Source: Sulfurospirillaceae bacterium (GTDB lineage: Bacteria; Campylobacterota; Campylobacteria; Campylobacterales; Sulfurospirillaceae). From it: a stretch of 64,000 nucleotides of DNA. Each line of letters starts with the position of its first letter. Position 1 is the first letter of the stretch. The notes below the pieces were generated by a model. That model was not told the origin of the DNA. It searched no databases and was given only the letters and a program-made list of their open reading frames with translations. Of this stretch, positions 1-64,000 are shown one piece after another. The position numbers were made by a program, and so were the translations under genes. The stretch covers positions 288,001 to 352,000 of the forward strand of contig JAWVXD010000001.1 in the NCBI GenBank assembly GCA_033723415.1, given 5' to 3'.

Positions 1-373
1 CTGCAAAAAGTTTCAAAGATTTACCTAAATTTTTTGTAGAACTTTTGATAAAATAATGAGTAAAGTCAAATCCGGTAGAGGCATTGTCTACGCCGCCAAA
101 TCCTTTGACTATCTCATCAAATTCACCGGCTTTTAAATTTTTTGTGGATTTAAAGTTCATGTGTTCAAGCATATGTGCAATACCGCTTTTACCCATGATC
201 TCATTTCTGCTTCCGACTTTATAAATTACGTCAGTTGTGATGACATCACTTCCGTTTTCCATTGGAATTGCAACGACTTGCAAACCGTTTTCTAATGTTT
301 TTGTATAGTACTTTGGCAATGAATTAGCCATTAAAACTCCTGTCAATAATAAAAAATATATAAATCTAATCAT
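1..373 (-). CDS. M16 family zinc peptidase, 5' part (runs off window start)
   Basis: Manual translation from ATG at 373 (overlaps the pyrD stop): MIRFIYFLLLTGVLMANSLPKYYTKTLENGLQV...GIAHMLEHM, an inverted HxxEH zinc motif. Confidence 0.85.
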   Translation of the reverse strand, partial: MIRFIYFLLLTGVLMANSLPKYYTKTLENGLQVVAIPMENGSDVITTDVIYKVGSRNEIMGKSGIAHMLEHMNFKSTKNLKAGEFDEIVKGFGGVDNASTGFDFTHYFIKSSTKNLGKSLKLFA

Positions 374-1428
374 CGATCACAACCTATGACTTCTGTTATT
401 TGATGAAAACCATCTTGTTTCATTAGCTTTAAAATTCCTTCGTTAATCTCTTTTACCAGATTTGGACCGTGAAATATAAATGAACTATATATTTGAACCA
501 AACTAGCTCCTGCTCTGATGCGTTTATATGCCTCTTCAGCACTGTCAATACCGCCAACTGAAATCAAGATTGTTTTGCCGTAGAATTCTTTTGCTATTTC
601 TTCAAAAAGTTTAAAACTTTTTTCTTTCAAGACTTTTCCGCTGATACCGCCAAAGCTTTGTGCGTCTTCAAGCAAAGTATAGTCGATAGTCGTATTTGTA
701 GCAATAATTCCACTAGCTCCGCTCTTGATAGCGATTTTACAAAGGGATATAGCATCATTTACCTCTAGATCAGGTGCAATTTTAAGTAAGATAGGTTTAT
801 CTGTTATCTTTGTTGCCATCAAAAAAATATCTTTAATAAACTGTTCATTTTGTAAATCTCTAAGACCTGGAGTGTTTGGAGAAGAGATATTTATCACCAA
901 ATAATCACAGATGTCTTTGAATTTTTCAATGAGTACTTTATAATCATCGAGTGCGAATTCAGAAGAAGTTACCTTGTTCTTACCTATATTTGCTCCAAGA
1001 GGCGTGACATATGGGTATATCTTTTTGACCCTGTTTACTACTTTGAGCATGCCATCGTTATTGAAGCCCATAGCATTTTGAATACTTTCTTGCTCCGGGT
1101 ATCTGAACATTCTTGGTTTTTTATTTCCTTCTTGTGCAAGAGGAGTGACAGTACCAAACTCTATATGTCCAAAACCAAAAGATGTCAAAGCCTTTGTCAT
1201 AGTGGCATTTTTGTCAAAGCCTGCTGCTAAGCCTACAGGATTTAAAAAAGTTACTCCAAAAATATCTTGTTCAAGTTCTTTTGAGGTTACAAAGTATTTA
1301 CTTGCTAGTTTAGCCATCACAAATTGACAATATTTTGAAAGCACTCTAAAAGTACATTCAGCAATATTGTGTGCATTTTCAGGGCTGAAGAAAAATAAAA
1401 ATTTTTTCAACACTTCGTATGTGAACAT
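370..1428 (-). CDS. pyrD: quinone-dependent dihydroorotate dehydrogenase (class 2)
   Basis: NPVGLAAGFDKN, INISSPNTPGLR, LKIAPDL and GGISG motifs. Confidence 0.96.
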   Translation of the reverse strand: MFTYEVLKKFLFFFSPENAHNIAECTFRVLSKYCQFVMAKLASKYFVTSKELEQDIFGVTFLNPVGLAAGFDKNATMTKALTSFGFGHIEFGTVTPLAQEGNKKPRMFRYPEQESIQNAMGFNNDGMLKVVNRVKKIYPYVTPLGANIGKNKVTSSEFALDDYKVLIEKFKDICDYLVINISSPNTPGLRDLQNEQFIKDIFLMATKITDKPILLKIAPDLEVNDAISLCKIAIKSGASGIIATNTTIDYTLLEDAQSFGGISGKVLKEKSFKLFEEIAKEFYGKTILISVGGIDSAEEAYKRIRAGASLVQIYSSFIFHGPNLVKEINEGILKLMKQDGFHQITEVIGCDR

Positions 1429-1512
1429 ATATACTCCATTAATAATTTAAGATTTTATTATACTCAAAAAAATATAAAAGGATGTTGATTAATACTTAGC
1501 GCTTATGCACAG

Positions 1513-1543
1513 AGAAGATTCATAGACTAGGTGTGAATCTTCT
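1513..1543. terminator. intergenic stem-loop between msbA and pyrD
   Basis: AGAAGATTCA...TGAATCTTCT 10-bp inverted repeat. Confidence 0.45.
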
Positions 1544-1567
1544 AAAGAGACATTAGAGCAACAACCT

Positions 1568-3289
1568 TTATGTTTGTAAACCCTTAAGCTTTAGATATTC
1601 ACTACAACTCTCTGTCAGTTCTTTATTATTTCCTATGGCTTCAACTTTACCATGCTTTAAGACAATGATCCTGTCTGCTTTTTGGATCGTGCTTAATCTA
1701 TGAGCTATTACAAATGTAATCTTATCTTTTATAATATTTTCGATAGCTTCACCAATCTTCTTTTCACTTTTTGAATCAAGTGCACTAGTGGCTTCATCAA
1801 GTATCAGAATCTTTGGATTTTTATAAATCGCTCTTGCTATGGCTATCCTTTGTCTTTGTCCTCCGGACAGATTTGTTCCAAATTCATCTAACTTTGTGTC
1901 AATCCCATCAGGCAGTGTTTCTATGAATTCATAAGCATTTGCTTTTTTCAACGCATCAATGATCCGCTCTCTATCTATCTCTTTCCCGTATGCAACATTC
2001 GCACTGACAGTGTCATTGAAGATATATACACGCTGAGTCACTATGGCTATTGAGTCTCTAAGACTTTGAAGAGAAAAATCTTTGATATTCATGCCGTTTA
2101 TGGCAATCTTACCCTCAGTAGTATCGAAAAATCTCACTAGCAGATTGACTAAAGACGTCTTGCCACCGCCGCTATCTCCGACTATTGCGATGAATTCACC
2201 ATGCTTTACTTTAAAATTTATACCATTTAGCGCAGTTTTGTCATCATCATACTTTAACACTACATCATTAAAGTCAATGCTGTTTATATCTTTAGGTACT
2301 GATTTGCTTCCGCCTTTGATCTTTGCCTCTTGATCAAGCAAAAAGAAAATTCTTTCACTTGCGGCTACGGCATCTTGCATTTTGTTATAAAGTCCTGATA
2401 TCCTCTTTATTGGAGTATATAGCATAAAAAGTGCAGTTAAAAAAGAGAAGAAACTTCCAACACTCATACCTCCTTCGATGACTTCACGTCCGCCGACTAT
2501 GATCACGACTGTCACACCGATAGAACCCAAAGTCTCCATGACAGGACTGATAAGTGCAGATACTTTAACGCTTTTCATAGTTAAGTGGAAATACTTTTGA
2601 TTTTCGTCTTTAAATTGTTTGTGTTCGTACGGTTCTGCCGAGTTTGCTTTTATGATCTCTATATTGTTGAAAATTTCACTTAATTTAGCAGTTATATCCG
2701 ATATCTTTTCTTGAGACATCCTTGAGATCTTTTTCATTTTTTTTGCTAATTTACTAAGCGGATATATAGCTAAAGGCATAACGACCAATGAATAAAAAGC
2801 TAATTCTTGACTTTGATATATCACGACTCCTGCCAAGCCGACGATAGTAAAGAACTCTCTAAAAAAATCAGGTATAAGATTTGATACTACGAGCTTAATC
2901 CTCTCGACATCATTTGTATTTCTACTTATCAACTCTCCTGAGCGATATTTGTGGAAGAAATAGATATCTAATGATAAAATATTTTCCAATAATCTGTCCC
3001 TAAATCTTCTTACTATATCTTGTCCTATGTATTCTGTGAAATATGTTTGTATGTAACGTCCACTCTCTTTTATAACATATACTAAAATGATAGCATACGG
3101 AAGCAGATCGAGCATATGTTTGTCTTTTGCTATAAAGACTTTATCAAGTAGAGGTTTGACTAGATAGGCAGTTGCGGAAGTTCCAACTGAAGTAAGAATC
3201 ATACCTAGGAATGCAAGCAAAAAATAAGGTACATAATCTTTAAAATACGGTGAAAACCTTTGCAGTATATATTTTGGATTATTGCTCAT
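1568..3289 (-). CDS. msbA: lipid A export ABC transporter, MsbA-like
   Basis: N-terminal TM domain plus GDSGGGKT, LSGGQRQR, ILILDEATSALD; next to cysS-murJ. Confidence 0.85.
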   Translation of the reverse strand: MSNNPKYILQRFSPYFKDYVPYFLLAFLGMILTSVGTSATAYLVKPLLDKVFIAKDKHMLDLLPYAIILVYVIKESGRYIQTYFTEYIGQDIVRRFRDRLLENILSLDIYFFHKYRSGELISRNTNDVERIKLVVSNLIPDFFREFFTIVGLAGVVIYQSQELAFYSLVVMPLAIYPLSKLAKKMKKISRMSQEKISDITAKLSEIFNNIEIIKANSAEPYEHKQFKDENQKYFHLTMKSVKVSALISPVMETLGSIGVTVVIIVGGREVIEGGMSVGSFFSFLTALFMLYTPIKRISGLYNKMQDAVAASERIFFLLDQEAKIKGGSKSVPKDINSIDFNDVVLKYDDDKTALNGINFKVKHGEFIAIVGDSGGGKTSLVNLLVRFFDTTEGKIAINGMNIKDFSLQSLRDSIAIVTQRVYIFNDTVSANVAYGKEIDRERIIDALKKANAYEFIETLPDGIDTKLDEFGTNLSGGQRQRIAIARAIYKNPKILILDEATSALDSKSEKKIGEAIENIIKDKITFVIAHRLSTIQKADRIIVLKHGKVEAIGNNKELTESCSEYLKLKGLQT

Positions 3290-4688
3290 CTATTTTTTCC
3301 CATTGTGTCCCGTTGACCGTATCTTGAAGCTGTATTTTCATTTTTTTGAGTGTATCTCTTATCTCATCTGCTTTTGCATAATCTTTTGCTTGTTTGGCTT
3401 CTTTTCTATTCTCTATCAAGGCTTCGATCTTAGTTTTTTCATCATCCGTAACACCGATTTGAAAGTATTGATATGCATCTTGATAACCTATGCCCAAGAC
3501 ATCGTCTAAGTACTCAATATTTGCCATTATTGTTGATTTTAATTCTTTATTTTTTGTTTCAATATCTAATTTTTCATTTGAGCTAGACACCATATCGTCT
3601 ATAACCGCAAAAGCAACAGAAATGTTTAAATCATCGCTCAATGCATTCAATAATCCCTTTTTAAAATTTAATTGCACTACTGATGCTTTAACACCATAAA
3701 CTCTTTTTTTAAGTCTGTAAATTTTATCAAGGCGTTTTTTACAAACAAGCAGATCTTCTTCTGAAAAGTTAAAATTGGCTCGATAATGGGTAGATAGAAG
3801 ATAATATCTCAAGACCTCTCCATCATAAATCTTCAAGGCATCTTTTAAAAAGAAGCTATTTCCTAAGGATTTGCTCATCTTTTCGCCATTTATCGTGACA
3901 AATCCATTGTGCATCCAGTATTTTGACAACTCTTGACCGCTTTTACATCTGGTTTGAGATGCTTCATTCTCATGATGAGGAAATAGAAGATCAGCACCGC
4001 CGCCGTGTATGTCTATTTGAAAATCTCCGTCTTTATTTGCCAGATGTTTTTCTATCATGCAAGAGCACTCTATATGCCATCCAGGTCGTCCGTCGCCAAA
4101 CTTTGCTTTGTATGTCGGTTCATTATCTTTTGAGAATTTCCAAAGAGCAAAATCTTTTTGATTTTTCTTTTTGGTATTGATACCGACTCTGCTTTGCTGG
4201 CTTTCATCGTCAATTGACATATGACTCAGTTCCAGATAATGGCTATCCTTTGTCGTATCGAAATATACACCGTCATCTATAATATAAGCAATATCTCGAT
4301 CAAGTAGATTTTGTACAAAATCTACGATCTCATCTATACTTTGGGTAGCTTTTGGCTCTATATCCGCATCCTTAACACCCAGTTTATGCATCTCGTCTTT
4401 ATAGCTTTTTATATAAAAGTTTGTGATCTCTTCAAGAGTTTTTCCGCTCTCTTTCATTTTTTTGATTATCTTATCATCAATATCCGTGAAGTTTTTAACA
4501 AATGTCGTCTTATATCCCAACTCGATCAAAACTCTTCTTAGTAAATCAAAAGAGACAGAACTTCTAGCATGACCCAGATGAGCATCATCATACACGGTAG
4601 GACCGCATACATAGATCTTGGCTTCATTCTTGATTATAGGTTCAAACAGAACCTTTTTCCCAAGAACAGAATCATAAATATACATCAA
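3279..4688 (-). CDS. cysS: cysteine--tRNA ligase
   Basis: YVCGPTVYDDAHLGH, GRPGWHIEC, KMSKSLGN. Confidence 0.98.
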   Translation of the reverse strand: MMYIYDSVLGKKVLFEPIIKNEAKIYVCGPTVYDDAHLGHARSSVSFDLLRRVLIELGYKTTFVKNFTDIDDKIIKKMKESGKTLEEITNFYIKSYKDEMHKLGVKDADIEPKATQSIDEIVDFVQNLLDRDIAYIIDDGVYFDTTKDSHYLELSHMSIDDESQQSRVGINTKKKNQKDFALWKFSKDNEPTYKAKFGDGRPGWHIECSCMIEKHLANKDGDFQIDIHGGGADLLFPHHENEASQTRCKSGQELSKYWMHNGFVTINGEKMSKSLGNSFFLKDALKIYDGEVLRYYLLSTHYRANFNFSEEDLLVCKKRLDKIYRLKKRVYGVKASVVQLNFKKGLLNALSDDLNISVAFAVIDDMVSSSNEKLDIETKNKELKSTIMANIEYLDDVLGIGYQDAYQYFQIGVTDDEKTKIEALIENRKEAKQAKDYAKADEIRDTLKKMKIQLQDTVNGTQWEKIDEQ

Positions 4689-6090
4689 TAATTTCCTTAA
4701 TTTTTAACAAAACAACGATCTCTACTCCTGATAGTAAACACAGCAGCAGGATATTTTTAAATGAGATTATATCCAAAAACAATCGGATACCAAATGCTCT
4801 GATTGTAAAGATCAGAAGCACAAAGCCGGAAATAGAGCTTGCAAGAGCTAAGCCCTCGACTCCGTATGGCGATATCAATGCAAGAGATAGGATAACATTT
4901 GTAACCAGCGAATAGATCGAAATCTTTGCCGCTATATTTTGTTGGTTTTTTGAATAGAGCCATAATGAAAATATCTTTGATAATCCAAATGGCAAGAGAC
5001 CTATCAAATACATACTCAAAACACGTGATGTGTGGTATGCATTTTCTGCAGTAAACGAGCCTCTTAGAAAAAGTACTTTTACGATCTCTTGGCTAAATAT
5101 AAGTCCTGCTATCATTGAAACACTTAGCAGGAAAGTCAAAAACCAAAAAGAGTTTCTCATCAAAACCAATGCAGTCGCTTCATTTCCCGTTTTTAGCATT
5201 TTTGCAATTTTAGGGAAGATACCTACACTCAAAGCTATCGCAAAAAGGGCAAGAGGAAGTTGAAAAACTCTATTTCCGTAATATAGATAACTTATGCTGC
5301 CGCTTGCTAAAAAACTTGCCAGCCAAGTATCTAAAAATGCAGAAACCTGCGCCGTTGAGTTCCCCACAATAGCATGATAGAATGCTTTGAAAAATTTATC
5401 CGTTTGTTTATCATCTTTTGTTGATTTTGAAAATCTGTAGCCAACATAAAATATTTTTAACAAACCTTTATATTTTAACGCCAAGATATGAGCTGCTATC
5501 TGCAAAATCCCGCCAATCAAAACGGCATAGCTCATCCCATACACTATATCTATCTTTGGCATATTTTTGGTTATAAGCAAAGAAGATATGATAGCGATAT
5601 TTAAAAGTGTAGTTGAAAATGCGGTCGTAGCAAAATGATTTTTATATTGCAGTAGTGAAGCAAAAAATGAAACACAAAATATGATCGGCAGATAGTAAAA
5701 ATTGATAGCTACAAATGTTGAAGCCAGTTCAATATTTTGCTTATCAAATCCTATTGCTATGATCTTTGTGAAGAAATTACTAAAAAATGTTACAAATAAC
5801 GAGAGTACTAATAAAAAAAGAAAAAACTTGACAAATATACGATAAGTAAAAAGAGACTTTAATCTGGATTTTGTGAAGTTAGGAATAAAACTTTGAGCAA
5901 ATGCTCCCTCGGCAAATACTCTTCTAAATAAATTCGGCAATTTAAATGCTATAAAAAATATATCACTATATATATTTGCACCAAGTATTGATGCTGTTAG
6001 TAAATCTCTGATAAAACCAAAGATTCTAGAGACTAATATGCCTATGCTGTTTGTAAAAAATGATTTTAAGAACATTTTGAATTTTAGCAA
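4672..6090 (-). CDS. murJ: lipid II flippase MurJ/MviN
   Basis: SRIFGFIRD, AFKLPNLFRRVFAEGAF, YLYYGNRVFQLPL. Confidence 0.95.
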   Translation of the reverse strand: MLKFKMFLKSFFTNSIGILVSRIFGFIRDLLTASILGANIYSDIFFIAFKLPNLFRRVFAEGAFAQSFIPNFTKSRLKSLFTYRIFVKFFLFLLVLSLFVTFFSNFFTKIIAIGFDKQNIELASTFVAINFYYLPIIFCVSFFASLLQYKNHFATTAFSTTLLNIAIISSLLITKNMPKIDIVYGMSYAVLIGGILQIAAHILALKYKGLLKIFYVGYRFSKSTKDDKQTDKFFKAFYHAIVGNSTAQVSAFLDTWLASFLASGSISYLYYGNRVFQLPLALFAIALSVGIFPKIAKMLKTGNEATALVLMRNSFWFLTFLLSVSMIAGLIFSQEIVKVLFLRGSFTAENAYHTSRVLSMYLIGLLPFGLSKIFSLWLYSKNQQNIAAKISIYSLVTNVILSLALISPYGVEGLALASSISGFVLLIFTIRAFGIRLFLDIISFKNILLLCLLSGVEIVVLLKIKEIIDVYL

Positions 6091-6173
6091 ATCATCCGTT
6101 AAATAGAGCTTTTATTTTAATAATTGTATAATTATGACGATATGTATTTAAAATATTTTTTAAGGATTTTAAT

Positions 6174-8096
6174 TTGAGTTTATTCGGTTCGTCAAAAAAA
6201 GACACTAATGAAGTTAAAAATACCGAAGAAGATAATGAATTTAAATCAGTTATCATAGACACGGAAAATATTGTTGATGAAATTAAAAACCTTTCTTCGG
6301 CCTATAATGTTCATCCTAGAGATTTATTATTTAGATTGATCAAAGTAAGTACGTTATATAAAACAAATAAAGGTGACAATTATAAAGAAGTCAGCGATGA
6401 AGAGATGGAACTTTTCAACGACAATGACTTTCTTCTAAATCCAGAACTTCGCATTAAACAGCACTTTAAAGTTGAAATCTTCAAAAAAAATGACTCAACA
6501 AAAGATTCTCTTCCAGAGATAGTTCTAGGCGGCAATAAATCCTTAACCAAGATCATAGCTACGGTCAAACAAAATTTTGATATTAAATACACCAGCGACC
6601 TTGAAGAGCGTATAATTGATGATATAAATATCAAGAAAATCAAGTCAAATATATTGGTAGGTATCAGAGACTCAAGTATGCACCAAGAAGTGAAAAAACT
6701 TGTAGCTCAAATAAGAGTTAAAAACTTGATTGAAAACGATTCTACTTTTGTCGTTTGTCAAGGATTAGATAAAGTATCATCTATAAACGATGAGCTGATT
6801 TTTCACTACAAGAACAAAATAAAACGAAAAGATTCTAGTGACAGAGTAGACTACTCTAAGCGAGGATTTGTTTTGGCTGTTGCTGAAGGTGAAACTATTA
6901 TAGAATACACAAAACCTCAAAATGGTATACCGGGAAGAACCTGTCAAGGAAGATTTTTAAGTACCAGCGACCCACTGTCCGTATATGACGGCAATATAAA
7001 TCATTCTGAAAATATTATCAAAAAAGAAGATGACAACAAGATACTTTATGTTGCAAAGATAAATGGTTATGTCAATGTTGAAAACGGTGTATATGACATA
7101 AGAGACAATATGGAAATAGAGTCGGTCAATTTTAGATCTACAGGCTCTATCGAAACAGATATGAACTCAAATGTCAAAATAAATATAAAAGAAAATGACG
7201 CACTTAAAGATGCTATCGGACCAGGCATGAGCGTAGAAACATCAGAATTAAACATTGAGGGAAATATAGGAAGCGGTGCAAGTGTCAAAACAAAAAAAGT
7301 AACAATCAAAGGACAAACTCACAAGACTTCAAAAATTGAGTCAGACTATGCGAATATTTCTGTTCACAGAGGAGAAGTAACAGGGCAAAATATAGAGATA
7401 GATAGACTTGAAGGCGGTATTGTCTATGGAGAAACTGTTCACATAAAAAGTGCCATAGGAGGAGAAGTTGTAGCAAAAGAAATATTTATTGATGAACTTA
7501 CTTCAAATACGATACTAAAAGCAAGTAATCTGATAGATATCAAAAAGGTCAAAGGAAACAACAATAAGTTGTCCATTGATCCTACCTCCACAAAAGTATA
7601 CAATGAAAAAATAGCAAAGATCAATCATGAGATAAAAAAGCTAAAACTTGAGTTGGTACCTATACCAAAGATGCTAGAAGCTAAAAAAAGACTCATAGAC
7701 AATAACAGAATAGTAGTCACGGATATAAAAAGTAGAATTGCCGAATTAAAACAAGAAGGGAAAACTCCACCTATATCTTTGTTGAATAAACTAAAAGAAT
7801 ACACGCGAATGGTAAATGAATACAACGCATCGCTCAATGACTTTAAAAATAGAAAACAAAAACTCTTAGCCTTAAATGAAGATTTAAATTCTGTACAAAA
7901 TCAAGTTTTTTCATCAAAGATCATAAACAGAGGTATATGGAAAGAATTTAACGAGCTAAAATTTAGGCTTATATTACCTCCTGTAGAGGTAATATACAAC
8001 ACAAAAGACAATGAAATCATAAGAGAGGCTACATTGGTACAAAAAGGCGACAATAAATTTGAAATAAAAAAATCAAGTGAGTATCTTGCACAATGA
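6174..8096 (+). CDS. flagellar assembly protein A-like (DUF342/FapA family)
   Basis: 640 aa with a repetitive beta-solenoid-like middle and coiled-coil C-terminus; position upstream of ruvA typical of Campylobacterales. Confidence 0.7.
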   Translation: MSLFGSSKKDTNEVKNTEEDNEFKSVIIDTENIVDEIKNLSSAYNVHPRDLLFRLIKVSTLYKTNKGDNYKEVSDEEMELFNDNDFLLNPELRIKQHFKVEIFKKNDSTKDSLPEIVLGGNKSLTKIIATVKQNFDIKYTSDLEERIIDDINIKKIKSNILVGIRDSSMHQEVKKLVAQIRVKNLIENDSTFVVCQGLDKVSSINDELIFHYKNKIKRKDSSDRVDYSKRGFVLAVAEGETIIEYTKPQNGIPGRTCQGRFLSTSDPLSVYDGNINHSENIIKKEDDNKILYVAKINGYVNVENGVYDIRDNMEIESVNFRSTGSIETDMNSNVKINIKENDALKDAIGPGMSVETSELNIEGNIGSGASVKTKKVTIKGQTHKTSKIESDYANISVHRGEVTGQNIEIDRLEGGIVYGETVHIKSAIGGEVVAKEIFIDELTSNTILKASNLIDIKKVKGNNNKLSIDPTSTKVYNEKIAKINHEIKKLKLELVPIPKMLEAKKRLIDNNRIVVTDIKSRIAELKQEGKTPPISLLNKLKEYTRMVNEYNASLNDFKNRKQKLLALNEDLNSVQNQVFSSKIINRGIWKEFNELKFRLILPPVEVIYNTKDNEIIREATLVQKGDNKFEIKKSSEYLAQ

Positions 8097-8650
8097 TAAT
8101 AGGAATAGAAGGTAAAGTATTAAAAAAGGAGCCTACTTTTTTACATATTAAAATAAATTCAGGCTTAGTATATAAGGTTCAGGTTTCACTTTTCACATCT
8201 GCGAAGATCGATCATGACGAGGTCTTTTTACATACGACTCTTATAATCAGAGAAGATCATCACTCATTGTTTGGATTTTTGGATGTTGAAGAAAAAAATA
8301 TCTTTGACACGGTCGTTAAACTAAACGGCATAGGTCCATCAACTGCTCTTGCTATTTGTTCGACCTTAAGTCCAAGTGAGTTTGCTTCGGCATTGATTTC
8401 TCAAAACCTAACAGCATTTACCAGAGTTCCTGGGATAGGACCGAAAAATGCAAAAAGACTATTGGTAGAGCTTAGCGATTTTTCACTTGAGTCTATGCAA
8501 GAGAGCAGTGGGAACAGTGTTCAGATGGAAGCTATGCTGGCATTAGAGAGTCTTGGTTTTAAAAAGGACAGGATTAAAAAAGTACTCACAACATGTAAAT
8601 CTACAGAAACTACTACGCTTATAAAAGAAGCTTTGAAAAAATTAGGATAA
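8093..8650 (+). CDS. ruvA: Holliday junction branch migration protein RuvA
   Basis: IREDHHSLFGF, NGIGPSTALAI, VPGIGPKNAKRL, ALESLGF. Confidence 0.96.
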   Translation: MIIGIEGKVLKKEPTFLHIKINSGLVYKVQVSLFTSAKIDHDEVFLHTTLIIREDHHSLFGFLDVEEKNIFDTVVKLNGIGPSTALAICSTLSPSEFASALISQNLTAFTRVPGIGPKNAKRLLVELSDFSLESMQESSGNSVQMEAMLALESLGFKKDRIKKVLTTCKSTETTTLIKEALKKLG

Positions 8651-8690
8651 TAATGAAAAATAACCATAACATCAATCAAGGTGTAATCTC

Positions 8691-9725
8691 ATGAAAATTG
8701 CACTTCTTTTTGGAGCAAACAGCTTCGAACACGAGATTAGTATAGTAAGTGCGATTGCTCTAAAAAAAGTATTAAAGAGTGAATTAGTTTATATATTTTG
8801 CGACTATGAGCGGGATTTTTATCTAATCCCTACAGATAAGATAAATTCCAAGAGATTTAGTTCTGCAGAGTATAAGAAAGATAAAAAATTAGATATCAAA
8901 AGCGGAGGTTTTTATCATAAAGGTCTCATGAGCGAAAAGAAGATCGAGTTTGATATCTTATTAAATGTAATCCATGGAAAAGATGGAGAAGACGGAACAG
9001 TTTCTTCTTTACTTGATTTTTTTAAAATTCCATATATCGGGCCAAGGATCGAAGCAAGCGTTTTAAGTTACAACAAACTTTTGACAAAATTGTATGCCAA
9101 AGAGTTTGGAGTGAAAACACTAGATTACGTAACACTGCAAAAAGATTCGAGTAGAGACATTGAACTCACTTATCCTGTGATAGTAAAACCGACAAGGCTC
9201 GGTAGCTCTATAGGTATCAGTATCGTAAAAAGTAAAGCAGAATTGGATTATGCGCTTGATGTTGCATTTGAATATGACTTTCAAGTTGTGATAGAGCCGT
9301 TTATAGATGGAATCAAAGAATATAATCTTGCAGGATGTCGAAGTGATGATTATAACTTTTCTATTATAGAAGAACCGCAAAAAAATGAAATCCTGGATTT
9401 TGATAAAAAGTATCTCGACTTTTCACGCACTAAAAGAGTCAATGAAGCCGATATCAGTGAAGAGTTGGCAGATAAGATTAGAGAAAATTTTAAAAAATTG
9501 TATGAACCGTTTTTTGCAGGATCACTGATCAGATGTGATTTCTTTGTCTTGAACGATGAAGTTTACATTAACGAAATAAACCCAATCCCCGGTAGTATGG
9601 CAAATTATCTCTTTGATGATTTTGACGGAGTTATTAAAAAATTGGCAGATTACTTGCCAAAAAGTATAAATATTCCAAAAAACTACAAGTATATTAACGA
9701 AATTCAAGCTGCAAAAGGTAAATAA
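8691..9725 (+). CDS. ddl: D-alanine--D-alanine ligase
   Basis: FGANSFEHEISIVSA, HGKDGEDG, GSSIGI, NEINPIPG. Confidence 0.95.
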   Translation: MKIALLFGANSFEHEISIVSAIALKKVLKSELVYIFCDYERDFYLIPTDKINSKRFSSAEYKKDKKLDIKSGGFYHKGLMSEKKIEFDILLNVIHGKDGEDGTVSSLLDFFKIPYIGPRIEASVLSYNKLLTKLYAKEFGVKTLDYVTLQKDSSRDIELTYPVIVKPTRLGSSIGISIVKSKAELDYALDVAFEYDFQVVIEPFIDGIKEYNLAGCRSDDYNFSIIEEPQKNEILDFDKKYLDFSRTKRVNEADISEELADKIRENFKKLYEPFFAGSLIRCDFFVLNDEVYINEINPIPGSMANYLFDDFDGVIKKLADYLPKSINIPKNYKYINEIQAAKGK

Positions 9726-9781
9726 TTTGATATAATACATAAAATTTTATGTATTATATCAAGACAACCAAAAGGGAATAA

Positions 9782-10000
9782 ATGATTTCTTATACTCAAG
9801 ACGAAATCGTCTCGGCAACAGATGCAGTGAGAAACTTCAGCTCCGTTCTAAAAAGTATCTCAAGCAAAACAAAAGAAAAAGTAGTAATCGTGAAAAACAA
9901 CAGATTTGAAGCAGTTGTATTAAGTGTTGAAAAATATGAGAAGATGGAAAAAGCCGTTGAGATACTTGAAAATATTTACAATAAAACAAAAATGAAATAA
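9782..10000 (+). CDS. small Phd/YefM-like protein
   Basis: SATDAVRNFSSVL...VVIVKNNRFEAVVLSVEKYE fits the Phd/YefM pattern. Confidence 0.7.
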   Translation: MISYTQDEIVSATDAVRNFSSVLKSISSKTKEKVVIVKNNRFEAVVLSVEKYEKMEKAVEILENIYNKTKMK

Positions 10001-10012
10001 GAAAAAATATAT

Positions 10013-10741
10013 ATGGCAATAAAAGAGACAATATACAACGATCTAGTGTATCAAATCAGTTACGAGATCATCAATCAAGACAAACAAGAAGAGATAATTT
10101 TTCTGCATGGCTGGGGAAGCAATAAAGAGATAATGAAAAATGCATTTTCCAAGCATCTGAGCGAATATAGACAGATTTATATAGATTTGCCAGGATTTGG
10201 AAACTCTAGCATAACAAGAGCTATCACAACACAAGAGTATGCAAAGATAATCAATACTTTTCTAGACTCTATAAACTCTCAAAAAAAGATAATCTTCGGG
10301 CACTCATTTGGAGGGAAGGTAGCAACACTACTAAATCCTGAGATATTGGTACTACTAAGCAGTGCAGGTATTTTAAATAAAAAACCATTGAAGACCAAAG
10401 CAAAGATCCTGACATACAAACTTCTCAAACCAATAGCAGCAAGATCTCTATATAAATATTTTGCAACAAAAGATGTCAATGGCATGAGCCAGGTCATGTA
10501 TGAAACACTTAAAAACGTAGTTGATGAAAACTTTGAGAAGATATTTGCTGATTTTGAAGGCAAAGGTCTTGTGTACTGGGGAAGAGATGATACTGCCGTC
10601 CCGCTTTGGAATGGAGAAAAAATCGCAAATCTGATAAAAGATTCTAAATTTAGAGTCTATTATGGGGATCATTTCTTTTTTTTAAAGGATTGTAGACAGA
10701 TTTGTGATGATTTTAGAAAAGACTTGGAGAAGAGAATTTGA
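10013..10741 (+). CDS. alpha/beta fold hydrolase
   Basis: FLHGWG, DLPGFG, GHSFGG nucleophile elbow, C-terminal DH. Confidence 0.9.
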   Translation: MAIKETIYNDLVYQISYEIINQDKQEEIIFLHGWGSNKEIMKNAFSKHLSEYRQIYIDLPGFGNSSITRAITTQEYAKIINTFLDSINSQKKIIFGHSFGGKVATLLNPEILVLLSSAGILNKKPLKTKAKILTYKLLKPIAARSLYKYFATKDVNGMSQVMYETLKNVVDENFEKIFADFEGKGLVYWGRDDTAVPLWNGEKIANLIKDSKFRVYYGDHFFFLKDCRQICDDFRKDLEKRI

Positions 10742-12174
10742 TAAAATATTTTGATTTATTTGTACATGTTTTTTTAGTATTGAGTTTAGGATATTATTTT
10801 ATAAGCTCTATGCAGTGGTACAGCTATAGACTTGAAAGAGTGATATTTCACTTCAATAGATATGAATGGCACTTTTATTTTTTTATTATTCCCGTATTTA
10901 TTTACTACATAAGCGGTAACTATTTTGGTATTTACTTCTTCCTGATATATCTCCCGACTCTTTATCTGTGGTATAGAAAATTAGATAAAAAACTGATATT
11001 TACTCCAAGAATAAAAAGATTTTTTGCATTCTTGTTATTGGCAACTATTTTCCAAGATATATTATGCTTTTTAAGTAGTGAATGTCGTATATTTGGTGTG
11101 ATTCTCCCTCTGTTTTTATCATATCTGGCTTCGTATTTGTACGAAAAAATCTTATTTTATGATTTTAAGAAAAGAGCACAAAGAAAACTCTACGCAAATC
11201 CAAAACTGAAGATCATTGCGATCACGGCAAGCTATGGGAAAACCAGTATCAAGAACTTTTTGTATGAAGTATTGTCTACAAAATATAAGGTATATAAAAC
11301 ACCAAGAAGCGTAAATACTCTAGGCGGAATCATAAAAGACATAAATGACAACCTAAGTGACGATATTGATTTTTATATCGTTGAAGCAGGAGCTAGGGCA
11401 AAAGGAGATATACAAGAGATCGCAAGGTTTATAAATCCTCATATCTCCATAGTAGGTCAAATAGGAGAACAGCACATAGAGTACTTTAAAACACTGCAAA
11501 ATATAAGAGACACCAAAATGGAACTCATACAGAGCGACAGGTTAGAGCAGGCTTTTATACATGAGAGTGCGATGGTAAAGAAAGAAGATAATATAACGTT
11601 CTTTGGTGAAAATATAGAAAACATCAGATCAACTCTTGATGGTATAGATTTTGACTTGCTGATAGATGAAAAACCATATGCTTTTCATTCAAATCTGCTT
11701 GGGGCTTTTAATGCCCACAATCTAGATGTCGTGATTAGATGCGCTTTATATCTGGGCTTCAAGATAGAGGAAACGCAAAAGTGCATAGCAAATATTTCAC
11801 AAGTCGAGCACAGACTGCAAAAGATAGAAGCCGGTGGCAAGATTATCATTGACGATAGCTACAATGGAAATCTATCAGGGATGATCGGTTCATATGAGCT
11901 TGTATCGCAATATGATGGCAGAAAAGTGATAATAACACCGGGTATCGTAGAAAGCGATGAAAAATCAAATATAACTTTAGCAAAAAAGATAGATGATGTT
12001 TTTGATTTGGCTATTGTCACATCAAAAGTAAACTCTAAAATATTGGATGAACATATAGTAAAGACAGAAAAAATAATATTAAAAGATAAAAGCAAGATAG
12101 AAGAAATTTTAAGTGAAAACACAAGAGTTGGAGATTTGATTCTTTTCTCAAATGATGCTCCAACTTTTATGTAA
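10738..12174 (+). CDS. murF: Mur ligase (MurF-like) with N-terminal membrane segment
   Basis: ITASYGKTS, VEAGAR, IIDDSYNGN. Confidence 0.75.
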   Translation: MIKYFDLFVHVFLVLSLGYYFISSMQWYSYRLERVIFHFNRYEWHFYFFIIPVFIYYISGNYFGIYFFLIYLPTLYLWYRKLDKKLIFTPRIKRFFAFLLLATIFQDILCFLSSECRIFGVILPLFLSYLASYLYEKILFYDFKKRAQRKLYANPKLKIIAITASYGKTSIKNFLYEVLSTKYKVYKTPRSVNTLGGIIKDINDNLSDDIDFYIVEAGARAKGDIQEIARFINPHISIVGQIGEQHIEYFKTLQNIRDTKMELIQSDRLEQAFIHESAMVKKEDNITFFGENIENIRSTLDGIDFDLLIDEKPYAFHSNLLGAFNAHNLDVVIRCALYLGFKIEETQKCIANISQVEHRLQKIEAGGKIIIDDSYNGNLSGMIGSYELVSQYDGRKVIITPGIVESDEKSNITLAKKIDDVFDLAIVTSKVNSKILDEHIVKTEKIILKDKSKIEEILSENTRVGDLILFSNDAPTFM

Positions 12175-12267
12175 TGTTTAAATTTTTTTTACATAGAAAA
12201 ATTTTTATTATATCTTTGTTATATTATTGTTATATTATTGTGAAAATATAATCAGGGGGTTGGTAAT

Positions 12268-14367
12268 ATGAAATCAGACAGTTTATATATCTCTTCGTTA
12301 GAAAAATCAGCAGGAAGCTTGATCATAACGATGGGTATAATGGAGCTACTCAAGGGGAAATTAAACAGGGTAGCTTTTTTTCGTCCGGTGATCTTAGATA
12401 CAAGAGTTCCGGACAATGATATCTCATTTGTTCTAGAGAAATACTCGTTAGATATGAAGTACGAGGATACATACGGTTTTAGCGTACATGAGGTAGAAAG
12501 TCTACTGGCAGAAAATAAATTTTCCTTTTTTATAGAGTCATTGTTGGAAAAATATAAAAAACTAGAAAATGAGTATGACTTTGTCGTTGTTGAAGGATTG
12601 AACAGCTCTTCTTTCTCTCAAACGGTTGATTTTGACATCAACTTGGCAATAGCACAAAATCTCGGTATACCATACGTCAGTATTTTAAAAGGCAAAGATA
12701 AAAGCGCTGAAGAGATATTGGATGAGATAACTATAGAAAGAGAAGCAATTAAAACATCAGGATGTGCTCATGTAGCTACCTTTGTGAATAGATTAGATTC
12801 AAAGATCATAAACAGACTGAAGGGTGATCTGATTTCTTCAGGGATGCAAGACTCTCCCGTTTACTTTTTAGAAGAACTAAAAGAGCTAGATACTCCGACA
12901 GTTTATGAAATCAAAAAAACTCTCAACTGTATGCAAATACTAGGAGAAGAAAAAGATCTTAGAAGAGTTGTAAGACAAAGTAAGATAGCTGCTATGAAGC
13001 TTGAAAACTTTTTAGAATACATAGAAGATGGCGATATGATCATTGTCCCAGGAGATAGATCTGATATCATCATAGGATCACTTGCATCTGTTTTTTCACA
13101 AAACTTTCCAAATATCTCCGGTATATTATTGACAGGAGGACTTCTGCCTCATAAATCTATAAAAAAATTATTTGATGGTTTTGATCACTGCAGCATGCCG
13201 ATTTTGAGTGTCGAAGAAGATACTTATACAACTGCTATGAAAGTCAAAGAAGTAAAAGCAACGATAACTCCTACAAGTGAAAGAAAGATAGCCCTTGCCA
13301 TGGGTCTTTTCTCTTCCAATGTAGACATAGGCTACCTCGGAAATAAAATAGTCTCAGACATTAGAAATGAAACGATAACTCCGATCATGTTTGAATTTGG
13401 CTTATTTGAGCGGGCTAGGGCAAACAAAAAAAGAATCGTACTGCCTGAAAGTGAAGATAACAGGATTTTGCGAGCTACAGAGATACTGCTTAGACGTGAT
13501 GTTGCAGACATAATCTTACTAGGCGATGAAAAACATATCTTAGAAAAAGCCTCTAAACTAGGTATTGATATATCAAAAGCCATATTTGTGGATCCAAAAA
13601 AATCAAAATTGATGGACAAATACGCAAAACTATTTTATGAGCTAAGAAAGAACAAGGGTTTGACCGAAGATGTTGCCAGACAGTCGATGGAAATGGACAG
13701 CTATTTTGCTACTATGATGGTTCACTGCGGTGATGCAGACGGTATGGTCTCAGGTGCGATTCATACAACTCAAGAGACTATAAGACCTGCATTGCAGATC
13801 ATAAAGACCAAACCTAGTGTTTCCATAGTCTCAAGTATATTTTTTATGTGCCTAGATACAAAAGTTCTAGTATACGGTGATTGCGCCGTGAATCAAGATC
13901 CAAATGCAGAACAACTAGCAGAGATCGCGATCACATCATCTAAAACAGCTTCGATGTTTGGCATAGAGCCAAAAGTTGCCATGCTCTCATATTCGACAGG
14001 AGATTCGGGCAAAGGAGAAGAGGTTGAGAAAGTCAGAAATGCTACTAAAATCGTACATGACAGAGAGCCTGAACTGCTTGTAGAAGGACCTATCCAATAT
14101 GACGCAGCGATCGATGCCAGTGTTGCACAAACAAAACTTCCTAACAGTAAAGTCGCGGGTAAAGCAACGATCTTTATATTTCCTGATCTAAACACAGGAA
14201 ATAACACATACAAAGCAGTACAACGAAGTTCAGGTGCCGTGGCGATTGGACCTGTTTTACAAGGTCTCAATAAACCGGTAAATGATTTAAGTAGAGGATG
14301 TTTAGTAGCAGATATAGTAAATACTGTGGCGATTACCGCAATTCAAGCAGGAGAGAATGATAAATGA
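12268..14367 (+). CDS. pta: phosphate acetyltransferase, long form with DRTGG-like domain
   Basis: IVPGDRSD/LLTGG domain plus PESED, GPIQYDAA, FPDLNTGN, PVNDLSRG. Confidence 0.96.
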   Translation: MKSDSLYISSLEKSAGSLIITMGIMELLKGKLNRVAFFRPVILDTRVPDNDISFVLEKYSLDMKYEDTYGFSVHEVESLLAENKFSFFIESLLEKYKKLENEYDFVVVEGLNSSSFSQTVDFDINLAIAQNLGIPYVSILKGKDKSAEEILDEITIEREAIKTSGCAHVATFVNRLDSKIINRLKGDLISSGMQDSPVYFLEELKELDTPTVYEIKKTLNCMQILGEEKDLRRVVRQSKIAAMKLENFLEYIEDGDMIIVPGDRSDIIIGSLASVFSQNFPNISGILLTGGLLPHKSIKKLFDGFDHCSMPILSVEEDTYTTAMKVKEVKATITPTSERKIALAMGLFSSNVDIGYLGNKIVSDIRNETITPIMFEFGLFERARANKKRIVLPESEDNRILRATEILLRRDVADIILLGDEKHILEKASKLGIDISKAIFVDPKKSKLMDKYAKLFYELRKNKGLTEDVARQSMEMDSYFATMMVHCGDADGMVSGAIHTTQETIRPALQIIKTKPSVSIVSSIFFMCLDTKVLVYGDCAVNQDPNAEQLAEIAITSSKTASMFGIEPKVAMLSYSTGDSGKGEEVEKVRNATKIVHDREPELLVEGPIQYDAAIDASVAQTKLPNSKVAGKATIFIFPDLNTGNNTYKAVQRSSGAVAIGPVLQGLNKPVNDLSRGCLVADIVNTVAITAIQAGENDK

Positions 14368-15560
14368 AGATATTAGTATTAAATAGCGGCAGTTCTTCTA
14401 TAAAATTTCAGCTTTTTGAGATGTTGCAAAACAAGTCTCTAGCTACAGGAATAGTAGAACAGATAGGTGAAAGCACAGCTCATGCAGAGATAAAATTTAA
14501 AGATCTATCGGGTAAAGATATAGAGATACAAGAAGATAGAGTTATCGCTAATCATAAAGAAGGACTTGATGTAGTCAACTCTCTTTTGATCATGACAGAA
14601 CTCATAGATAGCTTATCCAGCTTGGATGGAATAGGGCACAGAGTAGTTCACGGCGGAGTAAATCTATCGAAGCCTGTTATCATCGATGAGTATGTCATCA
14701 GTGAGATCAAGAGATTGATCCCTCTTGCACCGCTTCATAATCCGGCGCATTTGGACGGGATTATCAGCGCATTGGAGCATTGTCCCAAAGTCCCTCAAGT
14801 TGCTGTATTTGATACGGCATTTCATAGTACGATCCCTCAACATGCTTATATGTACGCGCTGCCTTATGAAGTATATATAGAAAATCGTGTCAGAAGATAT
14901 GGATTTCACGGTACTTCTCATCACTATGTTGCAAAAGAAGCGGCAAAGTTTCTAAATATTGATTATGATAAGCTCAATGCGATCACACTGCATCTAGGCA
15001 ACGGTGCGAGCATGAGTGCCATCAAAAACGGCAAAAGTGTCGATACTACTATGGGACTCACACCTCTTGAGGGCCTCATCATGGGAACAAGGTGCGGGGA
15101 TATCGATCCTGCGATCTTGCCGTATCTATCAAGGATGAAAGATATGAGCATTGGCGAACTAGATAATATGCTCAACAAAGAAAGCGGCTTAAAAGGCATC
15201 TGCGGCAACAATGACATGAGAACAGTCGGTGAGATGGCAGAATCAGGCGATGAGCGCGCAAAGCTAGCCTTAGATATGTTTAATTATCGTATCAAGAAAT
15301 ACATCGGCTCATATTCTGCCGTACTCGGTAGAGTAGATTGCTTGATATTTACAGGCGGTATCGGTGAAAACGACATAGATGTGCGAAAAAACAGCTGCTC
15401 TGATCTAGAAAATATGGGAATCTCCATAGATGAAACACTCAATAACCAAAGAGCAAAAAAAGCCATAGAAATAAGCGCAAAAGATAGCAAAGTCAAAGTC
15501 TTAGCAATCCCGACAAACGAAGAACTAGAAATCGCGCTGCAAGTAAAATCACTGATTTAA
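14364..15560 (+). CDS. ackA: acetate kinase
   Basis: LNSGSSSIK, GHRVVHGG, RRYGFHGTSH, FTGGIGEN, PTNEE. Confidence 0.98.
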   Translation: MKILVLNSGSSSIKFQLFEMLQNKSLATGIVEQIGESTAHAEIKFKDLSGKDIEIQEDRVIANHKEGLDVVNSLLIMTELIDSLSSLDGIGHRVVHGGVNLSKPVIIDEYVISEIKRLIPLAPLHNPAHLDGIISALEHCPKVPQVAVFDTAFHSTIPQHAYMYALPYEVYIENRVRRYGFHGTSHHYVAKEAAKFLNIDYDKLNAITLHLGNGASMSAIKNGKSVDTTMGLTPLEGLIMGTRCGDIDPAILPYLSRMKDMSIGELDNMLNKESGLKGICGNNDMRTVGEMAESGDERAKLALDMFNYRIKKYIGSYSAVLGRVDCLIFTGGIGENDIDVRKNSCSDLENMGISIDETLNNQRAKKAIEISAKDSKVKVLAIPTNEELEIALQVKSLI

Positions 15561-15575
15561 ATATGAATTTTTCAA

Positions 15576-15603
15576 GATGGAAGAGGGTCACTCCTCTTTC
15601 ATC
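15576..15603 (+). terminator. stem-loop after ackA, probable intrinsic terminator
   Basis: GATGGAAGAGG-gtcact-CCTCTTTCATC followed by T-rich sequence. Confidence 0.65.
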
Positions 15604-15639
15604 CTTAGTATTTTTTATTTGGTTTATATTGTATTTTAG

Positions 15640-15694
15640 AGATAACGTTTGATTTAAATTAAATCAAATATTTTATCCTTAATCTATCTTATCT
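15640..15694 (-). repeat. degenerate attC-like remnant at distal end of array
   Basis: Minus strand AGATAAG-ATAGATTAAGGATAAAATATTTGATTTAATTTAAATCAAAC-GTTATCT; AAC changed to AAG; shares sequence with the 59387-59455 site. Confidence 0.5.
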
Positions 15695-15730
15695 CGTTTT
15701 AGTTAAAACTACAAAATGCACTAGGGTGAC

Positions 15731-16279
15731 TTATCTCTCTTCCAAGGATTTGTTGTCTTCTGGATATTTAAAATCTAAATATGTGAATCCAAACTTACTT
15801 TTTAATCCAAAAATATCTATTTTTTGTCCTTTGTGTAATTTTAAATGTCTATTGCCTTTAAAGACATATACCGTATTAAATGGCTGGTTATAGTTTTTAA
15901 TTCTGATCTCTTCCCAAGCACCTCGCCTCATGACATGTTCGGAGACAACTTTTGTAATTTGTGTTTTTAATATATAAGGTTTTTTATCTGAAAGCAAATG
16001 TAAAACGACTATTGTTTCCCTATTGAAAAATAAATACAAAATAAATATCCAAAACACAATACCTATGACTGTTTTATAAAGCTTACCCTTTTTATTTTTA
16101 TACATCAATATCGCGCCATATATGTAAAATAAAGAGACAAAAGCTATAAATACATACTGCCATAAAGTATCTGTATATACTTCTTCAATGATAATATGAG
16201 AAAAAAAGTCAACGAGCAGAGTTATGGCTATCAAAATATAAAATAACGCAAAAGCTGGTAGGAAAATATATTTTTTTAT
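15731..16279 (-). CDS. hypothetical membrane protein (last cassette); start uncertain
   Basis: ORF track start is TTG 16234; the frame stays open to ATA 16279, which lies 7 nt after AGGA; about three hydrophobic segments. Confidence 0.6.
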   Translation of the reverse strand: MKKYIFLPAFALFYILIAITLLVDFFSHIIIEEVYTDTLWQYVFIAFVSLFYIYGAILMYKNKKGKLYKTVIGIVFWIFILYLFFNRETIVVLHLLSDKKPYILKTQITKVVSEHVMRRGAWEEIRIKNYNQPFNTVYVFKGNRHLKLHKGQKIDIFGLKSKFGFTYLDFKYPEDNKSLEER

Positions 16280-16295
16280 AATTTGTTCCTTTTAA

Positions 16296-16364
16296 AGATA
16301 ACGTTTAAAATGAGCCGATGAATTGCACGCAGGGCAATTTATTGGCTCCTCTGATTTGTTAACT
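16296..16364 (-). repeat. attC site (69 bp)
   Basis: Minus strand AGTTAAC...GAGCCAATAAATTGC-CCTGCGT-GCAATTCATCGGCTC...GTTATCT; overlaps the AbiV-like stop; stem closes with G-T pairs on the + (bottom) strand. Confidence 0.88.
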
Positions 16365-17036
16365 TTTTGCATGATGTACTTTATTCCATTTTCTAGACTT
16401 CAAACTTGTTTTGTATGACCATGTAAAAAGTATTGGATAGTCATTTTCATTAATAATGCCATCCATTTCCCAAACACCCCAATATCCATCATTTTTTGTA
16501 ACCAAATCATGTACCTCAAGAAATTCATGATTTAAGAGAGAAATCATCTGTTTTGCATTTGCTAGTTTTATTTTTTTCGTAGGAATCGACACCCTACTTG
16601 AAGTGTCAATTTTTCTCTTTGAACGCTCAAGTCCCACATAAATTGCTTCTTGCTTTTGAATTTCTAGTTTTTTCTCTTCTACCTTAGATACGAATGCAGG
16701 AGCATAGTCAAATATTTCACTTGCAATAAATGCGAATTGCTTTTTCGGATGCAAATACAATAGTTTTAACCAGTTTTGTTCAAATGTTACATACTCCTCG
16801 TATTCTGCATCACCTTCTTTTGGGAACCCATTATTTGTAATTGTTGAATAGTAATAATGGTCTACCCATTTAGCTTTTGCAAATTCTTCTAAAGCCAATA
16901 CTGAAAGTTGAAAAGCTGATGGAAAAGATTCATTGTTGTAAAGTAGGATTGAATCTTCATGCAATCGTAATGCATTACGCAAGGATTCTTCTGCAATCTT
17001 TTTGAACTTGTATTGACTTAATCCCTTCAAATTCAT
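16359..17036 (-). CDS. AbiV-family (HEPN) abortive infection protein
   Basis: SLRNALRLHEDSILLY...AFQLSVLALEEFAKA...HPKKQ...KQEAIYVG fits the AbiV/HEPN pattern; GAGG SD. Confidence 0.8.
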   Translation of the reverse strand: MNLKGLSQYKFKKIAEESLRNALRLHEDSILLYNNESFPSAFQLSVLALEEFAKAKWVDHYYYSTITNNGFPKEGDAEYEEYVTFEQNWLKLLYLHPKKQFAFIASEIFDYAPAFVSKVEEKKLEIQKQEAIYVGLERSKRKIDTSSRVSIPTKKIKLANAKQMISLLNHEFLEVHDLVTKNDGYWGVWEMDGIINENDYPILFTWSYKTSLKSRKWNKVHHAKS

Positions 17037-17052
17037 TACCTCTTTCTTGTAT

Positions 17053-17122
17053 AGTTAACGGTTGTCGTGAACAATAATTCTCCCGCTAGGGTAAATTATT
17101 GGTCTCCTCGTACTTGTTATAA
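17053..17122 (-). repeat. attC site (70 bp)
   Basis: Minus strand TTATAAC...CAATAATT-TACCCTAGCGGGAG-AATTATTG...GTTAACT. Confidence 0.88.
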
Positions 17123-17677
17123 ACCTTTTAATTTATAAGCATAGTGACTATTTTTAAAAGTTTCATTTACTAAGCCTTTTCTTGGTGATGTTTCAATGTC
17201 TTTGGACTCTATATCAATGTTTTTAAATTTAATTTTTTCATTAGTTTCTACCATAGCTAAAAAATCTTCTTTTGAAGATGGTTTTAATATATCTATTAAT
17301 TCATCAATAAATTTTGATTGTGAAAATTTCTTATTGCTTTCAATACAAATTACTTCTTTTATTAAAATGCCACCAAAACTTGTTCCATTGCCAAAAGTAA
17401 AATCTAAACCTTTATGCTTATAGTTTGGATTTATGCTAATTTTATGAAGGTACCATACTGCATTCAGTAATTGCCTGTTTTTTGCACGTTTGTATTTTAA
17501 AGCATGACTGTTTTCATCTTGATGATTAGTATTATTATAATAGTAAAACTCAATATTTGAGATTCTATATTTTTTCGAATTTACTAATAAAATATGTTCA
17601 TTCAAAATTTCATTTGCAATTCTGTAGAAATCTTGTTCAATTGTTTTTATACTTGTATCATTTATTGTTAAGTCCAA
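17117..17677 (-). CDS. hypothetical protein, probable AAG/MPG-like DNA glycosylase fold
   Basis: YRISNIEFYY..D..SH..WYLH..GGILIKEV..IETSPRKGL parallels MPG motifs GRIVETEAY..D.ASH..AYVY..AVLIRA..PRIGI; TTG start after AAGGA. Confidence 0.55.
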   Translation of the reverse strand: MDLTINDTSIKTIEQDFYRIANEILNEHILLVNSKKYRISNIEFYYYNNTNHQDENSHALKYKRAKNRQLLNAVWYLHKISINPNYKHKGLDFTFGNGTSFGGILIKEVICIESNKKFSQSKFIDELIDILKPSSKEDFLAMVETNEKIKFKNIDIESKDIETSPRKGLVNETFKNSHYAYKLKGL

Positions 17678-17692
17678 GAAGTTCCTTTTTGT

Positions 17693-17776
17693 TTATAACG
17701 GGGGCGCGGGTGAGTGACTGCCGTTGGAAAATCTTTGGATTTTCCAACGGTTGATTGCTCCTCCCGCTTGTTATCT
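17693..17776 (-). repeat. attC site (84 bp) of ORF-less cassette, copy A
   Basis: Minus strand AGATAAC-AAGCGGGAGGAGCAATCAACCGTTGGAAAATC...GATTTTCCAACGGCAGTCACTCACCCGCGCCCCC-GTTATAA. Confidence 0.85.
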
Positions 17777-17851
17777 GGTGCGAAGCTCCGGATGACTAGC
17801 GGGTGTTCAACCTGCGCCCCCGTTATCTCGGATGCGTAGCGTCCAAGATAA
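17699..17851 (-). mobile_element. ORF-less 153-bp structured cassette, copy A
   Basis: Begins (G)TTATCT, matching its own AGATAAC; no credible ORF; similar to 21504-21652. Confidence 0.8.
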
Positions 17852-17917
17852 CGTTTAAAATGAGCAATCAAAAAGCCGCTTGCGGGTTTTTGATTGGAGT
17901 GCAAGGTTTTGTTATGC
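17846..17917 (-). repeat. attC site (72 bp)
   Basis: Minus strand GCATAAC...CAATCAAAAACCCGC-AA-GCGGCTTTTTGATTG...GTTATCT; the distal 22 nt (CTCATTTTAAACGTTATCT region) match the 16296 site. Confidence 0.88.
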
Positions 17918-18679
17918 TTTTTTATTAAATAACAACTCAGTTTTTTTGGGGTCATAGCCACTACACTGGACACAATGTAAACAAAACAGAGGCGATTCAC
18001 CATATGTAAACTTGTTGAACTCAAAATCATTTTTCAAAGATTCTAGAATCAATTCTTTCGAATATGGAATCTTTGTTATTCTTGTATATACCATTTCTGG
18101 ATCTTTAACAACATCAAATGTGACTAAATCAATCTCATGAACTATTTTGGTTGCAACAACATTGTTATATTTTTCATTTTCTATATGGTCACATTCTTCA
18201 AAATTGCGTAAACATATGTTACATGTTCCATCAATACTGTTACAAGTAACTTCATTGTAGATATTGTTTGTGATATGCTCACATTCCAAAGGTTCTTTAC
18301 CACAGATTGAACATAAATATTTTTCAGTACCTCTCATACTGAAACCAAAATCATGATGTAAAAGTATATTTGGGCAGTCAGAGTAGTAGTTTTCACCATC
18401 AAATTTACATTGGCATTCATATTTTTCACATAATATTTCTCCAATTTTATGCATTTTTTTCGATATTTCTACTCTTTTGTCTCTATAAAACCAAAAACAA
18501 TTTAGATACTCTTTTAAAACGGATTGCAAATCTTTTTTAACATCATCACTTTTTTTGTTATTAATTTTTTCAATTAGGGCATTTACCTTTATTGAGCTAT
18601 CTTGCGCGACTTTTGGTGGGCTGTCACTATTTATTATCATCATGATTGCTTCAAATGCTGGCTGTTCTGATTTATGCAT
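17912..18679 (-). CDS. Cys/His-rich zinc-binding hypothetical protein with prohead-protease-like motifs
   Basis: Two tandem CxxC-x6-CxH-x5-Y units flanked by GFSMRG and LVTFDVVKDP; start overlaps the upstream stop. Confidence 0.6.
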   Translation of the reverse strand: MHKSEQPAFEAIMMIINSDSPPKVAQDSSIKVNALIEKINNKKSDDVKKDLQSVLKEYLNCFWFYRDKRVEISKKMHKIGEILCEKYECQCKFDGENYYSDCPNILLHHDFGFSMRGTEKYLCSICGKEPLECEHITNNIYNEVTCNSIDGTCNICLRNFEECDHIENEKYNNVVATKIVHEIDLVTFDVVKDPEMVYTRITKIPYSKELILESLKNDFEFNKFTYGESPLFCLHCVQCSGYDPKKTELLFNKKA

Positions 18680-19113
18680 TAGAAATCTTTTAGTGAGTCA
18701 AGTATAGTTTTAATCTCATTTTTATCACCTTCAATTTCTATTTCCACATATTTCCCATCTTTCTTTTTTTTTGTAAATCTTAATTTAATTATTGATTGAG
18801 TGTCAAAATTGTTTTTTATCCAATCATAAATAAAGCTCGACAATATTGAAAATGGAATACCAATGATTAAAGGTAAGATGACAGTTGCGTCTCTTAGAGA
18901 TAAATATTCATAACTTTCTCTCTTTACAACTATATTATTGACTTGATTTTGTTTTAGAACTTTATGTATATCAGGTGTGTACTCGTTGAGAATATCACTG
19001 CTTTCTGAGTATCCTTCTGGCATGATAAAAATTCCATTTTCTGTAAACTGAATATTTCTTTTCTTTAAAGTTTCAGCCACTTCATTAATATCAATGGTTA
19101 TTTCTTTAATCAT
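18679..19113 (-). CDS. small hypothetical protein with one hydrophobic segment
   Basis: VILPLIIGIPFSILSSFIYDWI segment; AAGGAG/AAGGA SD; first gene of a two-gene cassette. Confidence 0.75.
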   Translation of the reverse strand: MIKEITIDINEVAETLKKRNIQFTENGIFIMPEGYSESSDILNEYTPDIHKVLKQNQVNNIVVKRESYEYLSLRDATVILPLIIGIPFSILSSFIYDWIKNNFDTQSIIKLRFTKKKKDGKYVEIEIEGDKNEIKTILDSLKDF

Positions 19114-19140
19114 TTCCTTGCTCCTTTATTTCAACTCTTA

Positions 19141-19197
19141 GCATAACGGTTGACTTCACCAACAGGATTACCTGTTTGGTGCTAGGATTTGTTAGCT
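19141..19197 (-). repeat. attC site (57 bp)
   Basis: Minus strand AGCTAAC...CACCAAACAGG-TAAT-CCTGTTGGTG...GTTATGC. Confidence 0.88.
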
Positions 19198-19198
19198 T

Positions 19199-21481
19199 TT
19201 ATCTTTCAAAAAGATCGTCAATATCATTTGAAAGTAATTGACGTTCTCTATATCTATCTTCATCATAACCATCACCTTGACTTGAAAAATATGAATTAAT
19301 TAGACTGTCTATGTCAATGGAATCAACAATATCATCCGAATTAATATTTATTGTATCGGTGTCAAATTCTATAACCAAATCATCAATGAAGTCATGCAAA
19401 ACATCTTTAATTGATGATTCATCTATATCAAAATCATAGTAATCAAGTGGACTTCTTGTAATGTACGCTGAAATATCTATTTCTGAATGGGCGAAGTCAG
19501 ACAATGCATCTATTAAAGCATCTTGAAGACTATTTTCAAAGTCTGTTATGAATGTCTTATCTGTTAAATTCAAATTGTTAAATATTTCTATTATAAGTGG
19601 AAGATCATCAATTTCATCAATTGAAGTACTGTTTAGTAGTTCTTTTAAATCTATTTGATAATTAAATTCTTTTGTTGCATATACTAATAGTTTTAGCAGA
19701 TCAGTGAAATATATCCCATTATTTGAAACTATATCTATAGTATTTAAAAATGCTTTTATTTTATTATCAAATTCAACTTTATGATCTATATATTTGTCTC
19801 TTATAATTAGCAATGACATACTAAGGAAATATTCATTTTTATTGTCCTTAATATCATATTCCTGAAACAAATAACTAAGGATTTCTTGATAAGTTTGTTT
19901 ATCTATAAAATTATTTTTTTCTAAACTAATTAAATTTGAAATTGATGATTTTGTTTGAAGAGATAAATAAATAAGTTTCAAAAGTTCAATATCTCCTTTA
20001 TATCTATTCATTATGAAATCTGCCAATGATGGATTGAAAAGAGTGTAATTTATGTTACTAGGAGATTGCATATTTCTATTGACAAAGTATTTCACTGTAG
20101 TCTTTATTACATTATTGAACTGATTGTTGATATTGCTTGTAGAAGTGGCTTTTGTGATTTTATTGAGATAGTTATACGATTCATTTAATAACTTCTCGTC
20201 AATACTATTGTTATTAAAAACAATAAGCAAAATTATATTTCTGATAAAATCATCACTTTGACAATCAAATGTATGACTCCAGACCTCTGATGGATTACTT
20301 AAAATACTTAACACATAATTCCAAAAGTTTGACGGCTCTATATCTTCAAAGTTGTTTTTGTTTGTAATGAATGCAATAAGTCTTGGATTGAAGTTTTTAT
20401 GCTTAATAATTTGCATATATCTTCTGTTTTCGTAGATCACATCAATAAAAGATTCAGGTAAAGAACTAAACCAAATATGGTTATATAGTATTTCAGCTTT
20501 ATTAAAATCTGTAAGTCCATCAATTGTCAGGACAAACTCATTTTGATGAATATTTTTATTTTTAAAAATACTACTAATCATATATGCTTGATTGATTATG
20601 TTTGTTCTACTAGTTAAAATAAATTTTTTAGTGCTATCTTTTTTTACTCTGCTAATAAATTGCATAATACTAGAATCATGTTTATGCTCAATGGCATTTA
20701 AAAAGTTACTTCCTAAAAAATCATCAAAGTAAAATACTTGTTTTGTATCTTTGGAGTAAATATTTTCTACTTCTTCTATATCTTTATTAATTAGATAGAA
20801 CTTGTAACCTTGGCTTGAATAAAAGTAACATAAATTTTCTGTTAAAGTGGTTTTTCCTATCCCAGGCTCACCTGTAATTATTAATGCATTAGATTCTTTT
20901 AATATCTCAAGCGCATTTTTATGATTACTAGTATTTACATATAGATGTAGCTTTTCATTTATATCTTCTAGATAACTTTCACTTCTTCCTTCAATAGCAT
21001 TATTTAGTAATCTCATTAATACATTTGTACTACTCAACCATAATTTATAATGATTTTTTTCAATATCAGGAAACTTTTTTAATAAATCATTTAAGTCTTC
21101 CTGTCCATAAATATCATTGTCATTTTTGATAAATGGAGTAAATAGATTTTTAATAGTTTTTTTATTCTCAGAAGATAATGGTAATGAGGTAATAAAATAA
21201 TAGTTTTTTGGTTTTAATAGCTTGACCTTTTCAACTTCATTAATACCTTTATTATTTTTCCTTTTTAGAGATGATATTAATCCTTGAAAACCTGTCTGTA
21301 AATAATGCTTGCACTGAATTATATCTTCTAACCCATTGTTATTGTAATATCGTCCATCTATCCCTCTGTCGCGCCCAGCCTTAAACCGTTCAAATCTTTT
21401 ATTTTTATCTGTTGAAAGTATGTCTATTGATAAGTTTTCAAACTCTTTATCATTTAAACTTGAAAATGTGTAATCAACCAA
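19199..21481 (-). CDS. Mrr-like restriction endonuclease domain fused to a STAND-type (nSTAND3-like) P-loop NTPase
   Basis: EFENL..D..GRDRGID..IIQCKHY (PD-QxK nuclease), Walker A GEPGIGKTT, Walker B VFYFDDFLG, ILTSR, FNPRLI; acidic C-tail. Confidence 0.8.
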   Translation of the reverse strand: MVDYTFSSLNDKEFENLSIDILSTDKNKRFERFKAGRDRGIDGRYYNNNGLEDIIQCKHYLQTGFQGLISSLKRKNNKGINEVEKVKLLKPKNYYFITSLPLSSENKKTIKNLFTPFIKNDNDIYGQEDLNDLLKKFPDIEKNHYKLWLSSTNVLMRLLNNAIEGRSESYLEDINEKLHLYVNTSNHKNALEILKESNALIITGEPGIGKTTLTENLCYFYSSQGYKFYLINKDIEEVENIYSKDTKQVFYFDDFLGSNFLNAIEHKHDSSIMQFISRVKKDSTKKFILTSRTNIINQAYMISSIFKNKNIHQNEFVLTIDGLTDFNKAEILYNHIWFSSLPESFIDVIYENRRYMQIIKHKNFNPRLIAFITNKNNFEDIEPSNFWNYVLSILSNPSEVWSHTFDCQSDDFIRNIILLIVFNNNSIDEKLLNESYNYLNKITKATSTSNINNQFNNVIKTTVKYFVNRNMQSPSNINYTLFNPSLADFIMNRYKGDIELLKLIYLSLQTKSSISNLISLEKNNFIDKQTYQEILSYLFQEYDIKDNKNEYFLSMSLLIIRDKYIDHKVEFDNKIKAFLNTIDIVSNNGIYFTDLLKLLVYATKEFNYQIDLKELLNSTSIDEIDDLPLIIEIFNNLNLTDKTFITDFENSLQDALIDALSDFAHSEIDISAYITRSPLDYYDFDIDESSIKDVLHDFIDDLVIEFDTDTININSDDIVDSIDIDSLINSYFSSQGDGYDEDRYRERQLLSNDIDDLFER

Positions 21482-21503
21482 ATTATTCCTTAGTACTGTT
21501 GTA

Positions 21504-21586
21504 AGCTAACGGGGGCACGGGGGAGTGACTACCATTGGTAAACCTTTAGGTTTTCAATGGCTGATTGCTCCTACCGCGTGTTATCT
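21504..21586 (-). repeat. attC site (83 bp) of ORF-less element, copy B
   Basis: Minus strand AGATAAC-ACGCGGTAGGAGCAATCAGCCATTGAAAACC...GGTTTACCAATGGTAGTCACTCCCCCGTGCCCCC-GTTAGCT. Confidence 0.85.
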
Positions 21587-21652
21587 GGTGCGAAGCTCCG
21601 GATGACTTGCGGGTGTTCAGCCAGCGCTCTAGTTATCTCGAATGCATAGCGT
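21504..21652 (-). repeat. second copy of the ORF-less structured element, at the head of the array
   Basis: Colinear with 17693-17842, roughly 85% identical by eye. Confidence 0.85.
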
Positions 21653-21668
21653 ATTTATTAATGCTAAT

Positions 21669-21674
21669 ATTATA
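21669..21674 (-). promoter_or_regulatory. candidate -10 box (TATAAT) driving the cassette array
   Basis: Perfect TATAAT on the minus strand just upstream of element copy B; AT-rich context makes a chance match possible. Confidence 0.35.
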
Positions 21675-21884
21675 ATTAGATAATTCTTATATATAGTATA
21701 AACACAATTTTATGTAGTATTTAAACTACAATATAAAGTTTAGTATTACTTTTTAGCCTAGATAAACTATTGTTTTGTGATAAAAAGACATTGATTTTAA
21801 GAAATATTTTGCAATAAGATAACAAGTTACTTGATATTTACTCAAATATAATATCAATAAACAACTCCAAAGCTATGATAAAAA

Positions 21885-21973
21885 TTATAGTATAATTCAA
21901 TTAAAAAAGACTGGATACCTATACTTTTTCTGAAAAAATATCCTACATCTTATCATCCTGACTCCTATATTTA
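21885..21973 (+). pseudogene. decayed duplicate of the promoter and first ~18 codons of the 22911 sensor kinase
   Basis: TTATAGTATAATTCAATTAAAAAA and ATCTTATCATCCTGACTCCTATATTTA are shared with 22875-22965; ATG is ATA here, with frameshifts. Confidence 0.8.
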
Positions 21974-22229
21974 AAAGAAATAAAAGGATAAAAAAGACAA
22001 TCCTCACTCCCAGAAGTGTATTTATCATGCTACTTTAAATAGGCTCATTTTTCTACTATATTGGACTATTAGGTGCAATACTGATTTTTATTTTAGATTA
22101 ACATTAGTAATGTAACAATTCTGGGAAGATATAGGTGCCCTCGTCAAAATTAATTTAATTATAAGTTTCAATCAAGTAACATTATAAGATTTTATTAATA
22201 AAATTATAAAAATTAAGGAAGGATGTAGA

Positions 22230-22766
22230 ATGGTTAAAAAACTTTCTATAGTGGGCGTGTTGGTTTTATGTGTTGGTATGAGTGTATATGCTAAAGATTT
22301 TTATGTAAAAATCGGTGCCGGGATGGCAAATGTATCTGAGAAAAGTGCCTATAATTACAATGTAGATTTTAGTAATGCCAAGCTTTATACCGCAGCAATC
22401 GGCAAAAATTTTGGAAATTTTGCTGTTGAAGCGGAATATTCTCATGAAAGTTGTGATTGGAACAACAAAAGTCTCAATTTAAGTGGCAAAGGAACTACAA
22501 ATGGATATATGATAAATGGATATTATAACTTTCCTTTGAATTCAAAATTTGCTCCATATATAGGAGCAGGTATAGGGCATACTAACTTTACGGACGGTGG
22601 ATATACCTCAAGCGGTACTACAGCATATCAAGGGATTTTAGGAGTATCGTATCCAATAAATAACAACTTTAACCTAAATGCTGAATATAGATACAAATAT
22701 GCGAGTTATAAATCAGTTGATTTAACATCAAATAATCTTTTAGTTGGTTTAACTATAAAATTTTAA
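22230..22766 (+). CDS. small outer-membrane beta-barrel protein (Opa/OmpA-like)
   Basis: Signal peptide, alternating beta strands, PYIGAGIG, terminal Phe. Confidence 0.85.
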   Translation: MVKKLSIVGVLVLCVGMSVYAKDFYVKIGAGMANVSEKSAYNYNVDFSNAKLYTAAIGKNFGNFAVEAEYSHESCDWNNKSLNLSGKGTTNGYMINGYYNFPLNSKFAPYIGAGIGHTNFTDGGYTSSGTTAYQGILGVSYPINNNFNLNAEYRYKYASYKSVDLTSNNLLVGLTIKF

Positions 22767-22793
22767 TTTAGAGAATTACAACGCATCATTCAA

Positions 22794-22838
22794 TAGATTG
22801 GTAGGTAATGCAGAATTGCGATTTTTCCTACCAATCTA
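22794..22838 (+). terminator. stem-loop after OMP gene
   Basis: TAGATTGGTAGG...CCTACCAATCTA 12-bp inverted repeat. Confidence 0.55.
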
Positions 22839-22910
22839 CACTTCTAGGACATGAAGAAAAATTAGACTCCAAATTTATAGTATAATTCAATTAAAAAATA
22901 TTGGATAAAT

Positions 22911-24419
22911 ATGCTATTTTCAGAGAAGAACATACCGAATCTTATCATCCTGACTCCTATATTTACGATCATCATACTTACGTCTCTCATCACATTTTTC
23001 TTTGTGGATTCTCAGTACAAGTACTTTAAAGAACAAAGCGTGACCTTGGAGAAAAACTATATACAAAAGCAAAGAACGCTACTTAAAAACGAAGTCAACC
23101 GTGTGATCAATTACATAGCTTTTCATAAAAAAAATCTAAAAAATTTAAGTGACAAAGAACTCAAAAAGACGATAGCTGCCTATATCGAGACTATTAGGTA
23201 CGGTGACAACGGCTATATCTGGGTACATGACACGAACTATTATCTCGTCGCGCATCCATTTAGGAAGGATATGATCGGTAAATACGACATCAACTTAAAG
23301 GATGAATCTGGTGCATTTATAACCAGAGCGTTTATCAATATAGCCATCAGCAAGCCTGAAGGCGGTTTTTTGGAGTATTATTGGAAGAAGCCGAGCAACG
23401 GCAAGGTTGAAAAGAAGCTTGGATTCTTGAAGCTTTACGCACCATGGAAATGGGTCATCGGAAGTGGTTTGTACATGGATGACATCTCACACTCTATCAA
23501 GATCGAGAAAAAGCACCTGGAAGAGAAGATCAACAAACAGATCCAGGTCATCATGCTCATAGCTTTTACGTTTATGTTCCTAGTCGGTATGATCTCATTT
23601 GTGATCTCTAGAAATATCATCAATGCTCTTAATTCTTACAAAGAAAAAGTCAGAGACAATGAACTCACACTAAAGACAAAGATCGCAGAGGCGATTAGCG
23701 AATCGCAAAAAAAAGATCAAGCGCTATTGTACCAGTCCAGACTCGCTCAAATGGGAGAGATGATCAGTATGATCGCACACCAGTGGAAACAGCCTCTCAG
23801 TGAAGTGAGCGGGATCTTCATGGAACTGGAGACTATAGGCAAATTTGACGAACTTGATAAAAATTATGTCTTGGAATGTGCAAAAGACGGAGATAAGATC
23901 ACAGAGTACATGAGCAGGACGATAGAAGACTTTAGGAATTTTTTTAAACCTGACAAGAAGAGGGAGAGATTTGATATACAAACTGCATTAGATGAGACCT
24001 TAACACTGGTTGATGCTTCGATTAAAAATTCACATATCCAAATAATTTCCGATATTTCTGAGCACATTTATATAGAAGGATACCCAAATGAATATTCCCA
24101 AGTCATCTTAAATATATTGATGAATGCCAGAGATGCACTGATATCGAGAAATATAGCAAACCCGGAGATTCATATAAAAGTGTATCAGAAAAAGGATCAA
24201 GCGATCTTAGAGATCATTGACAATGCAGGAGGGATAGACGAAGAGATACTAGATAAGATCTTTGATCCATACTTCAGCACCAAAGACAATGTAAACGGTA
24301 CAGGTTTGGGACTGTACATGTCTAAAATGATCATAGAAAAAAGCATGAACGGAAGATTGAGCGTACAAAACACCGATAGCGGTGCAAGTTTTAAAATAGA
24401 AGTAAAGATATGCAACTAG
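22911..24419 (+). CDS. Cache-domain sensor histidine kinase
   Basis: Two TM segments around a Cache-like domain (YIWV, YYWKKP, WVIGSGLY); H-box IAHQWKQPL; NARDA, DNAGGI, GTGLGL. Confidence 0.93.
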   Translation: MLFSEKNIPNLIILTPIFTIIILTSLITFFFVDSQYKYFKEQSVTLEKNYIQKQRTLLKNEVNRVINYIAFHKKNLKNLSDKELKKTIAAYIETIRYGDNGYIWVHDTNYYLVAHPFRKDMIGKYDINLKDESGAFITRAFINIAISKPEGGFLEYYWKKPSNGKVEKKLGFLKLYAPWKWVIGSGLYMDDISHSIKIEKKHLEEKINKQIQVIMLIAFTFMFLVGMISFVISRNIINALNSYKEKVRDNELTLKTKIAEAISESQKKDQALLYQSRLAQMGEMISMIAHQWKQPLSEVSGIFMELETIGKFDELDKNYVLECAKDGDKITEYMSRTIEDFRNFFKPDKKRERFDIQTALDETLTLVDASIKNSHIQIISDISEHIYIEGYPNEYSQVILNILMNARDALISRNIANPEIHIKVYQKKDQAILEIIDNAGGIDEEILDKIFDPYFSTKDNVNGTGLGLYMSKMIIEKSMNGRLSVQNTDSGASFKIEVKICN

Positions 24420-25084
24420 AAGAAAATCTAAAAAAACTCTCCATCCTCTGTGTCGAAGATGACGAGGGCGTAAGAAAGAGACTGGCAAATACCTTGAAGT
24501 ACTACTTTAAGGAAGTGATCGAAGCCGATGATGGCAAAGAGGCATATGATATTTACCAGACACAAAAGATAGACATCATCATCACGGATATTGATATGCC
24601 AAAACTAAACGGCATCAGTCTTGTAAAGAAGATAAGACAGCAAAATACCAAGATACCGATCATAGTATTGAGCGCATACAGCAATGAAGAGTACTTGATG
24701 GAGCTGATCAACTCAAAGATAGATAATTTTATACTAAAACCTATAAACAGCACCAAGCTCTTAAATGCTCTGGAGAGCATCAATAAAGATATCTTTATCT
24801 CTCAAGTTGAAATACCACAAGGAATCACGATCAATTTTGATACTTTAGAGATCATTTACAAAGATGAAAAGATAAAAATAACAAATAGAGAAAAGTTGTT
24901 TTTAGAGCTTCTTACACAAAATAAGAACAAAGTATCAAAATATGAAGAGATAGACGAATTTGTATGGAGAAATGATGAGATGAGTCACGCGGCACTGAAG
25001 ACTTTTATCAAAAGTTTGAGAAAAAAACTACCTCACAATATCATAGAAAACGTATCTGGAGTAGGCTATAGATTTTGTAACTAA
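24410..25084 (+). CDS. OmpR-family response regulator
   Basis: VEDD, TDIDMP, KP receiver motifs plus winged-helix end LRKKL..GVGY. Confidence 0.93.
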   Translation: MQLEENLKKLSILCVEDDEGVRKRLANTLKYYFKEVIEADDGKEAYDIYQTQKIDIIITDIDMPKLNGISLVKKIRQQNTKIPIIVLSAYSNEEYLMELINSKIDNFILKPINSTKLLNALESINKDIFISQVEIPQGITINFDTLEIIYKDEKIKITNREKLFLELLTQNKNKVSKYEEIDEFVWRNDEMSHAALKTFIKSLRKKLPHNIIENVSGVGYRFCN

Positions 25085-25133
25085 AAGTTACAAAATAGTT
25101 TTAAATTCACAAATATTTTTTGTTTTGAATAAG

Positions 25134-25151
25134 TCTCACTTTTTTCTCACT
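25134..25151 (+). promoter_or_regulatory. direct repeat, candidate response-regulator box
   Basis: TCTCACT-N4-TCTCACT (11-bp period) just upstream of TGcTAGTAT and the TRAP operon. Confidence 0.5.
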
Positions 25152-25193
25152 CTTAATTGCTAGTATGAATTAAATCATATCAAAGGAGTCGAC

Positions 25194-26150
25194 ATGGTAA
25201 AGAAGATTATAGTTGCGGCAAGTATCGCTTCATGTATGTTTGCGGCAAATGTTAAGATGGATTTAAATGCAAAGTATGGAGCTACGAACTTTCACACTAT
25301 CGGTGCTGAAAAGTTTGCCGATTTGGTCAAAAAATATACCAACGGTACAGTTCAGATCACAGTTCATCCGGGAAGTTCTCTAGTCAAAGGGAATCCTCTA
25401 AAGGCTGTCAAAGACGGAGTTGTGCCTATGACAGATATGTTTATACCTTTTACTGCAGGCGGAGGTAAGGTGTTTGGTATCTCAGCACTTCCTTTTATAG
25501 CAAAATCATATGATGATGCGTATAGATTATATCAACTGTCTAAGCCTGCATATGAAGCAACTGCGAAAAAATGGAATCAAAAACTTCTATATGCGGTAAC
25601 TTGGCCGCCAAGTGGACTTTATACCAAGAAAGCCGTAAATTCTACTGCTGATTTTGCAGGTATTAAGGCAAGAACATACGATAAAAACTCAGCTAACTTT
25701 GTAAATATGGCTGGAGGAAGTGCAGTTGCATTGCCTTGGGGTGAAGTCTACTCAGCTTTAAATACAGGTTTGGTAAATGCGGTAGTAACATCATCTGCAT
25801 CTGGAAAAGACGGTAAATTTTGGGAAGTATTAACTCACTTTACAAAGATCAACTATGCTTATCCATTGCAAGCTGTGACTATCAATCTTGATTATTGGAA
25901 GAGTTTAACCAAACAACAACAAACTGAGATGTTAAAAGCAGCAAAAGAGATTGAAAAATCACAATGGGAAGCATCAAAAAAAGAAGACAAGATCGCACTT
26001 AAAATGCTAAAAGATCATGGTATGGTCATCTCTGAAGAGAGCCCAAAACTAGCTGCCCAGCTTGATGTCGTGGCTAAAAAGTTGCTTGATGAATATTTAA
26101 AAGATGCGAGTCCAGCAGTCAAAAAAATATTTAAAGAATATAGAAAATAA
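25194..26150 (+). CDS. dctP: TRAP transporter substrate-binding protein
   Basis: Signal peptide; ALPWGEVYSALNTG; followed by small and large permeases. Confidence 0.9.
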   Translation: MVKKIIVAASIASCMFAANVKMDLNAKYGATNFHTIGAEKFADLVKKYTNGTVQITVHPGSSLVKGNPLKAVKDGVVPMTDMFIPFTAGGGKVFGISALPFIAKSYDDAYRLYQLSKPAYEATAKKWNQKLLYAVTWPPSGLYTKKAVNSTADFAGIKARTYDKNSANFVNMAGGSAVALPWGEVYSALNTGLVNAVVTSSASGKDGKFWEVLTHFTKINYAYPLQAVTINLDYWKSLTKQQQTEMLKAAKEIEKSQWEASKKEDKIALKMLKDHGMVISEESPKLAAQLDVVAKKLLDEYLKDASPAVKKIFKEYRK

Positions 26151-26151
26151 G

Positions 26152-26643
26152 ATGTTAAAACAATATTTTATGAAATTTGAAAAGGGCCTCAATAAATTTG
26201 GGGTCTTTCTTTCATCACTGTTCGTCATCGCGTTGGTTGCTCTTATTTTATTGGAGATCTTTTTAAGAACTTTTTTCAACAAATCAACTATGATCTCAGA
26301 TGAATACAGCGGCTATTTTTATCTTGCTTCAGTATTTTTTGGACTTGGATATACATTTAAAGAAAAAGCACATATTAGAATCAATATAATAACGACCAGA
26401 TTAAATCCAAAATTTCAGAAGATCATGAATATATATGCAGGCACCGTTACATTTCTGGTTATCTCATTTATACTTTACAGAGTTACTCTCATGACTATTG
26501 ACTCGTATAATTTTGACATACTTTCAGAAGGGGTATCTGCAACGCCAATATATCTGACACAAATACCTATGATCATAGGTACGTTCATATTTGCAGTTTC
26601 AATTTTGGCATTTATCTTGAAAAGGATTGGGCATGATAGCTGA
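26152..26643 (+). CDS. dctQ: TRAP transporter small permease
   Basis: Four TM segments, DEYSGY, HIRI; ATG 26152 preferred over the ORF-track start 26104. Confidence 0.88.
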   Translation: MLKQYFMKFEKGLNKFGVFLSSLFVIALVALILLEIFLRTFFNKSTMISDEYSGYFYLASVFFGLGYTFKEKAHIRINIITTRLNPKFQKIMNIYAGTVTFLVISFILYRVTLMTIDSYNFDILSEGVSATPIYLTQIPMIIGTFIFAVSILAFILKRIGHDS

Positions 26644-27967
26644 TCCTCTTGTACTGACCGTTGTTTTATTGTTTGTAATGTTTGCTTTATTGCTATCATC
26701 CATATGGATCGGTGCCTCTTTGATGCTGACAGGTATATTTGGTATGTTGATCTTCAAAAGTCATCTGCCAGCTTCCATCAGTATCTTTGACAAGATCGGA
26801 GATCTACTGTCTTCATCACTGTATGATTCGCTAAACTCATGGTCTTTGGCAGCGCTTCCTATGTTTATACTGATGGGAGAGCTTTTATATAAATCTTCCA
26901 TATCATCCAAGTTGTTCAACGGACTGATCCCTTGGTTAAATAAAGTTCCGGGTAGATTGCTTCATATCAATGTTGCAGCTTGTTCACTGTTTGCAGCAGT
27001 TTCTGGCTCGTCCGCTGCAACTACGGCAACGGTCGGTAAAATCACTCTAGCAGAGCTTAAAAAAAGAGGCTACAGTAAATCTCTGGCGATCGGTTCACTC
27101 GCAGGAAGTGGAACTTTAGGATTTTTGATCCCGCCTAGTTTGATCATGATCATTTACGGTGTTTTATCCAACGTATCTATAGGGCAGCTTTTTATAGCAG
27201 GGATCTTCCCTGGTCTCTTACTAGCAAGCTCATATGCTATCTATATCATGATAGCAGCATCCATAAAGAAAGATGCCGTACCTGTAGAAGACGAAAAGAT
27301 AACTTGGCAGGACAAAGTAAACTCACTCAAAGATCTAGCTCCTATTATATTTTTGATCACATTGGTACTTGGCAGTATATACGCAGGATTTGCAACACCG
27401 ACAGAGGCTGCAGCTCTGGGCGTGTTGGGTTCGATGCTACTCGGATTTTATTTTAAAAGTTTAGATTTTGAGGTATTTAAAACAGCTATCTTAAATTCTA
27501 TAAAAACAACCGTCATGATCAGCTTCATCATAGCAGGGGCTGGATTTTTATCTCAGGTAGTCGGATTTTTGGGAATCGCAACGGCACTGAGTGAATATAT
27601 AGCATCATTGCATTTGTCTCCTTATATGCTTATCTTTGTAGTCGGTATTATGTACATGATACTCGGCATGATGTTGGATGGCATATCTATGGTCGTCATG
27701 ACGTTACCGATCGTCTTGCCTATCATCACTTTAGCAGGATTTGATCCGCTTTGGTTTGGTATATTTTTGGTCTTTATGGTTGAATTGTCACAGATCACTC
27801 CGCCTGTAGGATTTTCTTTATTTGTAATTCAGAGCATTTCAGGTGAAAAAATCGACTATATTTTAAAGGCAACTTTCCCATTTTTTGTTATAATGATACT
27901 TGTGGTTGTCCTTGTGACAGCTTTTCCTGAAATAGCATTTTACCTACCGAGGAGAATGATACAATGA
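26633..27967 (+). CDS. dctM: TRAP transporter large permease
   Basis: SGSSAAT, GTLGFLIPPS, TPTEAAA, ITPPVG. Confidence 0.93.
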   Translation: MIADPLVLTVVLLFVMFALLLSSIWIGASLMLTGIFGMLIFKSHLPASISIFDKIGDLLSSSLYDSLNSWSLAALPMFILMGELLYKSSISSKLFNGLIPWLNKVPGRLLHINVAACSLFAAVSGSSAATTATVGKITLAELKKRGYSKSLAIGSLAGSGTLGFLIPPSLIMIIYGVLSNVSIGQLFIAGIFPGLLLASSYAIYIMIAASIKKDAVPVEDEKITWQDKVNSLKDLAPIIFLITLVLGSIYAGFATPTEAAALGVLGSMLLGFYFKSLDFEVFKTAILNSIKTTVMISFIIAGAGFLSQVVGFLGIATALSEYIASLHLSPYMLIFVVGIMYMILGMMLDGISMVVMTLPIVLPIITLAGFDPLWFGIFLVFMVELSQITPPVGFSLFVIQSISGEKIDYILKATFPFFVIMILVVVLVTAFPEIAFYLPRRMIQ

Positions 27968-28695
27968 TAAAACTAAACTGTGATATGGGCGAGAGCTTTG
28001 GAACCTGGAAAATGGGCTTGGATGAAGAGATCATGCCTCTTGTGGACATGTCAAATATAGCTTGTGGATTTCATGCAAGTGATCCAGTCACTATGAATAA
28101 AACAGTAAAAATGGCAAAAAATCATAGAGTGACTATAGGAGCTCATCCGGCATACCCTGATCTAGTCGGTTTTGGAAGAAGAAGTCTAGCATGCAGCAGT
28201 GAAGAGATAAAAGACATGCTTCTTTATCAAATAGGCGCATTAGCAGGGATTTGCAAAGCAAATAATACAAAAGTAGAATATGTCAAGCCTCATGGTGCAT
28301 TGTACAATGACATGATGAGAGATAGCGCTATTTATGAGACTGTTTTAAAAACTATCTCGATGTATGACAAAAACCTGAAACTGATGATCTTGAGCTCAGG
28401 TAAAAATGAAGAGTATGAAAAGATTGCAAATACTTACGATATAGAACTTATATATGAAGTTTTTGCTGATCGTGCTTATATGGATGATGGAGCCTTGATG
28501 CCAAGAAGCATGCCAAATTCTGTACTTGAATCTAGCAAAGATGTACTGGAAAGATTGGAGTATTTGATCAAAAACGGTGCTATAAAATCACATACGGGCA
28601 AAGTATTGGAATTAAAAGCAGATTGTATATGTGTGCATGGCGACAATGCCCATGCTGTTGAACTTGTAAAAACTATGAGAGAATATTTGAATTGA
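27964..28695 (+). CDS. pxpA: 5-oxoprolinase subunit A (LamB/YcsF)
   Basis: LNCDMGESFG, NIACGFHA, VKPHGALYN, EVFADRAY, CVHGD. Confidence 0.95.
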   Translation: MIKLNCDMGESFGTWKMGLDEEIMPLVDMSNIACGFHASDPVTMNKTVKMAKNHRVTIGAHPAYPDLVGFGRRSLACSSEEIKDMLLYQIGALAGICKANNTKVEYVKPHGALYNDMMRDSAIYETVLKTISMYDKNLKLMILSSGKNEEYEKIANTYDIELIYEVFADRAYMDDGALMPRSMPNSVLESSKDVLERLEYLIKNGAIKSHTGKVLELKADCICVHGDNAHAVELVKTMREYLN

Positions 28696-29372
28696 TAGAG
28701 TATAAAACAGCATCAGCAGACAGCGTCATCGTATATTTTGGCAATGCGATATCCAGAGCCAACATAGATATAGTTTTAAATAATTATCTTCACTTGAAGC
28801 ATATGAAAATTGAAGGGATCATAGATATCATCCCTTCATATACTACTATATTGTTTCATTATGATCTGAAGATCTTTGATGAAAGTTCCATCATAGCGCT
28901 TTTGAAACAACATATCTCATTAGATATACAAATTGTAAAAGAAGAGGGTAGATTGGTTGAAGTACCCATTTATTACGATGAAGAAGTTGGATTTGATCTA
29001 GGAAGGATTTCTGAGTTATCAAACCTTAGCGTAGAAGAAATCATAGATATACACTCTAGTACGGAATATCTAGTATACACTATAGGATTTTTACCAGGAT
29101 TTGCGTATCTCGGAGAAGTTGACAAAAGAATTGCAACACCTAGACTAACAAGTCCACGAACAAAAATCCCAAAAGGAAGCCTAGGTATAGCAGATAACCA
29201 AAGTGCCATATATCCTGTTCAAAGTCCTGGTGGATGGAATATTATCGGACGGACCTATCTTGATATGTTTGATAAAAACTTAGATGGATTTTCATATTTA
29301 AATGTTGGAGATCGGGTGAAATTTGTGAGAATAAGCAGAGAAGAGTTTCTGAAAAACGGCGGTGTTATTTGA
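28692..29372 (+). CDS. pxpB: 5-oxoprolinase subunit B
   Basis: GFLPGFAYLG, SPGGWNIIGRT. Confidence 0.93.
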   Translation: MIEYKTASADSVIVYFGNAISRANIDIVLNNYLHLKHMKIEGIIDIIPSYTTILFHYDLKIFDESSIIALLKQHISLDIQIVKEEGRLVEVPIYYDEEVGFDLGRISELSNLSVEEIIDIHSSTEYLVYTIGFLPGFAYLGEVDKRIATPRLTSPRTKIPKGSLGIADNQSAIYPVQSPGGWNIIGRTYLDMFDKNLDGFSYLNVGDRVKFVRISREEFLKNGGVI

Positions 29373-30289
29373 GTTCTTTTAAAGTATTGGCAGGTGGACT
29401 TTTATCATTGATAGAAGATTTTGGAAGATTTGGATTGTGTGATAAAGGTATTTCAAATTCCGGTGTTATGGATGAGTATGCATATCAGATTGCAAATAAT
29501 CTACTGCAAAATCCACCAAATACAAACTGTATAGAAATCACTCTTGGCGGCCTTAAGTTGGAATGTGATGATTCTTGTACGATCAGTGTGACCGGAGCCG
29601 ATGCAAAATTTAGTATAAATTCTCAAGAAGTAGGTATCTGGAGAACGCACAATATCAAAAAAGGCGATATCTTAGAGTTCAAATTTGCTAAAGAAGGTGT
29701 TAGAAGCTATCTTTGCGTAAAAGGCGGATTTAACATAGCCAAAGAATTAGGAAGTAATTCTACAACGGTAAAAGAAGGTATCGGCGGCTTAAATGGTACT
29801 GGCTTGCAAAAAGATGACATATTGGAATTTACACAAACGAAAATACAAAGTTACAATACACTTTTCAAACATGACCTTGTACCTGTATATGAGGATAATC
29901 TAACCTTGAGAGTCGTCCTTGGCTATCAGGATTCATACTTTGACGATCAAGAGATTGAAAAGTTCTTCTCTCAAACATATACTATATCACCGGAAAACAA
30001 TCGGATGGGATATAAGCTAAAATCTGAGCCTATAGCATGTCAGATAGATGGGATCATATCGGAAGGTATCAGTTTTGGAGCCATTCAAATTCCAAAAGAC
30101 GGCCAGCCTATCATCTTACTAAAAGATAGGCAAACTATCGGTGGATACCCAAAGATCGGCTCAGTTTTGCCGATTGATTGTTTCAAACTTGCACAGATGA
30201 AAACAGGTTCTACTCTAAGATTTGAGAAGATAGGTATAAAAGATGCTCAGAACAAAATGAAAAAGTTCTATGATAGTTTAAAGTTTTAA
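29369..30289 (+). CDS. pxpC: 5-oxoprolinase subunit C
   Basis: EDFGRFG, NRMGY, GQPIILLKDRQTIGGYPKI. Confidence 0.93.
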   Translation: MSSFKVLAGGLLSLIEDFGRFGLCDKGISNSGVMDEYAYQIANNLLQNPPNTNCIEITLGGLKLECDDSCTISVTGADAKFSINSQEVGIWRTHNIKKGDILEFKFAKEGVRSYLCVKGGFNIAKELGSNSTTVKEGIGGLNGTGLQKDDILEFTQTKIQSYNTLFKHDLVPVYEDNLTLRVVLGYQDSYFDDQEIEKFFSQTYTISPENNRMGYKLKSEPIACQIDGIISEGISFGAIQIPKDGQPIILLKDRQTIGGYPKIGSVLPIDCFKLAQMKTGSTLRFEKIGIKDAQNKMKKFYDSLKF

Positions 30290-30735
30290 GCTTGTAGTTC
30301 TTCAAATCTTGTTTGTAAATCTTCTCTCATTTTCTCAGCGATAATATCACCGTTTTGTATGAAATCCTTCACAAACGTATCAAGATCGATAAGTATTTGC
30401 GCTAATTCAGACTCTAATTGTTCTTTGGTTCTATTCTTTGCCATAGCTGTTTCAAAAAATACCAGTTTTCTTATAAAATCAGATAATATCTCACCGGCTT
30501 CGTCCAATTTACTCATATCTTTTAATGAAAATATTACTTCATCTTGAGAAGCTTTATTTATATCTGCCCTGATATCTCTGATATAATCTTGTATATGAGC
30601 AGAGAAATCTCCGTATGCCTGACTTGGATTTATCAGTGTTTGCATGTCTATAGTATCAGTTACTTTTTTTATATTTTTTAGCATAATAAATACAATTAAG
30701 ATAGAGATAAAAATAACCGGTATAAGATTATTCAT
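30286..30735 (-). CDS. hypothetical protein with N-terminal membrane anchor
   Basis: 149-aa ORF, hydrophobic N-terminus, AAGG SD. Confidence 0.7.
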   Translation of the reverse strand: MNNLIPVIFISILIVFIMLKNIKKVTDTIDMQTLINPSQAYGDFSAHIQDYIRDIRADINKASQDEVIFSLKDMSKLDEAGEILSDFIRKLVFFETAMAKNRTKEQLESELAQILIDLDTFVKDFIQNGDIIAEKMREDLQTRFEELQA

Positions 30736-30777
30736 GATAAACCTTTTTTATATAATTTGATTAATTATAGCAATAAA

Positions 30778-30811
30778 TATAAAAAGTTGTCTTAGAAGAC
30801 AACTTTTTATA
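30778..30811 (-). terminator. stem-loop after amino-acid ABC operon
   Basis: TATAAAAAGTTGTCTT-ag-AAGACAACTTTTTATA inverted repeat. Confidence 0.7.
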
Positions 30812-30814
30812 AGA

Positions 30815-31561
30815 TTAATGTGAGAGAATTTGACTTAAAAATAGTTTCAATCTATCTGATTGAGGATTCCCAAAAAATTCTTCTGGATTATTTTCTTCTA
30901 TGATCTGTCCTGACTCCATAAAGATAACTCGATCAGCAACTTTTTTTGCAAATCCCATTTCATGAGTTACACAAACCATCGTTTTATCGCCTTTTGCCAA
31001 CTCTATCATAACATCCAACACTTCAGAGATCATTTCCGGATCAAGAGCACTTGTAGGCTCATCAAAAAGCATAATAGATGGATTTTTACAAAGACTTCTA
31101 GCTATAGCAACCCTTTGCTGTTGTCCACCTGAGAGTTGATTTGGATATTTTTTGGCTTGATCGGCTATACCGACTCTCTCCAAAAATTTCATAGCTGTTG
31201 CTATTGCTTCTTTCTTTGGTGTTTTTTTCACCCAGATCGGTGCAAGTGTCAAGTTATCCAATATTGTCAAGTGAGGGAAAAGGTTGAAGCTTTGAAATAC
31301 CATAGCAACATCTTCACGTATTGCTTTGATCTTTTTAACATCATCGCTCAATTCCACATCATTTACAACAATTTGTCCTTCTTGAAATTGTTCAAGATAG
31401 TTGATACATCTAACTAGTGTTGATTTTCCGCTTCCCGAAGGACCTGCTATGACAATAATCTCACCTTTTTTGACATTTAAATTTATATCTTTTAGTACGT
31501 GAAAATCACCATACCATTTGTTTAAATTTCTTATTTCTATGACATCATTTTTATTTTCCAT
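30815..31561 (-). CDS. polar amino acid ABC transporter ATP-binding protein (AapP-like)
   Basis: [41 protein letters not shown]. Confidence 0.93.
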
Positions 31562-31569
31562 AATTTTCC

Positions 31570-32655
31570 CTAATTATTATTTGTATTAAATCTTTTTTCT
31601 AATGAATTGCTAAATCGTGACATTGCATAACAAAATGCCCAGAATATTATCGTTACAAATACATATCCTTCAGTTTCATGACCGAGCCAATGGGAATCAC
31701 TACTAGTCAACTGAACCATAGCCAATAAATCAAAAAGACCGATAATCATGACCAAAGTGGTATTTTGAAATAGCGATATAAATATACCGACTAAGTTTGG
31801 AATAGCGACCTTTAAAGCTTGAGGCATTATAACCAAAAGCATTTTTTGCCAGTATGACAATCCAACAGCATCTGCTGCTTCATATTGACCTGTCGGTATC
31901 GCTTGTATTCCACCTCGAATTGCTTCTGCGACATATGCTGATTCAAAGATAATCAAACCGACGAGTGCACGAAGTAGTTTGTCAAAAGTCACTCCTTCAG
32001 GTAAAAACAATGGCAAGATAACGGCAGACATAAATAGTACTGTAATGAGTGGTACAGCTCTTATAACTTCTATATACGTAACACTTATGCTTTTGATGAT
32101 CGGTAGATCTGATTTTCTTCCAAGTGCGAACAAAACCCCAACCGGAAATGAGAAAAGAATACCAACAGCAGACACGACTATAGTCAGCATGAGGCCTCCC
32201 CATTTATTATAATTGACACCATCTAAGCCAAAAATGCCGCCTCTTATCAATATATATGCTACTATAAAATATAGTGTTGCGACTGCTATCTTTGGTACAC
32301 CGTGTTTGAAGTATTTGAAAGCAGCGATAACTACAACAAACAGTCCATAAGCTAGATTAACTCTCCAACGATCTACTTCAGGATAAAAACCGTACATAAA
32401 CATACTTAATTTTACTTTGATAAAAACCCAGCAAGCGCCGCTTCCGGTACAAACATCACTCGTTGTTCCTTTAAAATGTGCATCTACGACCGCCCACTTA
32501 ATAAAAGGAGGGATAATAGTCAACAAAAGAGCGATTCCTAGTATTGTAAGAGCAACATTTAACGGAGATGAAAAAAGATTTTCTCTCATCCATAACACGA
32601 TGCCTCTAGAACTTAAAGGGGCATCTCTTGTTTCAATTTTTTTATAAACAGCCAC
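31570..32655 (-). CDS. amino acid ABC transporter permease (AapM-like)
   Basis: [24 protein letters not shown] loop. Confidence 0.9.
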
Positions 32656-32656
32656 T

Positions 32657-33811
32657 TTATCTTTCCTTAATTTTCATTTTAAAATTTATCCAGTTTAATA
32701 AAGCAGATACTACAAGACTTATTACTAGATATACCAACATAGTTATCGCGATGATCTCTATCGCTTGACCGACCTGATTTAGCGTTGTTCCGGCAAAAAC
32801 AGTGACAATTTCCGGATATCCTATAGCTGTTGCTAGAGAGGAGTTTTTTAAGATATTTAAATATTGATTTATAGTCGGCGGAATCGCTATCCTGATTGCT
32901 TGTGGCAAAATAACTAATTTTAATGCCTGATAGTGAGATAAACCAATCGAAGCTGCTGCTTCTTTTTGTCCTTTGTTGACAGCTTCTATACCACTTCTAA
33001 CCGCTTCAGCTATAAAAGTAGCCGTATAGATTGTCAGTGCAAGCGTTAGTGCAACAAATTCAGGATAAAAATGTTTTCCATCTTGAAAACTAAAACCTTG
33101 TAAATGAGGAAGTGAAAAATTAAAGTTCGCACCACCAAGAAAATATGCTATTATCGGAACAACAATCAACAATCCAACAGCTGTTAAAAGAACAGGAAAT
33201 TCTTCTCCTGTTAATTCTTGTCTTTTATCTGCCCATTTATTTAGGAAAAATGTAAAAACAAGAACAGCAAATATTGAAACCATTATTGTGATAGTTGTCG
33301 AGTTTAGGGAAGGTTGCGGAATATACAATCCACGATTATTTATAAAAATATCACCAAATAATTGAATACTCTGCCGTGGTGAGGGAAGAGATCTGAGAAC
33401 AACGTTGTACCAAAAAAGTATCTGTAATAATACAGGGATGTTTCTAAACATTTCAATATAAGCTAATGAAAGTTTTCGTATCAACCAGTTCTTTGAAAGT
33501 CTAAGAACACCAAGGATCAATCCAAGTATCGTTGCTAGGATCATAGAAACAAAAGTAACTATTAATGTATTTAATAAACCAACGTAAAATACTCTAGCAT
33601 AAGTATCTGAAGGATTATAAGAAATAGGAGAATCATCTATACCAAATCCTGCTGTTCCACCAAAAAAACCAAAACCTGTTCGTATGCCTCTTTGTTCTAT
33701 ATTGTGTGAAGTGTTCGTTCCAATATACCACATAAAAGCTACAACAATTATAACCGTAATAAGTTGAAAGAGATATCCTCTAACCTTTCTATCGCGCAAA
33801 AATGCTAACAT
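32657..33811 (-). CDS. amino acid ABC transporter permease (AapQ-like)
   Basis: FRNIPVLLQ, AEAVRSGI..GQKEAAASIGL; ATG 33811 follows AGGAA (ORF track extends to 33853). Confidence 0.9.
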   Translation of the reverse strand: MLAFLRDRKVRGYLFQLITVIIVVAFMWYIGTNTSHNIEQRGIRTGFGFFGGTAGFGIDDSPISYNPSDTYARVFYVGLLNTLIVTFVSMILATILGLILGVLRLSKNWLIRKLSLAYIEMFRNIPVLLQILFWYNVVLRSLPSPRQSIQLFGDIFINNRGLYIPQPSLNSTTITIMVSIFAVLVFTFFLNKWADKRQELTGEEFPVLLTAVGLLIVVPIIAYFLGGANFNFSLPHLQGFSFQDGKHFYPEFVALTLALTIYTATFIAEAVRSGIEAVNKGQKEAAASIGLSHYQALKLVILPQAIRIAIPPTINQYLNILKNSSLATAIGYPEIVTVFAGTTLNQVGQAIEIIAITMLVYLVISLVVSALLNWINFKMKIKER

Positions 33812-33832
33812 TCTATTCCTTTTTCTTGAGTC

Positions 33833-33851
33833 GGGCAGGAAAATCCTGCCC
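33833..33851 (-). terminator. intercistronic hairpin after the substrate-binding protein gene
   Basis: GGGCAGGA-aaa-TCCTGCCC. Confidence 0.6.
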
Positions 33852-33868
33852 ACAATATAAAAATATTA

Positions 33869-34894
33869 TTATTTGAATGGAGGTGAGTATTGAAGTCCAC
33901 CGTCTTTCCATTGCGCGTTTAGACCTCTTTTGATTTTAAGAGGTGATCCCATACCAACATTTCTGTAGTATGACTCGCCATAGTTTCCTACTTGCTTGAT
34001 GATATTGTAAGCCCAGTCTTTACTTAAGCCTAGATTTTCACCAAGTCTTCCTTCAACACCTAAGATTCTTTTGATAGCAGGATCTTTTGTTGTTGCTTTT
34101 AGCTTATCAACATTTTTGCTAGTAATTCCGTGCTCTTCTGCAGCAACCATAGCATTGTAAGACCATTTTACTATATTAAACCATTTGTCATCACCTTGTC
34201 TAACAACAGGTCCTAAAGGCTCTTTTGAAATGATTTGTGGAAGTATTACAGATCCGCTAGGATTTTTTAGTGTTGTTTGTAATGCATGTAACTGAGAAGA
34301 ATCTGAAGTCATAACATCACATCTACCACTTTCATATCCATTTCTTACTTGTGCAGTAGTATCATAAGAAACTGACTGATACTTCATACCATGTGATGCA
34401 AAATAGCTAGCTAGATTAAGCTCTGTTGTAGTACCTGCTTGTACACATACTGCAGCACCATTTAACTCTAAAGCACTTTTTACGCCAAGAGATTTATGAA
34501 CCATAAATGCTTGTCCATCGTAGAAGTTTACACCGGCAAAATTTAAACCTAAAGAAGAATCTCTAGTTTCTGTCCATGTTGTATTTCTAGAAAGAATGTC
34601 TACTTCACCACTTTGAAGTGCCGTAAATCTTTCTTTTGCTGTTAATGGTGTATATCTTACTTTTGAAGCATCTCCAAGAACAGCTGCTGCAACTGCTCTA
34701 CACACATCAACATCTATTCCACTCCATACACCGGCTGCATTTGCAGATGAGAATCCAGGAAGTCCTGTATTTACACCACATTTTACGAAACCTGCTTTTT
34801 GAACATCACTGAATGTATCAGCTTTGACAACCGAGGCACTTAGCCCCATTACTGCTACTGCAACTAGTGCAACATTAGCAATCTTTGTTTTCAT
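33869..34894 (-). CDS. general L-amino acid ABC transporter substrate-binding protein (AapJ/BztA-like)
   Basis: CGVNTGLPGF, RFTALQSGEVDILSRNTTWT, ISKEPLGP, VGNYGE. Confidence 0.93.
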   Translation of the reverse strand: MKTKIANVALVAVAVMGLSASVVKADTFSDVQKAGFVKCGVNTGLPGFSSANAAGVWSGIDVDVCRAVAAAVLGDASKVRYTPLTAKERFTALQSGEVDILSRNTTWTETRDSSLGLNFAGVNFYDGQAFMVHKSLGVKSALELNGAAVCVQAGTTTELNLASYFASHGMKYQSVSYDTTAQVRNGYESGRCDVMTSDSSQLHALQTTLKNPSGSVILPQIISKEPLGPVVRQGDDKWFNIVKWSYNAMVAAEEHGITSKNVDKLKATTKDPAIKRILGVEGRLGENLGLSKDWAYNIIKQVGNYGESYYRNVGMGSPLKIKRGLNAQWKDGGLQYSPPFK

Positions 34895-35082
34895 GAATCT
34901 CCTTCAAAAATAAATTTTAGATTGTGATTATAGTATATGAGCAACAATATAATTTGCTGCCCTAGACTATAACCACACACCTTGCTATTACTGTACCTTC
35001 TTTTTTTTTAACAAATGTTGAAAAAGTGTATTTACTCTAACTTTGTTTTCCCAGATGTTCCTCAAAGTTACAAGAAGAATAT

Positions 35083-36003
35083 TTATTTCTTTTTAATTTT
35101 CCTTGCTGATCTAGAATCCATTGAAAATACGATAAGAGCAAGCCATATCAAAGCAAAAGTCAGGAATTTTTTATGATCAAATGGCTCATGATAAACAAAA
35201 ATTCCAAGTAGAAAAGAGATGCTTGGGGCGATATATTGAGCAAAACCAAGCTTTGTCAGAGATATTCTTGTAGCTGCAGCATTGAACCATAAAAGAGGCA
35301 CCACGGTTATAAACCCGGCACTTATCAAGATCAGTGAAATATAATCAAATGAAAAATCAAATTTATTTTGTGATGTATGCACTAGATATGCAAAGTACAA
35401 AAGTGCAAATGGCAATATAAGCAAGGTCTCTATAAATAATCCTGAAACAGATGGTAGAGAAATTTTTTTTCTAAGCATTCCATAAAATGCAAATAATGAA
35501 GCTAAAGACAAAGATACAAGAGGAATTGAACCAACAGATATCAATTCGTTTAGAATTGCGAGTCCAGCGAGTGCTATGGCTATCTTTTGTAGTTTTGATG
35601 GAATTTCATCAAAAAATATTATGCCAAGAATTATACTGAGAATAGGATTGATATAGTACCCCAAGCTTGCTTCTGTGATCATATTGTGCGAAACAGACCA
35701 TATAAATATTAGCCAATTTGATGAAATCAATACAGAAGTGATCATGAGAATTTTTAGTTTATGCCAATCCTTCAAAATTAACTTGACCTGCGCTGATTGT
35801 TTGCTGTATACGATCAGTATTGAAAGAAAAACAACCGACCAAAAAATTCTGTGCACCAAAACTTCAGATGCTAGTACGGAGCTTGTAAGCTTAAAATAAA
35901 TAGGCACAAGACCCCAAAAAATAAATGCAGCCAGTGCGTATAATATACCTTTTCCCTCTTCATTAGCAGTTTGCAAAGAAATCCTTAAAATTTTTTTGGA
36001 CAT
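35083..36003 (-). CDS. rarD: EamA-family transporter RarD
   Basis: WGLVPIYF, HRIFWS, EASLGYYINP, QYIAPS. Confidence 0.92.
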   Translation of the reverse strand: MSKKILRISLQTANEEGKGILYALAAFIFWGLVPIYFKLTSSVLASEVLVHRIFWSVVFLSILIVYSKQSAQVKLILKDWHKLKILMITSVLISSNWLIFIWSVSHNMITEASLGYYINPILSIILGIIFFDEIPSKLQKIAIALAGLAILNELISVGSIPLVSLSLASLFAFYGMLRKKISLPSVSGLFIETLLILPFALLYFAYLVHTSQNKFDFSFDYISLILISAGFITVVPLLWFNAAATRISLTKLGFAQYIAPSISFLLGIFVYHEPFDHKKFLTFALIWLALIVFSMDSRSARKIKKK

Positions 36004-36074
36004 TTTACTATTGTTTTCTTAATTCTAAAGTTTAAAACTGTATAATGCAAACACTAAATTGAAGTAGAGGTAAA

Positions 36075-37451
36075 TTGATTATGGAAGAATGGAATAAAAC
36101 TTCTTGGAGAAATAAAAATATCAAGCAACAGCCGACTTATCCAGATAAAGCCGAGTTAGAGAGAGTTGAAAAAGAATTAAGCAAATTTCCTCCTCTTGTT
36201 TTTGCAGGAGAAGTAAAAAATCTTAAAAACGAATTAGCTAGAGTCTGTGATGGAAAAGCATTCCTGTTACAAGGAGGAGACTGTGCTGAAAGTTTTGCTG
36301 AATTTAATGCTGACAACATAAGAGATATGTTTAAGGTCATGATGCAAATGGCAGTAGTACTGACTTTTGCAGGAGGATGCCCTGTTGTTAAAGTCGGAAG
36401 ATTAGCAGGTCAATTTGCAAAGCCTAGATCAAGTGATTTTGAAGAAGTGGAGGGTGTAAAATTACCTAGTTATAGAGGAGATATCATCAATGACAATGAC
36501 TTTAACGAAGCTTCCAGAATTCCTGACCCTAGCCGGATGATCAAAGCCTATAATCAATCTGCTGCGACTATGAATTTACTTCGAGCATTTGCTAGAGGCG
36601 GTTTGGCAGATCTTCATAAGGTTCATAAATGGAACCTTGGATTCGTAAAAGACAATGCTCTTGGCGGCAAATACGAAGCATTAGCGCATAAGATCACAGA
36701 AACTTTAGAGTTCATGGAAGCATGTGGAATTACTTCTGAAAATACACCTATGATCAATGAAACCGTACTTTATACCTCACATGAAGCTTTACTTTTAAAC
36801 AGTGAAGAAGCACTGACAAGACAAGATAGTCTCAGCGGCGATTGGGTTGACTGCTCCGCGCATATGCTTTGGATCGGTGATAGAACACGTGATGTCAATG
36901 ACGCTCATGTCGAATTTCTAAGAGGCGTTATCAATCCTGTCGGTATCAAAGCAGGTCCAAGTATCACACCGGATGAACTTTTGGCTTTGATCGAGCGATT
37001 AAATCCAAACAACGAAGCAGGACGCATAAATATCATCATCAGAATGGGTGCCGATAAGATAGAATCTGAACTTCCAAAACTGATCCGTGCTGTAAAAGAG
37101 AGCGGTAAAAAAGTCATCTGGAGTATTGATCCTATGCATGGCAATACGATCAAAGCTTCAAATAACTACAAAACACGAATATTTGATGAAATCTTGCGTG
37201 AAGTAAAAGGTTTCTTTAAAGTTCACAAACAAGAAGGCACATTCCCTGGAGGCGTGCACCTTGAAATGACGGGACAAGATGTCACAGAATGTGTCGGTGG
37301 TGTTGCAGATGTCACAGAAGATACTCTGAGTTCAAGATACAATACCAACTGTGACCCAAGACTAAATGCAGATCAAGCACTGGAATTAGCATTTTTGATA
37401 GCCGAATCGCTAAAAGAAGCAAAAGATAGAATGAAAACACAAAAAAGTTAA
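36075..37451 (+). CDS. class II DAHP synthase
   Basis: [43 protein letters not shown]. Confidence 0.96.
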
Positions 37452-37468
37452 TTTTTCTACAAGATAGC

Positions 37469-37504
37469 GGGATATGTTCACATTAGAGATCGTGAACATA
37501 TCCC
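37469..37504 (+). terminator. stem-loop after DAHP synthase
   Basis: GGGATATGTTCAC...GTGAACATATCCC 13-bp perfect inverted repeat. Confidence 0.65.
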
Positions 37505-37544
37505 AAAAACTACTTTACGAGCAGTGATAGGAGCTTTGCCCTAT

Positions 37545-38510
37545 ATGAAAAGATTTTTTTTGGCGATTGTTATATTGTCAGGCATTTTATTTGCAAGCGA
37601 TCATTACCCCTCAAAGCCCATCAATTTTGTCGTTGGATTAGGCAAAGGAGGTAGTGCTGATCGTATGGCCCGCAATATGGGTATTTTTCTAGAACAAGAA
37701 CTCCATACGCCGATTCATATCATCAATAAAAGTAACAATGCCTCTTTAGATGCTGCCAATTATGTTTTATCGCAACCACCTGATGGTTATACGGTTTTTG
37801 TTTCTTCCTTTTCTCCATACCTTATCAATACAATTGTGACCGGCAAAGCTAGGTATTCGTTGGATGATTTTGCATTTATCAATTTGCAATGGTTTGACTA
37901 TGATCTGTTCTTGGTTGACAAAAATTCTAAGATCAAATCAATTATGGGACTGATTCATCAAATCAAAGAACATCCGGGATCTATCAGAGTTGCAGTTGTA
38001 TATCAATCAAGCGGTCATTTGATCATGAAATTATTGCTAAAAACATTTAAAATACCTCTGAGCAGTATTAGATTTGAATTTTTTAAAGGAGGCAAGCTGG
38101 CACGAGAAGCATTATTGAAGTCTAAAGCTGATTTACTAGTGATTTCAGCACAAGGCAGTGAGCGATATAGGAAAGAGATCAAACCTTTAGCAATCGTATC
38201 AAACAAAAAATCTAGAAGATGGGATGCTCCGACACTAAATCATGCCATATCAAAAAGCTATATGCATATTCCAGTGCTCAATGGACCAATCAAAGGGTTT
38301 GCAGTCTCTAAAAAATTCAAAAAAAAGTATCCAAAAAGATACTTGATATTAGAAAATGCTATCAAAAAAGTATTGGCTGAAGTTAGAGTTCAAAAAATGT
38401 TAAAAGAGAAACATATCGGATCAGTTTGGATAGGAAGCAGAACATCTACGAAAATATTAAAAGATCAGTATGACTTTTTTGAGAAGCATAAGGATCTTTT
38501 AAAAGATTAA
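37545..38510 (+). CDS. tripartite tricarboxylate transporter substrate-binding protein (TctC/Bug family)
   Basis: Signal peptide, YPSKPINFVV..GGSADRMAR, PPDGYT; ATG 37545 preferred. Confidence 0.85.
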   Translation: MKRFFLAIVILSGILFASDHYPSKPINFVVGLGKGGSADRMARNMGIFLEQELHTPIHIINKSNNASLDAANYVLSQPPDGYTVFVSSFSPYLINTIVTGKARYSLDDFAFINLQWFDYDLFLVDKNSKIKSIMGLIHQIKEHPGSIRVAVVYQSSGHLIMKLLLKTFKIPLSSIRFEFFKGGKLAREALLKSKADLLVISAQGSERYRKEIKPLAIVSNKKSRRWDAPTLNHAISKSYMHIPVLNGPIKGFAVSKKFKKKYPKRYLILENAIKKVLAEVRVQKMLKEKHIGSVWIGSRTSTKILKDQYDFFEKHKDLLKD

Positions 38511-38512
38511 AT

Positions 38513-39883
38513 TTAACTTTCGGGGTATGGAAATATGATAGAAATCTTTAGTCCATTGTCATTGCTTGCCAAAACTTCTGCATTATGCAGTATTGCTATT
38601 TGTTTGACTATGCTGAGTCCCAAACCGGAACCGTTTTTCTTTAAATCCACTCTATAATATCTCTGGAAAATATTTTCCAAGAGCTCTTCTTTGACACCTT
38701 TTCCTTCATCTTTGACGTTTAGCCAAATCGCGTTGTTATGTCTTTGTATAGAAAGTGTGATTTTCCCCATTGGATTGCCGTTTTTATCAACAGCATAATG
38801 TAAGGAATTGTTGATAATATTGTCAAGCATACTCTCTAATATAATAGGATCTGTTTTTATAAATACTTTTTCATCTAAATCTTCAAATTCAAATTCAAAA
38901 CCTTTATGATATATTCTTGGCGCAGTTTTAACGCAATAATCTTTACAAATTTGATTTAAATTTGCCTTTTTAAGTCTTGTCAGATTGATCGTATTAGGGT
39001 TTGTCTTCGCGTAAAGCAGAAGCTGCTCGATAATATGTGACATATCATTGATGTGTGCGTTTAAAACGATGTACTTTTGATCTTTCTTTTCAAAAAATTC
39101 TTCAAGCTCCATTTTCATCTCAGCCAAAGGAGTTCTTAGTTGATGCGAGACATCAGAGTTAAACTGCTCTATATATTCGATATTATCTCTGCTTCGCTCT
39201 AGCAAAATATTGATGCTGTTAACCACATCCTCGATCTCTTTTGGAGCTTGAAATTCGAAAGGAGTCAAGTCTCGTTTGTCTCTTTGGCGGATACTTCTTT
39301 TGAGTGATACCAACGGTTTTAATCCGACATTGACTGCAATCAATGTGATGATAATAGTAAAGAGCGAAACCAAGCTCATGATGATTAAAGTTGTATTGAT
39401 AAGTTCTCTGATGTTTTCCGCCCGCTCATAATAACTCTCTGCGATCGAGATGTATGCGGTGTACACTTTCCCGGAGCTATTGATAGTGGTTTTGTACGAG
39501 ACGACTCTTAACTTTTCACCGTCATATATCTTGTCATAAAATCTTTTATTTTGTTTTGCTAAAAGATTTTTATTGAATAAAAATTGATACCCGATCAATA
39601 GATCACCTTTATCATCGACTACCGAATAATACATTAAACCGTTTTTTGTCGGTGAAAGATAATCAATCGAGAAATTTTGAAAATCAATAATCAGTTTTCC
39701 ATTTTCTACACCGATGTAGTCTTCTATACTTTGGGCAGATGCAAAGAGTCTATTGTCAAAAAAAGTGTTGACCTTAGCTCTTAGAAAGCTGTTGATATAG
39801 ATGAAAAGAAAAAAAGAAAAAAGGCTCAGCGGAACGATAAGCCATAAAATTAGACGTGATTTGACAGAAGGTGCTTGTACCAT
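38513..39883 (-). CDS. sensor histidine kinase, TctE-like
   Basis: FDNRLFASA periplasmic start, HQLRTPL, NIINN, GSGLGL. Confidence 0.88.
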   Translation of the reverse strand: MVQAPSVKSRLILWLIVPLSLFSFFLFIYINSFLRAKVNTFFDNRLFASAQSIEDYIGVENGKLIIDFQNFSIDYLSPTKNGLMYYSVVDDKGDLLIGYQFLFNKNLLAKQNKRFYDKIYDGEKLRVVSYKTTINSSGKVYTAYISIAESYYERAENIRELINTTLIIMSLVSLFTIIITLIAVNVGLKPLVSLKRSIRQRDKRDLTPFEFQAPKEIEDVVNSINILLERSRDNIEYIEQFNSDVSHQLRTPLAEMKMELEEFFEKKDQKYIVLNAHINDMSHIIEQLLLYAKTNPNTINLTRLKKANLNQICKDYCVKTAPRIYHKGFEFEFEDLDEKVFIKTDPIILESMLDNIINNSLHYAVDKNGNPMGKITLSIQRHNNAIWLNVKDEGKGVKEELLENIFQRYYRVDLKKNGSGLGLSIVKQIAILHNAEVLASNDNGLKISIIFPYPES

Positions 39884-39884
39884 A

Positions 39885-40541
39885 TTAGTTCATTATGTAA
39901 CCTAATCCACGGACTGTTTTTATATTGATAGAAGAACCTAGTTTTTTTCTCAATCTAGAAATATAAGTTTCAACAGCTGTAGGATTAAAATCATCATCAA
40001 TTGTAGTGATATGTTCCACTATATTTTCTTTGCTGACTATTGCATTTTGATTTTGTAGTAGGTATTCAAATATTTTTAATTCTCTTTTGCTAAGTTCGAT
40101 GATAGCTTCATTTTTTGTTAATATGAAAGTATTGGTATCATATACCAAATCGTTGTATTTGATCGTGTGTGTTAGGTTGTTTTTACTACGTCTAAGCAAG
40201 GCATGGACTCTGGCGATGACTTCTTCCATCTCAAATGGTTTACATAGATAATCATCCGCTCCGGTATCTAAGCCTAATATCCTTTGATCTAGTTGGTCTC
40301 GAGCCGAAATCACGAGAATCGGCAAATTTCGCTGTGATTTTCGCAGCTTCTTGATAACATCAATACCATCAATGATAGGTAACCCCAAATCCAAGATCAA
40401 TAAGTCATAAGTCGTCATCTCTAAGGCATAAAGACCAGCCTCTCCATCGCCAAAAAGATCCACTAAGAAACCGATCTCTTTTAGCTTTTTATAGATACCG
40501 TTTGCGAGCGTTTCGTTGTCTTCGATTAGTAATATTTTCAT
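39885..40541 (-). CDS. response regulator, TctD-like
   Basis: LDLGLP, GADDYLCKPF, VETYISRLRKKL, TVRGLGY. Confidence 0.9.
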   Translation of the reverse strand: MKILLIEDNETLANGIYKKLKEIGFLVDLFGDGEAGLYALEMTTYDLLILDLGLPIIDGIDVIKKLRKSQRNLPILVISARDQLDQRILGLDTGADDYLCKPFEMEEVIARVHALLRRSKNNLTHTIKYNDLVYDTNTFILTKNEAIIELSKRELKIFEYLLQNQNAIVSKENIVEHITTIDDDFNPTAVETYISRLRKKLGSSINIKTVRGLGYIMN

Positions 40542-40802
40542 GTTTGAATTATATCATAAAATTTCGCAGCGATATTCTTTAGTTTGTTACGATTTTACTT
40601 CATTTTTATGATTTTTAAATAGAAGAAATATAATGCAAGTTTGATGACAGATTTCAATGCTACGATGATTTTCAAGAGAACAAATAACTTTGCATATGAG
40701 ATTTAAAATCAAGAAACCGGTGATGAGGAGAACCGGTTAAAGCAAAATTTCAAAAATGCAAAAATCAGTGTTTCTTACTAAAAAATTCAAAGGAGAATTG
40801 AG

Positions 40803-41783
40803 ATGAAATTTTTTAAATCCGTTGCAATTTTTGCAATGTCCTCATGTTTTTTGATGAGCGCAAGTTATGGCTCTCAAATCAATATTACATTCCCACTACA
40901 TGTGGCACCTAAAAATGCTAGAACAGTAATGCTCAAAGATTATGTTGACCAAGTCAGTAAGTTTTCAGGCGGAAGGATTAAAGTCACACTCTATCCGGGA
41001 GATCAACTTTATAATACCGCATCAGGACTTAGAGCATTAACACAAGGTTCAGTTCAAATGATGGAGGCCCCAAACGGTGCGTATTTAGCGTATGATAAAA
41101 TATTTAATCTTATAGAAATTCCATTTGTTTTTAACAATAGTCAAAAATACTACAACTTTTTATACGGAGCACCCGGTGAAAAAATACTAAAAAGTCTTGA
41201 AAAAAGTAATATGCACGGTATCACTTTTGCAGATGAAGGTCCTATGATCATCGCGACCAAAGATAGACTTCTTGCAATTCCATCAGATTTTAAAGGCTTA
41301 GTGGTTCGTACATCTGGACATAAACTGGTCGAAGATTCTCTTAGATTACTTGGTGCATCAACCACTAAAATGTCACTTAGCGAAGTTTACTCAGCAGCAC
41401 AACAAAATGTTATCAATGCGGTTTATACAACGATCAGTGCCTATAAAGCACAGCATTTATATGAAGTTATGCCTTATGTAACATTATGGCCGGGTCGTGG
41501 TGCGTATGTTTGGGTTACTTCCGATAAATTGTGGAATAGTCTTGATGCGTATGATAAACACACGATCAGCACAGCTGCAAAACAAGCAGCACTAGAGTAT
41601 GATTATCATGCTTGGCACAATAAAGACAAAGATATTGCCGAGCTTTCTAAAAAAGGTGTGAAATATCATGAATTGACAGAGAGCGAACTCAAAACGATAC
41701 ACTCCAAAATCATGCCGCTTTACAACGACTTGAAGAAAAAATTCGGTTCAGAAATTATCGACAGTATAGTTTCCGGAAAATAA
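40803..41783 (+). CDS. dctP: TRAP transporter substrate-binding protein
   Basis: Signal peptide, DFKGLVVRT, SEVYSAAQQ. Confidence 0.87.
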   Translation: MKFFKSVAIFAMSSCFLMSASYGSQINITFPLHVAPKNARTVMLKDYVDQVSKFSGGRIKVTLYPGDQLYNTASGLRALTQGSVQMMEAPNGAYLAYDKIFNLIEIPFVFNNSQKYYNFLYGAPGEKILKSLEKSNMHGITFADEGPMIIATKDRLLAIPSDFKGLVVRTSGHKLVEDSLRLLGASTTKMSLSEVYSAAQQNVINAVYTTISAYKAQHLYEVMPYVTLWPGRGAYVWVTSDKLWNSLDAYDKHTISTAAKQAALEYDYHAWHNKDKDIAELSKKGVKYHELTESELKTIHSKIMPLYNDLKKKFGSEIIDSIVSGK

Positions 41784-41862
41784 TAATCAATCTATCTTGA
41801 CTGGACATTATGGTTTCAGTCAAGATAATCTTAATATCAAAATTACAATAGGAGCGCCGTTT

Positions 41863-42396
41863 ATGATTGCAACAAAAAAACAAGTTGAAAATTCTATTTT
41901 GGGTAAATTATTGAGTTTCAACCTCAAAATAGCAAGTTTAGAATTAAGGCTAGCAAGCATCATGATTGTGATTGCAAGTTGCTTATCACTATATACTATT
42001 ATTGTTCGAAATTCCGGGCATAGTACTGCTGATTGGACTGTTGATTTACCTATTGCTCTTGTTAGCTGGGCTATCTTCATAGGCAGTGGTGCCAATTTTG
42101 TTTACAAGAGTCATATCAACACCGATTTTTTTTTAGAAAAATTGCCTTTTAAATTGAAAAAAACGATTTTGATCTTTGTTAATTTTGTATTGCTTGGTAT
42201 GTTTATCTTTATCGTACATTACAGTATCATCGCAACGGAATTGTTTATAAAAACAGGAAATAGACTATATGAGATGTTTAACACACCTGTATATATTGTG
42301 TTTCTGATTTTGCCGATCAGTGTGGTCATATGGTGCGTACACGTTTTGATAGACATTGTAGATATTTATTGTTCAACTGAAAAAGAGGGAGCTTAG
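41863..42396 (+). CDS. dctQ: TRAP transporter small permease
   Basis: Four TM segments, SHINTD; ATG 41863 follows GGAG (ORF track start 41797). Confidence 0.82.
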   Translation: MIATKKQVENSILGKLLSFNLKIASLELRLASIMIVIASCLSLYTIIVRNSGHSTADWTVDLPIALVSWAIFIGSGANFVYKSHINTDFFLEKLPFKLKKTILIFVNFVLLGMFIFIVHYSIIATELFIKTGNRLYEMFNTPVYIVFLILPISVVIWCVHVLIDIVDIYCSTEKEGA

Positions 42397-42400
42397 TATT

Positions 42401-43705
42401 ATGGAAATTATCATGACGTTACTGCCGTTTGTTTTTCTTATTGTTTTGATGACTTTGAGTGTACCTGTAGGATTTTCACTCATCCTCTCAAGTATATTGG
42501 AGTTGTTGGTTACTGGCAATTATTTCTTTTTTCAAGAAATCCCTACAACACTTTATTTTTCGCTTGATCATTTTACATTTCTAGCGATACCGTTTTTTAT
42601 CTTATCGGCGGAGCTTCTTTCAGGAGGTAAAGTGATAGATCTATTATTTGCCTTAGCTTCGGTACTTTTAAAACGAGTTCCAGGCGGAGTCGGTGTTGTG
42701 ACTATCTTTGTGAGTATGATGCTCTCATCAATACAAGGCTCGAGTGCCGCTACTGCTGCAGCTCTTGGCAAAATCGGAACGGATGGTATGGGAAAAGAAG
42801 GATATGACCGAGGATTTGCTGCTTCTTTGATCGCAGCATCTGGAGGTTTGGCTATCATGATACCCCCAAGTATAGCGATGATTATCTATGGTACGTTATC
42901 TAATACTTCGATTGGAAAGTTATTTTACGGCGGGATTTTACCAGGAGTCATTATCGGCACTGCATTGATCGCTTATACTATGATCGTTGCTTATAAAAAC
43001 AAATACGGGGTAGAACATGAAGCGATAAGCTGGAGAGCAATTTTTATATTGCTAAGAAACTCAATCCCACTTTTATTCTTCCCTGTCATTGTTTTGTTTG
43101 GTTTTTATACCGGAAAATTTACCGCTACCGAGATTGGAACGATCAGTGCATTTTATTCTGCCTTTATCGGTGCTTTTATTTACAGAACGATCAATATGAA
43201 AAATATTTTTCAAATTATCGACCGATCAAGTAAAGTCACGGTTTCTATCTTTATCATTATTGCCGGAGCGATTTTATTTCAACATATTTTGGTGTTGTCC
43301 GGTTTTGTGAATACAATTTTAGGTGTCATTCATCAAGCCTCACTCTCACGCTTTGAGTTTTTAATTATCATCAGCGTGATCATGTACTTCCTTGGTATGT
43401 TTATGGAAGGTGTCGCACTCAATGTCTTAACCACACCAATTTTAGCACCTATCGCCTTGACATTGGGAATCGATCCTGTGCATTATGGCATCATCTTAGT
43501 TCTAAATATTGAAATTGCACTCATTTCTCCGCCTGTCGGACTCAATCTCTTTGTGCTTTCAGGTGTTACAAATATCAAACCTGAAGCCATGTATAAAGCA
43601 GTATGGCCTGTTATCTTGGTACTTGTGGCTTGTTTGGTTTTACTAATCGCTTTCCCACAATTGACGCTTTTCTTGCCTCATTTGTTGACAAGTACTCATA
43701 TGTAA
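42401..43705 (+). CDS. dctM: TRAP transporter large permease
   Basis: LAIPFFIL, GSSAATAAA, IPPSI, ISPPVG. Confidence 0.92.
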   Translation: MEIIMTLLPFVFLIVLMTLSVPVGFSLILSSILELLVTGNYFFFQEIPTTLYFSLDHFTFLAIPFFILSAELLSGGKVIDLLFALASVLLKRVPGGVGVVTIFVSMMLSSIQGSSAATAAALGKIGTDGMGKEGYDRGFAASLIAASGGLAIMIPPSIAMIIYGTLSNTSIGKLFYGGILPGVIIGTALIAYTMIVAYKNKYGVEHEAISWRAIFILLRNSIPLLFFPVIVLFGFYTGKFTATEIGTISAFYSAFIGAFIYRTINMKNIFQIIDRSSKVTVSIFIIIAGAILFQHILVLSGFVNTILGVIHQASLSRFEFLIIISVIMYFLGMFMEGVALNVLTTPILAPIALTLGIDPVHYGIILVLNIEIALISPPVGLNLFVLSGVTNIKPEAMYKAVWPVILVLVACLVLLIAFPQLTLFLPHLLTSTHM

Positions 43706-43767
43706 GTTTTACCGAGTGTAAAATTTACGTTATTTAATAAATTGAATTATATTATCAGGGGGAACAG

Positions 43768-44835
43768 ATGAATGATCTTAAAAAAATAAAATGTATGTTG
43801 TTTCGTGGGGGAACGTCAAAGGGTGCATTTTTTTTAGCCAATGACTTACCTACGGATATAAAACAGAGAGATGAATTGCTGCTGAAAATCATGGGATCTC
43901 CTGATCCTAAGCAGATAGACGGTATCGGAGGAGCCGCTTTTGTGACTAGTAAAGTTGCCATATTAAGCAGTTCCAAAAGAGAAGGTATCGATGTAGATTA
44001 TAAATTTGTGCAAGTGATGGTCGATGAGCCGATCGTGGATGATAAACCAACTTGCGGTAATATCCTCACTGGAGTCGGAGTTTTTGCAATTGAGCGGGGT
44101 TTAGTGACCATTCAAGACGGTGTTACGCCGGTTAGGATTTACGACATCAACACCGGTGCTACTATCTCACAGATCATACAAACGCCTAATCGCTGTATCC
44201 AATACAAAGGAGATACAAGTATCACCGGAGTTCCCGGTACTGCAGCTCCGGTTGAGATGTACTTTCAAAATATCGCAGGAGGCAAAACCGGACATTACTT
44301 ACCTACAAAAAATCCTATAGACATCATCGACGGTATTGAGGTGACATGTCTTGATATCAGTATGCCTATCGTATTTGTCAAGGCAGAGGATGTCGGTATC
44401 AGCGGTTATGAAACACCCGGTTTGCTTGATAAAAATGAAGCGTTATTTGAAAAATTGATCGCGATACGAGAAAAAGCTTCTTTGATCATGGGATTAGGAC
44501 CTGCAAAAGGCAATGTCATTCCTAAAATTGTCGTGATCAGTCCTCCAAAAAATGACGGCGATATCAATATACGATATTTCACGCCTCTAAGCTGTCATCC
44601 GACAGTCGCAGTATCGGGAGGTTTTTGTATCTCTGTAGGCTGCTTTATAGAGGGAACTTTGATGAATCAAATCCATCCTATGAAATTAGCCGTAGGCGAT
44701 TATACGATCAAAATAGAAAATCCTGGCGGTACGACACCTATTAGCGTTAGTTTTCCGAGCCTTGATATTAGTGAAGTGAGCGGTAAGACGATCAGAACTG
44801 CAAGGTTGCTATTTGATGGAGTAGTCTATGCATGA
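43768..44835 (+). CDS. PrpF/FldA-family isomerase (aconitate or oxalomesaconate isomerase-like)
   Basis: RGGTSKG, GSPDPKQIDGIGG..TSKVAI, CGNIL, RTARLLFDG. Confidence 0.9.
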   Translation: MNDLKKIKCMLFRGGTSKGAFFLANDLPTDIKQRDELLLKIMGSPDPKQIDGIGGAAFVTSKVAILSSSKREGIDVDYKFVQVMVDEPIVDDKPTCGNILTGVGVFAIERGLVTIQDGVTPVRIYDINTGATISQIIQTPNRCIQYKGDTSITGVPGTAAPVEMYFQNIAGGKTGHYLPTKNPIDIIDGIEVTCLDISMPIVFVKAEDVGISGYETPGLLDKNEALFEKLIAIREKASLIMGLGPAKGNVIPKIVVISPPKNDGDINIRYFTPLSCHPTVAVSGGFCISVGCFIEGTLMNQIHPMKLAVGDYTIKIENPGGTTPISVSFPSLDISEVSGKTIRTARLLFDGVVYA

Positions 44836-46210
44836 TATTATCGTTATCGGAGGGGGCAATGCTGCTTTATGTGCAGCTATCAGCGCAGCAGAAGAGGGCA
44901 AAAGTGTCTTGTTGTTGGAATCTGCTCCAAAACTGTGGCGAGGCGGAAATTCCCAACACACGAGAAATATGCGCGTATCTCATGAAGAACCGACTGAAAC
45001 CTTGGTGGAGCGCTATCCATTTTCTGAATTTTATGAGGATCTCCTCAAGGTCACCAAAGGTGAGACCGATACAGAATTAGCCACTTTGATGATCCAAAAG
45101 TCTGTAGAGCTATTACACTGGATGAACCGTCATGGAATTTACTTTCAGCAAAGTATCTCAGGGACTCTCAGTTTATCTCGAACCAATGCTTTCTTTTTGG
45201 GTGGTGGTAAGACGTTGGTCAACAGAGAGTATCAAATAGCGCAAGATCTAGGTGTCGAAGTTTTGTATGAACATGAAGTTGAGCGCGTCAATATGCAAGA
45301 TGATCACGTCCAATCCCTTGATGTCATGACACCGCAGGGAGTTAAAAATTTCCAAGCTAAAGCATATATTGCAGCAAGCGGCGGGTTTGAATCCAATCGC
45401 GAATGGCTTAAAGAAGCATGGGGAGAAAAAGCAGATAATTTTCTAATCCGAGGTACTCGCTTTAATCAAGGAAAAGTGCTAAAAAGCTTACTAGAACAAG
45501 GCATACAGCCTGTCGGCAAGCCTGAACAAGGGCATGCTGTCGCCATTGACGGGCGAGCGCCGCTTTATGATGGCGGTATTGTCACGAGACTTGATTGCGT
45601 ACCTTTTGGGATTGTACTAAATAAAAACGGTAAAAGATTTTATGATGAGGGAGAGGATTTTTGGCCAAAACGATATGCGATCTGGGGAAGACTCGTAGCA
45701 GCACAACCCGATCAAGTCGGCTATGTCATCATCGACAGTAAAAGTTTTGATCTCTTTATGCCTTCCGTCTTTGCACCGATAAAAGATGAGACGATAGAAG
45801 GATTGGCAGAGAAATTAGATCTTCCGGTTGAGTCCGTGCTTCAAACCATCAATGAATATAACGACCACGTAAAAAAGGGTGATTTTGACACAACGATTTT
45901 GGATGGATGTCAAACAGAGGGCTTGGAAGTAGATAAAACAAACTGGGCGAGAAAGATCGACACTCCGCCGTACTATGCCTACATGTTACGCCCCGGCATC
46001 ACGTTTACCTATCTTGGCGTCAAAATAGATACCAATGCACAGGTTTATATGCGTGATGGAAGAGCGGTAGCAAATCTATTCGCAACCGGTGAGATGGTTG
46101 CAGGTAATATCTTAGGACAAGGTTATTTGGCAGGTACCGGTATGGCTATAGGAGGCGTATTTGGAGTGATAGCAGGGAAAGGGGGCAGTCAATGTTGCAA
46201 GATAGTATAA
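44828..46210 (+). CDS. tcuA: FAD-dependent tricarballylate dehydrogenase
   Basis: GGGNAALCAA, RGGNSQHTRN, RTNAFFLGGGK, DEGEDFWPKRYAIWG, GNILGQGYLAG. Confidence 0.93.
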   Translation: MHDIIVIGGGNAALCAAISAAEEGKSVLLLESAPKLWRGGNSQHTRNMRVSHEEPTETLVERYPFSEFYEDLLKVTKGETDTELATLMIQKSVELLHWMNRHGIYFQQSISGTLSLSRTNAFFLGGGKTLVNREYQIAQDLGVEVLYEHEVERVNMQDDHVQSLDVMTPQGVKNFQAKAYIAASGGFESNREWLKEAWGEKADNFLIRGTRFNQGKVLKSLLEQGIQPVGKPEQGHAVAIDGRAPLYDGGIVTRLDCVPFGIVLNKNGKRFYDEGEDFWPKRYAIWGRLVAAQPDQVGYVIIDSKSFDLFMPSVFAPIKDETIEGLAEKLDLPVESVLQTINEYNDHVKKGDFDTTILDGCQTEGLEVDKTNWARKIDTPPYYAYMLRPGITFTYLGVKIDTNAQVYMRDGRAVANLFATGEMVAGNILGQGYLAGTGMAIGGVFGVIAGKGGSQCCKIV

Positions 46211-47307
46211 AACAAACACCACAAGATAACTTGCAAGAAGCAAGACGTATCATGGAGATCTGTAACGCGTGTCGTTACTGCGAAAGTTTATGCCCGGTTT
46301 TCCCGGAGATCACACGATTTAGAACGTTTAGTGATCATGATCTAAACTATTTAGCAAATCTTTGCCACAACTGCAAAGGATGTTACTACGGGTGTCAGTA
46401 CTCACCTCCTCATGAATTTGCCATCAATGTTCCAAAAACGTTGGCGGAAGTGAGAGTGGATAGTTATGCCAGATATGCATTTCCTCAGGTTTTGGGTAAA
46501 TTGTTTGCAAAAAATGGAACATTTGTCAGTATCATGATAGCCTTGTGCATCGCATTGATCTTTGTAGTAGGATCAATATTTAGCACTACGGGGTCATTTT
46601 TTGCAACTCACAGCGGCGAGGGGTCTTTTTATCAAGTAATACCAAGTTTTCTCATGATCGGTGTGCCGATGATCATCGGTGTTTATGTTTTGGCAGCTTT
46701 TTATTTTGGATTTCAACAATTTTGGTTAGAAAGCGGCAATGAAATAGGTGAGCTTAAATGCGGCGCCCTTTGGAAGTCGGCTTTTGGTGACATCATGACC
46801 TTAAGACATTTAGACGGCGGCGAACACGGACACGGATGCACCCATATGGATGATCGCTTTAGTCACTCAAGAAGATGGTTTCATCAAGCCACAATGTTTG
46901 GATTTTTCTTTGCGATCATCTCTACAAGTATTGCGGCGATTGATGAGCATATTTTAGGTTTGGCGGCGCCCTATGGATTTACTTCGCTGCCTGTGATCTT
47001 TGGCACGTTAGGCGGCGTGATGATGGTGATCGGCACGATTGGACTTGCCGCGATTAAAACCAAAGCAGATCCTGCTCCGATGGCAAAGCAATTACTGGGT
47101 ATGGATTATTCATTTATCGTTTTATTGTTCTTGGTGAGTTTGTCCGGCTTGCTTTTATTGGCTTTACGAAATACGGCTTTGATGCCTTTGACGTTATGCA
47201 TCCATCTTGGCTTTGTTTTAGCGTTTTTCGTAACCATGCCTTATAGTAAGTTTGTGCATTTTCTCTATAGACTAGGTGCCTTGCTCAAATTTGCCAAATA
47301 CAAGTGA
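46192..47307 (+). CDS. tcuB: tricarballylate utilisation 4Fe-4S membrane protein
   Basis: CNACRYCESLCPVF, CHNCKGCYYGCQY, MPYSKFVH. Confidence 0.93.
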   Translation: MLQDSIKQTPQDNLQEARRIMEICNACRYCESLCPVFPEITRFRTFSDHDLNYLANLCHNCKGCYYGCQYSPPHEFAINVPKTLAEVRVDSYARYAFPQVLGKLFAKNGTFVSIMIALCIALIFVVGSIFSTTGSFFATHSGEGSFYQVIPSFLMIGVPMIIGVYVLAAFYFGFQQFWLESGNEIGELKCGALWKSAFGDIMTLRHLDGGEHGHGCTHMDDRFSHSRRWFHQATMFGFFFAIISTSIAAIDEHILGLAAPYGFTSLPVIFGTLGGVMMVIGTIGLAAIKTKADPAPMAKQLLGMDYSFIVLLFLVSLSGLLLLALRNTALMPLTLCIHLGFVLAFFVTMPYSKFVHFLYRLGALLKFAKYK

Positions 47308-47325
47308 TTTGAAACCATTAAAAAG

Positions 47326-48381
47326 ATGAATATGAAAAATATTGCTAAAGTACTACTCACACTCTTTATAGCCCTTATTGGAGCAGTAATATTTGAATAT
47401 TTTAAATTACCTCTTCCTTGGTTAATAGGACCTATCGTTATCATATCTATTGTGGTAAAACTTTTTCCGACATTGCCAATGGAAGAGCCGAAAATTTTCT
47501 CTTCTCCTGCAAAGGCAATACTTGGCTTGACGATAGGAAGTGCCTTTGTGCCTGCAATTTTAAATCATCTAGGCAGCTACATGATCAGTTTGTGTATTGT
47601 CGTACCTTTTATTTTGGTGATAGCCGTTGGAGGTACTTTTTATTATTGGAAATTTCTAGGGCTTGATCGTATGACGGCTTTTTTCAGTGCGATGCCTGGG
47701 GGTATCTTGGTCATGGTTTCCATCGGCGAAGAGATGGGTGCCAATGTCTATAAAGTGACCTTGATGCAAGCCACAAGGCTCCTTTTGGTGATCTTTTCAC
47801 TGCCGCTTATCATCAAACACTGGGCACATATTGATCTTAGTTCCAATGTAACATTTACGCCTCCGCTGAGAGATGTTTCTTTGGTTGACTTGGCTTTGTT
47901 GGCGATTCTTGGCATCGTTGGAGTTTGGATTTCAAAAAAATGGAAAATTTCAGGAGGAAACCTCCTGATTCCTATGGTGCTGAGTGCGGTTTTTTATTTT
48001 AACGGTTGGATCGTCTCTAAACCGCCGGATGAAATTATCAAGCTGGTTCAGATTATCCTTGGCTCATCAATCGGTTTTTCATTTTATGGGGCCCCTATAA
48101 AAGACATCATCAAGACCATTGTTTCGACTATCGGGTATTTTATCCTTTTGCTTTCAACCTGTTTCCTTGCGATCATGCTGGTGCATGAGATCACCGACAT
48201 CGATCTGCTCTCGATCATCTTGGCTTTTGCGCCGGGCGGGCAGGCTGCGATCAATCTGATAGCCATAGTGGTAGCGGCAAATATCCCTTATGTTGCACTG
48301 CATCATGTTTTAAGGATTTTTTTGGTCATGGCGGTTTCACCGATCTTTGCCAAAAAGTTTAAGTCTGAAGAGATAATTTAA
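47326..48381 (+). CDS. AbrB-family membrane protein
   Basis: LPLPWLIGP, AMPGG and AFAPGG internal repeat, HHVLR. Confidence 0.85.
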   Translation: MNMKNIAKVLLTLFIALIGAVIFEYFKLPLPWLIGPIVIISIVVKLFPTLPMEEPKIFSSPAKAILGLTIGSAFVPAILNHLGSYMISLCIVVPFILVIAVGGTFYYWKFLGLDRMTAFFSAMPGGILVMVSIGEEMGANVYKVTLMQATRLLLVIFSLPLIIKHWAHIDLSSNVTFTPPLRDVSLVDLALLAILGIVGVWISKKWKISGGNLLIPMVLSAVFYFNGWIVSKPPDEIIKLVQIILGSSIGFSFYGAPIKDIIKTIVSTIGYFILLLSTCFLAIMLVHEITDIDLLSIILAFAPGGQAAINLIAIVVAANIPYVALHHVLRIFLVMAVSPIFAKKFKSEEII

Positions 48382-48386
48382 AAAAG

Positions 48387-48965
48387 CTAATCTATATGTA
48401 GCGATACGATCCTATCGCTGCACCACTTTGCTAAACTTTCATCATGAGTTATCAATAAAATTCCTACCATATCCAAAAATTTCACAAGAAGCTTCATGAC
48501 TTCAAGCTGCGTTATATTGTCAAGAGCGCTTGTCGGTTCATCAGCCAAGATCAGATCAGGTTTCATAAGAAGAGCTCGCAATATAGAACATCTCTGCAGT
48601 TGTCCACCGCTTAGTTCATGCGGTTTCTTTTCCAAAAGTTCTGTTGCAAGATTTAACTCACTACAAAGCTTTTCATGACCATCCAAAGTAGCCACATCTT
48701 TTATTTGATCTATTATCTTATATGTTGGATGAAAAGACGTGTAGGGATCTTGAAAAATTTGAGAAAAATTTGAAACTTGGATGACACCGGAACTTGGTTT
48801 TAAATTCTTACTAATCAACTCAAACAATGTACTTTTACCTGAGCCGCTAGGTCCTACAATACAGACAATTTCACCTTTATTTACATCTAGAGAAAAATTT
48901 TTATAAATATTTCGCTTACCGTCATACGAGAACGATATATCTTCAATCTTCAGAATCTTATGCAT
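48387..48965 (-). CDS. ABC transporter ATP-binding protein
   Basis: [26 protein letters not shown]. Confidence 0.88.
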   Translation of the reverse strand: MHKILKIEDISFSYDGKRNIYKNFSLDVNKGEIVCIVGPSGSGKSTLFELISKNLKPSSGVIQVSNFSQIFQDPYTSFHPTYKIIDQIKDVATLDGHEKLCSELNLATELLEKKPHELSGGQLQRCSILRALLMKPDLILADEPTSALDNITQLEVMKLLVKFLDMVGILLITHDESLAKWCSDRIVSLHID

Positions 48966-50198
48966 TTATCTTATGTTTCCACTGCCATAAATCTTATATT
49001 TATAGGTCGTCAGATCATTTATTCCCATTGGTCCTCTAGCATGAAGTTTACTTGTGCTTATACCTACTTCCGCACCAAAACCAAACTCAGAGCCATCTGT
49101 AAATCTTGTACTTGCATTGATATATACACAAGCAGAGTCCACTTCATTTAAGAATTGTTCTCCATTAGAATACACCTGCGTAATAATAGAATCAGAATGT
49201 CCTGAGCCGTATTTATTGATGTGAGCTATTGCTTCATCAATATTTGCTACAACTTTTATGGATAGTATATTGTCAAGATATTCTGTATAAAAATCATCTT
49301 CTGAGGCTTCTTGAACGTCAATATATTGTCTCGTTTTTTCACAACCTAAGAGTTTTGTGCCCATTGCAATAAAATCATTTTTTAGTTGAGGAAGTATTGA
49401 TTTTGCAATATTTTCGTGAATCAAAAGTGTTTCCATCGCATTGCAAACACCTGTTCTTTGGCACTTTGCATTTACAGCTATCTTTAAGGCATCTTGTATT
49501 TTGGCACTTTCATCTATAAAAATATGGCATAGTCCCTTGTCATGTTTTATGACAGGCACACTTGAGTTTTCAGATACATATCGGATCAACTCTTCACCGC
49601 CTCTTGGTATGATCAAATCAACAAATTTATCCATTTTTATGAGTTTTGCAACACCTTCTCTTGAATCATCAGGCAATAAGGAAATGATCTCTTTAGGTAA
49701 ACCAAGCTCGACAAGCGTCTCTTGCAGTATATTTGCTATGACGGTGTTGCTGTGTCTTGCTTCTTTTCCACCTTTTAAAACACAGGCATTTCCGCTTTTA
49801 AAACAAAGTGCTGCCGTGTCGCTGGTTACATTTGGACGACTCTCATATATAATACCGATAACTCCTATAGGAACTGATACTTTTTCTATGCGAAGGCCAT
49901 CAGGTGTTATCCAACCATCAAGAATCCTTCCTGTCGGTTCTTTCAATACAGCGATTTCTCTGATGCTTTTTGTCATGCCCAATATTCTTTCTTTTGTAAG
50001 AGAGAGCCTATCCATCAATGCATCAGGAAGTTGGTTAGCTATACCGGCTTCTAAATCTTTTTGATTTTCACTGATAATCAAAGCAATATTTTTTTCTATA
50101 TTCTCAGCCATATGATTTAATATCTTTGCTTTATATTTGGGTTTAAATGTAGAGAGCACTCGACTTGCATCTTTGATATTTTTTAAGAAATTTTCCAT
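48966..50198 (-). CDS. proA: gamma-glutamyl phosphate reductase
   Basis: IYESRPNVT, IIPRGG, CNAMETLL, NASTRFTDG, KLHARGPMG. Confidence 0.97.
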   Translation of the reverse strand: MENFLKNIKDASRVLSTFKPKYKAKILNHMAENIEKNIALIISENQKDLEAGIANQLPDALMDRLSLTKERILGMTKSIREIAVLKEPTGRILDGWITPDGLRIEKVSVPIGVIGIIYESRPNVTSDTAALCFKSGNACVLKGGKEARHSNTVIANILQETLVELGLPKEIISLLPDDSREGVAKLIKMDKFVDLIIPRGGEELIRYVSENSSVPVIKHDKGLCHIFIDESAKIQDALKIAVNAKCQRTGVCNAMETLLIHENIAKSILPQLKNDFIAMGTKLLGCEKTRQYIDVQEASEDDFYTEYLDNILSIKVVANIDEAIAHINKYGSGHSDSIITQVYSNGEQFLNEVDSACVYINASTRFTDGSEFGFGAEVGISTSKLHARGPMGINDLTTYKYKIYGSGNIR

Positions 50199-50322
50199 TT
50201 TTTACCCTTCTCACATAAATATTATAAACAAATTGAATAAATTTTTTAAGATTTTACTCTTTTTTTAATGTAAGTAAGATAAAATTGTTTATAATTCACT
50301 GCAAGAGGATAAAGGAGGCAAA

Positions 50323-51279
50323 ATGCAACAAGTATATGACGTTATAATTATAGGTAGTGGCCCGGGTGGCGTTGGTGCAGCTATAGAATCAAAAGTTCTA
50401 GGGCTTGAAAAAATTCTTGTTATTGAAAAAGGCGATAACCATTCTCAGACAATTAGAAAATTTTATAAAGACAATAAACGAGTAGATAAAGATTATCAAG
50501 GACAAGAGGTTGATATCAAAGGAAATGTTCAATTTCTAGACGGTACAAAAGAGAGTACTCTTGATTACTTTGATCAACTCATAGATAATGAAGAAATAGA
50601 CGTAGTTTTTAATAGAGAAGTAGAAAAAGTAGAAAAACAAGATGGATTATTTGCAGTGACGACATCTAAAGCAGGATATTTAGCTAAAAATGTGATAGTA
50701 GCTATAGGACGCATGGGAAAACCAAATAAACCTAGCTATAAAATTCCGCCTTCAATCAAACAAAAAGTAAATTTTAATCTAGAGAGATGTACACATGGAG
50801 AAAAGATATTAGTCGTAGGAGGAGGAGATTCTGCATCTGAATACGCTGTTTATCTTGCAAAAGAAAATACTGTAACGTTAAATTATAGAAAAACTGAATT
50901 TTCTAGATTAAACAGTATCAATGCAAAAGAGTTAGCCGATGCAAACGGAGAAGAGAGATTGCGTTTAAGACTAGGTGTAAATATACTAAGTCTTGAAAAT
51001 GAAGGTGGATCGGTTAAAGTAACTTACGATGACGGATATAGCGTTGTTTACGACAGAATTATTTATGCAATTGGCGGGACAACTCCTGTAGATTTCTTGA
51101 AAAAATGTGATGTAGAATTAGATGAAAACAAACAACCGATACTAGATCAAAATTTTGAAACTAACAATAAAGGTTTATACATAGTCGGAGATTTGGCAGT
51201 TGACAGTGGCGGTAGCATTGCTATAGCATTAAATCACGCTTTTCATGCCGTAACTCATATGCTGCAAAAGGATAAGTAA
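50323..51279 (+). CDS. thioredoxin-reductase-like FAD/NAD(P)H oxidoreductase (FqrB-like), copy 1
   Basis: GSGPGG, VGGGDSA, GLYIVGD; no CxxC. Confidence 0.8.
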   Translation: MQQVYDVIIIGSGPGGVGAAIESKVLGLEKILVIEKGDNHSQTIRKFYKDNKRVDKDYQGQEVDIKGNVQFLDGTKESTLDYFDQLIDNEEIDVVFNREVEKVEKQDGLFAVTTSKAGYLAKNVIVAIGRMGKPNKPSYKIPPSIKQKVNFNLERCTHGEKILVVGGGDSASEYAVYLAKENTVTLNYRKTEFSRLNSINAKELADANGEERLRLRLGVNILSLENEGGSVKVTYDDGYSVVYDRIIYAIGGTTPVDFLKKCDVELDENKQPILDQNFETNNKGLYIVGDLAVDSGGSIAIALNHAFHAVTHMLQKDK

Positions 51280-51311
51280 GCTTTATTCTTTAGAGATATT
51301 TTATATATTTA

Positions 51312-51360
51312 TAAAGCCAATATAAAAAAGGATAAATTTTGCCTTATTATATTGGCTTTA
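51312..51360 (+). terminator. stem-loop between the tandem reductase genes
   Basis: TAAAGCCAATATAA...TTATATTGGCTTTA 14-bp inverted repeat. Confidence 0.55.
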
Positions 51361-51432
51361 AAAAAAATTTTACTGCTTTATCAACATAACTAAGGTAAAA
51401 TCCCAACGATTATACAAGACAAGGAGTTTAAA

Positions 51433-52389
51433 ATGCCTCAAATATATGATTTGATAATAGTTGGTGGCGGTCCTGGTGGCATAGGGGCTGCAGTAGAGTC
51501 AAACGTGCTTGGCATAAAAAATATACTTTTAATTGAAAAAGGGGACAATCACTCTCAGACAATTAGAAAATTTTATAAAGAGCATAAAAGAGTAGATAAA
51601 GACTATAAAGGTCAAGTTGTTGAACTAGCAGGAAGTATAGAATTTAAAGACGGCACAAAAGAGAGTACTCTTGATTATTTTGATTTTCTCCTAGACAATG
51701 AACAGATAGACGCTGTATTTAACAGTGAAGTAGAGAGTATTGAAAAATCTGACGGCACCTTTTTAGTTACGACTTCAAATGCCGGATATGTTGCAAAAAA
51801 CGTAATAGTTGCGATCGGTCGCATGGGGAAACCAAATAAACCCAGCAATTATAAAATACCGCCTTCAATCACACAAAGAGTAAATTTCAACCTTGATAAA
51901 TGCGTTAAGGGAGAAAAGATCTTAGTTGTAGGAGGAGGAAATTCTGCTGCTGAATATGCAATTGAATTAGCCGAAAACCATATAGTTACATTAAATTATA
52001 GAAGAACAGAGTTCAATAGACTAAACGATAAAAACCTGGAAATGTTAAACGAATACAATGGACACGAAAAACTAAGACTTAGATTAGGATGTGACATCAC
52101 ATCATTGGAAAATGAAGAAGGACTTGTAAAAGTAAATTTTACTGATGGTTACTACACAATATACGATAGAGTTATATACGCGATCGGTGGAACTACTCCT
52201 GTTGAATTTTTGAGAAAATGCGGAATTGAGATGGATGAAAAAAATGAGCCGATATTTGATGAAAATTATGAAACTTCTACAAAAGGATTATTTGTAGGCG
52301 GCGACATCGCTGTAAGAAACGGTGGAAGTATCGCTATAGCTCTAAACCATACTCATCATATTGTTACTTATATTTTAAATAAAATATAG
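51433..52389 (+). CDS. thioredoxin-reductase-like FAD/NAD(P)H oxidoreductase (FqrB-like), copy 2
   Basis: GGGPGG, VGGGNSA; colinear paralog of 50323-51279. Confidence 0.8.
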   Translation: MPQIYDLIIVGGGPGGIGAAVESNVLGIKNILLIEKGDNHSQTIRKFYKEHKRVDKDYKGQVVELAGSIEFKDGTKESTLDYFDFLLDNEQIDAVFNSEVESIEKSDGTFLVTTSNAGYVAKNVIVAIGRMGKPNKPSNYKIPPSITQRVNFNLDKCVKGEKILVVGGGNSAAEYAIELAENHIVTLNYRRTEFNRLNDKNLEMLNEYNGHEKLRLRLGCDITSLENEEGLVKVNFTDGYYTIYDRVIYAIGGTTPVEFLRKCGIEMDEKNEPIFDENYETSTKGLFVGGDIAVRNGGSIAIALNHTHHIVTYILNKI

Positions 52390-52392
52390 CCT

Positions 52393-52965
52393 ATGCGATA
52401 TAGTTCTTTTTCTATATTTTTGAACTTTATTCTTGTTTTTTTTATAGTAGCCGGATCTGTATATATCTATAAAAAACAGAAGACTGAAGAGACAAGAATA
52501 TTGAAAAACTATATCGCTAAAAAAGATATTAAATTTAGCGATCTGTCAAAAAAAGAGCAAAGAAACTATCTGTACATAGGCTCACCTGATGAATATGATC
52601 CTGATGTTGCTGATTCTTCTGATGAAAATACGAGTCAAAGATACATACAAGAGCTAAAAAACAAGCTTGTTGTAGTACAAGAAGATAATTTGCGTTTATC
52701 TGATGAAAAAGACAAGATATCAAAACTTCTAGCCGATATGAAGTTGGAATTAATAAAACAAAAGAAACTGTTATTGGCACAGAATATAGAGCAGATGGAT
52801 GAAACAGAACAACAACATTATAAAAATATCAGCGAGCTAAGGAAAAGGATAAATGATCTGCAAAGGGAAAATATTGATCTATTGCAAAATGACAATGAGA
52901 GAATAATATCCTTGCAAAATGAAATAAAGATTTTAAAACAAAAATTAAAAGGCAAACAAAAATAA
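52393..52965 (+). CDS. membrane-anchored coiled-coil hypothetical protein
   Basis: N-terminal TM segment, heptad-rich C-terminus. Confidence 0.65.
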   Translation: MRYSSFSIFLNFILVFFIVAGSVYIYKKQKTEETRILKNYIAKKDIKFSDLSKKEQRNYLYIGSPDEYDPDVADSSDENTSQRYIQELKNKLVVVQEDNLRLSDEKDKISKLLADMKLELIKQKKLLLAQNIEQMDETEQQHYKNISELRKRINDLQRENIDLLQNDNERIISLQNEIKILKQKLKGKQK

Positions 52966-52968
52966 CAT

Positions 52969-53658
52969 ATGACTTTTTATCAATATAAAAACGGCTATAG
53001 ATATAACAGCGACACTGTATTTTTATATAATTTTATATCAAAATACAACTTAAAAGGAGAGGTTTTAGATGTAGGTTGCGGATGTGGTATATTGGGTCTT
53101 TTATTAAAGCGGGATTTTGATCAGATCAAGCTTACTCAGATTGACATACAGGAAAAAAATACAATTTTGACACAAAAAAATGCCGCAACAAATAATATAA
53201 CAACTAAAGTTATAAGTGATGATTTCCTTATTCATGATTTTGATGAAAAATTTGATGTAATAGTCAGTAATCCACCTTTTTATCACAGCGGTTCTTTGAA
53301 AAGCGAAGATATTTCATTATACTTAAGCAGACATAGTGATGCACTTGTTTTTGATGACTTTGTAAAAAAAGCGTATAAACTTTTGAATCATAGGGGAAGT
53401 TTGATATTTTGCTATGATGCAAAACAAATAGATATCATTACCGCCTCTCTTATTAACGCAAAATTTAAGATAAATGAGTTGCAATTTGTTCATGTAGATA
53501 AGAACAAGCCTGCAAGCCTAGTGATGATTTTAGCCAAAAGAGAGTCCAAAAGTCTTTGCAAGGTATTGCCTTCTATTGTTTTATACGAAAACAAAGAATT
53601 AACAAAGGATGTTCAAAATTTTTTTATAAAGGCAGATACAAACAGTGAAGATATCTAA
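52969..53658 (+). CDS. SAM-dependent methyltransferase (tRNA1(Val) m6A37/TrmN6-like)
   Basis: YQYKNGYRYNSD, LDVGCGCG, NPPF. Confidence 0.8.
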   Translation: MTFYQYKNGYRYNSDTVFLYNFISKYNLKGEVLDVGCGCGILGLLLKRDFDQIKLTQIDIQEKNTILTQKNAATNNITTKVISDDFLIHDFDEKFDVIVSNPPFYHSGSLKSEDISLYLSRHSDALVFDDFVKKAYKLLNHRGSLIFCYDAKQIDIITASLINAKFKINELQFVHVDKNKPASLVMILAKRESKSLCKVLPSIVLYENKELTKDVQNFFIKADTNSEDI

Positions 53659-54019
53659 AGATGGTTACAATTTTAGTTTTAATCCCAAAGCTTGTGAGAG
53701 CTGCGAAGGAAATTGCTGTATAGGGGAGAGTGGCTATATCTGGGTTGACAAGAAAGAGGCCGAGAATATTGCCGTTTTTTTGGGTATTTCTGTAGAAGAT
53801 TTTTATAGTTTTTATCTAAAAAAAGTCAATTATAAATATTCGTTAAAAGAGATTGAGTATAATGGCGGTTACAAGTGCATCTTTTTTGACGAAACTAAAA
53901 AAGGCTGTACTATTTATCCCGTAAGACCGAAACAATGTATTAGTTTTCCGTTTTGGGATCATTTTAAAACAAATATCAAAGATGTGGAGGATGAATGTCC
54001 AGGTATAGTACGACACTGA
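53645..54019 (+). CDS. YkgJ-family cysteine-cluster protein
   Basis: CESCEGNCC, CIFFD, CTIYPVRPKQCISFPFW, CPG. Confidence 0.88.
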   Translation: MKISKDGYNFSFNPKACESCEGNCCIGESGYIWVDKKEAENIAVFLGISVEDFYSFYLKKVNYKYSLKEIEYNGGYKCIFFDETKKGCTIYPVRPKQCISFPFWDHFKTNIKDVEDECPGIVRH

Positions 54020-55278
54020 TTTTTATAATATTTTTTCTTTTTTACGGGTGTGCTCCAAAAGAGCCTAATGTTCCTATCGGCAAAAAAGCTTTTGCAAATG
54101 AAGATATAATGATAATGAAAGCGCTTGAATATCAAAGACTTGGTAGACATGATGATGTTGTAAGAACGTTTAAAACTCTATATGAAAAAAGCCATAAAAT
54201 TAATTATCTTGAAGAAGAGGCAAGAGCATCCTTCTTAACTAACAATCAAAAGAGAACATATAATATCTTGAAATATGCAATAAACAAATATCCAGAAAAT
54301 CTGTTTTTTAAGAAGTTGCAATCTGGTTATTACATGAAAGAAAAGGATTATCCAAATGCAGAAAAGATCGCATTGGATGTCTTAAATAAAGACAAAAGTG
54401 CTGACAATCTATCTATGCTTGGTGATATTTACTTCATGGAAAAATCATACAATCTATCACTAAAATATTATGAAAGTGCCTTTAAGGTAAATAAATCAGA
54501 AGACTTACTCTTGAGTATGGTAAATCTTCTATATAAATTTTTGGACAGGAAAAAAGAAGCCATATCATATTTGGAAACATATATTAGGATCCAAGATGCA
54601 AGCAAAAATGTTTATTTTACACTCATTAGGATTTATGGAGAAGAAAAGAACATAGACGGACTTATCTCTACTTATGAAGAGTTATATAACAAATTTAAAA
54701 AAGATGAGTACGGTAAAAAAGTAATAGATTTGTTAATGTATAAAAAAGATAAAGATGCTGCTATAAAATTTTTGGAAAAAAGTGACTATAACCCGCAAAT
54801 GTTGCTAGACATCTATACATCAGATAGAGATTTCAAGAATGCATATAGAATAGCAGAAAAGATATATAACTCAACAAATGATATCAATTTTCTAGGTAAA
54901 ATGGCTATATTTGAGTATGAATCAAACAAAGATCATCTCAATGCAAAAATACTAAAATCCGTTTCTATGAAGTTTGAAAAAGTTTTGAAAACTTTGCAAG
55001 ATCCATTGTATTTGAACTATTATGGATATTTATTGATAGATCATGATCTGGATGTCAAAAAAGGTATAAAACTGGTGAAATTAGCGCTTAAGGCAGATAA
55101 AAATTCTCCGTTTTATCTTGATTCTCTTGCATGGGGATACTATAAATTAAACCAATGCTCTAAAGCTATGAAGATCATGAACCAATTTATCAACGAGACC
55201 AACGAACCGGAAGTTATGATGCACTATAAGCTGATTCAAAAATGTTTAATAGACAAAAAGAACAAAGAGAAAAAATGA
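53995..55278 (+). CDS. TPR-repeat lipoprotein
   Basis: Lipobox-like FYGC, helical repeats, [18 protein letters not shown]. Confidence 0.8.
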
Positions 55279-56060
55279 TATTAGATGATATAATTGAAAA
55301 AACAAAAGAAGATCTAGAGATCAGAAAAGAAAAATTTTCGATGGATTGGCTAGGCAGGAGCTTAGCTTATAATCCTTATCCTCCAAGAGATGTAAGAGAA
55401 TTTTTGACTTCAAGCAAAGAAGATCCTTATAAGATCATAGCAGAAGTCAAAAAAGCAAGTCCCAGCAAGGGAATCATACGTGAAGAGTTTGATCCTCTTC
55501 AAATCGCAAAAGATTATGAAGCAGGTGGGGCAAATGCTATCTCCGTTTTGACAGAGCCTCACTTTTTCAAAGGTGATCTAGAGTATTTGACGATGCTAAG
55601 AAGATATACATCACTTCCACTTTTGAGAAAAGATTTCATAATAGACGAATACCAGATATTGGAAGCTGCCGTATACGGTGCAGACTTTATCCTGCTTATA
55701 GCAAAAGCACTTTCAAAACAGGAGCTAAAGAAGCTTCTGGAATATGCTTGGAGACTTGGGTTAAATGCTTTGGTCGAGATACATGACAAGGATGATCTCA
55801 CAAAGGCTATCTTTGCAGGAGCCGATATAATAGGCATAAATCACAGAAACCTGGATACATTTGAGATGGATATGAAACTCAGTGAAAAGCTAATACCTCT
55901 TATACCAAATGGCAAGATTATAGTTGCAGAAAGTGGACTCTCGGACAAAGCAACGCTTGTAGAACTGAACAAAGTCGGAGTAGATGCTTTCTTGATCGGA
56001 GAATTTTTTATGAGACAAGATGACATCGTAAAATCACTTAAAGAATTTAAAGAGATCTGA
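55275..56060 (+). CDS. trpC: indole-3-glycerol phosphate synthase
   Basis: [34 protein letters not shown]. Confidence 0.96.
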
Positions 56061-56554
56061 TGGATTATTTATATGCGCCTTGGAGAACAGAGTATGTCAC
56101 TAGAGGCAAACATGAGTGCGTTTTTTGTGCTATAGCCGAACATGAAGAAGCTGATGAAGAGAACAGTGTTCTATATCGAGATGAACTTTGCTTTGTTGTC
56201 ATGAATAAGTATCCCTATACTGCAGGACATCTTTTGGTCGTACCAGTATGTCATACCGATTCTATAGAAAGTTTAGATGAAAAGGTCTGGATTCACATCA
56301 GTAAAATTGTAAGACAGTGTAACTCAATGCTAAAAGATGAATTTAACGCCGATGGGATAAATATAGGTATGAATCTTGGCAAAGCAGCAGGTGCCGGGAT
56401 TGCTGAGCATATTCACTACCACATCATGCCACGCTGGCTTGGAGACACTAACTTTATAACCACTATTGCAAACAGCAGGGTCTTTTCAACTGATTTCAAA
56501 AAAATTTATACAAGACTTAAAAATGATATAGGAAAATATGTTAAAAATAATTAG
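56060..56554 (+). CDS. HIT-family hydrolase
   Basis: CVFC, NKYPY..GHLL, HIHYHI triad. Confidence 0.92.
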   Translation: MDYLYAPWRTEYVTRGKHECVFCAIAEHEEADEENSVLYRDELCFVVMNKYPYTAGHLLVVPVCHTDSIESLDEKVWIHISKIVRQCNSMLKDEFNADGINIGMNLGKAAGAGIAEHIHYHIMPRWLGDTNFITTIANSRVFSTDFKKIYTRLKNDIGKYVKNN

Positions 56555-57545
56555 CACGGAAGATTTTTTAGACGATTTAGATGAATTTGATATCATCATA
56601 GATGCAAGAAGCCCTAAAGAGTATCATCATTCCAAGATTCCAAATGCCGTTAATCTTTATGCTCTAAGCGACAGTGAACATCAGGAAGTAGGGTATATTT
56701 ATAAGCAGCTATCTAAAAATGATGCCAAACTAAAGGGTGCAAGTTACATATGCTTAAATGCTTCAAGACATGTTTTTACACTTAGCAATATGTGTAAAAT
56801 AGGCTCTAAAATAGCTATCTATTGTGCTAGAGGAGGGCTTAGGTCAGCTTCATTAGCCACGATATTTTCCAACATAGGATATAGAGTATATAAACTTGAA
56901 TTTGGTTATAAAGGCTATAGAAACGCCGTGGTAGATTATCTAGAAAATTTCAATCAAATAGATTTTATAGTATTGGGCGGCAATACCGGGTGCGGTAAAA
57001 GTGAACTTTTACAAAATTTAGCAAATTCTATAGATTTGGAAGCCTTGGCAAATCACCTAGGTTCTACATTTGGATCTGTAAAAGGAGTTCAACCGACTCA
57101 AAAAGAGTTTCAAAACAGACTACATGACGCACTCCGTCATGTGGACAAGACTAAGCCGGTATTTATAGAAGGGGAAAGTAAAAGGATTGGCTCGATCATA
57201 TTGCCAGATCTTTTATATAAGAAGATGGGTGAAGGCATGAGAGTTGAGATCACTGCCCCGATTGGACAAAGAGTTGAAAGAATTTTAAAAGATTATATCA
57301 ATATTGATGATGATTTTTTTTATCGTTCAATGGAAAAAATCACTCCATACATCAAAAAAAGTGCGAAGAGCGAAGCTATAAAATTTTATCAAGAAAAAAA
57401 TCTAGCTAAAGTAGCTGAAATCTTACTTTTAGACTATTATGATAACGTTTATAAGAAACCGGAGAAGATAGATATTAGCATAGACAATAGTGATATTTCT
57501 GTTACATTATCAAGACTACATAAGATTTCAAAAGTAAAAAAATAA
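56538..57545 (+). CDS. mnmH: tRNA 2-selenouridine synthase
   Basis: Rhodanese domain (DARSPKEY, YCARGGLRS), P-loop GNTGCGKS, DLEALANH, EGES. Confidence 0.92.
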   Translation: MLKIISTEDFLDDLDEFDIIIDARSPKEYHHSKIPNAVNLYALSDSEHQEVGYIYKQLSKNDAKLKGASYICLNASRHVFTLSNMCKIGSKIAIYCARGGLRSASLATIFSNIGYRVYKLEFGYKGYRNAVVDYLENFNQIDFIVLGGNTGCGKSELLQNLANSIDLEALANHLGSTFGSVKGVQPTQKEFQNRLHDALRHVDKTKPVFIEGESKRIGSIILPDLLYKKMGEGMRVEITAPIGQRVERILKDYINIDDDFFYRSMEKITPYIKKSAKSEAIKFYQEKNLAKVAEILLLDYYDNVYKKPEKIDISIDNSDISVTLSRLHKISKVKK

Positions 57546-57605
57546 TTTTATTTCACTTTTAATACTCATACTGTAAACTCTATAAAAATTTATTAAAGGG
57601 TCAAA

Positions 57606-58064
57606 ATGATAAAAAAGATTTTCTTATTTTCAGTTATCGCTACTTCATTGATAGTAGCCGGTAATATCGAGGTAAAGGATGCTTATGTAAGAGCAGTTCC
57701 ACCAAGTTTACCTAACTCAGCTTCATTCATGAAGCTTATAAATCACAGCAGTGATATCATATATTTGAAGCGAGCAGATTCAACTCTGGCTAAAAGATTA
57801 GAATTACATGAACACACAATGGAAAACGGAATGATGGTTATGCGCAAAGTTCCAAGTATAAAGATACCTGCAAAATCAATGGTTATGCTAAAACCGGGAG
57901 GTTATCATATTATGTTGATTGGCTTGAAAAAGCATCTAAAGAATCATGACACTGTTAAAAAAATTGATCTATATTTTTCAAACGGTGAAAAAGTAATACT
58001 TAGAAATGTGCCTGTAAAAAGCGTTATGGGCGGCATGAACATGAGTAAAATGAAGAAGAACTAG
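57606..58064 (+). CDS. periplasmic copper chaperone PCu(A)C
   Basis: Signal peptide, ELHEH..MMVM, LKPGGYHIML. Confidence 0.92.
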   Translation: MIKKIFLFSVIATSLIVAGNIEVKDAYVRAVPPSLPNSASFMKLINHSSDIIYLKRADSTLAKRLELHEHTMENGMMVMRKVPSIKIPAKSMVMLKPGGYHIMLIGLKKHLKNHDTVKKIDLYFSNGEKVILRNVPVKSVMGGMNMSKMKKN

Positions 58065-58070
58065 ATAACC

Positions 58071-58652
58071 ATGAAAAAAAAGCTTATACTTACACTTCTG
58101 CCTATAGCTGTTTTGGCATTCATTGTCTTTATTGGAGTTCCATACTATCAAAACCAACAATTAGTTAAGAAATATGCATTTACTATGGATTCAGCAGGAG
58201 GTAAGGTAAGCCTGAGTGATTTTAAAGGCAAGATCGCGATCATCTACTTTGGATATATGTACTGTCCTGATATTTGTCCTACAACGCTCAGTATGATTAG
58301 TGATGCACTACATAAACTGCCAAAAGAAGAGGCTAAAAAATTTCAACTGATCTTTATAAGCGTAGATCCGGACAGAGACAAAGTAAAAAATTTGAAAGAA
58401 TACGCTTCCTACTTCTATCCAAGCGCAATCGGCTTGACTTCATCTGCAAAAAATCTAAAAGCTGTCAGTAGAGAATATGGAGCCTATTATTCAAAGATAT
58501 ATGAAAAAGGCTCCAAAACAAACTACTCGGTAGCCCATACTTCAAATGTTTATCTTATGGATAAAGAGGGCAAGCTGGAAAAAACGATCCCTCATACAGA
58601 CGATGAAAATGTATTTCTTACAAATTTCAAGGAAGCCTTGAAATCGATGTGA
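58071..58652 (+). CDS. SCO-family copper chaperone
   Basis: FGYMYCPDICP, SVDPDRD, HTS. Confidence 0.93.
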   Translation: MKKKLILTLLPIAVLAFIVFIGVPYYQNQQLVKKYAFTMDSAGGKVSLSDFKGKIAIIYFGYMYCPDICPTTLSMISDALHKLPKEEAKKFQLIFISVDPDRDKVKNLKEYASYFYPSAIGLTSSAKNLKAVSREYGAYYSKIYEKGSKTNYSVAHTSNVYLMDKEGKLEKTIPHTDDENVFLTNFKEALKSM

Positions 58653-58697
58653 CATACTATTCTCATATAATTTTTATAAAGCTATCTATGGGCATTG

Positions 58698-58731
58698 GCT
58701 ACTTTTTTGATATATAAATCAAAGAAGTAGC
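58698..58731. terminator. stem-loop after SCO gene
   Basis: GCTACTTTTTTGAT...ATCAAAGAAGTAGC. Confidence 0.5.
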
Positions 58732-58984
58732 AACAAAACACATGAAATAATATAAAGCATTTTTCACATTAGAACCAAATCTCTTGAACATATCAATGTT
58801 ACATATAGATACATATATAATAGTTTGTCTATTAGGCAGTGAATTTATGGTTTTATGTGTTGAAATTTTGACTTAACCTCTAAGTGCGCTTTGATATAAT
58901 CCGCTTTGCTTTTCTTTTAATAATTTATGCTTAGTATTTTTGTGGTATAGTATTCTAAACTAAATAATTATGCAGAGGAATTAT

Positions 58985-59392
58985 ATGGAAGCTATAACAA
59001 CTATTAGCACAATATTATCCAGTGTGAAAACTGCAACAGAAATTGCAAAACTTATCAAAAATAGTTCTACTTCATTAGAAGAAGCAGAAATTAAACTTCA
59101 AATGGCAGAACTTATTGGTACACTTGCTGATATTAAAATTGAACTTGCAGAAGTTCAATTTGCTCAAAGAGAAAAAGAAGAACAAATAAGAAAATTAGAA
59201 AAGCTACTCGCAAAAAAGGAGAAATTGACTTTTAAAAAAGATATGTATTGGATGGAAAATGATGATGTGCCATTTTGTAAAGTTTGTTTTGAAAGTAATT
59301 TAAAATATCATCATTTGGATTATGTAGCAAAAAGTGAATATGGTTTAGAAAGCTACTATTGTCGTGTGTGTAATAATAGCTATTATGTATGA
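58985..59392 (+). CDS. hypothetical coiled-coil protein with C-terminal zinc ribbon
   Basis: Amphipathic/coiled-coil N-terminus, PFCKVC...YCRVC; ATG 58985 follows GAGG. Confidence 0.75.
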   Translation: MEAITTISTILSSVKTATEIAKLIKNSSTSLEEAEIKLQMAELIGTLADIKIELAEVQFAQREKEEQIRKLEKLLAKKEKLTFKKDMYWMENDDVPFCKVCFESNLKYHHLDYVAKSEYGLESYYCRVCNNSYYV

Positions 59393-59455
59393 CAGAATTA
59401 GGATAAAAATAGTTGATCCTGCGAACGCAATTATTCGTTAAATCAAACATTAGTA
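59387..59455 (+). repeat. degenerate attC-like site (69 bp)
   Basis: GTATGAC...AATAGTTG-ATCCTGCGAACG-CAATTATT...TCAAAC-ATTAGTA; same length and layout as array attCs; both core triplets mutated. Confidence 0.55.
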
Positions 59456-59476
59456 TAACACGATAAGGTAGAAGAA

Positions 59477-60256
59477 TTGCAAAATACAATTAAATGCTAC
59501 ATGTGCACAAGAGATGCTGCTTCTAGGGAACATATACCACCAAAAAATTTATTTCCTGAGCAAAAAGATATTGGAGAAGATTATAGACAATATCTTATTA
59601 CGGTACCAAGTTGTGAAATACATAATAGTGCTAAGAGTAAAGACGATGAATTTTTAATGGTTAGCTTAGCTGGAATATTTGGCAACAACTCAATTGGATA
59701 CTTACATAAATTTACAAAAGTAAATCGTGCAATTAGACGAACTTCGAATAGGCTGCTAGATAAAGCATTTATAAAAAGAAAACACTATTACTTACAAAAG
59801 GACAACAGTTTTATTGAAATAATATGGGGAAATCCAGATTATAAAAGACTGATTACTTGTTTTGAACATATAGCGTATGGACTTCATTATCATCATTTAA
59901 AGAAACGCTTACGAGGTAAAGTAAAAGTTCTTCTTGGTTATCTTCATAGTGAAGATGAAAATAATAATAATTTTGTTCAATTTATAAAACATCAATCGAA
60001 AATTGATTTAAAAGATGTACCTCTATGCGGAGCAAATAAGGATATTTTTTCTTATCAATTTTCAGAACCAGATCATTATGGGACATATTTAGTTCTTATG
60101 AGATTTTATGGAGGAATTGATGTATATGCTTCTTTTTTACCAGAAGACAAACCAGAAGTATATGACTTGGGAATAGCAATTGCAAATGCTTCTGATGAAA
60201 TCATATTCAAAGTCGAAGATAAGGAATATAGGGTCAAACATGTAAATAAAAAATAA
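59477..60256 (+). CDS. HNH-endonuclease-like protein
   Basis: CYMC..SREHIPP..LITVPSCEIHNSAKS (beta-beta-alpha-Me/HNH pattern). Confidence 0.72.
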   Translation: MQNTIKCYMCTRDAASREHIPPKNLFPEQKDIGEDYRQYLITVPSCEIHNSAKSKDDEFLMVSLAGIFGNNSIGYLHKFTKVNRAIRRTSNRLLDKAFIKRKHYYLQKDNSFIEIIWGNPDYKRLITCFEHIAYGLHYHHLKKRLRGKVKVLLGYLHSEDENNNNFVQFIKHQSKIDLKDVPLCGANKDIFSYQFSEPDHYGTYLVLMRFYGGIDVYASFLPEDKPEVYDLGIAIANASDEIIFKVEDKEYRVKHVNKK

Positions 60257-60323
60257 AATAGCAATCTTGTAGTAGTTTTATATTTTTAAATACCTGATAA
60301 CATATCGGTCTATTCTAAGGTGG

Positions 60324-61226
60324 TTATTGCACTAACCACCTATCTATGACTAAAAATACGACTACTGCTAGGGTGTAAAGGTTTAATTGCATGAAGATTT
60401 TCTTGCACAATCTTTTATCCGACCAGGCATCATCTCTCAGAAGAACAAAGCTTTTATATGCCAAAAAGATTGAATGTAAAATTATAAATGCAAAGATCAC
60501 TGTACTTTTTGGTATAAAAAATGACACAACCATCAGAGCACTTATGATCGTCAACAATATCCATACATAGGTTATATGAGACAATGACTGAGCACCGACC
60601 ACATTTGCCATATTTGGGAACTTTGCTTTATTGTAGTCATTTTGGTACATCAGCACCAATAACCAAAAGTGAGGAATTTGCCATATAAAATAAAACCAAG
60701 CAATGGCCAAGAAAGATGGACTAAATACACTTTGATCCGTAGCCATAGTACACAGCACTGTCGGGATTACACCCAAGATAGCACCTGGAAATACCGCATA
60801 TGCACTAGTTCTTTTCATAGGCGTATAAATAGCATTGTACAGGATAACAACAAAAGCAAATATCACAACTCCACTAATTCCAAGTACGTAATATTCGATC
60901 AATGTTGAAGTACCGATCAATCCTATGATAATTCCTAATGCCTCTTTTTCACTTATACTACCGGTAACTAGAGGTCTGTTTTGTGTTCTTGGCATAAGAG
61001 CGTCTAATTGACGCTCTTGAAACTGGTTTAACGCACTAACACCCAGTGCCAACAAAAATATAGCCAATACAGAAAGCCAAAAACCAGGATTGATTTCATC
61101 TGCAAATAAAAGATATGACAACGCACCGGGTATCATAACCGCAAACGATAGATAAGCCTTTGTCAGAGCAATATAATCTTTTACACCTGCACCTTGTTTA
61201 TCTATTAAAATAGCCGTTTTCATCAC
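60324..61226 (-). CDS. cyoE: protoheme IX farnesyltransferase (heme o synthase)
   Basis: ALNQFQERQLDALMPRTQNRPL, YTPMKR, WQIPHFW. Confidence 0.92.
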   Translation of the reverse strand: MMKTAILIDKQGAGVKDYIALTKAYLSFAVMIPGALSYLLFADEINPGFWLSVLAIFLLALGVSALNQFQERQLDALMPRTQNRPLVTGSISEKEALGIIIGLIGTSTLIEYYVLGISGVVIFAFVVILYNAIYTPMKRTSAYAVFPGAILGVIPTVLCTMATDQSVFSPSFLAIAWFYFIWQIPHFWLLVLMYQNDYNKAKFPNMANVVGAQSLSHITYVWILLTIISALMVVSFFIPKSTVIFAFIILHSIFLAYKSFVLLRDDAWSDKRLCKKIFMQLNLYTLAVVVFLVIDRWLVQ

Positions 61227-61253
61227 TAAAATCTCCCTTTGGCTTTCATTTTA

Positions 61254-62525
61254 TTAATTTTTTAATGTTTTGAAATACTGAATCAAGATATTGATATCTT
61301 TATCATTCAATATTCCCTTATATGGCGCCATCATACCGCCATTATATCCTTGTACGATCTTTGCATTAGGATCTAAGATCGATTCTTTGATATATTTGTC
61401 ATCGGCTAGCACACTTTCTACTTTACCTTTTACTACGACTTTTACAGTATGTCCGTACATACCTTTATAGCTTGGTCCAATCAATTTAGAGCCATCTAAT
61501 GAGTGGCAACCTAAACATCCGTTTGAATCCAAGATATCTTTTGCTTTAGCTTTTATGTCGACTTTCTTAGGTTTGTTACCGTTTTTAAAATAGTCTATGA
61601 TCTGATTGATATCTTTATCGCTCAAGACACCTTTGTATGAACTCATCATACCAGGAGTAAATCCTTGTACAACTTTAGCATTCGGCTTTAAGATCGACTC
61701 TTTTAAGTACTTATCATCAACAATAATGTCTTCTAATTTACCGTTAACTAAAACTTTTTCTTTTCTGCCATACAAACCTTTATAGCTCGGTCCTACCAAA
61801 GGAGAGCCATCAAGTGTATGACAACTTGTACATCCATTTGACTTTAACAAGGCGAGACCTTGGTTTTCTCCACTTGGAGACTCTTTACTAAATGGTGTCT
61901 TTCTATCGCTGTTGTACCATTTGTCAAAATCTTTTTTACTCAAGACATATACTTTTGCAAGCATATGTGAATGCCCTCTACCGCAGTATTCGGTACATTC
62001 TATATCAAACACGCCTTTATCTGTAGCTTTAAACCATGCATGATAAGTAAATCCCGGAACAACGTCTTGCTTAAATCTAAATGCAGGTACATAATAACTG
62101 TGTAAAACGTCATTTGCCGGTGCCGTTAGGTCAAGCTTGATATTTTCACCTATTGGAACGTATAGATCTCTTGTTTTTTTACCGTTTGGATAAACATGAG
62201 ACCAAAACCACATCTGTCCGATGACTTTGACTTCCATATTCTTTTTAGGTATTTCTCTTATTGCTTTTAAACTTGTATATCCATAATAAAACATAATCCC
62301 AAGTAAGAACATAGGTATGATCGTCCACGCTATCTCCAGAGGTGTATTGTGTTCTATATTTTCAATTTTATCACGCGCATGTCTTTTGCTGTTATACTTA
62401 TAGAGAAAGTAAAACATAACGCCCACAACAAGCACAAACATCGCTAGGTTTATGCCTATAACTATCCACATGGCAAAATCAACCGTACTTGCGAAACTTG
62501 AAACGCCCTTCATTCCTTCTAACAT
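61254..62525 (-). CDS. coxB: cytochrome c oxidase subunit II with two C-terminal c-type heme domains
   Basis: LEIAWTIIP, DVLHS, CuA motif CTEYCGRGHSHM, CTSCH and CLGCH. Confidence 0.93.
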   Translation of the reverse strand: MLEGMKGVSSFASTVDFAMWIVIGINLAMFVLVVGVMFYFLYKYNSKRHARDKIENIEHNTPLEIAWTIIPMFLLGIMFYYGYTSLKAIREIPKKNMEVKVIGQMWFWSHVYPNGKKTRDLYVPIGENIKLDLTAPANDVLHSYYVPAFRFKQDVVPGFTYHAWFKATDKGVFDIECTEYCGRGHSHMLAKVYVLSKKDFDKWYNSDRKTPFSKESPSGENQGLALLKSNGCTSCHTLDGSPLVGPSYKGLYGRKEKVLVNGKLEDIIVDDKYLKESILKPNAKVVQGFTPGMMSSYKGVLSDKDINQIIDYFKNGNKPKKVDIKAKAKDILDSNGCLGCHSLDGSKLIGPSYKGMYGHTVKVVVKGKVESVLADDKYIKESILDPNAKIVQGYNGGMMAPYKGILNDKDINILIQYFKTLKN

Positions 62526-62543
62526 ATGCTGCCTTTCACTATT

Positions 62544-62876
62544 TTAATTAAGAATTGTAAGAATATCATGATTTCCATATCTTACATAAGTATCTATTGC
62601 CATCAATCCATATAACACGATCAATAAAATAATCGTACCGAAAATCAACTTTTTGAATATCGAAGAAGATGATTTTATATGCATATAATACAATACGATC
62701 AACACTATCTTGATTAGTGCAATGCCCATTTGAACCATAAGCGTAGGAGCAAGTTGCATGTGTATTACCAAAGGCTGTAATATCGTCAATGCAGTTAATG
62801 TTATCAAAAGTAGAAAAACATTGAAGTACATCTTTCTGCTTATTGGATGTAAATTTTGATTAGTATCTGTACTCAT
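62544..62876 (-). CDS. cytochrome c oxidase subunit IV family
   Basis: Three TM segments, IALIK..LYYMHIK. Confidence 0.85.
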   Translation of the reverse strand: MSTDTNQNLHPISRKMYFNVFLLLITLTALTILQPLVIHMQLAPTLMVQMGIALIKIVLIVLYYMHIKSSSSIFKKLIFGTIILLIVLYGLMAIDTYVRYGNHDILTILN

Positions 62877-62885
62877 ACATTACTC

Positions 62886-63551
62886 CTAATAGATCAAATA
62901 AAATAAAGGAAATACGATAACCCACACTATATGAACAAAATCCCAATATAGTGCCGTATTTTCCAAAAAGACATAATTTTCAGGTGTGATCTTACCTTTA
63001 TTTATAAGTCTTAGTAAAACAAGCATCACGATGATACCCACGATGATATGAATCCCATGAAGTCCTGTCAAAGTAAAATAAAGCCCAAAAAACAGTTTTG
63101 TGCCATTACTCATAGCATCCAAACTTGGAGAACTTGGATAAAATCCGTGATGTATCTCCAAACTCCACTCTGTAGCCTTTATTGCTAGAAATACAACAGC
63201 TAAGATCATAGTGGCCCAGATATATTTTTTACAAGTACTGACATGACCATTTCTAAGATGTACCAATGACAAACCCATAGTCAAAGCACTAATCAAAAGT
63301 ATAAAAGTATTTATCCCTCCAAGGAGTCTATTCATCTCCTCAGAAGCATGAACAAAATCAGCACTGTGTTGAAACATATAAAAACCATATACCAAGAACA
63401 TAGACCCAAAGATCATGATCTCTGTAAGCAAAAATACCCAAAACCCTAGTTTTGCCCCATCATAATCGTTATTAAAGTCAACGACGATATGCTCATTGCC
63501 TTCTTTATCTAAAACAATTTCAGGTTGACTCACGGTAGTAGCATCAGACAT
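62886..63551 (-). CDS. coxC: cytochrome c oxidase subunit III
   Basis: GFWVFLLTEIMIF, LTGLHGIH, YWDFVHIVW. Confidence 0.92.
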   Translation of the reverse strand: MSDATTVSQPEIVLDKEGNEHIVVDFNNDYDGAKLGFWVFLLTEIMIFGSMFLVYGFYMFQHSADFVHASEEMNRLLGGINTFILLISALTMGLSLVHLRNGHVSTCKKYIWATMILAVVFLAIKATEWSLEIHHGFYPSSPSLDAMSNGTKLFFGLYFTLTGLHGIHIIVGIIVMLVLLRLINKGKITPENYVFLENTALYWDFVHIVWVIVFPLFYLIY

Positions 63552-64000
63552 GCTTCTTATCCTCCTTTACAGATAAATCCATAACATGAACCGGCTCGCC
63601 TTTTTCGTATTCATAAGGCATAAAATCAACATAAGGGATCGTACCAAAGTTTGCCAATTGAGGAGGTGAAGGTATCTGCCACTCTAGTGTAGTTGCATTC
63701 CATGGATTTGGACCTGCTTCTTCTCCATGCTTCAAACCTTTGTATAAGTTATATGCCATGTATATTAGGCCAACTGCGAAGACCCATGAGCCAACAGTTG
63801 CGATTCTATGATAGATCGTAAATTCAGGAAGGTAGTCAAAATATCGTCTTGGCATACCAAGTGCACCGGCTATGAACATCGGGAACCACAGCATATTAAA
63901 ACCGACAAATATCACATAAAAAGCACGTTTTGCCCGTTTATCATCATACATCTTTCCTGTCATTTTTGGGAACCAGTAGTGAAATCCTGCGAACATCAAA
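63544..64000 (-). CDS. coxA: cytochrome c oxidase subunit I, 3' part (starts beyond window end)
   Basis: YWFPKMTG, PMFIAGALGMPRRY, NPW..TLEW..SPP. Confidence 0.92.
   Translation of the reverse strand, partial: LMFAGFHYWFPKMTGKMYDDKRAKRAFYVIFVGFNMLWFPMFIAGALGMPRRYFDYLPEFTIYHRIATVGSWVFAVGLIYMAYNLYKGLKHGEEAGPNPWNATTLEWQIPSPPQLANFGTIPYVDFMPYEYEKGEPVHVMDLSVKEDKKHV

Follow-up and report, generated by a model that had tools for sequence, protein, structure and literature searches.

A probable decayed chromosomal integron behind ackA in a Sulfurospirillaceae bacterium, and attI platforms across its family

A chain of integron cassettes stands behind ackA in the chromosome of a Sulfurospirillaceae bacterium, within a stretch of 64,000 nucleotides (the window) in which no integrase had been recognised. 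The locus raises the question of how these cassettes reached this position, and whether anything in the genome could still move them. CALINs are common, and we know of no attI outside a few integron classes.

Cassette boundaries and cargo

All cassettes of the array lie in a single direction, and the four intact gene cassettes each have a GTT core that pairs exactly with its own inverse core: GTTAGCT (21504-10) with AGCTAAC (19191-97), GTTATGC (19141-47) with GCATAAC (17911-17), GTTATAA (17693-99) with TTATAAC (17116-22) and GTTAACT (17053-59) with AGTTAAC (16358-64). Five such pairs had been listed in the initial annotation, and all five were found where it had placed them and are exactly complementary. 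Its third pair, GTTATCT (17846-52) with AGATAAC (17770-76), is correct in its letters but uses the inner of two AGATAAC copies; AGATAAC at 17822-28 makes the better R'', and with it the attC of this element (E2) is 136 bp long and folds at -48.7 kcal/mol (z -11.4), against only -22.4 for the 84-bp reading. Two random cores, drawn from 80 attI sites of the family, are identical by chance with p=0.049, so exact closure of 4/4 gene cassettes has a p of ~6e-6. The chain had been described as unbroken, but it is broken at both ends: the GTT of attI is deleted at 21652/21651, and the closure of cassette 5 has one mismatch (AGACAAC, 15752-58, against GTTATCT; 6/7 match) and no match to the attC covariance model (CM).

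This model was trained on 23 attC sites, all of them from relatives, and its structure was imposed manually after the attC alignment had yielded no consensus pairing in RNAalifold. For the latter reason an attC model (R1) was sequence-only and was left aside. A genome-wide attC scan of our own making was dropped, its 280 matches being mostly spurious and real sites being missed. Failure of a covariance model on these sites had been named beforehand as an outcome that would speak against an integron origin; instead, the model recognised attC1 to attC4 on the + (bottom) strand, with E from 2.7e-10 to 9.4e-5 (Table 1), and gave no further match with E <0.5 in the 64-kb window. In folding, the bottom strand was more stable than the top for all four short sites and for the attC of E. 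Rfam gave no gathering-level match in the window, with one chance match (E 3) in the array. The locus is a genuine integron cassette array. The differing attC sequences had also been taken to suggest several donors, which they do not show by themselves: near-identical types adjoin in the intI-linked arrays of relatives, and attC3 is near-identical to the first attC of such an array in relative G026.

Table 1. Features of the array and its edges, in window coordinates.
Feature	Position	Strand	Remarks
Terminator-like hairpin behind ackA, right edge of insertion	15576..15603	+	
Terminal attC remains, eroded (AGACAAC ... GTTATCT)	15640..15758	-	No CM match; letters read directly
Cassette 5 gene, about 167 aa, hydrophobic N-terminal half	15731..16234	-	ORF list
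attC4	16296..16364	-	69 bp; CM E 2.7e-10
Cassette 4 gene, 225 aa, AbiV-family HEPN	16359..17036	-	
attC3	17053..17122	-	70 bp; CM E 1.7e-9
Cassette 3 gene, 186 aa, AAG/MPG DNA-glycosylase fold (predicted)	17117..17677	-	
E2, intact 153-bp gene-less cassette	17699..17851	-	Hairpin + branched attC
attC2	17846..17917	-	72 bp; CM E 1.2e-7
Cassette 2 gene B, 255 aa, Cys/His-rich, no family	17912..18679	-	
Cassette 2 gene A, 144 aa, no family	18679..19113	-	
attC1	19141..19197	-	57 bp; CM E 9.4e-5, bottom strand
Cassette 1 gene, 760 aa	19199..21481	-	Mrr-like restriction-nuclease domain + nSTAND3 NTPase
E1, decayed copy of gene-less hairpin cassette	21510..21651 (copy 21507-21652)	-	attC 21504-21638
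attI left part	21652..21674	-	TATAAT (predicted Pc -10), 9 nt, then AATAAATA
intI-attI spacer, likely PintI/Pc region	21675..21808	.	Similarity to G013
intI 5' stub, 31 bp	21809..21839	+	TTG start, stop at codon 3, then D-N-K-L-L-D-I

Single cassettes of the array are carried alone, with ends at GTT, in other metagenomes, where one contig covers only 17906-19148 (X5), another 16340-17061 (X2) and a third 17091-17701 (X4). Cassettes 2, 3 and 4 occur as separate pieces, and cassette 1 in two pieces that end near its own boundaries. A Pseudomonas AbiV cassette has the same GTTAACT/AGTTAAC core and inverse core among other neighbours; independent occurrence beside other neighbours, a criterion for gene cassettes, is therefore seen here. 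No clear cassette ends were found at three of the four AbiV homologue loci examined (L150-L152), and a plasmid search returned AbiV homologues and short pieces only.

The earlier description of the cargo as defence-like holds by HMM for two of the five gene cassettes, the other three having no such match. The protein of cassette 1 matches Pfam nSTAND3 (E 6e-48) and Mrr_cat (E 2.5e-4), and the PADLOC search that had been recommended identified it over its full length as the candidate PDC-S73 (E 5.5e-246, 817 bits, residues 1-760 against 1-751 of 752). Cassette 4 is matched above cut-off by both AbiV families (PF18728, E 1.8e-22, 80.6 bits; TIGR04498, E 3.2e-18, 66.5 bits, cut-off 27). Gene A of cassette 2 and the gene of cassette 5 gave no significant match in Pfam, PADLOC, NCBIfam or PHROG. 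The product of gene B in cassette 2 has 265 relatives, among which 8 Cys and 2 His are invariant; its model (pLDDT 93) had no fold match at E<=0.001, and searches of its relatives returned one HTH match (Pfam, 24 proteins) and none (PADLOC, 20 proteins). A prohead-protease reading of this 255-aa protein, an Atlas lead from 12% of one cluster, was unsupported by the fold searches. For cassette 3 (pLDDT 92) the top 9 Foldseek matches were all human AAG (E 3.8e-5, TM ~0.55, 9-13% identity) and Glu43 is invariant, while a PDB sequence search with its profile returned weak ribosomal matches only; on the strength of the model it is a candidate AAG-fold glycosylase. Part of the cargo is likely to serve in anti-phage defence.

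The array head and the integrase

The reading of the locus as a bare attC cluster fails at its head, which consists of an intI stub, a spacer and a broken attI. Two relatives have sequences that align with the stub: G013, through an intI remnant of ~65 codons (LQKDKKLLDILRDKIR...), and G028, through the beginning of its intact intI; spacer and stub together share 72% identity with G013 over 191 bp (E 4e-24). An IntI-based spacer profile misses the window spacer, the link going via these two genomes. Related spacer copies lie elsewhere in the genome of the window (G000) at C1:7743, 8716 and 86014 and, weakly, at C9:65010. In relatives the TATAAT/attI motif stands before GTT, upstream of intact intI, and the GTT is also intact at C1:86011 and C9:65010 of G000; at the window attI, the GTT crossover and the left arm of the E hairpin are missing (11 nt). 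A contig from run X1, which may be the source sample itself, carries this deleted form with no difference. No full promoter was listed at the window attI by a sigma-70 scan, though TATAAT is conserved there. The window thus has neither an intact intI nor an attI with its GTT before the first cassette, both of which belong to a complete integron.

The comparison downstream of ackA, which had been proposed as a check, revealed an empty site in congeners, where ackA is joined to sensor kinase or TRAP genes and the array is absent. An empty site would also be expected if IntI had placed the cassettes elsewhere in the genome, at a secondary (attG) site, and the array had never had its own platform, a route demonstrated experimentally, and SALIN/attG cassettes do resemble the present ones in occupying new chromosomal positions without intI (10.1101/2022.09.11.507474). 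However, attG insertion of single cassettes would bring no spacer, attI or intI stub, whereas this array opens with an intI stub, the spacer and the left part of attI, and such an origin is very improbable.

The absence of a tyrosine recombinase from the 64 kb was confirmed, none of the genome's three PF00589 matches lying inside the window. The intI HMM search of the rest of the genome, likewise suggested at the outset, detected no IntI in the assembly, between whose 17 contigs a gap could hide one; the best TIGR02249 score was 53 bits against a cut-off of 265. In tblastn with congener IntI the best match, at 26% identity, was another tyrosine recombinase, and the genome's three tyrosine recombinases are not IntI. 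The nadD-adjacent locus, which is the intI site of congeners, has neither intI nor array in the stretch of G000 read. Of the two states offered by the initial annotation, served in trans or orphaned, the second agrees with an assembly free of IntI, which holds nothing able to provide the first, and the locus is therefore likely frozen.

The locus is probably a chromosomal integron whose intI is gone, apart from the 31-bp stub, together with the crossover of its attI; its five gene cassettes and two gene-less cassettes are likely frozen, and the predicted promoter that survives likely still drives them.

attI platforms and the gene-less cassette across the family

The attI motif gave 80 matches in 38/61 genomes of the family, compared with 5 in the control. 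Twelve stand beside a full intI, four beside an intI fragment and 64 alone (solo sites); three matches without a spacer match are probably due to chance. A full intI is present in 19/61 genomes and never more than once, and G081, assembled as one contig, has 9 attI motifs and 1 intI. Nearly the whole spacer is kept at 22/64 solo sites, and these spacers end near the same left edge, at which no attG-type G/TT was seen. Solo spacers group mostly with spacers of the same genome (93% in G009, 86% in G008), and platforms at the nth locus group by locus, not by genome. One solo site, behind htpG, is common to nine genomes, in which the flank is 85-91% identical and the first 500 bp after GTT are without similarity. 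Short-type attC was detected downstream at 31/80 sites only, with 6 wrong-strand matches. Among 20 solo sites with a detected attC and no intact first E, closure was exact (7/7) at seven (p 3e-5) and not exact at 13; the p values given here overstate, because related genomes are not independent.

A history can be proposed in which circular cassettes were inserted singly at attI by IntI, the head (intI 5' end, spacer and attI) was copied to several genome loci, and intI was then lost at the copied heads and at last altogether. Across the family, intI-less "satellite" platforms would retain promoter and attI and would take up cassettes through the genome's single intI, acting in trans. Ordinary decay would dispense with trans loading, each intI-less site being the relic of a whole integron, duplicated or acquired, that lost intI locally, with E a neutral and easily copied passenger. 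It would account for intI remnants of graded length (about 10 codons in the window, about 65 in G013, 95 aa in G017, 134 aa plus remainder in G073) and for attI being mutated or deleted at 3/5 G000 platforms. Spacers behind htpG are cut at differing points, so intI could have been lost after loading independently in each lineage, and intI loss is among the listed origins of CALINs (PMC4889954) and common in Xanthomonas (10.1101/2025.06.18.660453). Decay fits poorly, however, with the presence of two full intI in 0/61 genomes despite up to 9 attI, with the common left edge of the solo spacers, with orthologous solo sites that diverge exactly from GTT onward, and with the sharing of E subtypes between solo sites and the intI-linked attI of the same genome; as a full explanation it appears unlikely. 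The searches of G000 and of many relatives gave no IntI, and service in trans is therefore not current in them.

E has its own attC and no ORF. The intact copy, E2, joins a 31-bp hairpin GTTATCT..AGATAAC (17822-17852) to the branched attC (17693-17828), which contains the second AGATAAC, and as a circle it has 84% of its bases paired; E1 is 86% identical to it over 147 bp, and its R-box pairing has p 0.19 alone. Besides these two there are further copies, making seven in the genome, and homologues were found in 5 other family genomes by BLAST, with further subtypes by pattern search, all keeping an inner AG(G)AG motif. E opens 20/80 attI sites (17/49 in IntI-bearing genomes versus 3/31 in others).

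The folding calculations, which take no account of IntI binding or supercoiling, give an R-box pairing cost of 7.2-8.4 kcal/mol at 4 attC with an intact-hairpin E next, 1.7-3.9 with shuffled flank, and 0.4-2.9 at 5 attC with genes next. E is thus predicted to lock the attC just upstream; in context, pairing is reduced at the R box of E itself as well (p 0.02-0.87). On single-stranded bottom DNA, the 11-bp 5' hairpin of E would capture the R' box of the preceding attC and hinder excision there, and the very stable attC of E itself would stay usable, so that recombination would be channelled through E sites. Such channelling would explain E at position 1 and the E-gene-E-gene alternation.

The main role of E could also lie in transcription or at the RNA level, where as a promoter, an attenuator or a structured RNA it would tune the downstream cassettes, its DNA fold being incidental; such a role is compatible with the explanation preferred here. 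Its place directly behind the predicted Pc and the inner motif kept across subtypes are in line with this, and gene-less Vibrio cassettes carry promoters (10.1101/2023.11.21.568050). Against it, neither copy has a listed sigma-70-like or terminator-like site or an Rfam match, E has just 23 bp before R'', which form the hairpin with the preceding R', and the fold is better on the bottom DNA strand than on the top one; we consider it improbable as the main role.

A further-reaching reading, of somewhat less than even probability, is a distributed integron in free-living members of the order, in which one intI would serve several Pc-attI satellites, spread as intI-less copies over the chromosome, and many cassettes would simultaneously hold a first, expressed position. 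E would be an adaptor that locks the attC of gene cassettes, offers its own and so chooses the moving units, and the window array would be a dead satellite with an AAG-fold glycosylase, maybe of an undescribed anti-phage type.

Relation to known systems

A CALIN comprises at least two attC without a neighbouring intI (PMC4889954), and the earlier assignment to this type is right by definition, with four short attC recognised by the relatives' CM, the attC of E, and no intI nearby beyond the stub. Like the CALINs of that paper the array is small, with cassettes mostly of unknown function; unlike them, as far as the part consulted describes them, it keeps spacer, promoter box, attI remnant and intI stub, and its platform is multi-copy. 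For attI and promoters, the program used there recognises nothing but exact class 1-3 sequences and would miss such platforms. In Xanthomonas, frequent intI inactivation, frozen arrays and conserved CALIN loci are found as here, and trans mobilisation is mentioned (10.1101/2025.06.18.660453); the one platform described there is at ilvD, and neither additional platforms with an attI nor a minimal hairpin cassette is among the features given in the text consulted. The anti-phage banks of sedentary integrons share small one- or two-gene defence cassettes, AbiV being among the frequent ones, but have long arrays and a working integrase, against five gene cassettes and no integrase in the window (10.1101/2024.07.02.601686).

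Gene-less cassettes of Vibrio (10.1101/2023.11.21.568050) and Treponema (PMC6557892) resemble E in having an attC and no ORF among gene cassettes; by comparison with their descriptions in the portions consulted, E is nearly all attC, lacks a promoter consensus, is repeated in arrays and is enriched at position 1. The antiviral glycosylases Dag1 and Dag2 are, like the product of cassette 3 as modelled, cassette-borne and of a glycosylase fold invisible to sequence search (10.1101/2025.10.29.685425). The fold matched by the model of cassette 3 is AAG/MPG, and the terms AAG, MPG, methylpurine and alkyladenine are absent from the main text of that report. Relative to CALINs, multi-copy satellite platforms and E appear to be new within the literature compared.

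With an attI motif searchable throughout the order, many intI-less arrays are seen to keep a promoter box and a docking site, and trans loading becomes open to a direct test. E offers a small natural substrate for the competition of flanking DNA with attC folding, and the cassettes of the window are ready candidates for phage-defence screens.

attC sites, cassette boundaries and the decayed integron head

The array beside ackA has attC sites and cassette boundaries. All five core/inverse-core pairs placed by the initial annotation were exact. A covariance model made from relatives recovered the four short attC sites of the array, each on the bottom strand, with E from 2.7e-10 to 9.4e-5, and gave no further match below E 0.5 in the 64 kb. 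From 28 short candidates in relatives, five that were truncated, dubious or divergent were left out; RNAalifold returned no consensus pairs for the 23-site alignment, and the R-box and L-box structure was therefore set by hand. In this structure 88% of cells pair (37-52% in slid controls) and at 9 of the 19 pairs both partners vary across the aligned sites. Across the genome, with 150 of 1479 candidates scored, the model found at least 13 sites, two of them single and the others grouped in three clusters. GC content is 24-32% in the cassette bodies versus 41% in ackA, and the last gene cassette is terminated by eroded attC remains.

An HMM search for intI elsewhere in the genome, as the initial annotation had advised, found none; a congener IntI query gave only a 26% match, and none of the genome's three tyrosine recombinases is close to the IntI cut-off. 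Full IntI is present in 8 of 13 congeners. The leader (the stretch between intI and attI) upstream of E1, the first of two gene-less hairpin cassettes, is common to four other loci of the same genome. Its end reads TATAAT-N9-AATAAATA; in relatives, this sequence stands before the first GTT upstream of intact intI genes. It shares 72% identity over 191 bp with the leader of genome G013, which retains about 65 intI codons; in the window ten codons are left, with a stop at the third, and 11 bases comprising GTT and the left hairpin arm of E are missing at the attI/E1 junction. The shared leader, the G013 match, the stub and the missing bases together indicate that the cassettes follow the decayed head of an integron. 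The description of the array as integrase-less holds, as no IntI was found in the assembly, but the array is more than a bare attC cluster: an intI stub, a leader and a broken attI remain. By definition it is a CALIN, as first proposed, and not a complete integron. Taken by itself, the window array is ordinary.

Coordinates of the features described
Feature	Sequence	Position	Remark
Array, minus strand	window	15640..21660	
E1	window	21510..21651	decayed first unit of the array; 86% identical to E2 across 147 bp
E2	window	17699..17851	31-bp hairpin, then 136-bp branched attC
Cassette 2, matched alone	window	17906-19148	
255-aa protein of cassette 2	window	17912-18679	no fold match found
Cassette 3, matched alone	window	17091-17701	
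Cassette 3 product	window	17117-17677	
Cassette 4, matched alone	window	16340-17061	
Outer-membrane beta-barrel gene	window	22230-22766	between platform and sensor kinase; none at this locus in the congener stretches examined
Second array	same genome, C1	1-8900	strict E-gene alternation over four units
Its two tandem platforms	same genome, C1	8716 and 7743	crossover mutated in both
Third array	same genome, C1	81500-86200	attI intact, with ACTTAAC closing GTTAAGT; one E shortened internally
Short platform	same genome, C9	65010	one cassette, behind thiamine genes
Single attC	same genome, C11	72854	
Solo attI downstream of ackA	congener G002, C82	1515	orientation opposite to the window array
Solo attI and recombinase gene	G003, C26	70870-71600	
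Mixed E-E tandem	G003, C3		

Cargo and movement of single cassettes

The cassette 1 product is a full-length match to PADLOC PDC-S73 (Mrr-like nuclease plus nSTAND3), and that of cassette 4 is AbiV-family. The cassette 3 product, whose family numbers at least 35 proteins and has no Pfam match, has a confident predicted fold of the AAG glycosylase type, for which the top nine PDB matches are all human AAG; it is a candidate anti-phage glycosylase. No family was found for either of the two products of cassette 2 or for that of cassette 5. The Cys/His-rich domain of the 255-aa protein recurs C-terminally in many family-less proteins with a length of about 420 aa.

Single cassettes have moved between genomes. 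Cassettes 2, 3 and 4 are each matched alone by a contig from a different metagenome, with the match ending at GTT or a few bases away, and a Pseudomonas AbiV homologue (73%) has GTTAACT/AGTTAAC ends identical to those of cassette 4 with different neighbours; at three further AbiV homologue loci no clear cassette ends were found. The initial annotation had also called for a comparison of the ackA-downstream locus, and the array proved absent from all 11 congener ackA stretches fetched, several of which join ackA to the kinase or TRAP genes.

In the second array, the attC sites are interspersed with a restriction-modification gene of fused type and with a transposase-like gene, presumably resembling the REP-associated type, and an alpha/beta hydrolase looks like a former cassette now fixed. 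The third array has, by eye, a toxin-antitoxin-like pair, with a reverse-transcriptase-like gene just beyond it.

The gene-less hairpin cassette E

The unit at E2 is a cassette that has no ORF, and the AGATAAC with which the initial annotation paired its core is an inner second box. Two other arrays of the genome hold five further E copies, of which two have internal deletions, and the layout is common to at least four subtypes; in one locus of G003 one subtype ends and a different one starts directly. E takes first position at 20 of 80 sites of the attI motif described below, being first at 17 of 49 in IntI-bearing genomes versus 3 of 31 in others (Fisher p 0.016, kin not being independent).

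Folding calculations with DNA energy parameters gave an R-box pairing cost of 7.2-8.4 kcal/mol for the attC before an intact-hairpin E (four sites; 1.7-3.9 with shuffled flank), 0.4-2.9 kcal/mol where genes come after the attC (five sites), and 2.2 kcal/mol at one attC before a hairpin-deleted E. The R box of E itself pairs with p 0.02-0.87. From these costs, E is predicted to lock the attC site upstream of it and to favour use of E sites.

attI platforms across the family

Many attI platforms in the family are solo, with no intI beside them. A search of 61 family genomes for the motif TATAAW-N7-11-AATAARTA-GTT gave 80 sites, spread over 38 genomes (reversed control, 5); all sites were fetched, and 12 adjoin a full intI, 4 a fragment, and 64 are solo, of which 22 retain nearly the whole spacer. 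Three motif sites lack a spacer match and are probably chance. Full intI occurs in 19 of the 61 genomes, never two per genome, and these carry 49 of the motifs; G081, a single contig, combines nine motifs with one intI. Trees were built from the 14 and the 21 longest spacers; most solo copies cluster there with copies from the same genome, and nth-locus copies cluster by locus. A solo site behind htpG is common to nine genomes, with unrelated sequence from GTT onward. Closure was exact at 7 of the 20 solo sites with a detected attC and without an intact first E, and at all five gene-first sites adjoining full or partial intI. An order-wide pattern search matched 89 of 251 sampled genomes (188 raw matches versus about 41 in the control), with raw matches in 11-20 of 27 genomes for each of four families, and in 0-1 for each of six further families.

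Most long solo spacers begin at an imperfect palindrome, TTAA-GGACA..TGTCC-TTAA, and similar motifs recur within; it is a possible operator of some regulator. The G002 solo attI lies in the same ackA-downstream interval as the window array and apparently arrived independently. In G003, the gene directly after a solo attI is oriented like a cassette and encodes a tyrosine recombinase of 238 aa that scores below the IntI cut-off; no attC was seen right after this gene.

In established integron biology, IntI joins attI to attC folded from the bottom strand, and Pc drives expression of proximal cassettes (PMC4889954; 10.1101/2022.09.11.507474). Here heads were probably copied within genomes and solo platforms probably loaded in trans, E may act as a recombination lock, the cargo may serve defence, and the window array is likely frozen at present. 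It is possible, if somewhat doubtful, that free-living members of the order have a distributed integron, with one intI serving several intI-less Pc-attI satellite platforms and E as a recombination adaptor. Full-text searches of the openly available literature gave no title or abstract opening that describes multi-copy intI-less attI platforms or an attC-only hairpin cassette. What sets this locus apart and merits testing is an attI that can be searched for, together with E and the satellite platforms in multiple copies.

Follow-up and report, generated by a model that had tools for sequence, protein, structure and literature searches.

The window, that is, the whole 64,000-nucleotide stretch of Sulfurospirillaceae DNA that was analysed, carries a cassette array at 15640-21680 on the minus strand, flanked by ackA and an outer-membrane gene and containing an nSTAND3/Mrr-like gene, an AbiV-HEPN gene and genes of no assigned function. 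At each ordinary attC listed below, the inverse core equals the core left by the preceding site. This bookkeeping of R'' against core places crossovers between 17851 and 17852 and between 17698 and 17699, so that a gene-less element stands out as a separate cassette of 153 bp, with the plus strand of the window as the bottom strand. The features are as follows, with G/TT denoting a crossover between G and TT.

17699-17851, minus strand: gene-less cassette, copy 1; 153 bp between two G/TT crossovers, the flanking inverse cores matching the adjoining cores
17693-17776, minus strand: own attC of copy 1; canonical fold when alone, pfold 0.68
17693-17715 within it, R' side: R' at 17693-99, 9-nt spacer, L' at 17709-15, then the variable stem
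17757-17776 within it, R'' side: L'' at 17757-64 with extrahelical C17761, 5-nt spacer, R'' at 17770-76
17777-17803, plus strand: GCGAAGC loop and anti-left arm; helix P3, which pairs with R'' and its spacer
17804-17821, plus strand: TGTTCAA linker and anti-right arm; outer helix P1, which pairs with the R'-L' arm
17822-17852, plus strand: terminal hairpin P4; core copy, GCGTAGC loop, and the core common to the upstream attC or attI
17846-17917, minus strand: ordinary attC of the upstream two-gene cassette; R'' matches the core at 19141-47
21510-21651, minus strand: copy 2, decayed, first unit of the array; outer stem and terminal hairpin broken
21652-21680, minus strand: attI remnant (AATAAATA, core lost); TATAAT at 21669-74, no adjoining intI
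19141-19197, minus strand: attC of the nSTAND3 NTPase/Mrr-like cassette (19199-21481); R'' matches the core after copy 2
17053-17122, minus strand: attC of the 186-aa cassette directly behind copy 1; R'' GTTATAA matches TTATAAC at 17693-99
16296-16364, minus strand: attC of the HEPN_AbiV cassette (16359-17036)

The genome is assembled in 17 contigs (completeness 100), and a profile search of it gave no IntI above the TIGR02249 cut-off, leaving the array without an integrase; its three tyrosine recombinases resemble XerH and two phage types. With attC-bounded cassettes, an attI remnant and no IntI in the assembly, the array resembles a CALIN (an attC cluster without integrase), a term that covers the array and not the gene-less element. 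The motif of the attI remnant also occurs about 240-290 nt from intI in relatives, and a promoter scan of the remnant found no full sigma-70 site. Along the contig the GC skew is slightly positive (0.014 around the window), too weak to assign the lagging-template strand.

The stretch 17699-17851 is a true integron cassette, both of its ends being G/TT crossovers. In the window and in relatives the element is bounded by such crossovers after attI or an attC, the flanking R' and R'' match at 7/7 positions in 13 of 19 family cases, and the inverse core R'' is complementary to the element's own first bases in 84/86 variants at positions 4-5. GAT-core elements carry an ATC inverse core (L190, L442). 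The initial annotation saw no credible ORF here; two ORFs do overlap copy 1 (17557-17754 plus, 17668-18030 minus), the longer of them with no Pfam match, while the lengths of the family run from 152 to 160 in single steps and hence no reading frame is kept across it. The annotation's two colinear copies lie where it placed them, with 85.7% identity over 147 nt. Its count of two falls short: the genome holds seven, all inside cassette arrays, of which three are near-intact (-50.6 to -53.1 kcal/mol) and four are damaged, namely the decayed copy 2 of the window, one hybrid and two with deletions of 114 and 65 bp. Nor is copy 2 an equivalent unit, since its three-way fold is gone (-21.4 kcal/mol, z = -0.96) and its third hairpin is lost. 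In the array at C1:4.7-7.7 kb, element and genes alternate four times. The other array ends (G000:C1:455-1300) in a hybrid site that joins the left arm of an ordinary attC to the body of an F-type element; this site is split by a Y1/RAYT-like transposase gene with GGGGACAG inverted repeats on either side. Near the third array (G000:C1:79998-81494) lies a 498-aa ORF whose start we take to resemble retron-type reverse transcriptases.

Two mutually exclusive folds of the bottom strand, one canonical and one locked, are both conserved in the family. As for the canonical fold, R'/R'' and L'/L'' pair and an extrahelical base stands on the R''-L'' arm; this extrahelical C is present in 86/86 parsed variants while the neighbouring bases covary, and 117 of 121 ordinary attCs in these arrays have the same extrahelical base. 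The central spacers depart from the norm of 5-6 unpaired nt per arm given in the available part of PMC5027507, as the R'-L' spacer of the E type measures 9 nt (83/86) or 8 nt. R'' has GTT in 85/86, whereas its partner in P3 drifts (AAC in 31/86), and the fact that R'' tracks its own core despite the drifting partner points to pairing in the excised circle. Both compensatory changes reported earlier (CCGTTG/CAACGG to CCATTG/CAATGG, and AAATC/GATTT to AAACC/GGTTT) are present, and both fall in the variable terminal stem of the attC.

The locked fold is the three-way structure that had been proposed, in which 17695-707 pairs with 17814-26 and the true inverse core is trapped; this was recovered as the predicted minimum for copy 1, at -51.8 kcal/mol (z = -10.4), with 0/200 shuffles as good. 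Across the family 94.6% of its cells are paired and 11 pairs have changed on both sides, with 0/500 shuffles and no slid control as good. The outer helix P1 is 97.5% paired and covaries at columns 6-8, three pairs at positions unpaired in the canonical fold, whereas P3 has 91.8% of its cells paired with 5 pairs changed on both sides, and P4 is Watson-Crick in 325/340 cells over its first 10 pairs (one mismatch in copy 1). RNAalifold returns the locked fold unprompted, with two-sided change in 27/54 pairs. Homologues and covariation, whose absence would have told against the initial annotation, do exist, and the family bears out its structure-selected, non-coding unit of an attC plus an inverted mini-attC. 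The mismatches on the bottom strand are G.T in 249 cells at 21 positions, as against A.C in 9 cells at 2 positions. Deamination of a frequently single-stranded strand can also give an excess of G.T, and template switching can homogenise inverted repeats, so the covariation does not prove selection; nor are kin independent.

All energies are equilibrium predictions for DNA free of SSB and IntI. On this footing the canonical fold does not dominate: the locked fold is predicted to win by about 14 kcal/mol, the canonical fold costs 8-20 kcal/mol in 34/34 E variants and 13-26 kcal/mol in six other units, and the excised circle is predicted to be locked harder still (17-37 kcal/mol, median 24, n = 45). 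The pfold, in Loot's definition, falls from 0.68 for 17693-17776 to 3e-4 when the stretch runs to 17805 and to 1e-11 for the whole unit, at which the recombinogenic fold is not populated at equilibrium. In the accessible text of Loot 2017 (PMC5371416) and Mukhortava 2019 (PMC6393395), attC recombination hinges on how probable the canonical fold of the bottom strand is, and the former reports no excision between sites at pfold 3e-3 and 8e-6. The low-pfold attCs described in the same portions have rival folds internal to the site and natural pfolds of 1e-5 to 1e-7, in contrast to the gene-less element, where a dedicated, covarying sequence outside the site takes a site of 0.68 when alone to about 1e-11.

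The third hairpin, said to capture the core of the neighbouring attC, exists in copy 1, and its grip is weak because the hairpin and the end of the outer stem compete for one GTTAT. The predicted availability of the neighbouring R box is 0.16 with the element and 0.12 without it in one calculation, and 0.19 against 0.30 in another; family-wide it is about threefold lower (median 0.07 vs 0.20; lower in 20/25).

The element is known from 6/61 genomes of the family and 30/401 Campylobacterales genomes by BLAST, the latter count scoring two candidates per genome. Matches of a pattern scan fall in Sulfurimonas, Sulfurovum, Sulfurospirillum and Arcobacteraceae, those outside Campylobacterota being mostly chance matches, and a stricter scan gave at least 139 metagenome stretches. 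The E type, to which most of the counts above refer, comprises 88 full-length non-identical variants of 152-160 nt, 86 of them parsed. Two further types, F (186-192 bp) and G (178-183 bp; 2 found with a G-type query over 401 phylum genomes), have the same plan with different arms and the canonical 5/6 spacers. One gammaproteobacterial genome and three of Desulfobacterota type have this architecture in unrelated sequence: among 70 intI loci from the class of an Alteromonadaceae record (G623) it was found twice in G778, at attI and behind an attC, and among 90 loci from the phylum of a Thermodesulfobacteriota record (G624) as full units in G925 and G1025 and as contig-end pieces in G1049. These two scans covered intI flanks and thus speak of presence and not of frequency. 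A first structural scan of the two lineages, over 30 + 30 intI loci with 1.5-kb flanks, had contained no full element, and longer flanks gave them; a search of 100 relatives did not recover the G1049 element, and plasmid and phage collections contained no element match.

In relatives the element adjoins attI linked to intI. IntI matches occur in 78/401 genomes, and 70 intI loci were reduced to 48 readable ones (6 duplicates, 12 without an attI motif in range or too short, 4 ending at the site). Here attI reads TATAAT...AATAAATAG with the crossover before the TT that follows, about 240-290 nt from intI. The heads are 33 gene cassettes, every one beginning with GTT, and 15 structured gene-less units, of which 4 have non-GTT cores (GAT, GTC or GGT) with the hairpin kept. 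Elements followed 15/48 attI sites, compared with 12 of 95 internal attCs followed by an element or remnant (hand count over 28 longer loci, picked for the length of their contigs), a first-position enrichment with p = 0.012 in which related genomes are not independent. Elements at attI with GTC, GGT, GAT or GTA cores and a compensated hairpin were seen at L178, L183, L189, L190, L203, L065, L014 and L442, GTA being the core in L203, L065 and L014. Several attI-plus-element heads can occur in one genome, as at L011, L014 and L016 (all in G003) and, in the source genome G000, at window 21652 and G000:C1:7740, the last two both without intI and with a damaged core.

Regarding mobility, eight gene-cassette families are found behind the element and also behind a plain attC or attI, parting at G/TT, two of them at 100% identity (from 132 cassette starts behind an element, with self-matches and element-type rows dropped). 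The second copy in G925 sits alone at a G/TT inside a glycosyltransferase-like frame, between positions 131 and 133 of Pfam PF00534, with the halves in frame. From these varied neighbours and the solo insertion of a related element, the units appear to move independently of the cassettes beside them. Among 105 full-length contexts, 70 lie behind an attC of the same orientation, 24 behind attI and 11 outside these patterns, with no inverted element by eye. Tandems of E followed by F and of F followed by E exist (L065, L269), and none of E with E was seen, a kind that assemblies would collapse. No element-circle joint was present in the contigs of four runs tiling or touching the array, contigs being unable to show absence. 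The genes behind the element are not clearly enriched in defence functions (17/66 vs 10/66, p = 0.19). Two identical 64-bp deletion forms, from which the canonical attC is missing, share one array (L146, L147). A 61-bp form whose mini-attC is turned to the normal orientation stands ahead of one and the same gene at attI in L051 and inside an array in metagenome contig L304, so that hitch-hiking takes place as well.

The reading that we prefer, at a probability of roughly 0.55, is that of a selfish, self-locking mini-cassette that is recombinogenic only transiently; of the three roles offered in the initial annotation, the best fit is a selfish mini-element borne on an attC and equipped with a conformational switch. 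Its 69-base cargo, which complements the two arms of the unit's own attC as well as the core at the site in front, would refold that attC into a non-recombining three-way junction, and the locked fold is predicted to dominate once the whole unit is single-stranded. According to the open text of a review (Vit 2022, PMC8946536), IntI captures attC hairpins as they extrude; since on the bottom strand the attC lies 5' of the anti-arms, IntI could catch the canonical fold in a transient window before the anti-arms are free. Self-excision from within an array also requires the site located 3' of the anti-arms, in which case the lock would already be exposed and excision would thus be suppressed most, and events with a double-stranded attI or with the cassette behind the element would not require exposure of the lock. 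The net effect would be an easy-in, hard-out ratchet, in which IntI inserts the unit and rarely removes it, so that copies would accumulate at attI and between gene cassettes; fitting with this, identical copies occur in runs, copies have decayed in the integrase-less source genome, and defence genes show no clear enrichment behind the element. Against the self-locking selfish reading stand the 9- or 8-nt R'-L' spacer and the integration of a locked circle, which would be a puzzle unless IntI holds the canonical fold, together with the roughly threefold size of the predicted block on the neighbouring attC and the hitch-hiking of the short deletion forms. IntI1-3 tolerate GWT cores, as far as the available literature describes, and the GTA, GTC and GGT cores at attI, beyond GWT, suggest long residence rather than mobility. 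Somewhat short of even odds, in our estimate, is the wider proposal that these units are cross-phylum minimal integron parasites, the smallest integrase-mobilised elements, which would control their own recombination through strand displacement in cis at a single-stranded DNA site, a DNA switch, and could cap attI, even with non-GTT cores, turning double-stranded entry into a kinetically gated, single-stranded one.

The enrichment at first positions, the contrast between gene-cassette heads (33/33 GTT) and element heads (4/15 non-GTT with the hairpin kept), and the lower predicted availability of the upstream attC in 20/25 cases would also be expected of a domesticated brake, a unit that hosts keep to damp shuffling, cap attI and guard neighbouring cassettes from loss. 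Such a role is unlikely as the main account, although it and the selfish reading are not mutually exclusive: the roughly threefold effect on the neighbour, which lends only slight weight to the earlier idea of a decoy tuning adjacent cassettes, compares with 10 orders of magnitude on the own site, two thirds of attI heads are without an element, defence genes show no clear bias behind it, and, since attI recombines double-stranded, P4 would require cruciform extrusion. A slightly smaller chance is given to the locked form being itself the integrase substrate, that is, a cargo-free site whose outer stem is perfect, forming an unbroken rod in the circle, and which is recombined with neither unpaired spacer nor extrahelical base. 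It is the equilibrium form both in line and in circle, its R' AAC pairs with the second GTT in 32/34, the 64-bp forms recur, and, from the available part of Nivina 2016, some attCs tolerate the loss of all extrahelical bases. However, the invariant extrahelical C and the second inverse core that tracks the core would be left unexplained; in the literature as far as accessible, a paired spacer lowers recombination and sites without extrahelical bases lose their strand choice, yet 0/105 full-length contexts are inverted. The L253 gene cassette, closed by a branched body with a matching R'', speaks for such a substrate, but it is one case in 163 and explicable by a deletion between two ATAAC.

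A structured RNA, either the 5' leader of an array transcript or a small RNA, earns little credence, even though the TATAAT just before attI would put a first-position copy at the 5' end of a transcript, gene-less cassettes with promoters or sRNAs are known, and the top strand folds well too. The pattern of wobble pairs points to the strand complementary to the transcript, which is the more stable one in 34/34 even with RNA parameters, and the ncRNA option of the initial annotation suffers from this bias as well as from the Rfam search it had suggested, in which covariance models gave only chance-level matches or none. Moreover, copy 1 has no minus-strand match to a sigma-70 promoter (promoter activity being a prediction) and no terminator, and the head copy of the window array is decayed; an antisense RNA from the element is still conceivable. 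Least probable of all is a neutral by-product, an inverted attC duplication kept complementary by template switching. The cargo does indeed repeat the cassette's own attC in inverted form with a deletion, and among the copies one often meets deletions, hybrids and an inversion, but the four-helix plan recurs at similar size in three lineages whose sequences are unrelated, G.T pairs stay imperfect instead of being perfected, and decay follows the loss of IntI in the window genome.

Other identities were set aside. A RAYT/REP repeat does not fit, as a Y1/RAYT-like gene lies near only 4 distinct places among the loci examined and the own-genome copies are all in arrays. The outer inverted repeat around two hairpins recalls a retron, but its ends are integrase crossovers, and the element is no part of attI, for 33/48 heads have a gene cassette directly at G/TT. 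Nor does it belong to a known family of long branched attCs, which the initial annotation had allowed for, since the branched body closes a gene-bearing cassette in 1/163 non-edge contexts.

Selfish DNA in or beside attC sites is represented by group IIC-attC introns and IS1111-attC elements, and hairpin repeats by RAYT/REP; the window element differs from all of them in being non-coding and in having integrase G/TT crossovers as its ends. Non-coding soil cassettes with inverted repeats were reportedly described by Holmes and colleagues (2003), which could lower the novelty of the element. ORF-less cassettes are documented in Vibrio (Boucher 2006, PMC1382264; Blanco, bioRxiv 10.1101/2023.11.21.568050), Treponema (Tansirichaiya 2019, PMC6557892) and Xanthomonas (sRNA-Xcc1), and Boucher 2006 already proposed a selfish element or regulator. 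Within the accessible text of these sources, they share with the present element an attC without a gene and are often paralogous, their body being a promoter or sRNA, whereas the body here is 69 nt and wholly antisense to its own attC and the upstream core. No description of such an own-attC antisense architecture was found in the open literature, including the available portions of PMC8876359, PMC5371416, PMC5027507, PMC11511950, 10.1101/2023.11.21.568050, 10.1101/2022.09.11.507474, PMC3053210, PMC8946536, PMC8618304, PMC1382264, PMC6557892 and PMC6393395.

A gene-less cassette with a conserved self-locking design is thus real, widespread and apparently undescribed. Gene-less cassettes are common and mostly unexplained, and tests so far concern promoter and sRNA roles, to which this family would add a third, testable one, the cassette as a recombination site with its own antisense lock. 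As about a third of the readable Campylobacterales attI heads are taken and the arrays are rich in anti-phage genes, the element could shape array turnover. If true, this would be a natural case of site-specific recombination governed by a single-stranded DNA switch with two states, and it raises the mechanistic question of how a site predicted to be shut is inserted in the correct orientation.

Some further observations concern the attCs and the surroundings of the array. A 417-aa gene cassette at L253:164-1560 has a branched element body as its attC and an R'' equal to its own core, which may hint at attC swapping between cassettes. Long (about 125 bp), AT-rich ordinary attCs form a family in arrays of vent Campylobacterales (L244, L253, L261, L269 and others). 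Within the window, repeated promoter-region segments lie about 990 bp apart around the outer-membrane gene (21881-21973 and 22871-22965), and two 318-aa paralogues with a DNA identity of 70-77% stand in tandem at 50320-52389.
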